Below the pieces are notes generated by a model that was given only the letters and a program-made list of their open reading frames with translations, had not been told where the DNA came from and made no database searches. A program made the translations under genes and the position numbers. From Cirrosporium novae-zelandiae (lineage: Eukaryota), in assembly GCA_026023565.1 (NCBI GenBank), contig JAPETS010000049.1, positions 124,001-177,348 of the forward strand: a DNA stretch of 53,348 nucleotides, given 5' to 3'. Shown piece after piece: positions 1-53,348 of the stretch. The number at the start of each line of letters is the position of its first letter. Positions within the stretch are counted from its first letter, which is position 1.

Positions 1-687
1 TGGGCTCACCAGCCAATAAAAAGCGTCTGGCCAGTACAGATATCGAAGCGCGGCGAAAACGACAGTACAACTTGATCCAAGATACCGAGACAACCTGTTG
101 GTTGGTAATTTATGTCGATCAGAAACTCGACATATCTATTTAGCTTTGGTGGCGGAGGAGTAGACTTGCCATAGAGTATACGACCCACCCCTCGTACTCC
201 CACGCATTATCAATTGGCAAAGCCCACCGATGCTCAACATGAGCTGGCAGATTACCGCCCCCCACGAATAAGCAAGACTAGGACCAATTTCTGCAGCGAG
301 AGCCAAATGACCTGTAAGACTAACAATAATTCCAACGGCGAAAATGAGGGGAAGATTCCGTTCGACAAGTGGTGCATGAGCCCATTCCGTTGAGGAGAAC
401 TTGATCGCAGTGTAAATGACTGCGAAATTGATCACCAGACCACTCAAAAACACTCCCTGCTCAATGGGGTCTTTTGAGGGGTGTATTAGACCGTAGACGG
501 CTTCCCAAGCGATGTTGCAACAAAGGGGCATTATTGCCATACCATAGGTGCGGTCACGAACAGATACGTACACCATTCCGATGTAATTGACTAGCCAGCC
601 TACACTCATCAGAACGACAAAGGTATTCGCGATCCATTCAATCTCCTGATACTCCGGGGGAGCTGTAGAAGCGTCGAACCCGTCCAT
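1..687 (-). CDS. idtB: Indole-diterpene cyclase, PaxB/AtmB/IdtB family (3' end runs out of the window)
   Basis: ATG at 687 gives MDGFDASTAPPEYQ. Family motifs include YGMAIMPLCCNIAWE, AYSWGAVICQ and LCQLIMRGSTRGGSYTLW. After a GC-AG intron (169..95) the frame continues W-LSRYLGSSCTVVFAALRYLYWPDAFYWLVSP, typical of PaxB. Confidence 0.93.
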
Positions 688-891
688 TAGTGGCGACTCT
701 GAAAAGCGAAGAAAAATTTGATTTGATGCCAAAAGAGAAATGCTAATGTGAAAGCTGATACGATACTCCTCCTCTATATATCCTCAACCGATATAAAGCC
801 GAAACGGTTGCTGGGAAACCCCTGTCATTGATTGCCGCGTGTAAGTTATTGGTATATCAGTATTTGCATGTTCAATCAGCTTCGGTGTAGC

Positions 892-990
892 CAGCATTGT
901 GAATAAACTGGACCGATCAGACCGACCCCTTGATCTGGTCGGTCTAAGGTTTATAGACCGTCTATTTGGTTCAGTTTATCCACAACACTA
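892..990. mobile_element. 99-bp non-autonomous hAT-like MITE
   Basis: 31-bp terminal inverted repeats (23/31 identical, 7 of 8 mismatches transitions) beginning CAG/TAG. Flanked by an 8-bp near-duplication GGTGTAGC (884-891) / AGTGTAGC (991-998). Internal AGACCGACC...GGTCGGTCT hairpin. Confidence 0.75.
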
Positions 991-1535
991 AGTGTAGCTG
1001 AACTGAGTTCTTGCTCTTATTAACCTGAGTCCTGTTATAGCTGAACGCCTTTTGTAGCTCTGCCGATCAATGCAAGTCTTGTTTTCGGTGGCTGACACAA
1101 TTTCCCTGGATTAGAGGATTTCCTCCACAATTGTTCATTATCGTCGTTCTCCTCTCTCTTTTACTTGCAAATGTTGCTGTCTCTCTGTGGGAGACACAAT
1201 AGCCGAGGAGTCTTAGGGAGCTGATGCATTGGTCTCGGTCTATCTGTGTATTCTCTGTTGACTGATCTCCTAGGTTTTACCTTCACCGGCAGCCTCACTT
1301 TTAAGCAATTTTACGTTATACGTCTCATCAATGTGAGATAGAAATCTACATCTTAGTAATACAAGATGATCCATATCCTTTAATAAACTTGTGTTGTTAT
1401 TATGGTGATTGTTTTACCAAGAACCTCAACGCAGCTTTTCAGCCCTTCTAGCTTCAAGTTTTGTGCAATTTAATAATCTATTCAAGTATTGAGTCGTCTT
1501 TTCGAATATATTTTGTCCAAAAGAAGAATCACATA

Positions 1536-2697
1536 ATGAATACGACCACGACTTTACTCCCAGCTGGAGCCTCCGTTATCCTATCCATTTTGCTCGTTAT
1601 TGCTATCGTTGTTGCCGTCTTAGATAGAATCCCTCCTTGGGGCCCATTCAACAAGAGAGCTTGGTTAACTGTCTCGAAACCCCCATCAACTGTGACGCCA
1701 ATAGAGTGTCCTTACGAATATCTCCTCGGGATATATGGGAAACACCACTTTGCGCCATTTGTTAAGAAACTTTCACCCACGCTTGAGTCGAGCAACCCTG
1801 AGAAATGGAATATTATACTGGAGATTATGGACAGCTTCCACTTCTGTCTCATTCTTGTTGACGATGTAAGAACATGCTGGGGAGTTCCGTTTACAGATAA
1901 GTCGCTGAACTAGCTCTTCAGATTTCGGATAACAGTGACTTTCGAAAAGGCCATCCGGCCGCGCATAAGGTCTTTGGGGCTTCCGAAACTGCTAATCGTG
2001 CGTACTTCGCGTTGACAAAGGTCTTGAATAGGACAGTAAAGGAACACCCTCAGCTTGAGCCGTGGCTGCTACAGAATCTTGAGGAAGTTCTAAACGGTCA
2101 GGACATATCTCTCGTATGGCGCAGGGATGGACTTGAGTCTCTTCCGGTGAAGCATGAGGACCGTATAGCGACTTATCGCCGGATGGCATCCTTGAAGACA
2201 GGAGCGTTGTTTCGGCTAGTTGGGCAGCTTGTAGCAGAAGATCACTCCTTTGACGACCTGATGACTCGCGTGGGGTACGTTCATTAACTAATTTTCTTTG
2301 GATTCAGTCATTTTCCAGCCGTCTTCTATTCTCTAACTATGGGTCATTATTCCACAGCTGGTTCTCTCAACTCCAAAATGATTGCAAAAACCTGTATTCT
2401 TCCGACTACGCTAAAGCTAAAGGCGCTGTTGCAGAGGATCTTTGCAATGGCGAGCTCTCCTACCCAGTTATTCTTGCTTTAAATGAACCAGACGGAGACT
2501 TGGTCGCCAAAGCACTAAAATCCGGGTCTCGGCGAAATGTTAGAAAGGCACTGGAAGTGGTCCGGAGCGATTCCATCAGAGGGGCATGTTTGCAGGAGCT
2601 GAAGATGGTTGGTGCAACGGTGCAAGATTATGTTGAGATCTGGGGTAGGAAAGAGCGCCTGGATCTTGGGGCAAAGAATGGCTACGGGAAAAATTGA
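1536..2697 (+). CDS. idtC: Indole-diterpene prenyltransferase (geranylgeranyl-indole synthase), PaxC/IdtC family
   Basis: Three exons (1536-1865, 1922-2274, 2358-2697). Motifs: [76 protein letters not shown]. Hydrophobic N-terminus. Confidence 0.93.
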
Positions 2698-3700
2698 CTG
2701 TTCTATTGTTTCCCTGGATATAGGTTCAAATTGAAAGAACTGCCTTAGATAGATAGAGTTTTAGATATAGCTGTGGTGTCATTATAGCACGAAATCTCAA
2801 ACTGTCCCCTAGCTAGTAAGTAGGGGTTGTCATTTAAGGCTTATAATAGGTTATAAACATTTTTAGGTAGAATCACGCATCATGTTTTTTGATGAATAAC
2901 ATTGACCCTCAGGGTCTTATCATTGAACCAATAAACCTTTCAGTATGACCCCCCTATTAACGGTAGCCGTATGTGGCAGGTTCAGGGGATCGACTATTCA
3001 TTATCATAATATTAAGGAAAGGGTTAGCAATCAATGCCCGTTTTGCCTATCGCGTTTCTGTGTAACACATGTAATTTACGATACACCTCGAGTTTATCTT
3101 GCCATGAGGGAGAAGAGTACCAATACCAATGTGATCAACCAATCACTAGAGTGTGAGGATTCAGCCCAACCTAATATTTATCACATTTATAGGAGATACA
3201 TTAGGTTTCGGGTCAGAGAAACATTGTAAAAAGCATGAGGCGCCGACCCGAAGCCCACGCAAGGCAAAAAAAGAAAATAATCTTGGGCTAAAGCATATTA
3301 TAAGATGGCTATCAAGAGCAAGAACATGTGACCTTTAATCCGAGGAATTGACTTACGTGTCAGTAGATTTTCGGGCATACCTATTGGAGCGTACTAATAT
3401 CGCTGATGGCTTACCTGAATGTTGGCTAATACAACCCATCGGTGAAATGTGTGTTGCTCCCTCTCAGTGGGCTCCCGTTGGTAGCCCTCCAGCTGCAGGA
3501 AGACCACCCTACGGGTAAAGGCTATCAAAACGTAAGGTTACCAAATCTAAAGTGTTTCTAGTGGAAGCATGTGATTCATCCAAGATACTCTACTCCTATT
3601 CACCAGGATGATATCGCCAAACACCAGGCGCAACCAGCCTATATGAACTTGACGTAGCTCGGACATACCAGAATCTAAATACCAGTTTTTTTAGGCTACA

Positions 3701-4944
3701 ATGGCATTCCAAGAATATGTCAAGGAAACCTCTTTTGAAGAGCAAAATCTCTTTCCACTCAAAACTCCATCACGGATCAAAGTGACCGCTGAAGCTACGT
3801 CGAATATTAATATTACTGATAGCCAGATCCCTACGGGGGGGAAGCTGCGGGAAGATAAGGAAAAGGTATGTCATATTCTTAAAAAGTTGGTTTAAGAGAG
3901 GAGAAAGATGTGTCTGATTGTGTCTCCCGATAGACTATCTCGGGGCCTCTAGAATATCTTCTTCAGTCTCCCGGAAAAGATATTCGAGAACAGCTAATAT
4001 CTGGATTCAACCAATGGCTAGACGTCCCGGAAGAAAAGCTCAATGTCATAAAACGTGTTGTAGAGCTATTACATACAGCATCATTACTGTAGGGTTGTTA
4101 TCATTATTTTTCTTAACAGTCACTGAATCTGTCCATTTCCCAGGATCGATGACATCCAAGATTCATCGAAACTCCGTCGTGGCCTCCCAGTTGCTCACAG
4201 CATCTTTGGCATAGCCCAGACAATCAATTCTGCAAACTACGCTTACTTTGTCGCGCAGCAGGAGCTCCAAAAGCTCGGTAACCCGAAGGCTTTTGATATT
4301 TTTACAGAGGAACTACTTAATTTGCACCGAGGACAGGGTATGGATTTGTACTGGCGGGACACTCTGACTTGTCCCAGCGAGGATGACTACTTGGAGATGG
4401 TTGCCAATAAAACCGGAGGGCTTTTTCGATTGGCAGTCAAGCTCATGCAGATGGAAAGCGAGACTTCTAAGTATGCCCATTTATATCTACCTTTCTTAGT
4501 AAAGCATTATCTTCTAAAAGAAATTATACACAATTGACCCCTTCTCCTCTTACTTACAGGAATTGTCTACCGCTCGTGAATCTCCTGGGGATAATTTTCC
4601 AGATCCGAGACGACTACCAGAACCTATGCAGCCAGGCCTACACCAGCAACAAGGGACTCTGCGAAGATTTAACCGAAGGAAAATTCTCCTTCCTTATCAT
4701 CCATAGTATTCGCTCAAACCCCGACAACTTGCAACTGCTCAACATCCTGAAGCAGAAAAGTGAAGACGAGGATGTCAAACGATATGCCATTCACTACATG
4801 GAATCGACGGGCAGCTTTGAGTATTGCCGGAAGGTGCTCTCGACATATATGGGGCAGGCGTATCGTTTGGTGAAGGAGATTGATGATGGGATGGGCAAGA
4901 CCGGAGGACTTGATTCGATTCTGGACTTGTTGCAGTTGAAATAG
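3701..4944 (+). CDS. idtG: Geranylgeranyl diphosphate synthase, PaxG/IdtG-like
   Basis: Spliced frames give [67 protein letters not shown] and [11 protein letters not shown]. Adjacent to idtC/idtB. True start codon uncertain (upstream exons possible). Confidence 0.9.
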
Positions 4945-6007
4945 TTGGGTTATTTGTTATTAACAATTTGTAATATATGTCCGCCATGAGCTGAAGGCGA
5001 CATGCAGATAATAAAATGAATCATCATCATTATCAACAACAACGACTGTAATAATATTCAGGGGGGCATGATGGAATAAAGAGCTTAGTTAGACCATTCC
5101 TTTTTTAGATTCTAGACCAAATTCAACATCGCTTGTAACGAAATACTAGGATATGAACACCTTGGACCCTTAGTCTTTGGTAGACATGGACAATTTTTGA
5201 TCGTCTAGGCATGATTTTATAACTCTCTCCAGCGAAGAGGATAGAGGAGAGGAATAATAGTATTATATAACCAGGAGAGATTCAGAAGTAAACGATGAAT
5301 TATATATCTTTTTTATTATACTCAAAAAATTGCCGAGCAAGGCCATACGATGGGACGAACGAACGAATGAAAGGAATAGAAGGAATATTCGATTATCTAA
5401 AGTTGTTTTTCTTGGTTCCCTTCCTTCCTTCCTGGATCTTGATGATGTTGATGATGATGAGGATTTTGAATTCGATAATTACATTGCTGGGTTTATTCTC
5501 TATACTAGCCTATCTGGATATTTTATTCATGGGAATTTGATCATGTGTGAGGGATATGTAGGTAGGTAGTGGTGGTGATATATAATTATACTTAGTATAT
5601 GTGGAAGGGTCTTGGGATTAGATTAGATTGGATTGGAGTCGATAGGGGGGACAGTTATGGTGATGTGGATTTCGAGTAATAGTGGTGTGGGTAGGTAGTT
5701 AGTATATTGATTGTATTGTATGTGTAATTAAATCAATATATGAGGGAGGACCATCCTTCTTCTTCTTCGTTTCTTCATAGAGTTGAATGGCTTGTCATTG
5801 TTAGTTTAGGAGACTTGGGGATGCTGTGATATTTTTGAATTCATGGCTTCTGGGCTTATGACTAGGCCTCATCAGTTCAGTTGAGTGCTATGTAGATTAG
5901 ATTATTTGTGCAAAAGATTCGAGTAGTAGAAAGCTGTAATAGAGGCACTTTTAATAGGGTATAACTCCTCGTACCTATACTCTGACACTATAACATATAT
6001 TTCCCGC

Positions 6008-7553
6008 TCACCCTCTCCCTTCTGCCTTGCCCATAAAAAACCCCTTCAAAGCAGGCACATTCTCCACGGCACTCAACCCCCAACTCCTAGCCGTGACCAA
6101 CGGTCCGCTACCCCAGCTATAGATCTTATGTATCTTATCAACCGCGCCCAAAAATGCATGGTTTGTCGCCCATCTCGCCGCCGTATATTTTTCCAGCGTT
6201 AGTAGGCTCCCAATGTCCATTCCGTGGCTGACGGCATACTCGATGGTTTCCGCAAGCGCTTTCGCATCCGCTTGGCCTTGGTTTAGTCCCTGGCCTGCAA
6301 GTGGGTGTGTGGTGTGCGCTGCATCGCCGACGAGGGTAATACGTTGGAAGTGGTAGGAGTCTGCGTGGGAGAGGCGCAGAGGAAAGGAGGCGACGGAGGA
6401 GGGTTGGACAGAAGTGACAAGTTGGGGGATTAGAGTTTCGGAGACGGGTGTTTGCTCACTACGCCAGATGACTTCATTGATGAGGTCAGCGCTGGGGGGC
6501 AGGGTGTGCAGGTATGAGAGATCCGTGGGGGAGAGCCGGAAAGCGGCATTTACGAGCGCGGTAAAAGATTCTGAGGGGAGAGACTTGAGGAATGCGGCGT
6601 GAGATGGGAGAGTGGACCAGACAAGAGATGCATGTAGGCCCGGGAATGGGAGGAGGGCAATAGGCCCTGTGGGGAGAAACCGCTGGTAGGCTGTCTTATG
6701 GGTAGAACCCCCCCAGCCGGAAGACTCAAGAGTCAAGGTTGCGACAACGCCATGACGGTTGTATGGCCAACCTCTTGAAGGAATGTTCGCAAAGTGGCGG
6801 ACAGGAGAGTTGGGGCCATCTGCACCGACCAGAAGGCGTGCGGCGATGGTTGTGCCATCGGAAAGTGTGAGGATGGGATATGTACTCAGATCGAGTGGGG
6901 AGTCGGTATCTTCGGAGCCGAGAGATATAGAAGAGACGCGGGTTTTATCGAGAAGAGTGGCGCCGCCAAGTTGGTCAAGACGGTGAAGGAGACCGTAGAC
7001 TATGTTTAGGTTTTCGATCATGTATGCAACTGTTCGAGAGCCTGTGAGGGGTTGGCCGATGGTGGTGGTGGTGGCAGTGGCCCAGTCAAGGGACATGCGA
7101 GCTCCAGAGACACCATCCCATACTTGTGCTTCATGATATGGTTGTACTCGTTCATGTTTGACATGATCCCACGCTCCAATTTCTTCCAGATGGTCTCTAG
7201 ATGCAGGTGTGAAGCTGCTGGCTCGATTGGAATATTCATCCTGAGGAGGGTGCCAATTGCGCGATTTCGCAAGGTCTTGGCCTTCAACAAGGGCGATCTT
7301 GAGGTTTGAAGTGACCTTGGAAGCTCCTTTAGAAAATAGTTTTAGCAATTAGTACGAGTAGGTGGATTGAGAACTTACTAAGAGCAGTCATTAAGCTGAG
7401 CCCTGCCGGCCCCCCTCCGACACAAACAACATCATAAATCTCCGGTGCCTTTGCTGCAGTAGAAGCAAATCGTGGTTGGTTTCGACCAACAACCAGTCTT
7501 GCACAGGAACGACAGAGGTAAGAGGAGCGGAGAATTGGCCTAAATTTCTGCAT
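6008..7553 (-). CDS. COQ6: Ubiquinone biosynthesis FAD monooxygenase COQ6
   Basis: Mitochondrial-type presequence MQKFRPILRSS. Motifs YDVVCVGGGPAG, SNRASS, LLVGADGPNSPVR, AYQRFLPTGPIALLP, LVGDAAHTTHPLAGQGLNQG. One intron near 7330-7378. Confidence 0.93.
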
Positions 7554-8025
7554 ATCGAAAGAAGTTTTCAATGCTCATTCTTGATTCCTCGATAATAGCT
7601 GTACGTATATTTGAAGTTGTTTGCATTGTTTGCCTGGAACATGTCATGGATAATCTTTCTATTCTATAGCCTATAGACTAGATCGATAGCCATTATTAAT
7701 TACACAATAATATTTTCTTGGATCTATTATATCTATTTCAACCATTCTTATATCAAGTCAATTGAATATATAATTACTGAAGTACTGTAGTAATGATCGA
7801 TTCCGGGATTGCCCATAATTGAGTTCCTTAGATCCGAAGTTACTATTTATCCTCCAATATCTTGCAACAACCGAACTATCTTCTAACAACACAACTCACA
7901 ACTCACCTCGGCCCACTGATGATTATTACGCTGATGATGCATATATATTATTTCTATTATTGTATTTCATTCTTATCGTATCATCTATATTCTTCTTCAA
8001 TTTTATATTAGCCCGAGCAGATGAC

Positions 8026-9213
8026 ATGGCCAGCCTCTCACAAGCATCCCTAGTAAGTTGTTCTCATCTTCAACCCCTTCCAAAGAATCCTATTAATGAT
8101 CCCACAGCAAGCCATCGCCAGGCTAAGGGCTTTTGTATCTTCGCCAAGTGTTTACTCCAGTTTGCCTTTAGCCCGTCGAGCTGCCGTACTGCTGCTTTTA
8201 TTTCCGGACCGGAAAGGTGATTTGAGAGTAGTATTGACTATGCGATCGAGCACCTTGTCTTCATGTATGAGAGCATCTTCCTCAATTAGTGGTTTCAGCA
8301 CAGTAGCTTGATCTTAATCCTAGTCAATCTCACGTTAATGCTTATCTCTTGGAACTATTATTACTCGCTCATTTAGATGTAATTTGTGGGCTGACATGAT
8401 CTAAAGTCGCAGGGCAAGCAGCACTACCAGGTGGTCAGTTAATATATAATTTGAGAGGTGGAAACGTTTGAATTAATTTTCTTAGGCAAAGCGGACTCTC
8501 TTTCTGAATCAGCCTGGGATACTGCTCGCCGTGAAGCCTACGAGGAAATCGGTCTCGCAGTGAATGATCAACAATTGCCTTTCCCATTCAAAATAGAACA
8601 TCTGTGCCAGCTTCCTATAAATTTAGCAAGAACCGAACTTGGTGTGATGCCCTGTGTGGCATTTTTGCATGCACAGGATGCAGATAGTAAAGTTACGGCC
8701 GATGTCGAGAGCAACATGATTCCTCGACTAGACGCAAAAGAGGTTGCGGCCGTCTTTTCTGCCCCATTTCACAATTTTCTCTACGCCGAAGATGAAGGCA
8801 ACTCGGAAGAACTTTCTGCTCTTCCTGGAAATCCCTCGGACTGGTACAAAGGGACATGGACATATTGGCATGAATCGCCCTGGAGAATGCATAATTTCCG
8901 TGTCCCAGTGACCAGTCGGACTGTGGCCAGACCAAGACCTAAGGGAAGGGACCAGAAATTGGCTACAGAAAGACTCAAGGAAATCAAACAAAAAGGTTCT
9001 GTAAGAAGATTTCGAGTGTTTGGGATGACTGCTCGCATTCTCGTGGATGCTGCGCGAATTGCATATCAACAAGAGCCAGAGTTTGAACATAATAGCCATT
9101 TCGGTGATGAAGATATAATCCACCGTTTACAGAAGTTGGGCCGACTAGGTGAAATCCGAAAGCCTGGAGAGGAACTAACAAGAGAGGTTTTAGAAAAGGC
9201 AGCCAAGATCTAG
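8026..9213 (+). CDS. PCD1: Nudix hydrolase, CoA diphosphatase (PCD1-like)
   Basis: Four exons join to RRAAVLLLLF...LTMRSSTLSSFAGQAALPGGKAD...ESAWDTARREAYEEIGL (Nudix box). VFGMTARIL motif. Ends AKI (PTS1-like). Confidence 0.85.
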
Positions 9214-11253
9214 GTGATTAGAATCTATAGATATCCTACGTTCATGACTGTCGGCCGTTACTACTCACCATTACCAGGTTGTTTGTTTGATCCGATCTTG
9301 CTTTTTTGTAATTATTGTTTTCGCCGGCTTTCGAAATGTTCTGACAAACTAGCTGAAGAATTGCCCTCAGTCGCAAGGAGAAATGAAACACAGCTTAGAT
9401 TGGGTTTACGTACTTGGTAAGCCTAAAAGTTGTGTGTTAAAGCCGCCAAGGCTGTGGTGATGGACATCAAAAACTCAATATGTGTATGCTGCCTCTTGAT
9501 CTATTTAGAGGTCAAAGGTCATGCTGGGAATATTATGACAATCTCCTCTTACTGTTATTGTTGCCGCCCATCGAAATTGTCTCCCAGTCCATTTCACAAT
9601 ATGTTTCATTCGTTTCGCTATTCTCCTTCGCATATATCTATTGAAGACACACCCTATATTATTTGGCTCGGTAGCATCCGGAAACATTCGGATATATGTA
9701 TTATTGCAGCCCACCGTTCTGCCACCCCTCCTACCGATTAGTGCTGTTGCCTTTTCGATAATCTTTTGTTCAAGGTAAGGCTTTCGAAGATGGTTTTCTA
9801 AATCGTTCCGTTGGATTCTTATTTGCTGTTCAAGAATAGCATTCGTCACCGTGCTAAGGGCTTTTGGCAACATATACACGTTTCTCGTGCTTTCTATCCT
9901 GTTGCTATCTATTAGAAACTCGACGTGAGAAAGGCGATTTCTGGAGTTTGTACTTGCTTTCAGTAGTGTTGCAATCATGAATACCTTCTCCTTTGGGGTA
10001 GTAAGGCAGTGATCTCTAGACTTGTATGATGGATCGTAGTTTTTCTATTTGATCTTGCTAAGCCATAGGCCATGGGTAGTGCTCAGGTCAAATGAGAGAA
10101 AACACTCCTATTGTATAATGCTCCTAGTAGATGCTGCTTAACTGTGCCTCACCCGTATGGAGTTGTAGAAGTTGCAGTCTGCATATCATCTATATCGCCG
10201 TTTCCTATCGGAGGAAATTTCATTCATGTTCCTCTGGATTATAGTCTCATTCACATCCTCCAAGTAGTGCCATTCCTGTGCTTCTTTTTAGAGTGGTACC
10301 AGCTACATATTGCCGTTCGTGCCATACAGTTCCCTACCCTGCTACCATGTCAGGTACACCTCCTTCCTAGGCTTATATCAGTCATACCCATCGACTTTCA
10401 TTTACGACTCATAATCCTTCTTGCAGTATCTTACTCCATGCTCGCTCTTCGAGAATCGTTGTCACCACCTCCTATCCGATTCGACGATTCCACCACTCCA
10501 TGCCTTTACCGTTCAAGTGATCAACTTGTTAGCAAACATCTCCTCGTCCAGTACACTTTATTCAGATATAACTACAAGTATAATTAACCGCCGACAGGGG
10601 ATGATGAGGGTACCTCGCTGGGCTCTCCACCGGCTCGTTTACGAATATAACCTCACGCTATTCTATCCAACATCACCATCATAATCCAAAGTCAATCGAA
10701 GAACTTCCGTGCTATCGTTATGCATGTCTATCGACAGTTCCCAGTAAGATCAATCTACTGAAGCATTACCCTTCATCTGGCCTGCCCTAAATTCTGAATT
10801 TGCCCTTAGGCTATAGCTGACTACTTGTGGAATAATAGGGTGCCTGCTTTTGTGGTCTTTAAGAACGGATCCACTTGAACTACTCCTTTGTCCCCTCTCC
10901 CCCTACTTGCGCCTTAGGCCACCACTGCGCATGCATGTCGTGGCCTTTCCTGATGTTTACGCCACAAAATGACATTTGAACCAATCTTCGCAGCCATTGA
11001 CTGACCCCTCACCATTACAAAAAAATTTTACAAACTCTATTGTAATCCCCATTGGAGGCCCAAGCGTCCTGGGGTAACATAAGTAGGGCATCTTCCCCTC
11101 CATTCTTTTTTCTTTCTTTCCTCTTTCTCCTCCAACTGCGTTTACTGAGATTTTTCTACCACAGCTATCTTCTACATTCCAGTTTTTGCACATTTGCATA
11201 TTGCACTGTGTTCGTAGATAGATACTACGTTAATACATTTGTAATCCGTCCTC

Positions 11254-11980
11254 ATGTTCGATCCACAGCGTCGTCACCTACTCGGTCAGCCAGCGACTTC
11301 ACTATTGTCAGTCACACAGGAGGAGGATAATCGTAATGCAGGTGAGATGTATAACCCCATACCTTACTATCGTGACGTCGACCCCTTAAGGGCGGCGTCA
11401 TCTGCACTGATGGCTGGTCGTAGGCTACACGACGACCTTCCACGATCGGGGTAAGTTATTTCATCTCTTTTATTTCCTTCATCCATCCATCAGTAGCTAT
11501 GTTTAGCCTTCGTGTTACTCCTCTTTTCAGGTCTTATGGTTCCTGTCCTCTACTCTTACCTTCTCCTGCATTTATTTTTCATGGTCGTCCAATTCATTAG
11601 GAGTCAGGAATCATTACTAACATCTCTGTAATAGCCCGACTAACTACCTGTCAGTTCAACAACGCTACGTAGTTAGGAAGAGCCTGGCCACAACTGGGAA
11701 ACCAGTGTGGCGACCGGCAGGGATTGCCCAGTCAGGACCACGCCCCGCACCTCAGCCCAGAATTCCCCTCCAGTTCCGCCCTAGTCTGTCGGTAGAGCAA
11801 AAACTCCGGGGAATACTTAAGAAGCCTACCTTGGAGGTAGGTGAAAGGATCCCCCCAGAGAAGAAGTGTGGGAAGAAGGTGACATTCTCTGGTTCTTTTG
11901 CTGTCTTCTCGATATTGAATACTTGTTTTTATCACAGGTTGCATGGAAGGAGAACCAATCTGCTGTGTTCTCAAAAGTAG
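11254..11980 (+). CDS. Small hypothetical protein (~181 aa) with SILK-like and RVxF-like motifs
   Basis: Exon 11254-11450, GTAAGT donor, ACTAAC branch and TAG acceptor at 11634. Exon 2 joins in frame to ...KPVWRPAG...LRGILKKP...KKVTFS. Confidence 0.45.
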
Positions 11981-12103
11981 GTCGAATCCATGCGATCAGC
12001 GCGGAGAACAAGTTCTCCCACTACTAATCTACTAAGTTACAAGCTAGGTTGGTCCTGGCTCGGTTCTGGGGGTTGGAGTAGTAAGTATGAGAAATGACCT
12101 TTT

Positions 12104-12300
12104 AAAAAAAAAGTTGGAAAGAAGAAATAAGAAAAAAGTTGAAAAAGAAAAATAAGAAAAAAGTTGAAAGCCAAAATCAAGAAAAAAGGAAAAAAAAAGG
12201 AAGGCATTTATTTTCTCCACATAACCACAGCGGACATTGTCCTGTTAGTTAGTTATAGCTAGTCATATAGCCGCAGCTAACACTGTCCTGCGAGTTAGTT
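12104..12300. repeat. A-rich low-complexity tract with degenerate tandem units, plus a ~34-bp direct repeat
   Basis: Repeated AAATAAGAAAAAAGTTGAAA units. 12221-12254 and 12267-12300 match at 27/34. Confidence 0.6.
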
Positions 12301-13936
12301 AGATTGGGGGATTGGGGGAGGAGTGGTGGTGGTGAAGAGATAGGCGGTGGGCTGGCAACTCTGTTGGCTAGTGGGTGGATTGGCAGACAGGTTTGTTATA
12401 CTAATAGCACGTTTATCTGTTGGTTTGTTCATTAGTGGGCGGTTAGCTGGTAAATTGGAGGTTGCTGGCGAGCTGCCTTTGAGGTAGCACGGTGGACTTG
12501 GGAAGTATACCCTCTTTCCTTGGAGTGGACTCATGCTCACTAAGTCGCAGGCCCTTAACTCTACCTCAAAGGTCCCCGGTATGGTGCGCAAAATCATATT
12601 TACTCTTGCTACTTATTGATATTTATCTCCTGCACATTCATTGGCCTGATCTATATGCCTTGATCTAGCCTGGTATGATGAGCTTGCACCTCTACGTGGT
12701 ATGCCAGACTAGTAGCCCGGTTTTAGACTGGTGTGAAGCCAAGACAAGCTCTTTGTGTACATAGTTTTTTTTTTCTTTGTCTTTGTTTTTGAGGGGTTTT
12801 TTTTATTTGGGGGGGGGTGGTAGGGTGGGATTGAATGAGTGAAGAGGGAATGGCAAGTATCATAGGGGTGAGTATCGTAGGGATAAGGTAGCAGGAGGAT
12901 GAGAAGGGGATGAAATGAGATGATGGTGAAAAGAGTCGAGCCTGGGATTGATGGGATTATATTTACAAGATAGACAAGGAAGCATGCATGATAGAATTCG
13001 TGTTATATTAGGATAGCATGAGATAGATACCTAGGTAGCTAAGTTAGGAAATGAAATCCTTTTGACTTTCCCTTTTTATTCAATTTATCCCTTTGATAAT
13101 TAGCGATGCATTATTTTGACCGGATTATACAAATTCCCACGCCATTTATTATATCTATTAGCTTAAACCCTTTCTTTGAGTAAGTAATCAAGGATCTCTA
13201 ATTATCCCTTAGACTATTAGAGATCCTCTTCGGTATTACTTGGTATTAATTAATTAGCTACATTCTAGAATTTAAAAGGCAAAGTTCGATCAAAATGCTT
13301 TCAATTCATTTTTATGAATTCCATTCCTCTTCTTCAACGTAACGTAACATAAAGTGAACTTCATGGACTGACTGATTCTCCAGCGTATTTTTTTCTCTTT
13401 GTATTTGTATTTGTATTTGGTTGTGTAGGGGGCCCTATTGATGGTGATTATATGTGCATGCACTGTATTAAACTGCTGCTATTCTGTATTTGATATTATA
13501 GGTTGTAGGAATAAACCCGGAGGAAAATAGGAATGCAAGATCAAGTAATCGAATTAGCTTGGCATATCTACATCTACACTCAAGACCCAATAGTGTTCAA
13601 AGTTAGTGATATCATTTGTTTTTAAGGGCAAACAGTAAAGGTGATGATGTGAATTGTCGAGATTTCACGAGCTCTCCACAAAAGGCCTAGGTGAGTGGGT
13701 TTACAACTACATACGCCCAGCGCCCGTTGCACAGGGCAGGGAATAACTTCGGACTACTGGTACAGAAAAGGAGAACATTCCCATCAGTTATAACAATTCA
13801 ATGTGCGTCGCTGGTATAAAATCCAGAATTCGGTCTTCCGAGCCCTTTTCCTATTTCCCGGAAAACAGCACAATCCAACCAATAGTAATGGAAATCTATT
13901 TGCGAGTAGGGGGTTTATCGTCTTGGTTCTAGGAGC

Positions 13937-15273
13937 TTAGTGACCACCGGTGGTAGGGAAACCCATGAAGACCTAGAAGGGGTTGTTAATATTAGTCTTG
14001 ACGTACATAGGGAAGAGTAAATAAACTTACCTTGAATGAGTCGTAAATCATCCATTGTAGACCAGTAAGAGTACCAATCATAACAATACGCACGGGTAGG
14101 CCGTTCCAGAGACCAGTGAAACCAATCTCCTTGTAGATTCTGCTCATAGCACCACCGAAGGCCTCACCAGGTTGGCGGTTGGCATTGAGCTTACTGACCA
14201 TGACATCGGCAGGATGAGAAACAATTGCGCAAAGAATACCAGCCATGTAACCACCAGTGAAGGCAACACCAGTTTGAGCTCCCTTACTATAGTCGGCCTT
14301 CTTTCCAGGGAGATAGTTATAGATCATTTCGACAATGGTTTCGAAAGAGGCAAATTTCATCATGGTGTATGGAATTTGACGACCCCAGAGAGGGTAGAGA
14401 CCCTTGTACAACCTGGAGAGAGTTTAGTAGAAGCTAGTATAAGAAATAGAATCTGATTTACCCTGCAGTGCCTTCCTTGGCCGTGATGGTGGAGATACCA
14501 GAGAATGTTCCAGTTGCAAATGGAGGCATGGTAGTCTGCATCCTGACCTTGACGGCCTCAAATGGACACAAAGCAATATCGGCGAAGAATTCAGCAGATG
14601 CACTGGCCGTTAGATAGAGAGAGGTTTTGTATTTGCGGGCATTGTCTTCTCCAGCAAGATCGGAGTAGAATTTCTTGAAGAATTCATAACCTCCGTATTT
14701 AAAAGCTCCTTGGGCCTATATTCATCAGTGTTTTCACCGAGTGAGGTCCGAATCCAGAAACGTACGGAGTAGCCGAAGAAGGTTGGGCTCCAGCCGGTGA
14801 AGACACCTCGGACACCTTCAGCACGGCCAATCTTTCCCCAGGCCTCAAAATTGCCCTTATATAGCTTGGGATCAACTTGACGGCGGCATTTGACTAAATC
14901 TAGAGGGGTAACGGCTGTATGGGTAGTGCCCTTTATACCTATCAGTAGAATCCAGATATGCTCAGCCAGATATGCTCACACAAGCGAGAAGACCTCCAGT
15001 AATACAAGTGGCATAATATTGCCATGAATACATCTCCATCTGTCCGGTCTTTGCTTGAACTTTGTGGCTAGCCTTGTCGAGCTCGTTCAAAGCGCCCTTA
15101 CTCAAGGCATTGGCTTTGTTCTTAGCATCGTCGATGGCGCTCCAAGCAGTAAAGACCTCTGATCGAGATGGGACTCGATTTGATTTCGACATGTCCAATT
15201 GTGAGGTTTGATTGAAGGGCATGCAAGGGGCGAAGGCCTTCAAGGCTGCCTGTGATGGAAATAGGCCAGACAT
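13937..15273 (-). CDS. PIC2: Mitochondrial phosphate carrier (Pic2/Mir1 family)
   Basis: Multi-exon. Motifs [106 protein letters not shown]. Confidence 0.92.
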
Positions 15274-16250
15274 TGTAGATTGTAGATTCTGGAAAATATT
15301 AACAGAGAGATTCCGTTATCTCCGGAAAAATTGAGAGCTATACAGACCAAGTGACCGGTAGCCCGGAGATGGTGCAACAGGGGTATATCAACAGGTAATG
15401 GAGAGGTTAAGAGAGATAAAGGAAGAGTGGCGATTGTCGGTTGAACAAGAAACACAAAACAAATAGCAATAAAATAGTTGTGGGTAAGAAAGAGGAGGAG
15501 ATGGTAAGAGAGGAGGACATGGGATAGAATGTAGTAAAGCCGTGGAGGGACGGAATAACAAGGAAATAACAAGCTTCAAGGAGCTATCGGAAGTAATTAT
15601 TACCAAAGCTAAAGACGGAGATTATTATGCCAATACAAATACCTACACAAGTATCCTAGTGCCCTATGGATGCCCTATGGATGCCCTTGTGGATTTCATA
15701 GGTATCCTTCGGGTTACAAGAAACGACCGACCACTTGCGGGAATTGCGCCAATAGATAGATATGACGTATCGTCACCCCTCAACCTCGAAAAATCCATCT
15801 TTACGTACCAAGTATATACTATAATTATATATGTTAATCCTCTTCTTTTTATCATATCTTTTTTTTTTCAACAATTCATTAAATATATTAATATCAAAAC
15901 TTTTAAAGCTGAACACACCTCCACCCCAACTTGAAGACGTCATTGACTGACAGAGTTTATTTATCGTTGCGGGCGCCGTTGAAATTACTCCCCGAGAGAG
16001 ACAACTGATCAGATCATGCCCCATGCCTGCGGTGCACTGCCAAATGTCCTCCACAAGCATAACATGTCTACGGCTACCACCATCTACCATAAACGCAAAG
16101 ATCATATCCTGATAATTTTCTTCAGGAGATTGAAATAGCTTATTATAACTGTCATCTTGCCTGCTACTGCTACAAAATCACTTTTGCAGTTCTCCTTGAT
16201 ATATTGATACATTTCTCTGTTGCCCATTCATCCGTCACTTCGTCGCTAGC

Positions 16251-16830
16251 ATGGGAGACAAGTCACCTTTATCGGCCAAATACCGAGGTGTAAGTGCTCA
16301 TTGGTGGGCTGCAGATTTGGCATCAAATATCAATTGGCTATGCTTTATTCGGCGCCGACTTTCTAATATAGCTTGCTGGTGAAGACAAAGCTGATACTCT
16401 GTAGGCGACGGTAGAAGACCTTGACCCACCACCAGCCCTCTCTACAAACCCCTCAGATACCATTTCCCATGCTTTGATGACGGCATTTGAACGAGACTAT
16501 ACCCACCTAACCGTTGTATCCGAGGACACACGAGCTCTACTAGGCTACCTAAGCATTCCTCGATTGAAGCAATTACTCAAGGATGGGAAAGTCATGGAAC
16601 AGGATGCAGTGGAGAAGGCCATGTTGAAATTTAAACGGCGGAAAGGCAATCCTTATAAAGTCATAACCATGGAAACCCCACTAGAGGAGCTGGAGGTATT
16701 CTTTACTGGTGGACCTAACGGGAAGGAGCCTCAGGATTTTGCCATTGTCACCGATGTAACCAGACGATTCGTCCTTGGAGTTGTCACCAAATGGGACCTG
16801 GAAGAATTTGCCAGAAGACGACCTGCGTGA
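16251..16830 (+). CDS. Small conserved CBS-domain protein
   Basis: Exon 16251-16289 plus 16405-16830 gives MGDKSPLSAKYRGATVEDLDPPPALS...AFERDYTHLTVV...RFVLGVVTKWDLEEF. Confidence 0.8.
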
Positions 16831-17369
16831 ACAAGTGTTTCAGAAAAATCAGGCAGCATATGGTGTTTAGAATCCTGGCAAAAGAGAAATGCATGGAAAG
16901 GCGTTGGTTTCTTGTTGGTGCCGGTTTCAGATACCTTTTCAGATATTCACATCTATGGAGGATGAAAGGCAGCAAGGATATGCCGAGTAAAGCCTCATTA
17001 TAAATTTACTTTGTATCTGACAAACGATAGAGAAATAAAAAATATAAAAATTATCGAGAATACAAATGCTATCCCCCTTTCCGATGATAATGTAGCTACC
17101 TTATATGGTCAAAGCGTCTCACCCAATAAGCGGCCTCGACCTTCAACGCGTCAATTACAGAGAGTAGTTTAGCTGTATTTCCCTGTCACAACGACTTTTC
17201 AAGTCTTACACGACCACATCAATCTCTATGAAAGGTTGATGCCTTGGGCATTACCATATTCTTCTGCCCCGCCTCATCGTATCTTGCCTCCAAACCCGTC
17301 AAGCAAATCCGAGTCCACGAGCTCCTACTGAGTCTCATCCCTACCTTTTCCTATTTCCTACATTCAACC

Positions 17370-18614
17370 ATGAAGCGTGAATTAGAAGGCTCAGATGAAC
17401 CGGCAAGAAAAAAATCTCGAACGAGCAGCCCTGAATCAACTGCCGAGTTTGGATTTTCAATCAGATATGGCACACGAAAAGACCAAGGGAAGAAGCGTCA
17501 TGGTGAGACGACCGCACGACTGGAGGATAGTGATTTCCCAGAGAATACGCGAATGGTTTACTCCATAAGCCCAGGTGCGCGGTGGGACGAGATGACAAAA
17601 TATAACAACTTCATTGGTATGTGGTTTCCTAGATTGACGTTGGGATGAGCAAAACAACCGATCATTAATACCCCTCATTCGCAGTCGGCGAAGGGGAATA
17701 TAGTCAAAAAATTGGGTTCGGGGATTGGGTATATATCAACAAAGGCAATATTCCTCCCGGTGATATTTTTGATAACGCCCCTACTCAATCCGACGCTTGG
17801 GTTGCCCGTGTCCTTGAGGTGCGTGCGAGCGATCCAAAACATGTTTACATCCGAATATTCCAATCCTATTGGCCCGAAGAACTACCAGATGGCAAACGCT
17901 ACTATCAGGGAAAACATGAAATACTACCAAGCAATTACATGGAGATCATAGATGCAGCAACCATCATGGGGAAGGCAAATGTCATCCACTTCACTGAGAA
18001 GGATGACGACGAAATTGTCTTGGAGACCTTATACTGGAGGCAGACTTATGACTTTGTCAAGAAAACCTTTTCGGTACGTTTCCAGCTTTCGTTAACAAAA
18101 TTCTCTCGATTAAGATCTCATATTCTAGGATATTCGTACCCACTGTGTTTGCTCTCGGCATTACAACCCAGACAAGATATTAATCGGGTGTTCCAACCCA
18201 TCCTGTCGCATCTGGTTGCATGATGATTGTCTTGAACACTCTATTCTTTCCTCGGTATATAAACGACTCGTCCTTGACTCGGAATCTCCAAACAAAAACC
18301 CAGAAGGAGATTCTACGAACCCTGACGAGGGTAATAGCTCTTACGGGCAACTGTCTCCACCCATGTCCACTTCGCCTATTCCTACTGCTGCCAACAGGCC
18401 CAAAAAGCGTGGCCGAAAACCTAAAGCCATCATGAAAGGTAGAGAAAACACAACTTCCAATCCTAAATGGACAGGTTTATTCTCTGCTACTATTCATCTC
18501 AATCGTGGAAGCGATGAACCACCTACAGTGACTATCAACGATCTTCGCACCGAGAACGCGGTCAGCTGGGTCGAAGATTTAAGATGCTTGAAGTGCAACG
18601 AGATGATAGTGTGA
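17370..18614 (+). CDS. BAH + split PHD chromatin reader (EPR-1/BP1/EBS-like)
   Basis: BAH segment WVARVLEVRASDPKHVYIRIFQSYWPEELP...HEILPSNYMEII. PHD segment CVC..YNPDKILIGCSNPSCRIWLHDDCL, completed by a distant C-terminal CLKC after a long insertion. Confidence 0.82.
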
Positions 18615-20032
18615 TCCTATAAGTATTTATGTGTAGGGAAGACCGGTTCACATTCATACCTACACTGATGAAGGTGGCGCTCCACTGAGATGATGAGATA
18701 CATGATGCAGTACTTGTTCTCCAGGAGGATACCTGATACCGTGCCTTAGAAATGTCGAAATTGCTATATGGAATTTTCCAGCTGTGATTCTGACCGTGAA
18801 TCTCCGGTCTAAGATTGATGTGCTAATGGAAACCTTGGAAAAGGTTAACCAAAAAAATATGCGAAAGATTTCAGTTACAAGCAAGTTAGAAAATTCTCGA
18901 ACAACACAAATTTCCATACGATGGATGCAGCACCGTGCTTTCTAAATCTGCTCGAACATTACGATAGTAGTGTTCATCTCAACTTTAGTGTGTTTGCAGT
19001 CTCCTCGAGATTTATGTCGTGGTCTTAAGTACACATGGATGCAATTATTCGAAGTTTCAACTAGGAAAGAGTTATCAGCTTAATCTTTTGGATCTTGACG
19101 AGGCAGAGCATTTCCTTATCCGTAATTCGATGCTTTCAATTTGCAAAAATTTAACGAATCGGGGAGGAATGACATGACTTATACGCATGTTCAATACCAT
19201 GGTTTGCTCTAGGGGGCGTACTTTAACCATAGTACTTCGCGAGACCTTTCGAATCTAGGTACTTTCTATCAACGCATCTTATGATTTGGATCCTAAAGCA
19301 TACAACAAGCACCAAGACCATGCTCCTTTGGTTGTTTCAGTCTCCTCGCCAACCTTCCCACTGCAACACAATACATCTCCAACAAAGAATAGACAACAGA
19401 AATTGTCAAACACCGATCTGCATTTGATTAGGCTTTATGTCACCGAGTCTTAGCTATAATGTCCTTTGATGAAGATATTCAAGACTGTTTTTATTCATCA
19501 TTCTATTCTAGCTAGTACAATAAAAGTCATACATCTATTCATTCATTCATTCCATCCAGAAAAAGCTTGACGTCAAAAAATTAATATATCTATCTACTAA
19601 TATGATAATCAGGCTACTATTAATTCTAATATTATAAATCCTTATTCAATCTATATACAGTACGTACCCCAGTCCCAAGTCCAGCCCCAAGTCCAAAAAC
19701 AAAGCAAAACAAAACAAAACAATCCACTTTTTTTACTTTAAAGCACGCCTCAACTTTTTCAAGATCATAGTTATTCTATCCTATCCTACATATATATCAA
19801 ATCTACCCATTCATCAGCTTCCGGGACCCCTTTCCTATCTCGCCCTAGCCTATCCTAAGCCTTGCTTTCCTTGACCGCACCACCCTTCTTCTTCTTCGTA
19901 GCCCCTCTCTATCCACATACGATACTATCCATAAATAGCACAGCAGACCTTAGTAAATCAAATGTACTGTAACAATTCCTTAGAGCCCCTTTTTTTCCTC
20001 TCCTACATCTCCAAGCTAGTATCAGTATCACA

Positions 20033-20056
20033 ACTACTACTACTACTACTACTACT
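20033..20056. repeat. (ACT)8 microsatellite
   Basis: Read directly from the sequence. Confidence 0.95.
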
Positions 20057-20288
20057 CTTGTTCCATCCACCTCAGTACTGGTATTGATAATCAGCTTCTT
20101 GCTCGGCTGACAAAATTGCCTTTACTGATAGCTATTCTTAAATAGACGACTTAGAGTCATTTTTACTTCCGTTGGGTAGCCCATTCGTGCGGTGAGTGTA
20201 CATGTACCACCATGGTGATAACTTGAGATGGATAGATAATCTATTTAGTTTCGGTATGTGAAATATGCAAAACCTAGACTATATCTTG

Positions 20289-20310
20289 ATATATATATAT
20301 ATATATATAT
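20289..20310. repeat. (AT)11 microsatellite
   Basis: Read directly from the sequence. Confidence 0.95.
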
Positions 20311-20435
20311 ACGAGAAGAGGTCTGACTCAATGAATAGGAAAAACAGTTGGGAGTAGCATTGAATTCTTGTGGGATGGAAACTTATAACCTATAACAAAC
20401 TTTTATTTCTCATAAGGAGGGCATGCACTATCTGT

Positions 20436-23400
20436 CTACAGTTGCAGTCGGTAGGTAGCTACTTCAAATGGCCTTAGCTTTACCGCTATTTTCTTTTTCC
20501 CATCCGTACCATCAATGTCTAGCTCCTCAAGATCATCCTCCAACACATTCGTCTTGAATACCTTCTTAATCGACAAGCTCGTAACAATTGTGCCCCACTG
20601 CTGGCTTCCTAGACTGTCAAAGATGCGCACGATAACGCCACGGCCGCTGTCCTCTGCCAGCTTGATGGTGTCAAGGATGAGGTCTTTCTGGGAAGATTCC
20701 TGCTCGAGCTGGATAGCGTTGAGAACTTCCCTGGCATTACTGGTGGTCTTGACCATTCGGAGGGGATAATTGAATTCATATCCCTTGCGTACGGTTTCTT
20801 CACCCAACGGCCCAGCGTGAGGCAAAATAGCATAACGGATATGATGGCTACCCATATCGGCGTGGGCATCAGGGGCCTTTGGAGAACGCAGGAGAGAAAG
20901 CCGCATAAGCGAACCGCAGACCGCAAAGCCGTATTTCGAATCGTTGAGAATGGACACTCCGTAATCATGCTCTGAGAGATCGGCGAATTTATGGCAGCAT
21001 ACTTCAAACTTCGCCATATCCCAACTATACGAATATGTAAGGTTAGCATGCTTGGAAAAGGCCAGCGCTAAAAATATAACATATTACCTACCTAGTATTG
21101 TAATGAGTTGGCCGTTTGACGATTCCGTATTGAGTCTCGAATGAGGCTTCGGTATTAGCAACATCAACAGGGAACTCCACCTTCAAAAACTTCATAGTTT
21201 CGTGCCACTCAACCTCGCAATCTATGTCAACATACGAGTTCTGGGCATTTACACTGGCTGCGAGACTGATCGTCTGTTTTGCCCAGGACTTGTCGCTAAT
21301 CTTTGTCTTCGTCATGACACTCACCCGATAAGGTGTATCTTCAACAATCTCAGTCACTCCGCCCGGAAGCTCCTGTCGAGAATTGAGATGATATACTTCA
21401 ACATCCCAGGCTTGCCAATAAAGTGGCTTGTCGTCAAAGATAACTAGCTGAGCAGCCTTTTGTCCCTTCGGGATGACTTCGCGATCCGCATGAACATGAT
21501 AGAGGGATGTAATTGCACCGTGGTCGATGGTCAGCTTGAGCTTGCTATTTGATAATTGGAATACTCCCTCGCTTAGCTCTTTGACGGACGTAGTGCCTAT
21601 ATCCAGGTTCGCCACTGGCTTAACTTCACCTAGGCCCATGGAACCTTCCAAGAGAGAGTATTCGGAGTCAACTTTCTGGAGTTCTGCTCGAGGCCATGGA
21701 AGCGTGTTGAGTGCTGCTGGCTCAGTAGCAGTTTCAGTAAACCCTAATTCGGCAAACACATCTTGAAGGAGCCTTTTCCCAGTTTTGAAAACATGTGCGT
21801 AAAGTTCATCCGAGTCATCATAGCACATTTCGATGGAGCTTCCTGGCAAGCAATCGTGGAACTGGCATAGGAGTACGTTCTCCCACATTTCATCCAGTTC
21901 CTTTTTCGGATATTTATATGTGCTGGAAGAGCCCTTAGTTGAAGCCTTGAGCGATGCCATGGCGGCCAGATATTCTATGTCATGTAGCATAATCTCCGCT
22001 TTTCTATTATTCCATTTGTTGTTTGCCTGGGTAGTATAGGTTCCTCGATGAAGCTCAAAATATAGTTCGCCGTACCATGTAACAAACTCGGTGCCTTTAT
22101 CTGCCTTCTTCTCTAGTCGTCCAAAGAAGTCATCGACGGAATCTCCCATTTTTACTCGAGGTAGTAGGCCAGTCTTATCACTTACTCCTCGGCATCGACG
22201 AAGCTTCTCAATATGTTCGAATGTTGGCCCACCTCCACCATCACCTTTACCAAAAACCAAAAGTGACGTGGAATCTTGATCCATAGATTTATGCTGTGAC
22301 TCACTTCGTTTCACATCTCCAAAATGTGCCTCTGCGGTATATGTCTCCGCAGGAGCCATATGACAGATGACCTGGCTTCTGTCGAGCCCTACCCAATTAA
22401 AGGTTGTATGAGGGAAGTTGTTGATGTTGTTCCAACTTAGCTTTTGGGTAAAAAAGCGCGTCATTCCTGCTAGACGGCAGAGTTGTGGCAGTTGACTTGA
22501 ATATCCAAAAGTATCTGGCAACCAAAATGTTTGGCAACGCTCACCAAAATGACTCTCGAAGAACCGTTGCCCATAAAGGAATTGACGGACAAGAGACTCC
22601 CCACTAGGCATATTTGTGTCATGTTCAACCCAGCTACCACCAATAGGCTGGAAGGTCCCTTGTTTTACCTTTTCCTTTACTCGATCGTAGAGAGCAGGAT
22701 AGTACTGCTCAAGCCATTTGTACTGTTGGGCTTGGGAACAAGTAAAACGGTGTTCGGGATAACGATCCATTAGATCGCATTGGTTTGCCCATGACCGAGC
22801 TACCTTACGTTTTGTCTCTGCCCAAGGCCACAGCCAGCATGTATCAATATGGCAGTGCCCTATGGCAAAGATGGTGGGATCCTTGTCACTTTCGTATACT
22901 TTGGCAGGGTCCACATCGCCAATGTATTCCTTGGCAATCTCACGACATTTGATAATTGAGTCTTGGCTGCCATGACCAGCAATAAATGTATCCATAATTC
23001 GGTTGCATATCTGTAGTGCATGGTGCCTTTCCTTAGAATCATTAGGAAATTCCCGGGCAGCATCACCGATGATCCAGAAATCAATGGAAAGTTGCCTTGC
23101 TTCCAGATTTACTGCAACAATATCCGCCTTGGCCAACTTGAAGTACTTGTTTGGATTCGGTGGCTGAATACTATCACCTCCAGGGGCATTGCCAAACATG
23201 CCATTGCATGCCATTTCAATATAGAATGTATGCTCTTTGCCATCTCTGAAGTTTTTAGGGAGAACCCATTCGACTCTTTCACCGCCCCCTGTAAGACCCT
23301 GCAATGGGACACCATCCTCCGTCCACACCATCCCTTCATTGTTTGCATCCCAATGAAGTTCAAGCTGTTTCTTCTTGAGGAGATCCTGAGGCACCTTTAA

Positions 23401-23757
23401 TTGAACTTTGAACCAATGGGTTGACCAGCTCGGTCCAAACGATTCCCCAACTTTGGTAGCCTTGAAGGAATGTGAAGTAGCGTCTTTGAAGGTAGGTCTG
23501 GTCAGATCTGGAGGTGAATAAACAGATAACTTCACAGAGTCTCCTCCAGAAGCTCGACCTTCGTACATCTTCCTGCAATAATTAGCATCAACAATGACGA
23601 GTCTCCAAAGTCCTTACGAAAGCAAGTTCTGGCCAGCATATTGTCCGCCACCAGTGAACTGCCGTAAGCGGTCTTCATAGATGCGCTGTATGGGCTTCCC
23701 AACGGGGTGAGAAGCTAGCTTGGGATATAAGCTTGGAGCTTCGTAGCCTCCACCCAT
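20436..23757 (-). CDS. AMS1: Alpha-mannosidase, GH38 (Ams1)
   Basis: Motifs GHCHIDTCWLWPW, FWLPDTFGYSSQLPQ, GKGDGGGGP, ELYFELHRGTYT, LLCQFHDCLPG, RPTHYNT-SWDMAKFEVC. Three exons, ATG at 23757. Confidence 0.96.
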
Positions 23758-24453
23758 TGTGTCGAGAAATGACTGTTAAAGATCTCCTAAAGAATAGAGT
23801 TATTAATTGAGGGTAATGGAAAGAGTGTGCAATTCTGTGTTGCCGGTTTGTCGATTGGTGATATTGGTTTGTTGTGTACTGTTCAAGCCACGAGTAAGGT
23901 GGGATGTGTACCTTGCTCACAGGTTGGGGAAGGTTGGGTCTAACTACATTAATAAGATATTCCACATTCCGGTTGATCATAATGACGATGCCATGTCGGT
24001 GGGGTTACTCGAGTACGAAACTACTCCACCATATTTAGTATAGCCGGGTGGGGTAAATTATCCGAACTCAGACAACACACTCCAACCAGGTCCAGGTGTG
24101 TTGAAACGTGTACAGAATGATGATAAAAAAACAATGAATTAATCCATCTCCTCATAAGGCCTTTGTCCTAAAGGAACAACTGATTCTTTATCTCCATTGG
24201 CAAAAATGGACAAAGAAAGGTCCTTAAAACAATGAGCCTTTTTTTGGCTCTTGGTTCCTTTATCACAAGTCTTATCTAAACCCTAACCCATCTATATAAA
24301 ACCTCAATTTCCAGATCACAGCTTACAATCCTGCTTACATTAAATACCCTATACTCTTCATTCACTAACCAAAGATTTGATATCTGTCTAGTGTACTTTC
24401 TATATCCTTTTTATCTATTATCTCTTTACAGTCATTTTTCTCGAGTTAGCATC

Positions 24454-24936
24454 ATGCCTGTCCATCCATCCTTTCCTCTTTATATTTCTCGTCTTGCTTC
24501 TCGTCTCTCTCCCATATACTCTCTTGCCACGTCTCTTCCGCACCCAGAATTTCCTCAACGAGTGTTAAACTATTACCTACTCACCTCAGATCAGCTTGAC
24601 TCACTCGTAATATATTATCATCAGGCCCCACCGAAGATCTCAGGTCCCAATGGGACTGTGAATGAAACTGTTTCAGGCTGGTCCTGGCAGCAACTCAAGG
24701 AAATGTATCCTAAGCCTATTCCTTGGGACTTTGATGCAACAGTGGAGGAAAAGCGCGTAAGGTTTGGGATGTTTATAGGTTTGTGGGGATATAAATGTCC
24801 TACTGATTCATTTCCTCCAGGTACCCAACCGGAACAAAGTGAGGATAACTATGAATGGATAGCCGAATTGATGGAAAGAGAGATGAACCAAAGACTTGAA
24901 AACGGAGATAATTTCAAGTCAGCCTTTTATAAATAG
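24454..24936 (+). CDS. Conserved fungal hypothetical protein
   Basis: Open frame from ATG 24454 with HPEFPQRVLNYYLLTSDQLDSL..YYHQ and KRVRFGMFIGLWG, a pattern recalled from small Pezizomycotina proteins of unknown function. Confidence 0.65.
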   Translation: MPVHPSFPLYISRLASRLSPIYSLATSLPHPEFPQRVLNYYLLTSDQLDSLVIYYHQAPPKISGPNGTVNETVSGWSWQQLKEMYPKPIPWDFDATVEEKRVRFGMFIGLWGYKCPTDSFPPGTQPEQSEDNYEWIAELMEREMNQRLENGDNFKSAFYK

Positions 24937-25487
24937 GAACATATTGCATTCATTAAATTGGTTTAGTATAAAGGAAAACATATAATCCATTTTTATGATA
25001 GCGTCAATGCATTTCAATAGGAGAACATTTGTTTCCTCTCATAACTTTTCATATATCTATTCACCCTACGTAATATTCCATGAACCCACCCCATAGGAAT
25101 TTTATTAACAACATGATTCGCTAAGGTAAAGGATTCACAGTAAACGAAACTTCGGGGTCGAGACCTCCTGATGCTGGTTATGAGTTGGGGCTTCTAGCCA
25201 CTTTGTGAAAGTGATAATTGATAAAAATTTAGATAGTAAAACAAAAAACCGTCGCGTATTGAGCTAGGTCTACTCTAGCCATTTAAAATCTCTCTGCCAG
25301 TATAGAAAGGTTAATAGAGAAGAAAAATAGCATTAATCTATTCTTGGTAAAAGCTGCTTGAGTATTCCCAGACGTGACTAAGCAAGACTGTAGCCTCAGG
25401 CATACAGGTCAACCTTGCCTTGACGTGCTTGTCATAATCGTTACGCTGACTTTCGGATACTGCTTTGATAGCGATAAATAATACACG

Positions 25488-25890
25488 ATGCAACTTGCAC
25501 TTCTTCTTTCTGATCTCACAACTCTCCTTATATGTGTATTAATTCCCAATCTTCATTGAAATGCTGCACCATACTGATATACATTCATAGGAACACACCT
25601 CTGCCCTTTCACTCTTACACGCGCCCTCAAATTCACCCGAGTCTCAAAATCCCTCTCAAGCTTCCTCCAAACGACCACCAATTACCCCGTCCCCATCAAC
25701 CCCTTCTTTACTTTCAGGAGTTCGGGGTACAGAAGATAAAGACCTTAGGAGAGCCAGTGACCTGGTAACTCTGCACTACTCCGTGAAAGTGAAGCAGGCG
25801 CAAAGCATAGCAGAGGGGGGGCTTGACGAAGGATTGCTGAAAGCGAGGAAAGATGTTGACACCGTGATGAGGAAATTGGGTATACAATGA
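25488..25890 (+). CDS. Small conserved hypothetical protein (115 aa), absent from the ORF track
   Basis: Exon 25488-25535 (MQLALLLSDLTTLLIC), GT..AG intron 25536-25590, then a 100-codon exon EHTSALSLL...EDKDLRRASDLVTLHYSVK...GLDEGLLKARKDVD...IQ*. Confidence 0.7.
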
Positions 25891-26106
25891 CTCAAAACTA
25901 TGATGGATAATGAAGTTTAGGAAGCGCGGAGTTTAGGTATAAAAAGAATGATACCCCCTATAACTATTAAGGCTGAGCTTTCCCATTCTTTGAATAAATC
26001 TCCCAAGTCCTGGGTACAAGCCTATTCCATTGGCAGCAGAAAGTCCCCCAAAATAATCAAATACTGACATAGCTGTGTATATTGCTACTGGCCCATATCT
26101 TTCTCC

Positions 26107-26778
26107 TTAAGTAGTTTTCATCCAATGTCTTGCTTGGTCGATTGGAATAACCAATCTCCTAGGCTTTTTTCCCTTTCCCGCCATCTCTTTCCTCCCTTCT
26201 TTCCTCCCCTCCTTATCTCTTTTGTCCACTTCCATATTTGCGTCCGTTACAATAAATTTCCTAGCCTCCCTCCATGTCCAACCCTCGTCACTGTGATCTA
26301 AATGCTCCCTGGCGGCTTCTCTCTTCTTTTTATCCCATAACCCATCCACAAATGCCCCAACAATCATACTTTCACATCGTCGAGGCCAACGATCAAGCAA
26401 GTCCTGCGCAATAGCAATATACGTAGAGATTGGCATGGCCGGTGTTTGAGTCAAAGTGGCTAGTTCGGTTTTGAGGTGCGATTGGGTCTCGTTAATTGGA
26501 AGCAGGGAAAGATCAACCTGAGTTTCTTGGATGATGTCAACACTACTGGTAGAGGGTTTGAGAGGTTTATTCTGGTGAGACTGAAATGTGGATGACTCGT
26601 AGGGATCTGAATCTTCTAACCTGCTAGTGTCGAGGTTGGTAGCAGGGTGATCTTCGTACGGCTGTTGATGAGATTGTGATCTCTCGATATTGTCAAACCT
26701 TTTCTCAAGGCCCTTCATTTGCTTCTGAAGCCGATAGGCCCAGAGAAGGGAAGTAGGCGTTTCCATGTCATACTGCAT
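26107..26778 (-). CDS. Hypothetical protein (coiled-coil N-terminus, possible Gag-capsid-like C-terminal helices)
   Basis: Uninterrupted ~223-codon ORF with PTSLLWAYRL near the N-terminus and LTQTPAMPISTYIAIAQDL...IVGAFVDGL...WTWREA near the C-terminus. Confidence 0.6.
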   Translation of the reverse strand: MQYDMETPTSLLWAYRLQKQMKGLEKRFDNIERSQSHQQPYEDHPATNLDTSRLEDSDPYESSTFQSHQNKPLKPSTSSVDIIQETQVDLSLLPINETQSHLKTELATLTQTPAMPISTYIAIAQDLLDRWPRRCESMIVGAFVDGLWDKKKREAAREHLDHSDEGWTWREARKFIVTDANMEVDKRDKEGRKEGRKEMAGKGKKPRRLVIPIDQARHWMKTT

Positions 26779-27094
26779 CTCTATCACTATCGATTAAGCG
26801 GTATGCGATATAGATAGGTATAAAAGCGTTCAACATGTCCTTTTTCTCGGTTACGCAATTGAAGGGCATCCATCGTATCTTGGCATGGATGCAGAGGATA
26901 GTTGCAACAACATGAATCAAACCCAAGAGCCTCTAAATTACCATAAATAAAAAGAGGTCTTGGCATTCTTTTGAATTGAGATCTAACACACGCCTGGATT
27001 TATACGAATACCAGGCACACTATCTTAGCCCTTCTGCGACACCCGATAGCTAAGGTGCCAACATCGGGAGCCCAGAACAGAAAAATAAGATAAT

Positions 27095-28960
27095 CTATGG
27101 TATCTCGGCATCTTCATCTGCGCCAAACCCAAAGCTGAATCCTCTGTTGGTCCCGGGTACCTCATTATCAACCTTGCAGAGCTCTTCCCATTTCCTTTTC
27201 TTTCTACTTCCATTATTTCCTAGGCACTTAATCGCTTCGTCTAAAACCTCGGGGTATCTCTCCTCCATGCGTCGTACGAAAAGTGCATATGGGTCCTCAA
27301 TTTCTGCCTTAAATCCGGAAACCTGGTCTGCAGTATTATCCTTCAGAAACTTCAATACCGCTGGTAAGTGCGCCCGAGGAACAAAATTCTGCGTGATAGC
27401 TATAGCTGGACTGAGATTGACCACTAGGTGCCACCATCCTGATGGAACGTGAAGAATTTCGCCTTCATAGCATATTCCTTCGATACAACCCTCGACACGG
27501 CGTGCTTCAGCATGAAAATTTACAAGCCACTCCGCGATACTTAAAGGGCTAGTGACTTCACTTTGGTCTTCAGAGACAAAGACACCAGGCGGAGGAGGAC
27601 ATAAAGCCGAAGAAGGGAACATGATCCAATACTTGGATCCCCGGATTACAGCATTCCAGGCACTGGTCGCGTTGGGATCTTTGTGGAACGTACTGCCACT
27701 TCTCTCAGGCCCCATGATAAGCCATCGATGGTCTGGTCGTTCCTTGCCCAGCGCAGAGAAATAATCTGCCTTGAAACAATCAGGTATGGTATAATCACCA
27801 TCTGGCTCGCCCACTTTTATGTTCATCTTCTCGACGAATCCTCGATCGAAGAGGTATAACGGACTTTCATCAGAATTGCGCTCCATATACTCTACATAGA
27901 CTAGTAGAGGCCAGTCAACAGCTTCAGCCCGAAATTGGATATTTCCATATCGTTTAACAAGCTCTTCGGTGGACCACGTCTTAAAAAGCTTCCAACTCCG
28001 GACTGGGTTGGTTAATATGAAGGGTGTTTTTGTCCAGCTTTTAGAGAACTCATCCTCCGAGAGGTCTTCCAGACGAAGTATCTGATTGTGAGATGGAATG
28101 GTTCGGGCGAAGGGGTCCAAAGGCACATGAGTGCAAAAGAAAGGTCGATAGAGGGTATCAGAAAATAGGTTATCACAGGTTATTCTGGCAATATGAGAGG
28201 AAGATAGCCCTAGATAGGTTGCTCGCCAAGTGCCAAGCCATTCGAGAGGTGCTGTACGGTCACTACAAAAATACTCAGCCTCCATTCAAGGGTTGTATTT
28301 TGAGATAGAAGAATGATAACGACTATGAGTCTATTCAAACTGCATAGAGAGATGGTAAACCAAAGCATGTATATTGCGTCCTCTCGAACATTAGTGATAG
28401 ACACACTGATTACCTCATCAAGGAACGCATCCTCACTTAAGGCAAGACGTTCTTAATGCTACGTTCAAACAAATAATGGAAGCCAGACAAGTCAAACTAT
28501 GTCCCATCAAGTTATATGGTAAAATGCCTGAGATAGGCAAAGATATATCCTATTGTAAGCTGCATAAATTGCTACTAGTAATCTGTATATGGGAGGAACT
28601 GAAACAAAATAAGACTCGGAAAGTTGGTAGGTTCCGATTATAATAGGCTTTGTTGGGCGGAGAACAATATTGATTGTAGGGGATAAAGAGACTAGATTCA
28701 TACCGAATAAAGAGGGTTTTCCAAAGATCATCTTGTCTGGTAAAAGCAAGAAGAACTTTGCAGGTCTGTCCCAAAGCAGATAATGCTGAATGGTTGAGGA
28801 ACTCTAGGACCTGAATTAATATCTCATGGGGTAGAAGCTCAAAGGTGCCGAGACTTCGGTGATGCTGCTTGTGATGAATGTCCATGTAGGCGTTTCCAGA
28901 TGGTTTGATTCCCAGAGGATGCGCAGGTATCATTGAAAAAAGATTGTCAAAGCTCGACAT
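27095..28960 (-). CDS. F-box + JmjC domain protein (JMJD6-like)
   Basis: HPLGIKPSGNAY and F-box LPHEILIQVLEFL. JmjC motifs DESPLYLFD, RWLIMGPERSGSTFHKDPNATSAWN and VPSGWWHLVVNL. One 441-nt intron (28263-28703). Confidence 0.9.
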
Positions 28961-29240
28961 GTTGGGAAAGGGTGATTTTGGCTTTGGGTTGCTGGCCCTA
29001 ACCGCACAATGACTTCGGGGGGGTTGAGGGGGTTGAGGGGTTTGAGGGGTGATTTCTCAAGTATTGATTTATTGGCATTGATCAGTCAGATCACTAGATT
29101 GAAGCAATTCCATATCAAGTTTAGGGGAATGGAAGGTGATGAATTGTATGTAGATGGAATTTGTGGGTTTAGAAAGTAGGCCATCACCTGAGTTTTGATA
29201 ATATTTAATCCGCGGGTTGGCCCTGGGCTCTTCTCGCTCA

Positions 29241-29251
29241 GAAAATTTTCA
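29241..29251. promoter_or_regulatory. RRPE-like motif upstream of eIF4A
   Basis: GAAAATTTTCA (reverse complement TGAAAATTTT) about 320 bp upstream of a translation-factor ATG. Short motif, so it may be chance. Confidence 0.3.
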
Positions 29252-29563
29252 AAACTAACTAACGGCAACCTTTGGAACTTCTTTCTTGAACTTCCTTTCT
29301 TTCCCCCCCCCATCTTCAACCTTCACAACTATAGTGAATCCAAGAAACATAATATTCTTTACAATAGATCCACCGTCCCCTATATCTAGGATTCGTGGCT
29401 ATTCTTTTTCCGCTCTTCAAAGTACCTATTCCTTCCCACTTCGCAGCTATCGCCTTTCCGAGGCTATCACTGCGATTAAAGAACCCCACCAACACTTAAC
29501 AAGTTTTTTTTATCCACAATCACAGCGCAGAGTCTGTGATCCTGACATCAAACAAACGCAATC

Positions 29564-31091
29564 ATGGCGACAGATAAAGGGTTGGATGATGTCCATGAAG
29601 GTACGCAATACTCTATGAATGAAAAAAAAAATTCCCCGTTTTGTCAGTGAATCAGCGCAGAGAATGGTTTGTTAACATTTCTTCCTCCCTACTAGGTCAA
29701 ATCGAGTCCAACTACGATGAAATCACGGATTCATTCGATTCCATGAACCTCAAGGCAGAGCTTCTGAGAGGTATTACCTTTGTGAATGGAGATGAAACCA
29801 CCACATATACTTACTGGTAATTTTTAGGTGTCTATGCATATGGTTTCGAAAGACCTTCGGCCATTCAACAGCGGGCCATTATGCCAGTCATCAAAGGTAC
29901 ATCTATCTAATTTTTACTATATTTGAGTTGTTTCTGACAATGTATTCTTAGGTTCCGATGTTATTGCTCAGGCACAGTCGGGTACTGGAAAAACCGCCAC
30001 TTTCTCAATCTCTGTCCTTCAAAAGATCGACCCAAACCTTAAAGCCTGCCAGGCACTTATCCTTGCTCCAACCCGCGAGTTGGCTCAGCAAATCCAAAAG
30101 GTTGTTGTAGCCATTGGAGATTTCATGAGTGTTGAATGTCATGCTTGCATTGGAGGCACAAATGTCAGGGACGATATGAAAGCTCTTCAGGACGGACCAC
30201 AAATTGTTGTCGGCACCCCTGGTCGTGTTCACGATATGATTCAGCGCCGTGTTCTCAAGACGGACTCGATGAAGATGTTCGTCTTGGACGAAGCTGATGA
30301 GATGCTCTCTGTAAGTTTCGATGAGATAAGCTTTTACTTGCTATTTTCTTTTTTGAATTCTTGATAACTAAACCACTCTTTAGCGTGGATTCACAGAGCA
30401 AATCTATGATATATTTCAGCTGCTTCCGCAGTCTACCCAGGTCGTCCTCCTATCTGCCACCATGCCTCAAGATGTCCTCGAGGTCACCACCAAATTCATG
30501 CGCGACCCTGTCCGTATCTTGGTCAAAAAGGCCGAACTTACCCTAGAAGGTATCAAGCAATTCTACATTGCTGTTGAGAAGGAAGACTGGAAGCTTGACA
30601 CCCTTTCCGATCTCTATGAGACTGTAACCATCACACAAGCTGTCATCTTCTGCAATACCCGAAGAAAGGTTGACTGGCTTACCGACAAGCTTCAAGCTCG
30701 TGACTTTACAGTCTCCGCTATGCACGGTGATATGGACCAGACCCAACGTGATTTGATTATGAAGGAATTCCGATCCGGATCCTCCCGGGTTCTTATTGCT
30801 ACTGATCTTCTTGCTCGTGGTATTGATGTGCAACAAGTGTCTCTGGTCATCAACTATGACCTTCCCGCCAACCGTGAAAACTACATCCACCGTATCGGCC
30901 GTGGTGGTCGATTCGGCCGTAAGGGTGTTGCCATCAACTTTGTCACCCAGGATGATGTCCGAATGATGAGAGAAATCGAACAGTTCTACAGCACCCAAAT
31001 TGAGGAAATGCCTATGAATGTTGCTGGTAGGTTTCCCCCACTGTCTATTTTCATTTTTTATAATAATTAATCCCTTTTAGATCTCATCTAA
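29564..31091 (+). CDS. TIF1: Translation initiation factor eIF4A (DEAD-box RNA helicase)
   Basis: Motifs [59 protein letters not shown]. Ends [11 protein letters not shown]. Confidence 0.97.
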
Positions 31092-31953
31092 ATTCGTCTT
31101 ATTGCAACTTTCTTGCAATGATTCTGGGATGTGTTCTTCCGCCGGGCTCAGGGGTATCATTTGTCCCTCTCAAAGCCCATATAGAGGGGGAGGACAGAAG
31201 ATTTTAACTGATCTGGTCCGTCGGTCCTATGTTGATCAAAAAGCTTGGGTGTCCTAAAAGTCTGGAATGATGATGGGGCAATTTTTTCTTATGCGGATGG
31301 ATGTTGGGTTATGATATGTGCATTCTAATGCAAACCACAAACCTCATGCCTGTCCTGTTCATGGTTTCTTTTTTTTCTCTTTTTCGTCCTTGTGCTACGA
31401 ACAGGCTTCGGCGGGTCTTAGTGTGCTTAACGCTAGGAGGATTTCAATTAGCTCCTTCGGTTGGGTAGCTATAGCAGACGGAACTTGTCACTGGGGCTTT
31501 TCCTTTTTGATAGATGGCAGGGACGACGCCTGCCCCTTAGGCATTGCCTTGGGCTATGAGGGACGCATGCATGCAACATGGTATGATAATGGAACTAGTC
31601 TTTGGTGTTCTATAGACGAGTTCAAATTCAATTACTTTTTCAAATACCTTTTGTCCTAGGAACATCTTCAAATAGCCAGCGTACTTTGTACAATTTTAAT
31701 GGCAATGGAGCCCTGGAACTATATCCTTGGAAGTCTTCTAACCCCAACTCCTATTCAAGTGTCTCAATAAAAAGTACGCCTTACTTATAACTCACAAATA
31801 ATTATAATGTGGGTATCTTTTAAACCACGAGTGCCTCGCTGAGAATTTTTATCTTCGACCAACTCGATAAGACTTTTATTATAAGGGTATCATCCAGGTA
31901 TCATGTCGTGCCTCAACCATAACGCCATCAGCCAGTGCATATTGACAGAAAGT

Positions 31954-32651
31954 TTATTCTCTACTATAGGTAATCTTCAATCGCTTATTCTGCTTCACAT
32001 CACTGTCATCATCGTCTGCTCGGTCGCTTTTCTTATTTTTCCTCTTGATTCCTGTACCACCATTCATGGATCCAGATGCGAAACCTGAGGTTGGAGTGGC
32101 GGCCGGTGTTGTTTGGGAGCTTGGAGGGGAAGGTTCCTACTTAAATTAAACATTAATCTTGGTTGAAAGCGTCAAAAGGAAGGACGGTCGTCGTCGTCGT
32201 TTCCGATCCATAGCAAGCAATTGGAGAGTAGGCTCGAGGTTGGAGCTATGAGGGAGGAACAAACTCTTGTAAAGCTCGCCGAACTATGGCTGAAGACTCT
32301 GTCCTGCTCTGAAATACCACCTTTTCTCCTACTCGCTGCACTTGTAGTACTAGAAGATCCTTTGATGTAATTGTCAAAACCCTTGATTATATTTCCCGCA
32401 GCGGAGGTTTCTTCAAGGTAAGCGCCTTCCAAGCGATAGACGGACTCTTCTATTGCAGCCTAGACGGTATTAGCATTTTATATGACCCTAGAAGCTAAAT
32501 AATTCAAGGAAGCGCCTCGTACTATGTTTCTGTCAAGAATTCTTTTCTTAGCAAGGCTGTCTCGGAGGTCTTGTCGTAGCTTGTCATAATATGGCATGCC
32601 GCGTTTCGACTCTGCATCTTTTGCCGCTGCTTGAGTCCCGGGTTCGGTCAT
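31954..32651 (-). CDS. EAF6: NuA4 histone acetyltransferase subunit Eaf6
   Basis: GMPYYDKLRQDLRDSLAKKR, LEGAYLEETSAAGNIIKGFDNYIK, DRVFSHSS. Last exon ends KRLKITYSRE*. Confidence 0.9.
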
Positions 32652-33179
32652 GATGCTGTTTTTTGGAAGAAGTATGAGACGGATACAAGTTCAAGCAAGA
32701 GATGGAAAAGAGCTTGACAATCCTATAGTTCCCATTGGTGATCTGACCCTAAAAGGTTAGCACCCATTGCTCTTTTGTAATGGCTTGGTCTCGTTTGGCG
32801 TGTTTGCATGTGTATTCAGTAATTAATTAAATAGCCATGCGCTGGATAACAGAGGCACTCATAAAATTGATTCTCCAGGCATTTATTATTTCACGACTTT
32901 ATAAAAGAATTATAAGAGTAATACATATTAATTTAATAATTGTTCCTAAATGTTTAAATACATTAATTACATGATTCTTCGAGGAATATAGTGAGAATCA
33001 CTTTGTGAGTGCTAGCTTATGAAGCCTTGGCACGGAATATTCCGGACCGACTCTTCCAAGTCGAGATAACCTTTCATGTCTACAAATCAATACCCTAGGT
33101 AGATTTCACGGATATTCACCTCATTGAAACATAAATCCGTTCTATCTACCCTGCCTCCCCTTTCAATAGGCTATATATA

Positions 33180-33907
33180 ATGGACCATCATAGTCACATG
33201 TCTCAAGTCGGAGGTATGGATATGGGGCATGGTGGTATGGGACATGGCGATATGTGCAGCATGAACGTTAGTTATTTACTTGTATTCATCTTTACGGTCC
33301 CTAATGCTTATTTACTCTATCTAGATGCTATTTACCTGGAACACCAATAACCTATGCATCGTTTTCCGTTCTTGGCATGTTAGATCCACTGCAGGCCTAA
33401 TCGTGTCTCTACTGGCCATCGTCCTCCTATCGGTTGGGTATGAAGGGATCCGGGAACTCAGCAGGAAATATGAAGCTCGTTGTGTTAAACAGATACAGGA
33501 GCTACCCAGTAAGCATATGCCCCGTTCCATCCTACCCTCGATTGGTTATTATAGGTGTTTGAGATCCTCAATGAGAATGCCTTGCTGAACCATTAATTAA
33601 GTTGAAGGTGAAGAAGAGACGAGCTCATTGCTGTGGCCATTAGGGAGGAATATCCAGGAGCAGGAGAAAAAACAAAAGGTCATCAAGTCAATACTTTATG
33701 GGATACAAGTGTTTTACAGTTTCTTCATCATGTGAGTTCATCAATTGAATACCGATTCCAGGATGTTCATGGAATAACCCTTATTGGTTCAGGCTTGTTT
33801 TCATGACATATAACGGTTGGGTCATGGTTGCAGTAGCAGTTGGGGCTGCACTAGGTTATATGGTGTTTGGTCATTCTAGTGCGACTAAGGACGTAGCATG
33901 CCATTAA
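33180..33907 (+). CDS. CTR2: Ctr-family copper transporter (Ctr2-like)
   Basis: Met/His-rich N-terminus MDHHSHM..MDMGHGGMGHGDMCSMNMLFTW. YSFFIMLVFMTYNGW (MxxxM motif). C-terminal ACH. Confidence 0.9.
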
Positions 33908-34341
33908 ACAAGGAGGAGAGTATTTCAGGACCGGATGGTGGTTTTTCGGGGATTCTTATGCAACTAGTCGTTATATTGCTAGTATAGCTGTTATTTAGTT
34001 ACTGTAAGTGTGTATTCGGCTACCTTGTTCGGATTATTTTACCTGACACGCTTGTTCATTATTTGTATATGTTTATGTACCATAGTATTTTCGAGTGTAC
34101 CAGAGTAGATAACTCGATAATGACGTGCGGTCTTCTTTCCGCATCCCGCGGCCAAGCCTTACGCCGACTTCGGAATCGATAACGGTGATGTCGGATCAAG
34201 AACATCAATTATCTAATGAAATATTTCACCCATAGAACTTGTTCTAGTATATTTTCCAGTTGATTTCATCTGTCTTTTATTCTGTATATAGCCCGCATAT
34301 ATTTGGCTTTCCAGGATTTCAGTGTCCAGTCTGTATGAAAT

Positions 34342-35317
34342 ATGGCGTCTATCAAAGCAAAGTGCCGCAAAGTCATTTGCATTGGCCGTAACTATGCGTA
34401 TGTCATCTCCCTGTTGGAAGAGGACGGACAAGAACAAAACCGATGTCAAAAGAGATAACTATATTGGCATGAGCAAAGTGCTTGAGTATACATCTATTGC
34501 AGCTACCAAATGGTTCACCTACAAGGTTCATTCCAAGCAATTAGACTCTTTCAATAAAGCATCTCCATCGGCCACCTAGGCATCCGCTCCGATATCATGG
34601 TTTTGTCACGCCCCTTCAACTACCTTTTATCTCTTCATATATTGAGACCATGCTAAACTATAACTCCGTAGTGATCATATCGCCGAACTCAATAACACTC
34701 GGCCTACGACCCCTTTCTTTTTCCTCAAACCCCCATCCTCTATCCTTCCTCCTAAGGCCGGTCCAATTCTCCGACCTCCCCACGTATCCCTCCATCATGA
34801 AGTTGAACTTGCTCTTATAATGTCTCGAACTCTACGTCACCTCCATCCCAAAGACACAGCCGGCGCCTTTAGTGCTATAGGTGCCTATGCGACTGCGATT
34901 GATCTCACGGCTCGGAACGTGCAAGCTGATGCAAAGAAGAAAGGATTACCGTGGACGATAGCCAAGGGATACGATACATTCTTGCCGCTATCAGAGGCTA
35001 TTTTATCTGATAAGATTCCTTCCCCTGCGACATCACCGATTGAGCTTTGGCTTTCTGTGAATGGCAAAATGAGACAGCAGGATTTAACTTCGTTGATGCT
35101 ATTTGATATTCCGAGGATATTGTCCGAAATAAGCGGCGTGATGACATTAGAGGAAGGAGATGTGGTCCTTACTGGGACCCCTAAAGGTGTTTCGGAGATT
35201 AAGGAGGGTGATTTTGTGAAGGCAGGTATGAGGATCGATGGAAAGGAGATTGAAGGGAGTAATATAGAGGTTGGAGTTGAGCTCGACGAGGTGGCACCAT
35301 CCATGAAAGAGCAATAA
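34342..35317 (+). CDS. Fumarylacetoacetate hydrolase family protein (Fmp41/FAHD1-like)
   Basis: KVICIGRNYA/DHIAELNN..PFFFLKP, HHEVELAL, IDLTARNVQ, GLPWTIAKGYDTF, GDVVLTGTPKG. Intron 34398-34671. Confidence 0.9.
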
Positions 35318-35499
35318 TGTCTTCTCCTAAAGTCAGGACAAAAAGTTACATCACTAGAACCTCGAGTGTCACATTCATCCAGCATTTGTTTCCCTTTGCA
35401 TCTAATATTCTCCCCCGTGGGCTATTAACATACTTGAGCTTGGGAGCGGCTTATGCTTTATAGACGTCTCATGGAGGTGGTCATGGAGCAATGACTTGT

Positions 35500-38400
35500 T
35501 TCACGGAAACAATCTAGGCGAGAACGGCAATTCAACTTCTAAAGGACTATTTTGCCGGTTTCTATACTTGCAGATGGTGGACAAAGAACTTTTTCCAGGT
35601 CGCACCTACCAGATGTGGTAAACGAATACTCATCCAACAATTATGCGTATCTCTATTTTAGATAATTTCAACAGAGCTTTCCAGACCTAGACCCATGCTG
35701 ATGATGGGCAAGACCGGTCAAGAGTGCAAAAAATCTACCCGGCATTGTACGGTTGTCAGACAACAAATCTACTCCACCTCCAATACGGATATTTTCTGTG
35801 TTTCTCTCGAGCTGAAGAGGTGCAAAAATTTACTGGATAGAGCAAGGAAATTAAGGCGTTTGGCTTGTTGTGACAACCTAGTGGTTCTTCCATTGACATT
35901 TAATTATACAAAAATTCTACTCCATAGGAATGAGACTATAGGTAAGCTTTATATCTCTCCGAGTGCTCCAGGAGCATACAAGCTTCGCTATTCGCATAAC
36001 TAGGATTTGAGCCGTTCTAGTTGGTTTGATTATACTGAAGAGAATGCCACTTTGAAAAGTCAGTCGTGTCAGGCACCAAAGGGCCGGAATGGACAGGAGA
36101 GCATGTGATTGTTGAATACTAGAGCAAAAATAATAGTGAGCAGTGATCATTTATAGCATGCTGGCCTCGATACTGGGGCCTCTCGTCTCGACGTTGGCCC
36201 TATTCATTCGTTCAAAAACCATAGAACCAAGACAGCTCCGACCACAGCCTAGCCAACACGATAAAGTTAGAATCCGATGATATCTGAAATTTAACGAAGT
36301 AGGCATCATCCAGAAGAAAACCCTTTTGGACTCTTTCGCTCGAGCAACATGGTCAAATATCCTTGGTGTCGAAATTCGTTGGATCTATCCTGAAGCATGA
36401 TAAGACAAACCTTTCTATGTCAAGAATTGTACTAGGTTGGGCTTCTGGATCTCTTCATAACGATTTGATTGCAACCATAGAGTATGAAATTATTGTTCAA
36501 TACCATATCGTTCACAATATCATATGTTTTTCTAGATGCTCCAATCTTTCGACAATAAGGCGAAGCTAAACTATATTGAGCTCGAAGAGATGATGACCTT
36601 GAAGGAGAAATACATTACTCAACATGAAATTCTTGAATTGGCGAGGCCATCAGACAGTCTCCTGTGGACTTGTACGTTATAGATGACTATCACGGAGCTT
36701 TGGCACCCTCACACCTTCGCTATACGCCATTTCAGCTTCATTGTCCCTACACAACGTGGAATGTCAAGGTCCTTGGCCTCTTCATTCAGCCCCGGAACTT
36801 GAAGAGACTAGTGAAATATTTAATTTTGAGAAATAGATAGCAATGAGCTATGTGCAATTCGGTGAAGTATTCAATCTCCATAATGCAGGTGAGAACTACC
36901 TTTGGATCCATCAAAAGCCCTTGGAACTACAACTTCGTCGCCGTGACATGGGGCACTCAATGCCAATGATTCGACTGGGAGATGAATACCGCAGTGGTCC
37001 AATCGCGGTACCAGGAACTACTTCAACAGCTCCACCAAAGACAATGCTATCAAGTGTGGTTGAAAGTCGCGCGCTCAGCTTTGTGGAGAACCCAGTTATG
37101 CTTGTATCGAATGAATAAATCTCTCTAGAACAGAACCATGTACCAGGTAACTCTGGTTTTCTTCAAAGGGAAGCTTGAATTAACTGTTGCCAGACTGAGA
37201 GTCCTTAACGAAGGCTCCGGAGATGTTGACGAGGTCAATGATCCTGCCGAGCTTCATGATAACGTCCACTAAACCCGCAATCAAGTTAATTATTTAGGCT
37301 TGACTAGTAAATCCGCAATGCTACAACACCATCCTCTTGGTCAAAATGAGACTGCACAACTGGCATCTTGGGACGAAACTCAATCTACTCCAGATTTCTC
37401 TTTGAGACATTCCTCGACTGCTGCTCTCTCTCCCACGAGTGGTTCATTCCCTGGTCTCATGGAGAAACCTTTTCATCAGAATAAATTAGTGCTATGCCTC
37501 AAGTCTATTGCTGAATAGAAGAATTTTAAGCTCTAGACATCTCTGGGAGCATTTGTATGCCTTGTTCTGCCCTTTTATGGCTCTCGCTAAACATCTACAG
37601 GGAAAAATTATCGAAGGTAACTCGTATCAAATTACTCTGCTCACAGACGAGAATGGTGAGACCAGGAAGACGCTGTATATCGCATCCTCGATGTTTTTTG
37701 CTAGATCAATCTTCTGGTGACCTTTATTCCGCTGGTTGAAGTCCGTCCATGGCTCCCTATAGTGCAACCTCTATCGAGGCTGCCTGGGTCCAGAATATTT
37801 CTACTAGTTTTTACGTCATAGCATCGGCAAGTGGGTCATCATTCTTTGCGCTTGACTTTGGGAGCGAAGGTAAGCCGCTCTGCTATCTGTGGTCCCCTCC
37901 AAGCTATCAACTCTAGATGCCTCGTTTGCCAAGTCGTAGGCTTCGGAGCCTATGCTATCCAATGAACTAAACAGACATGTATCGCTCTTTCGCGATGTTG
38001 AGATTCCTACGTGGCGGAGCCTATAACTGATGGAGTGACAGGAATCAGCATCATAATCTCCACTCCCATAGTCTTAGCGACTACGATACCTATCGCCGTA
38101 TTGATATTGGCTATGGAAGCCCAAGTATTCTTTGGTCTTCCCGACCACTATCGCTCAAAACCGGTTAAGGTGCCAATGTTTGACTTCTCTTTAATCCATC
38201 GAAGGGTTGTAGTGGCAACCCTGACCGTTCGTGTCTGACCTTTACTCAACAATTCACAATGTCCTAGTGGTTCTTCATTGCGGGTATTATGCAAAATACT
38301 GCCTAACTGCTCCCTACGGTCATAGTTGGGGTACCTCCAATCTTCGTTCAATGTTCCTGTCGGGTATCAGTGATCCTAGCTATAACCTTTCTCGTTGGTA

Positions 38401-38888
38401 TTTGGGCTATCATGCTCTGAATCCTTGTTATTCTTTCCAGAGAGTACTCTTGGGTGTTCCGAGTTTTGCAATCGATTTTGGTGGCCTGCGCTGGTGTCAA
38501 ATGCTCTGAGGCATTTTGAATATTGGCCTATATCTACCTTGGACAGGAAGTCCAGTTCCAGGCGCTCTCTAAGGACGAGCTCCATGACTTTAGCTCGGGA
38601 GCTTTGATACACTCCAAGGCGTTGGATTCGGCATGATTCTTCTACAAACCCTAGAAAGGTTCCACATTCCATTTACACTCGTTGTAGCTCAAATCCTAGG
38701 GTCCCATTCACTATTGCAACATGAGCATCATCATCAAACAAGGCCGGCCCTGGAGATGTTTTCTAGAACCTTTCCATCAATATTTGGAACAAATTCGGAA
38801 AGGGTTGGTATTGGATTTCCTTGTTCTTTCAGTTGGTTATCTGTATAGGACTTTTGTGTTCAGGAAGGAGCGATTGTTTAAACCTTAG
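35500..38888 (+). pseudogene. ags1: Alpha-1,3-glucan synthase pseudogene (heavily deleted, many stops and frameshifts)
   Basis: Collinear relic motifs: APGAYKLRYSHN*, WTGEHVIVEY*, LIATIEYEI, DAPIFRQ*, DLYVIDDYHGALA, LSLHNVECQGPW, YVQFGEVFNLHNAG, NSYQITLLT, SASGSSFFALDFGSEG, FFGLPDHYR, APYGHSW, GFGMILLQTL, FRKERLFKP* (stop 38888). 5' boundary approximate. Confidence 0.88.
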
Positions 38889-39043
38889 GTAATGGTGAAC
38901 TTTACGTTGCGTTTTGTTTTATTGTTTCCGTCATATATCCACGTTCCGGATGTACAAGTTTGATCATTGTCGCGCATTCATAGAGCAATACCCTGCAATA
39001 AAAGTTCCCTTTGAAAGCAAGTGACAAGCCCTTGCATTTTCAT

Positions 39044-39906
39044 CTATGCACCTTCCTCGGATCGTGGCTCTGTACATTCCGGCGTCTTGTTTGGCATAGT
39101 CTTGAAGCCATTGATTTCCCACCCAAAAGCGCCCTTGGGGCTTTTTCCCAGTCCACCTCCTCGAGAATCCGTCATCTCCCATTCAACTAGCTGTGGACCA
39201 AATTTACCATGCTCCTCCCCTTCTTCGAAGTCAAAGACCCGGAAATCGGCATTGTCGAATTTCTTCTGGCACAAACCAACCCGCAAGAACCCAGCATGTG
39301 ACACGACAGCAATGGCCTTCTCAGGCCTATCCCTAAGCCAACGTCTAGCCGCAATACCTCTTTTAGTCAAAGCTTCTTGTGAGTATTCATAGAAACCTTC
39401 CTTGGACGGGTACACAGGGTCAATCTCCGACCAGTCAAACTGCGGCCATTCTTGTGATATTTGCGAAATCGGACTGCCGACATCACACGGCTTGATTGTC
39501 GTCTCTTGGAACTCGGCCCGGACCACAGCTGGCACACCACGTTCCATCAGCCAACCGAGTGACTGCTCCGTGGTCTGCAGGGTGCGGCGCATTGGAGAAA
39601 CCACTATCAGGTCGATTTGTTGGGCAATGGGAAGCGAGGACTGCAGGGACTGACAAAGCGAGTTGCATTGAGGGCCAAGACCGAGTTCCGTAAGGGGAGG
39701 GTCATGGATGGTGTAATTTTGTGTGTTGTGTTAGTTATATCTATATACGTACATCCCCACAATGGGAAATGCGATGGGGGAAAACTTATTGGTCACGTCT
39801 AGGATATGATTAGGAAGGAGGTTGCAGAGGTGGAGAATGGGCGTAAAGAGAATGACGGACTATGTAGTGCTTGTGCATGTCTTATCAAGATGATCGTTGG
39901 GGCCAT
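39044..39906 (-). CDS. Histidine phosphatase / phosphoglycerate-mutase-like protein
   Basis: MAPTIILIRHAQALH-NVT-KNYTIHDPPLTELG...VVSPMRRTLQT...AEFQE...AVVSHAGFL. Exons 39906-39861, 39798-39790 (9 nt) and 39720-39044. The second intron has AT...AC ends. Confidence 0.85.
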
Positions 39907-40606
39907 TTGAAGATCTTGGCACTTTGAGTCATGCAGTGCTGCTAGAAGACTCTGCAGGATAAGATAATAATACAATGAAGGAGAAGTGCTCCGAATATGA
40001 CAAATAGAAGGGGGGCGGGTTTGTGGAATCAACGTGCTGCTTTATTGTGCCCTTATGCACGCATATAGCAAAACAGGAATTTGTGGTCAGGTTGAAAGTA
40101 ATTGTCCCGCTGTTGTTATCCCAGAGGCAGATCTGGATAAAGCTGAAATTCAAATCCATGGTGTGAGTCGGCAAGCCCTATGCCAAGGACCCCGATATCC
40201 CCTATGTATTATTAGCGTAGAGTATATCCCCCTGACTAGAGACTTGATACGTACAGCACTTTGTAAACAAAGCCTTGATCTACTTCGATAATCATATGTG
40301 CTGGATGAACTTGATGTAAAATGCTGAAATTTTCATGTCCTGAGATTTCAAGAACTTGTGGCTACAAAAGCTCTCCGACAAACCTGCTGTGGGCTCTAAA
40401 TTTGTTATGAAAGTTATGATAGATGATGTCATTTATACTTGGACATTGGGCAGGCACTAATTAAGGCATCAGCACGTGCCATCTAATCTAATCTTCAAGC
40501 CTAACAATTGAACATCAAATTTGAACACTGAGCTTATCTACAAACTAACAAGCCTAGCTCTAGTGCCCGCCCAGCCGCCGCCTTGGACAAATAGGAGGCT
40601 TCTGGT

Positions 40607-40642
40607 GACCTAAAGGACCTAAAGGACCTAAAGGATCTAAAG
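40607..40642. repeat. 9-bp tandem repeat (GACCTAAAG) x4, last unit variant
   Basis: Read directly. Lies just upstream of the alpha/beta-hydrolase ATG. Confidence 0.9.
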
Positions 40643-40675
40643 TTGTCTCTCGTCCTTGTTCCACCTACCGTAAAT

Positions 40676-41509
40676 ATGCCTATCAAACCGACTCTGGTCA
40701 TGATTCACGGTGCCTGGCACAATAGACAATGCTTTGAGACTACTTCTACGAAGCTCCAATCTCTTGGATATGAGACTATTACTCCAGACTTACCAAGTTC
40801 CAGTGGTAGACCTGGGACGGGAATATTCGATGATGATGTTGCTCTCATTACATCTATCGTGTCCAAGTTACCGACGAAGGCAAGGACGTTGGCGTGATTT
40901 TGCATTCCTACTCAGGTGTACCAGGGTGTGAAGCTCTGCACGGCTTGGCAAAGGCACAGAGGGACAAGGAGGGATACTACGGAGGGGTTATTTTCTTACT
41001 ATTTATGACTGCTTGGGTGGTGGAGGAGGGGAAGTCGATTTCTCAATACGGAAAAGCCAAGAATCGTCCCCCAGTTGTTAGTAGTGTCAGTGCCAGTTGA
41101 GATTATCTTTTCTCCTACCATTTCCTTTCCACTCTGATATTAAAAACTTGTTGACCTTCTTTTTCTTCCATAGTATTCTGGAATTCCTGGGTCACCTATC
41201 GACTCTGTGTCAACTTTCTACAATGATCTTTCACCTTCAGAGGCCGACATGTGGGCGAGCAGATTGAAACATCAAAATCTTCTAGTTTTCAGGGCCCCAC
41301 TTACATACCCTGCTTACCAGGACATTCCTTCAACGTTTTTGCTTTGCGAAAATGACCAGGCAATAACCAAGAGCGAACAAGAGGAATGCAGAAAGATACT
41401 CGGAGATAGTGCAAGGATTGAGATGTGCACCGCAGGCCATTTCCCATTCATCAGCCAAAGTGATCGAGCCGTTGAAGTTATCAGAAGGGCAGTTGGCGAG
41501 CAAATCTAA
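40676..41509 (+). pseudogene. Alpha/beta-hydrolase (Abhydrolase_6-like) with a 1-nt frameshift
   Basis: KPTLVMIHGAWH...DLPS...DDVALI; the frame shifts near 40869 into TDEGKDVGVILHSYSG. After an intron: FYNDL, IPSTFLLCENDQAI, AGHFPF. Confidence 0.75.
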
Positions 41510-43129
41510 TTACTAGATTCTTACTTAGTTGTCCCAGTCTGCCAGGTCATTTATCTGTTGAAGTCGATAGAATGGACCCTTGTTCTTATGCAATGCAACC
41601 CTACAATGTGTGGAATGAATGTCATTGAGCTGCTCTGATTGAATATATAAAAGAAAGGGAGTTTCATGAAAAGCTAAAGCGGGTACCATGTTCCTAGAGC
41701 GGTTCCCCTGTCTAGCTAAGTGGAGCTACCGCGGACCACCTTAACGAAAGCTGTTCGTAGCCCCACAACAAAGTCTGATGAATCATAAGGCCTAACCAAG
41801 AGCCCAAAACAGACATACATTAAGCTTCTTCTTTTTCTCTTCTTCCATTAGCCTCATACCCCTGTATAGTAAACCCTATGTTTGGGGCTATGCAGCATGC
41901 ATGAGCGTTCTCAAGGATAACTTATCGGTGGCCTATTTCCGTACCAATTGAAAATAAGAGAATGATAGTTTTAACAGTTGTCGTAATTGCTGTGGCTTAT
42001 TCGAGGCTGTACCACCATACCCTGGTGGAACATTTAGAGTTAAGGCCAGATGGGAATTTTGGGATCAAACTGAAAGCTTAAACAACATAATGCTCTCCGT
42101 AAAGTCCCATGTGCAATTCAGCAAAAGAGTGAGGAATGGATATCATCATGCTTTCACACCCGTTACCACCCAGGATAAGCCTCGGGAAAAGAATCGAAGT
42201 CTAAAAGTTATGCCAAGAAGCGATGGTTGAGCCTCTGAATTTTATCGAGATTAGTGTCTCTCGCTATACCATTTTCTTAACTAGGTGCTATGATGATCAC
42301 CACTTCATAGATAGCCACTTAAAGGGGAAGATTATTAACGCCCACGATCTTCATTGCTTATCCGTCTCAGAAATAACAAATTTACCTCCTGTGTGTAGGT
42401 ACCTAACGGAGTAGTGCCCATTGCCCCACTCACCTCTCGGTGATAACCATGATCTACTGGATTGAACTGCATGTGAATTTTACACTGCTGCTCGTCCAGT
42501 CATTGTCAGTTCCTACACAAATAACTGGCAGGTGTTGAGTTATCGAAAGTTAACTGGTTACCGAATAACCTAGTATTGAAGAATATATGGGAGGATGGTA
42601 CAGTATGTGACTCAATAGAAAATGCATCAAACCAACAGAATATACACACCGTATAGATAAGAACCCAAATTAAGTTTAGGTATTTCCTTTTTGTCACTCC
42701 TCTGCACCTACTATGATGAACCGAACTTATCACGGACGTGCGCTGAAACAACAAGAACAGTTCTCACTAATTAACTTTGCTGCCTCAAACTCGTACCGTC
42801 GCAAACTATGATGCTGAGGGCCCATTTTTGATGTTTATACCTTGATGATGCATGCATATATTGAATCGTCCCCCCGGTACTGTATACTGTCTACGACTTT
42901 CTTATGTATATTACCCGAGTGCGTTTCTAGATCGCAATTGCTTATAACTTTTCGATTTCTTTCATTCTCTCCAAACCTTTTAGAGTGCAAGATTTCATGA
43001 AAAATAACTTTGAAGATCCCACAAGTTACTCATTAACCTGGTGCATAACCAAAGCTATTTTTTGAATTAGTCACCAGCTCTAGTTATTTTTTTGGCCCAT
43101 AGCCATAACCATTCTTTTATATATTTGCC

Positions 43130-45072
43130 ATGGAGGACAATACTTCCACCCTCAAAGAAAAAAACAGCGAATTCTCTTTATCATCTGCTACAAGCGCCAA
43201 CCCCTCTCTAATAACTACCATATACAAAAACGAAGCAGAGTTGCAGGAAACTACTATAACAGATGAATCATCGACACGCTCCCCTTCACCTGCATTAGAT
43301 TCAAATCCCCCAAATCCCATCGAACCAGAGCCACCGAGTGTGGCCACAGAGCCTCCTTATCATGTTCTTACGCATAGAGGGAAGTTGCTGTGAGTTCTTC
43401 CTCGCTATTTTCCTATGACTCTGCTGATAGCTGCCAATAGTTTGGTATTATTGGTCTCTCTCGGAGCTACCTTTTCCCCTTTATCTAGCAATATATATTT
43501 CCCCACTCTAGATCTTATCGCCGACACGTTGAATATTTCTAACGAGGCGGTCGCATCAACTATAACAATATACATGTAAGTTTGTACATGTACAATAACA
43601 TGTCATCTGTCATCCACCAACGAAACTAACTCTACTTAGGGTCGCACAAGGACTTGCACCCTCAGTCTGGGGGCCACTGGCTGACTGTCTTGGTCGTCGT
43701 CAAATCCTAATTTATACCTTGACATTATATGTTGGGGCTAATATCGGTCTTGCTCTTTCAAATAACCTTGCAATGCTCCTCTTATTTCGTTTCATACAAG
43801 CTGCCGGTAGTTCCTCAACGATATCCATTGGTTAGTCTGACATATATCCGAGAAGGCTTAGACGTCTTGGCTTGCTAACTCACTGAATCAGGTGCGGGTG
43901 TTATTGCTGACATTGCTCCCCCAGCCGAGAGAGCTGGGTTCATCGGTATATTTGCTGGAGGTTTGTCACATACCGGAGGGTACTTCTCCATAGATGCATC
44001 AACAACTAACTTTTGCACAGTTCGACAATTTTCCATGGCCATAGGCCCTGTTATAGGTGGCCTCCTTGGTGGCACGTTTGGCTTTCGCTCTATCTTCTGG
44101 TTCCTCATTATCCTTGGTGGCTTCGCAACCATTACCATCGCTCTCCTTCTTCCCGAAACCCTTCGCCGCATTGCTGGCAATGGTGAAATCACCCTCACCG
44201 GGTGGCGCTATCGGTCTCTATACGACAAGCTCTGGCCAGCGAAGAACCCATCTCAGGCTACCCCTCAAGACGAGGCGACTTCTCGGGATCGAAGCCCCAA
44301 GATAACCGTCCGCATCTTCTTCGAACCGTTGCTCTTTCTCTTCGAGAAAGATGTAGGGTGTACGCTCTGCTTTGGCGCCGTAATCTACACTGTCTGGTCC
44401 ATGGTAACATCTAGCACTACCACACTCTTGTTTAAAACGTACGGTCTCAGTGTTATCGAGACAGGGCTTTGCTTTCTCCCCAACGGCATCGGATGCGTAG
44501 TAGGTTCTACTATTGCAGGACGCATAATGGACATCGACTTCAAGCACGCCGCAGACTCATACCGCGCCGACCATGGGCTATTGGCTAGCCATCCATTACC
44601 TAAACATCAATTACCCCGCGACTTCCCCCTCGAACGGGCGAGGTTGGCACAATTACCTACAATGGTGTCCTTTTTCATCTTTGGTGTTTTGGTCTATGGC
44701 TGGAGTCTCAATCCTAACACTACTCTTGCACTGCCACTCATCGCACAGTTTGTCATTGGTTTCTCCAGTACAGCAGTACTAAATTTGAATAATACCCTAA
44801 CTATTGACTTGTATCCCGGAAAAGGTGCTGGAGCTACGGCCGTCAATAACCTCGCTAGATGCTCCTTTGGTGCTGTAGGTGTCGCGCTGACCGAGGTGGC
44901 ATTAGCCAAAATTGGCCCAGGAACTCTGTTTCTCATCCTGGCCTGTGTTGTGGTGGCGGCTACACCACTAGCTTGGGCAGAGTGGGTATATGGCACAAAG
45001 TGGAGGGCTGATAGAATGGACAGGATAGCTTCGAAAACGGAGAAGAAAGCGCAAGCGGAAATGAGAGTATAA
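43130..45072 (+). CDS. MFS drug:H+ antiporter (DHA1, QDR-like)
   Basis: SPLSSNIYFPTL, GLAPSVWGPLADCLGRR, FRFIQAAGSSSTISIGAGVIADIAPPAERAG, IGPVIGG, LPETLR, FPLERARL, AVNNLARC. Multiple introns. Confidence 0.92.
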
Positions 45073-46181
45073 ATAAAGGATGGAAGATGGCGCTAGATTT
45101 ATAGAGGATATGGAAAATGGATGAATAATTTTACAATTTTATAGAAATATGGACATCGACGTAGAGTCCTATAGCGAGATTGATCAACTATAGATTAATA
45201 ACTTTTGGTTTTGGCTGGATCAAAACCCTAGCCAACAATAATATACTGGACCACTTGATCTTAAACACATGTCCTTTCTCATAGTCCTTGACTCCTTATC
45301 TTGGAAAAGCATTGCCAACTAAAGTATTCATCTAATAGGTAGTGGGTTGATACATATATATTTATGGAGTTGTTCTCAACTTTCAACTTTTCTCGTCCTC
45401 TCCAAGATCTAGTACACTGTCCATGATTAAATTGATGGATTGGTGACCTTTATCATTCTCTACGTTTCCTCTCTTTCTGTTAATAACAGATGACGGCAAG
45501 CGTAGGAGGTGGGAGAAGTGAAAGTAAAAATAAAGGCATAGCTAGTTGAAGTTGGCCGACGTTGAAGGCCCTGGTTGATCTGGCGGGAGCTAAATCATGT
45601 AGGAGGGGTGGGTCAAGCGAAACATCCGGATCCGACTTGAACTGTCTGTCTATCAGTACCCTTGTAGCCGTGGGTTAAAGTGACATTACAGGTGGAATAA
45701 TGCATGTTTTGCTAATACGGAAAAATACATTAAGATGTGTAAGTGCATGCATAAACTTGATCGTCCACGGGAAGCTGCAAGGTGATATTGATGGCCAATA
45801 AGATTAATCAGTTATACCAGGACATCTCAACAACCACCCACAGGAACTTCGTACCTGCGCATCGACGTTGCATGTCCTCGTGAATATCTGCATGTCACCA
45901 TCTTCATAAGGTATTCCGTTGAAATCTATTGTTAACCGAAGCCAGACTGAGGTGAATCAACACGACTCGGAACAATATAACAATATCCAAGATATTCATT
46001 ACAACTAGAATTTCACGGGGTTGTGCTGGATTCAAGCCATCCATGGTTTGAATGCCCACCTTGGACTCCGTGACACATGTGTTGAACTGTACTTATTCAC
46101 AATGGCCCTCCCACATTGTTTCTTTGAATTCCCATTTACATTGTATCGCGTGTATATCGCTGTCCTTTGTTCCCCTTTACG

Positions 46182-47586
46182 ATGATTAATCTTTTAATTT
46201 TTGCCTTTTACTATCTCTTGTTAGCAGTGCCATCAAGCGCTGCCCTTGAATGGCCTTATGGTCCTCTATCAACCGAGAGTAGATGGATTGTTAATGCTAA
46301 TGGTGACAAGGTCATCTATGCAGGCGCAAACTGGCCTGGAGCAGCAGATACCATGATCCCAGAAGGGCTACAATATTCCTCTATTGCAGACATTGTGAGC
46401 AAGATCAAAAATATTGGCATGAATGTGTACGCTCAAATGCTACAACATTTGGCTTTCCGAGCTTGACTATCGTCCTAGTATTCGTCTTACCTATGCTATC
46501 CAAATGATCGATGAGATTTATGAGAACGGACAGGATACGGATATTAAGACATCGCTTATTAATGCCCTCGGGGAGACTAATGGCACAAGCGTTTATAATG
46601 CTGTTGTGGAGAACAATCCTCAGTTCGGGCCAACTACCACACGCTTAGATGTACGTTGCGATATGTAAGATGCTACAACTAGATCTCTAACTATGCATGA
46701 TAGGTCTTTGATGCTATCGCTGCCGAATGTGCTGAGCAGGAGATTTATGTTCATCTGGATAATCATATATCAAAGGCCGAATGGTGCTGCAGTAGTGACG
46801 ATGGCAATTCTTGGTTTTGGGATACCTATTTCAACGTCACCAGTTGGAAAAGAGGATTAAGCTATATGGCCACCCACGTAAGAAAATAATAAGGCAATGT
46901 TTGATTCTGTGAAAAGCAACTAACAAATGTAGGCGGTATCCTGGACGAGCCTTACGAGTATGTCCCTTCGCAATGAGCTACGTGAACCTGACAACTCAAC
47001 CCTCGACGAGTTAAGCTACAATTGGCATGACTGGTACATCAATGTCGTTGCCGCAGCAGATGCCATTAATGCGGCTAATCCAGACGTGCTGATTTTCCTT
47101 TCTGGTCTTAATTTTGATACCGAGTTCCATCCAATTCCAGCTGGAAGCGACCTGGGAAGTGGTATCGTGTTTAATAAATCTGACTTTGCCTATGCTGACA
47201 AGCTCGTGCTTGAGATTCATGACTACGCTACAGTCACGAGCTGTAGCTCAGAAGAATCTAGGCTCTACTATAACGTCCTGGGGGCACTTAACACTTCCGA
47301 TTCAGACATTGTTAATATATTTCCCGTTGTTATGACCGAATGGGGCCTTGCACAAACCACTTCGGGATACACAGCCGCGTATGCGTCGTGTTTGGCAGAC
47401 ATTTTGCCAGAGCAGCAAGTCGGGTGGATGATATGGGTTCTAGCAGGATCGTATTATATTAGGGAGGGAACGCAGGATTATGAGGAATCCTGGGGTCTTT
47501 TCGATCATGAGTGGGATGACTGGAGGTGCCCTGATTGCATAGAAGATGATTTGATACCGATGATAAATGCAACTCTACAAGGGTAA
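46182..47586 (+). CDS. Secreted glycoside hydrolase family 5 (probably GH5_16-like)
   Basis: Signal peptide, YAGANWPGAADTMIPEGLQY, VHLDNHISKAEWCCS..DGN, MSLRNELR (acid/base), LEIHDY, VVMTEWG (nucleophile), WVLAGSYYIREG. Confidence 0.88.
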
Positions 47587-47650
47587 AGCATCTCCGTTAA
47601 AAATTCAACTGAGGTTTAAACTTTGTTTTCTTTATAAATGGAACCAAGTT

Positions 47651-47729
47651 TGGTGAAAAGGATAGACTGCTCTCGGTCTGGACCGTTTACGTCAGACCAT
47701 CTATTTGGTCTGGTCTATTCCTTTCGTTG
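47651..47729. mobile_element. 79-bp hAT-like MITE relic
   Basis: Perfect 8-bp flanking duplication ACCAAGTT (47643-47650 and 47730-47737). 17-bp TIRs (11/17 identical, all 6 differences transitions). Shares an AGACCRTCTATTTGGT subterminal motif with the 892-990 element. Confidence 0.7.
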
Positions 47730-48769
47730 ACCAAGTTTTGGTGATTTAAGATGGGTCGAGAAAGATGGTATTGCTCTCGCTAATCTGCTAGTAATAAGCC
47801 TCCTAAGTGCTTTTTAGAGGTCTTTTCTGCCTTTAGGTCCACTATCTAGGCCGTTAATCGGGAATAAACTGAAATAGCTAAGGCCAATTTTATTGCCGTG
47901 TATGATGCAGCAATGGAGCCGGCAGGACTGATAATTTCTTGGTGGTAATGAATATCTCTTGACGGGAATTCCAGAGGCCTTCAAATTCCCCAACTTCCTT
48001 TTCGTTCTGATACTCTGTCGTTATCGTAGGGGTTTGATCTTCAAAAATGATTCGGCTTCAGAGGACTTTACTTTGCTGTTCTCAATCTCTCTTTAAGATC
48101 TACTCCTCCCAGACTCTAGACTCTACACGCTTACACCTTTTCAACATCTACACTTCACACTCATTATCTGCGTTGTCCTCCGTTTTATTTCTCTTCCTCT
48201 TCCGCACGATCCTGTCGTAGTGCTCCTCTCTTGTCATTTCCATCTCCAGTCTCGTTCTTATCTAGCTCTTATCTTCTCCTTTCTATCTCCTATCCTGTCG
48301 TTCCGAACGCAACAATTTTGGCCTCTAAATGAGATGCGGTATGTTCACAGTCTCTTCTGAGACGGTCTCCGCGGGAGTAACTCAGTCTTCCTGGAGACAA
48401 CGTATAGACTTCTTCAGAGAATATACGCATATATTAGTCATAACTATACAAGTAGGCTTCAGTACAATTAGTAATGGTCATTGCTGCTCGCCTCGTCAAG
48501 AACATCTCGGCAGTAAGAAGGTAGTCTTTCAAAAAGAGTGCTTTCTTTGATTACGATTAACGTTAGGAGCAATTGTCTGCAAACATTATACCCCTTATCC
48601 CATATATCATCATAACGACCCCTTTCGGTAACTAGCTAAATGATTCGGCTAATCTGTACGATCTACTGTAAGCAAGGACCGGCCTCGGTTCGATGGTTTA
48701 TCCTCTACACTGTTCGTCCTCTACATCGTTCGTCGACCCTTGGCCTCGGCCTCCTTGCTGCGGGTGCTT

Positions 48770-48981
48770 GGTCTCGACGGCAAAACACCGCTGCCCACTC
48801 TCCGCCTTTCAGAAATCGTTGGCTTTCTACCATATGCCTCCTCTCTACTTTGGGTTATGCGTGGATGCTGATGTCGTAACACGTGTCTCTGAGTTGGAAC
48901 GTCTCGCATACTTTGCATTTCTTGCATACAATTACTTGATATCGCAGCAAATACTGGAATTATTTGTTGGAATTCGACCAT
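48770..48981 (-). pseudogene. Relic of a DUF3505-like N-terminal domain (as in telomere-linked RecQ helicase genes)
   Basis: With frameshifts it reads MVEFQQI/FQYLLRYQVIVCKKCK-YA...HVLRHQHPRIT/KVERRHMVE...GQRCFAVE, matching the recalled CxxC..H..H pattern of DUF3505. Confidence 0.45.
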
Positions 48982-49187
48982 TTTGACAGCCACTGCTGCC
49001 GTACGTCTTGTACAGTATGGGAATCGGCTGCGACAAACACTATAATACATAAGGACCCTTGCTTATATTTTGACTTGGGCTGATGACGGTTATCCTTCCT
49101 CATTCTGTGACAATGACGGCTATCTACGCGATTCGTTCGCGGATAGGCGTTTACACAATGCAATCTTTTCTTTAAGCGAGATCGAAT

Positions 49188-51455
49188 TCAGCCATTGCCG
49201 TCTCTTCCCGTCCATGTGAGCCACTGTTCGGTTCCAAAGGTCTCGTCGGTTAAGAACGGATAATTCTCTGGGATCTCCATCGAATAAGACAAGGAATCCA
49301 TCAAATCGAGGTCTGAAGATCTGAAGGGCATTGCTTGGGTAGCAGAAGCAGATCCATCACTAGAAGTAGTAGTCTGCCAAAGTCCCTGCGGCTGCTGACT
49401 TGAAGTGGGATAGGGTTGCTTTGGCGCAGCTTTGGCAGCGTAAATCTTACGAGAGACATGGATTCTCCCGACAAGAGCAAGATTCAGAGTTATCTCTTGC
49501 GATTCTAACGTTTGCGGTTGTTGGAGCAGTGAACTCAACGAGCGGATGGCGTCCACTGCCTGGTGTGCGAAATCCCCTCCGGCCCAATCAGCAGCGAACC
49601 CCATCATCCGAACAACTTGGTCTACGAGCCCTGTTGTGACGTTAACATCAACTGCCTGTAGGAAAGTGCCAGAGCTACGGGTAGTGCGAAAGCTGGCAAG
49701 CAGGAGGAAAACAATGGCCGTGAAAGCTTGTAAGTCGATCACCTGGTTTGCAAAGAAGCCGGCTGGGAGGATAGGACGCATTGATACGTAGCGTCTGGCC
49801 AACTCTTGGCAAGCATCCAAGCAGGTGATGAAGTTGAAAGCAAATTCTTGGCCCTCGTCATACTTGAGTGCAAGCTGGAGATGCGTTCTCACCGTGAGAT
49901 ACTGATGCCAGTATTGCAAGAGTGCATCGATCGAGAGCTCGGGTGAGTGGATTTTCCACCAACTCTTAGGTGTGAGGCTAGCTAATGACCGCAGCTCCTG
50001 GTCAGTGCCGATGACAGCATTGAACAGTTCCATGAGAGGTCTTCCGGAGGAGTAGATGTTATCTAGCTCAAGTATGCGACTCGCGATGTCCGCTAGATTG
50101 TATAGGTAAGATTGGGGGTTGACTTGACCCTGAGAATCAACTATTGGCCGCTTTGGAAGGGGATAGTTTACTGTTCCGAGAGGTAGCGACCACATCATTG
50201 ATATTATCCTATCGACCGCACAAATATACTCCCATACTTCAGCTTTCTGTCTGCATAACCCAGCAAGTGAAGGGGATGCTTCTGCTTGGGCACCGCGCGA
50301 CGTGCCTGCCAGCGATTCTTGGTGCGGTGCCATAGCCATCGAGACCCGTGGCAGGCCAATCAACTCTGCCAAAGCAATGACCCGTCGTGTGAGCAGCCAC
50401 ATCTTTCTCACTCTTGCGCGGCCAAGTTGACTGGATACATAAAAGGTCCGTTGTTAGGACGATCCTTGGATACACGATCAGGTGACAGGCGGTAAACTTA
50501 CAGCCTGAGGAACAGCAGTATCGTCTCTATGCCTTCCAAACTCCCTACAAGAGCGTCGTCAGAGATAATAATGCGCTCAACGCTATCAGACACACCCTTG
50601 ATGAATGAGGATGCATCTCTGATGCTTTCCACCGCACGACCAGCAGTGTCATCCGGCGCTTGCTGGACGGTTATTGCGATAGACAAGAGAAGAGCAGCAA
50701 TTGCTACCAAATCTGTGTTTGGATCCTGCAGCTTATCATACTGCGATAGCATCTCATCACTGGTTTTCGTTATGTTGATCATTGGGAAGAGTGCATTGTA
50801 CAGGGACAGCCATGACGAGGCATGGGTTGCGATGATAAGCATATCCTCCCTCGAGGGCATCAACCTGCGTAAGATAGAGCTTCTCTGCGCTTTGTCAAGG
50901 CTGGATGCATGATGCGACGGGGTAGCAGATCCATAAGAACCGAGTAAGCCGTTGTCGAACAGTTGGAGAAGGTGGCTTGGTGGGTTCGTTGGAGACAAGT
51001 CGGATGTATTTGAGTCAGAATCATCATCGCTTGGCTTGTCGTGAAGAACATCTGCATTCTCTGTTTGCGATAGTGGTTGCGGATGGGTGGCAGCTTCAGT
51101 GTGCACACACCCAAGCTTGGCCTCCAGATTGTGCACAGTTGCCCAAAGGCTAGAAACTTCACTTTCCAGATGTCTAATGCGAGCTCGTGACGTCACCCTA
51201 ACGGCATTAGAGGTTGGCATCATGCGCACCTGCATCTCACATTTTCGACCCCGAGTTAAACAGCTTTGGCAAGTCTCTGCCCCTTCCGACAGCCATACGC
51301 ACCGAACCTTGCGGTGTCTGCCTATACAGCATGTCAGAATACCAGACGAGACACCAAGCGAGAATGGAGGCAAGATGTAATCGATGTGACAGCTCACATT
51401 CGATACAGCTCTTCGTCCCCTTGCGAACGCTCTTTGCCGGAGGTTCTTGCGACAT
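49188..51455 (-). CDS. Zn(II)2Cys6 fungal transcription factor
   Basis: RKGTKSCIEC/RHRKVRCVWLSEGAETCQSCLTRGRKC binuclear cluster split by an intron. PSHLLQLFDNGLL and middle-homology region MWLLTRRVIALAELIGLP...VDRIISMMWSLP. Confidence 0.9.
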
Positions 51456-52099
51456 CGGGCGAAGCTGTAGTGAGTGGTGATGTTGGCTTTCTGCTATACG
51501 GTCCGCGACACGGTGGGCGGCCGACTAGGTGACTTTTGTAGCATGCGACTGTCTGAGATAAGATGCGATCCCCCTAGTAACCGCGACCAATGAAAAAAGC
51601 TGGCCAAAATTTCCTAGAAAATACTGGAGTAAAAAGATGACAAAGGTGTACAGGCTGAAGTTATTCTCGGAAAATAAGGTGTAAAATTCGGCTTTATGAA
51701 GTCAAAAATTCCTAAAAAAAGGCCCGTGCGACCCTAGGGGGACCGTTTCTTAGTGTGCTTGGCCCGAGACGGAGTCCGCGACCCCACAGTTGTCTTGGCC
51801 TCAGCAGTGGCCTTCGTCCGAAATCATGTCCGAATGTCATGGCATATTTCATGGTTTCCGCTATAAATTATATTCTGAGTGAAAGCTAATCAAAAGTAGC
51901 AGTAAAGGGATAATGAACTTGTATAAGAACAGGCTTGGGGGCAACATTCACCAATGCAGAAAATACCCTTTGCATTTTTGCTCAACGCGCTGCACTCCAC
52001 CTGAAGCTTTTACCCTTTGTGTCTATCGTGGAGGAGCGGTATCTAAACGTCATCAGAAGGAGTGTCATCACTTTACGGAGGTAGTCAAAAACGATAATC

Positions 52100-53097
52100 A
52101 TGGCTATGGTTCAAGCGCGTGAAGCCAGGAGTGGGGTAAGCTGCATCTACCACGAGCGCTTCCCCAAAGGCGATGACTGACTTGTCTATAGCCACCATAC
52201 GTCTCTACCAGCATTGCAAGTGTCGGCGGCCATCCCACTGTCGATCAGGATATACCCATATGCGCCGTCCTCATCTTTGTCTACCTGGTCGGTGCCATCG
52301 CGAACATGACCATCTATCAGCTCAATCGACGAAAGGGCCACAAGTTTTTTATGTCATGCGCCATGTTCGGTTTCTGTATGTCTCGTGTTAGCACATGTGT
52401 ACTGAGGCTTGTATGGGCAACCCGACCGGAGAATGCGCACATTGCCATTGCAGCACAGATCTTCACAAATGTCGGCGTTCTCGTCATCTATATCGTCGTA
52501 CTGCTCCTCGCCCTGCGCATATTTCGAGCAACACATTCAAAGCTGGGCTGGAATAGGCTTCTTGGCAAGACGCTCACCGTCTCATACGTCCTTCTCCTCA
52601 TTGCAGTCCTGTTGACTATCGGTTTCACCATCTTATCTTACTACACCCTCAACCTGACCCTCAAATCTGTCGCCCTTTGGGTACAACGAGGCTCAATCCT
52701 ATACATCATGATTTTTAATGTCATGTCTTTGGTTTTGCTGCTGATGTCCTTGCTGCCGCACGCGCCTGACAACGAGAACTTTGGCACAGGAAGCATTGGC
52801 TCAAAGTTGATTATTTTAGGAGTGGCAGTCTTCTTTAGCATTTTCATTGCAGCCTTCCGTACTGGGACCGCCTGGTCAGTACCAAGACCGGCTTCGAATC
52901 CTGCATGGTACGATACCAAGGCAGCTTTCTACGTGCTTCTCTTTATCTTCGAGATCATCATCGTCTATTTATTCCTCTTTACGCGATTCGACAGGAGGTT
53001 TTGGGTACCTGATGGCAGTAAGAAGTCGGGCGACTACTCTCAAATTGAGCTTGACAGCTTGATAACAAACAAGACTTTGAAACAAGACAAGATGTAA
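52100..53097 (+). CDS. DUF3112-like multi-pass membrane protein
   Basis: Exon 52100-52135 plus 52192-53097 gives GGHPTVDQDIPICAVL...NMTIYQLNRRKGHKF..S.AMFGFCMSRV..CVLRLVWA...IAAQIF...PAWYDTKAAFY...RFDRRFWVPDGS. About 7 hydrophobic segments. Confidence 0.8.
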
Positions 53098-53200
53098 TGC
53101 TACACCTTATCACGGATAGGGAAGGGATAGACTAGAATTCCTAAACTATCTCCCTTAGTGTAGTTAATCTATAGACGAAGAGGCTTGATCTAGATTTTCA

Positions 53201-53223
53201 ATTATATTATATTATATTATATT
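53201..53223. repeat. (ATTAT)n short tract abutting the telomere
   Basis: Read directly from the sequence. Confidence 0.85.
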
Positions 53224-53224
53224 T

Positions 53225-53348
53225 TTAGGGTTAGGGTTAGGGTTAGGGTTAGGGTTAGGGTTAGGGTTAGGGTTAGGGTTAGGGTTAGGGTTAGGGTTAG
53301 GGTTAGGGTTAGGGTTAGGGTTAGGGTTAGGGTTAGGGTTAGGGTTAG
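53225..53348 (+). repeat. Telomere repeat (TTAGGG)n
   Basis: About 20.7 perfect TTAGGG units running to the end of the window, with the G-rich strand 5'->3' toward the end. Confidence 0.99.

What the first reader, a model, noticed from the sequence alone, without database searches (positions are those of the whole stretch)
39721..39798. Apparent AT-AC intron with U2-type signals after a 9-nt micro-exon in a PGM/histidine-phosphatase gene
Seen: on the minus strand, a canonical GT-AG intron (39860-39799) is followed by the micro-exon AC GTG ACC A. Next is a 69-nt segment starting ATAAGT (GTAAGT with G>A), containing an ACTAAC branch site and ending ...CACAC. Removing it gives RHAQALHNVTKNYTIHDPPLTELG, the intact family motif. 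Retaining it hits an in-frame TAA. No AG lies between the branch site and DPPLT, and the internal GTACGT donor paired with the next AGs frameshifts. Established: U12 AT-AC introns use an ATATCCTT donor, and Pezizomycotina are generally thought to lack the minor spliceosome. Inference: a rare major-spliceosome AT-AC intron, with reciprocal terminal changes that argue against simple decay, possibly a regulated splicing bottleneck that gene finders would miss.
Basis: partly seen in the sequence, partly recalled or inferred. Interest (0 to 1): 0.75.

Follow-up and report, generated by a model that had tools for sequence, protein, structure and literature searches.

The report
Conserved AT-AC intron in fungal phosphatase gene
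A histidine-phosphatase gene of this helotialean fungus needs an intron that begins with AT and ends with AC instead of GT and AG, and relatives in three classes of filamentous ascomycetes carry the same odd intron at the same spot, where gene finders regularly mis-read it.

Summary
On the minus strand the gene reads: exon 1 (39906-39861), a GT-AG intron (39860-39799), a 9-nt micro-exon (39798-39790), a 69-nt intron ATAAGT...ACTAAC...CACAC (39789-39721), and exon 3 (39720-39044). No GT/GC-AG solution restores the frame. The AT-AC solution gives a 243-aa PF00300 protein that aligns from residue 1 with orthologues.

The intron is not private to this genome. Of 69 relatives' metagenome loci that keep both flanking motifs, 41 carry an AT-AC intron here, 40 in the same phase. 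That makes 37 distinct introns counting the window's. A1, T2, G5, T6 and the terminal AC are invariant. The branch site is CTRAY, with the branch A 9-12 nt from the 3' end. None has U12-type signals.

Best protein matches place these loci in Leotiomycetes, Sordariomycetes and Dothideomycetes (Aureobasidium). GT-AG occurs here only when both ends differ, and no mixed pair was seen.

An Aureobasidium melanogenum contig ORF reads straight across the junction. It is 232/232 identical, downstream of the junction, to a genome-derived model that reads through the intron's 3' end.

No RNA data exist for the window's own organism. Verdict: a real, ancient U2-type AT-AC (type II) intron. It is a new member of a known rare kind, and it is often mis-annotated.

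The parts
39861..39906 (-). Exon 1: ATG (39906-39904) to the first base of the Asn codon. Encodes MAPTIILIRHAQALH plus 1 nt, including the catalytic Arg-His of the histidine-phosphatase motif.
   Evidence: The N-terminus matches orthologues P0007, P0011 and P0030 from residue 1.
39799..39860 (-). Intron 1, canonical GT-AG, 62 nt (GTCCGT...CCTAAT...CCTAG), phase 1.
   Evidence: A GT-AG intron sits at the same place in 21 distinct Leotiomycete-type loci.
39790..39798 (-). 9-nt micro-exon ACGTGACCA. It completes Asn, encodes Val-Thr and gives the first base of Lys.
   Evidence: The intron offsets imply a 9-nt micro-exon between the two introns in every locus that has both.
39721..39789 (-). AT-AC intron, 69 nt, phase 1.
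39784..39789 (-). 5' splice site ATAAGT. It equals the U2-type GTAAGT except at +1.
   Evidence: ATAAGT is found in 29 of 37 homologous introns, and A1, T2, G5 and T6 in 37 of 37.
39730..39735 (-). Branch-site motif ACTAAC. The predicted branch A is 39731, 10 nt before the last intron base.
39721..39722 (-). 3' terminal AC. Four ACs follow the branch, and this is the last of them and the only one that keeps the frame.
39044..39720 (-). Exon 3, 677 nt including the stop. It holds the rest of the PF00300 domain (SPMRR, FQE and SHAGF motifs).
   Evidence: open frame; Pfam His_Phos_1, E 1e-12.

Best explanation
The 69 nt at 39789-39721 are a genuine spliceosomal intron with AT-AC ends, removed by the major (U2-type) spliceosome. 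This makes it an 'AT-AC type II' intron.

Proposed mechanism:
- U1 and U6 recognise the 5' site A|AUAAGU, which is consensus at +2 to +6.
- U2 pairs with the CUAAC branch site.
- Exon ligation occurs at the AC that lies 10 nt after the branch adenosine.
- The first-base A and last-base C replace the usual G and G partnership.

Splicing this intron and the upstream GT-AG intron joins exon 1, a 9-nt micro-exon and exon 3 into mRNA for a 243-aa histidine phosphatase.

The intron is old. The same AT-AC intron sits at the same codon position in relatives assigned to Leotiomycetes, Sordariomycetes and Dothideomycetes. It has probably persisted because changing only one end would break splicing. Lineages escape only by changing both ends, by sliding both sites, or by losing the intron.

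Shown here: the anatomy, the lack of any canonical alternative, the conservation and covariation of the ends, the absence of U12 signals, and a transcript-like ORF in Aureobasidium that crosses the junction.

Inferred, not shown: which spliceosome acts, the A-C interaction, and splicing in this particular organism.
For: 1. Anatomy and frame. The AT-AC model gives a 732-nt ORF. No GT/GC-AG-only model exists.

2. Product. It aligns from residue 1 with orthologues at 60-66% identity over 217-245 residues. The His-to-Asp spacing is 9 residues, as in homologues with no intron here, such as L036, L039 and L050.

3. Conservation. Of the 80 loci, 69 keep both flanking motifs.
- 40 have AT-AC at the homologous position and 1 has it shifted.
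- 3 have GT-AG at the same position and 7 have a shifted GT-AG.
- 5 lack this intron, 12 have no intron at all, and 1 is unresolved.

4. Signals in 37 distinct introns.
- 5' site: ATAAGT 29, ATACGT 3, ATGAGT 3, ATATGT 2.
- Last three bases: CAC 31, TAC 5, AAC 1.
- Branch: CTAAC 13, CTGAC 13, CTGAT 6, CTAAT 2, TTGAT 1.
- Branch A to 3' end: 9-12 nt in 35 of 35 scored, and exactly 10 in 24.
- U12-type signals: 0 with ATATCC and 0 with CCTTRAY.

5. Covariation. No unambiguous AT-AG or GT-AC was seen at this position.

6. Breadth.
- The window's relatives are Helotiales.
- L044 is 66-70% identical to Sordariales proteins.
- L056 is 87-91% identical to named Aureobasidium proteins.
- AT-AC loci fall in both halves of the family tree.

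7. Transcript-like evidence.
- P0264 is a 250-aa ORF on a 1632-nt Logan contig. It reads HNVNQEYDIP and WQENSDK without interruption.
- It is 232/232 identical, from the Gln onward, to the A. melanogenum genome-derived model P0379. That model instead reads LTRPA before the Gln.
- LTRPA is what the 3' end of the intron encodes in the congeneric locus L056.
- The AG two bases downstream cannot be the acceptor, because P0264 keeps the Glu.

8. Not an assembly error.

9. Literature.
- U2-type AT-AC introns exist, and a G-to-A change at the first base is rescued by G-to-C at the last base in yeast and human (PMC1557818, section 20 read).
- Ascomycota lack minor introns and minor snRNAs.
- AT-AC junctions were seen in RNA-seq of Fusarium graminearum, where non-canonical sites shown in the paper's figure were Sanger-confirmed, and of Trichoderma (69 of 14305 junctions).
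Against: - There is no RNA evidence from the window's own organism, and no whole genome to search for minor snRNAs.
- The mRNA would be the same if the intron were drawn one base to the right (TA...CA), because 39789 and 39720 are both A. The AT-AC register is therefore chosen by convention and by the family pattern.
- Three other AC dinucleotides lie between the branch and the used AC (3, 6 and 8 nt after the branch A). All three would shift the frame. That the spliceosome picks the fourth is inferred from the family-wide 10-nt spacing, not shown.
- For 10 of the 40 AT-AC loci a stop-free GT/GC-AG-only model of 8-12 residues also exists. These models lose the 9-residue spacing.
- I did not see the Logan contig behind P0264. 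That it comes from RNA is inferred from its lacking two introns.
- Loci are assigned to classes by best protein hits only.
- The narrow branch-to-3' spacing is only modestly tighter than in the neighbouring GT-AG intron, where 18 of 21 lie at 9-12 nt.
Confidence: 0.87

Rival explanations
1. The intron is real, but productive AT-AC splicing is a minority outcome. Most transcripts would retain the 69 nt or use one of the three upstream ACs, both of which give premature stops. The gene would then be held at low output or regulated at the splicing step.
For: - Sheth et al. state that the G1-to-A and last-G-to-C combination splices 'less efficiently' in yeast and human (PMC1557818).
- Three out-of-frame ACs precede the used one.
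- Botrytis cinerea strains carry three different annotated products for this region.
Against: - No expression data of any kind are available for this organism.
- Long conservation of an intact ORF shows that enough correct mRNA is made for selection to act.
- The transcript-like ORFs found (P0264, P0250) are the correctly spliced form.
- This idea is not exclusive of the main explanation.
Confidence: 0.15
2. The gene is a decaying pseudogene whose second intron has lost its GT and AG. The apparent rescue by AT-AC would then be coincidence.
For: - The motif combination alone is expected about once per window by chance.
- The nearest relative, L001, has a 1-nt frame break in exon 1.
Against: - All three exons are intact and the catalytic motifs are present.
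- The same AT-AC ends recur in 36 other distinct introns at this position.
- Decay would not keep A1, T2, G5, T6 and the terminal AC invariant while the intron interiors vary from 45 to 100 nt.
Confidence: 0.03
3. It is a U12-type (minor-spliceosome) AT-AC intron.
For: - AT-AC ends are typical of one U12 subtype.
- The branch-to-3' distance of about 10 nt resembles the short, fixed spacing of U12 introns. That comparison is recalled, not tested here.
Against: - The donor is ATAAGT, not ATATCC, and the branch is CTAAC, not CCTTAAC. These consensus forms are quoted in PMC3033335.
- 0 of 37 homologous introns has either U12 signal.
- Ascomycota lack minor introns and minor snRNAs.
- Rfam finds no snRNA in the window, which is only 53 kb and so weak evidence.
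Confidence: 0.02
4. Assembly or sequencing error: the true sequence is GT...AG.
For: None found.
Against: - The Logan re-assembly at depth 378 is identical over 39000-40000. It probably comes from the same sample.
- Two independent errors at exactly the two intron ends are improbable.
- The same ends occur in dozens of unrelated contigs.
Confidence: 0.01

Closest known systems
U2-type AT-AC ('AT-AC II') introns of animals, such as human SCN4A and SCN5A, and TAF2 in human and fly (Sheth et al. 2006, PMC1557818, section 20 read)
   Same: - AT-AC ends combined with an otherwise consensus U2-type 5' site.
- Conserved in orthologues over long times.
- Very rare: 24 among about 610,000 introns in five species.
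- The same paper notes that xylanase genes of filamentous fungi were hypothesised to hold such introns.
   Different: - This one is in a lineage with no minor spliceosome at all.
- It is short (45-100 nt) with a fungal CTRAY branch site 9-12 nt from the 3' end.
- In Leotiomycetes it follows a 9-nt micro-exon.
- Dependence on the major spliceosome is inferred here, not shown biochemically as it was for SCN4A and SCN5A.
U12-type AT-AC introns (minor spliceosome)
   Same: The terminal dinucleotides, and a short branch-to-3'-end distance.
   Different: - No ATATCC-type donor and no CCTTAAC-type branch in 0 of 37 introns.
- The host lineage lacks the minor machinery.
Laboratory suppressor pairs: a first-base G-to-A change rescued by a last-base G-to-C change in yeast and human introns (as summarised in PMC1557818; the primary papers are recalled, not read)
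   Same: The same A...C pairing of the first and last intron bases. In the family studied here the two ends also change only together: AT-AC or GT-AG, never mixed.
   Different: Those pairs are engineered and inefficient. This one is natural and has been kept across three fungal classes.
AT-AC junctions listed in RNA-seq surveys of Pezizomycotina: Fusarium graminearum (PMC3577648, section 10 read) and Trichoderma longibrachiatum (PMC4324775, passages read)
   Same: They show that Pezizomycotina do splice some AT-AC introns.
   Different: - The text I could read names no gene family, conservation or signal analysis.
- The Fusarium gene list is in a supplement that could not be opened. Overlap with this gene cannot be excluded.
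GC-AG introns
   Same: A non-canonical terminal base is compensated by a near-perfect rest of the 5' site (PMC1557818 passage). Here G5 and T6 are invariant and ATAAGT dominates, while the neighbouring GT-AG intron has a loose 5' site.
   Different: GC-AG changes only position +2 and keeps the G...G ends. It is about 1% of introns, far commoner than AT-AC.

Membership tests
U2-type AT-AC (type II) intron | Intron begins with AT and ends with AC | tested here: met
   39789-39788 is AT and 39722-39721 is AC. A one-base-right register (TA..CA) gives the same mRNA, so the register follows convention and the family pattern.
U2-type AT-AC (type II) intron | 5' splice site fits the U2-type consensus except at +1 | tested here: met
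   The window has ATAAGT. In 37 homologous introns, +2 T, +5 G and +6 T are invariant, +3 is A in 34 and +4 is A in 32.
U2-type AT-AC (type II) intron | No U12-type donor or branch-site motif | tested here: met
   0 of 37 introns has ATATCC and 0 of 37 has CCTTRAY.
U2-type AT-AC (type II) intron | U2-type branch site at a workable distance from the 3' end | tested here: met
   ACTAAC, with the branch A 10 nt from the 3' end. A CTRAY or TTGAT motif is present in 35 of 37 introns, at 9-12 nt.
U2-type AT-AC (type II) intron | The intron is actually excised at these borders in mRNA | tested here: inconclusive
   Window organism: no RNA data.

Relative: the Aureobasidium melanogenum contig ORF P0264 crosses the junction. 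It is 232/232 identical downstream to the genome-derived P0379, which reads intron sequence upstream. That the contig is RNA-derived is inferred.
U2-type AT-AC (type II) intron | Splicing depends on U1, U2, U4 and U6, not on U11, U12, U4atac and U6atac | not testable with these tools
   Only indirect evidence: published surveys find no minor snRNAs or minor introns in Ascomycota.
U12-type intron | Donor of the ATATCC type and branch of the CCTTAAC type | tested here: not met
   The consensus forms are quoted in PMC3033335.
U12-type intron | Minor snRNA genes present in the genome | not testable with these tools
   No whole genome is held. Rfam finds nothing in the 53-kb window, which says little.
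Histidine phosphatase superfamily, branch 1 (PF00300) | Pfam profile match above the curated cut-off | tested here: met
   Exon 3 alone scores 48.5 bits against a cut-off of 21.7, E 1e-12.
Histidine phosphatase superfamily, branch 1 (PF00300) | N-terminal Arg-His catalytic motif joined in frame to the rest of the domain | tested here: met
   This holds only in the AT-AC spliced model: RHA at residue 9, SPMRR at 60, FQE at 89 and SHAGF at 159.
Pseudogene | Frameshifts or stops inside exons, or loss of conserved motifs | tested here: not met
   The ORF is 732 nt with one terminal stop, and it aligns end to end with orthologues.

The most novel reading that the evidence does not exclude
The intron may be a molecular fossil. 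In this reading an AT-AC intron was already present before Dothideomycetes, Sordariomycetes and Leotiomycetes split. It may descend from a U12-type AT-AC intron that survived the loss of the minor spliceosome in Dikarya. Its internal signals would have drifted to U2-type while its two ends stayed locked, because either single-end change is lethal to splicing.

If so, this gene family would be a natural record of U12-to-U2 conversion through the long-postulated AT-AC U2-type intermediate. It would also record the few escape routes from that state: a double change, a 2- or 4-nt slide of both sites, or intron loss.
Probability: 0.12. Interest if true: 0.8.

Novelty: new member of a known kind. 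Interest (0 to 1): 0.58.

Why it matters
1. Annotation. The exons upstream of this intron carry the catalytic Arg-His. Models that miss the intron lose or garble it.
- The database call for this very contig is a 182-aa N-terminally truncated ORF.
- Of 27 related proteins from the first search that keep both motifs, 15 have a wrong spacing.
- So do 15 of 60 in the Sordariomycete-rich set.
- Named Aureobasidium models read through the intron.

2. Mechanism. The family offers dozens of natural replicates of the first-base and last-base partnership of the intron. The ends are always AT-AC or GT-AG, never mixed. The rest of the 5' site is forced to near-consensus and the 3' site sits at a fixed distance from the branch. 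This is a natural counterpart of the classic yeast suppressor experiments.

3. Evolution. A suboptimal intron form has been kept across three classes. That illustrates an evolutionary trap, a two-mutation valley, and its exits.

U2-type AT-AC introns are already known, so this extends a known kind rather than founding a new one.

Tried and rejected
- Whole-genome search for U11, U12, U4atac and U6atac: impossible, because no genome is held. Rfam on the window gave 0 matches and there are no tRNAs.
- RNA evidence for this organism: no RNA holder is listed.
- Runs X2 and X3 of the same study gave no cover of the gene at 80% likeness, apart from one 36-nt piece. No orthologue came from there.
- Motif statistics: the bare motif is not enriched in the window, 1 found against 1.03 expected. 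The GT-AG analogue gave 1 against 0.70.
- Canonical-only splice models for the window: none. By hand I checked donors GTGACC (39796), GT at 39785, GTGGGG (39760), GTACGT (39752) and GTATAT (39748) against every in-frame acceptor position. None is preceded by AG.
- AT-AG as an alternative: impossible in the window because there is no AG. It is possible in frame in loci whose exon 3 starts AAG, but it gives 8 residues rather than 9, and P0264 contradicts it for Aureobasidium.
- Is the branch-to-3' spacing uniquely tight? The SD is 0.59 against 2.75 for intron 1 (Levene p 0.0007). That contrast rests largely on two artefactual values of 3 and one of 15. I therefore treat it as a modest effect.
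- A pyrimidine-rich run at +7 to +10: also partly present in intron 1. Not pursued.
- The 12-residue Botrytis BcDW1 model (NVSNKAHNYELH) could not be reconciled with the other two B. cinerea models without DNA. Left open.
- One literature search was badly framed and returned noise.
- The supplement of PMC3577648, which lists the Fusarium genes with non-canonical sites, could not be opened.
- Searches that found no paper describing an AT-AC intron in this gene family.
Full report
**1. What is in the window**

On the minus strand (recomputed) the gene runs as follows:
- An ATG at 39906-39904 opens exon 1 (46 nt, MAPTIILIRHAQALH plus one base).
- Intron 1 follows at 39860-39799 (62 nt, GTCCGT...CCTAG).
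- A 9-nt micro-exon follows at 39798-39790.
- A 69-nt segment follows at 39789-39721. It starts ATAAGT, holds ACTAAC at 39735-39730 and ends CACAC.
- A 677-nt open frame runs to a stop at 39046-39044.

That last frame alone matches Pfam PF00300 (histidine phosphatase superfamily, branch 1) at 48.5 bits, E 1e-12. Joining the three exons gives 732 nt, or 243 codons and one terminal stop. The motifs RHA, SPMRR, FQE and SHAGF lie at residues 9, 60, 89 and 159.

Retaining the 69 nt meets TAA at codon 37. Between 39741 and 39652 there is no AG at all. I enumerated every model with up to two GT-AG or GC-AG introns of at least 40 nt that leaves 8-12 stop-free residues beginning with Asn between the two conserved motifs. 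It found none for the window. Allowing AT-AC gives one model, NVTKNYTIH.

**2. Is it more than chance, or an error?**

The bare motif (ATAAGT, 25-55 nt, CTRAY, 6-9 nt, AC) occurs once in the window, and 1.03 are expected from shuffles. The motif by itself proves nothing. The weight comes from its frame-restoring position and from comparison with relatives (section 3).

A Logan re-assembly of the run that probably produced this DNA (mean word depth 378) matches 39000-40000 with no difference. The two unusual ends are therefore not an assembly slip. This is not an independent sample.

**3. Relatives**

The exon-3 protein finds 315 relatives. The named ones are Helotiales and other Leotiomycetes at 51-67% identity. 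Correctly modelled orthologues read, for example, HNITKDYTIHDPPLTE (Cadophora) and HNVAHDYTIHDPPLTE (Coleophoma). They have the same length as the window's AT-AC product, which aligns with them from residue 1.

A scan of metagenome contigs with an alignment of 13 family members returned 103 confirmed loci, of which 80 were kept. Of these, 69 retain both flanking motifs. The other 11 are cut or lack one motif, although two of them (L020, L033) still show the intron.

Classification of the 69 loci:

| State at this position | Loci |
|---|---|
| AT-AC at the homologous position (phase 1, ten coding bases after the His codon) | 40 |
| AT-AC shifted by two bases (L030) | 1 |
| GT-AG at the same position (L067, L069, L079) | 3 |
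| GT-AG with both sites shifted by 2-8 nt (L012, L013, L041, L046, L047, L052, L055) | 7 |
| Upstream intron present but this one absent, micro-exon fused to exon 3 (L024, L025, L029, L037, L038) | 5 |
| No intron between the motifs | 12 |
| Unresolved, apparently decayed (L065) | 1 |

- For 30 of the 40 AT-AC loci, no canonical-only model exists under the enumeration rules.
- For the other 10 a stop-free canonical model of 8-12 residues exists, but it loses the 9-residue spacing shown by the intron-less homologues.
- No locus shows an unambiguous AT-AG or GT-AC pair.

**4. Signals**

After removing identical copies there are 37 distinct AT-AC introns, including the window's.
- Positions +1 A, +2 T, +5 G and +6 T are invariant.
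- The hexamer is ATAAGT in 29, ATACGT in 3, ATGAGT in 3 and ATATGT in 2.
- The last three bases are CAC in 31, TAC in 5 and AAC in 1.
- A branch motif is found in 35: CTAAC 13, CTGAC 13, CTGAT 6, CTAAT 2, TTGAT 1.
- The branch A lies 9 nt (2), 10 nt (24), 11 nt (8) or 12 nt (1) before the last intron base.
- Lengths run from 45 to 100 nt, and the interiors are not alignable.
- None has ATATCC at the start or a CCTTRAY branch. These are the U12-type consensus forms quoted in PMC3033335 (passages).

The GT-AG intron just upstream in the same genes (21 distinct) has a much looser 5' site, with 12 different hexamers. Its branch distance is 9-12 nt in 18 of 21. The near-perfect 5' site of the AT-AC intron therefore looks like compensation for the odd first base. 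The fixed spacing is only modestly tighter than normal for these short introns.

In the window, ACs end at 3, 6, 8 and 10 nt after the branch A. Only the last keeps the frame, and it is the one at the family-typical distance.

**5. Breadth**

- A family tree of the exon-3 region (105 rows, quick IQ-TREE; earlier version) splits into two well-supported halves, and AT-AC loci lie in both.
- One half holds the named Leotiomycetes. It includes two Helotiales paralogue groups that both carry the intron. The window sits with L001, Cadophora, Halenospora, Cudoniella and Mollisia.
- The other half holds a starred clade of named Sordariomycetes, with AT-AC loci beside Parathielavia, Lasiosphaeris and Thozetella.
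- L044's second exon is 66-70% identical to Sordariales proteins.
- L056 is 87-91% identical to named Aureobasidium proteins, which are Dothideomycetes.
- At least 10 changes between AT-AC and any other state are needed on the tree. A tree cannot give the direction of change. However, the state occupies deep branches of all three classes, and each gain would need two simultaneous changes. I therefore infer that AT-AC is ancestral, and that GT-AG, shifted and intron-less forms are escapes.
- Class assignment of the metagenome loci rests on best protein hits only.

**6. Is it spliced?**

No RNA run holds this DNA, so the window's organism gives no answer. Relatives give indirect answers.

(a) Aureobasidium melanogenum
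- P0264 is a 250-aa ORF on a 1632-nt Logan contig. It reads ...RHGQALHNVNQEYDIPDP... and ...WQENSDK... without interruption.
- The three Aureobasidium-type genomic loci have the AT-AC intron at the first place and a further intron right after WQ.
- P0264 is 232/232 identical, from the Gln onward, to P0379. P0379 is a 'partial' protein annotated on an A. melanogenum genome, and it reads LTRPA before that Gln.
- LTRPA-Q is what the last bases of the intron encode in L056 (...CTGACGCGTCCTGCAC|AA).
- The two sequences thus part company at the predicted 3' site. The AAG that follows it cannot be the acceptor, because P0264 keeps the Glu.
- That the Logan contig is RNA-derived is my inference from its lacking two introns. 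I could not fetch it.

(b) Cadophora-like contig
- P0250 is a 280-aa ORF on a 2001-nt Logan contig. It is at least 90% identical to Cadophora proteins and reads HNITKDYTIHDPP continuously.

(c) Botrytis cinerea
- Three strains are annotated with three different products here: NVSNNYELH in B05.10, NVAHNYELH in T4, and a 12-residue form in BcDW1.
- The first is what micro-exon plus AT-AC splicing would give. The second is what skipping the micro-exon would give.
- Without the DNA this stays a lead.

**7. Which spliceosome?**

This is not testable here. Published surveys report no convincing minor introns and no minor snRNAs in Ascomycota and Basidiomycota (PMC10639083, PMC2846911 and PMC11347168; passages read). 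The intron's own signals are U2-type. Sheth et al. 2006 (PMC1557818; section 20 read in full) make several relevant points:
- They describe U2-type AT-AC 'type II' introns: 15 human, 6 mouse, 3 fly, and none in worm or Arabidopsis.
- They note that SCN4A and SCN5A introns were shown to use the major spliceosome.
- They note that xylanase genes of filamentous fungi had been hypothesised to hold such introns.
- They recall that a first-base G-to-A change is rescued, less efficiently, by a last-base G-to-C change in yeast and human.

AT-AC junctions have been listed in RNA-seq of Fusarium graminearum (PMC3577648, section 10) and Trichoderma longibrachiatum (69 of 14305 junctions, PMC4324775). Frey and Pucker (PMC7072748, passages) find AT-AC rarer in fungal annotations than in plants and animals.

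**8. Comparison and novelty**

The intron works like, and meets every sequence-level criterion of, a U2-type AT-AC (type II) intron. The biochemical criterion could not be tested.

It is not a U12-type intron, because the donor and branch criteria were tested and not met. It is not a pseudogene feature.

Five literature searches found no paper that describes an AT-AC intron in this phosphatase family or its conservation. The Fusarium gene list sits in a supplement that I could not open, so prior listing of an orthologue cannot be excluded.

I file it as a new member of a known rare kind. Three features go beyond the known cases:
- conservation across three classes of a lineage without a minor spliceosome;
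- strict co-variation of the two ends;
- a string of visible escape routes.

**9. Consequences for annotation**

- The collection's own gene call on this contig is a 182-aa ORF from an internal Met (P0002).
- Among proteins that keep both motifs, the correct 9-residue spacing is found in 12 of 27 in the first search and 45 of 60 in the second.
- In the third search it is found in 79 of the 83 that keep both motifs. A further 31 of the 114 lack a motif.
- Typical errors are skipping the micro-exon (HN-YTIP), reading AATAAG as Asn-Lys, or starting in the intron.

**10. Verdict**

Confidence that this is a genuine AT-AC intron handled by the major spliceosome is 0.87. Interest is moderate to fairly high for splicing evolution and fungal annotation, but the kind is known.

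Noticed in passing
window about 40607-40640: Three to four tandem copies of a 9-nt unit (TTTAGGTCC on the minus strand). They lie in the intergenic stretch about 700 nt upstream of the phosphatase ATG.
   Followed up: no
window about 40676 onward, + strand: A divergently oriented ORF begins MPIKPTLVMIHGAWHNRQCFE... It looks like the start of an alpha/beta-hydrolase-type gene. That label is recalled, not tested. It was seen only in the ORF list.
   Followed up: no
proteins P0251, P0257, P0034, P0252 (Botrytis cinerea strains): The same gene is annotated with three different peptides at this spot: NVSNNYELH, NVAHNYELH and NVSNKAHNYELH. The read-through model shows a micro-exon-like stretch (DVAH) directly fused to exon 3. 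This suggests a duplicated micro-exon or alternative micro-exon skipping in Botrytis.
   Followed up: partly
L001:about 740-790 (exon 1): L001 is the window's closest relative in the metagenome set (66-67% identity). It has a 1-nt gap in exon 1 that breaks the LIRH motif frame. This is either a sequencing error in a short contig or a decaying copy. Its AT-AC intron signals are intact.
   Followed up: no
L065:about 1400-1470: A copy with no intron here, but with the motif degraded (IPIRHAEALQR then a stop) and only 25 nt between the anchors. It may be a decayed or retro-copied gene. It is sister to L030, which has the AT-AC intron shifted by 2 nt.
   Followed up: no
L012, L013, L046/L047 (intron region): These are apparent conversions of the AT-AC intron to GT-AG by sliding both splice sites in the same direction. 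L012 slides by 4 nt, using the GT inside ATAAGT and adding one residue. L013 and L046/L047 slide by 2 nt, using the AG that often directly follows the AC.
   Followed up: partly
proteins P0266, P0267, P0380, P0391 (named Aureobasidium species): The deposited models either start at an out-of-frame ATG inside exon 1 and read through the whole AT-AC intron (MAKHCTTSIIS...CLTRPAQEYDIP), or insert 8-9 intron-derived residues (HNVNHKIPCLTRPAQEY). These are systematic mis-annotations caused by this intron.
   Followed up: partly
L056 and L063, downstream of exon 3 part 1: In the Aureobasidium-type loci the next intron (after WQ) spans about 500-650 nt. That is far longer than the 45-100-nt introns elsewhere in this family.
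   Followed up: no
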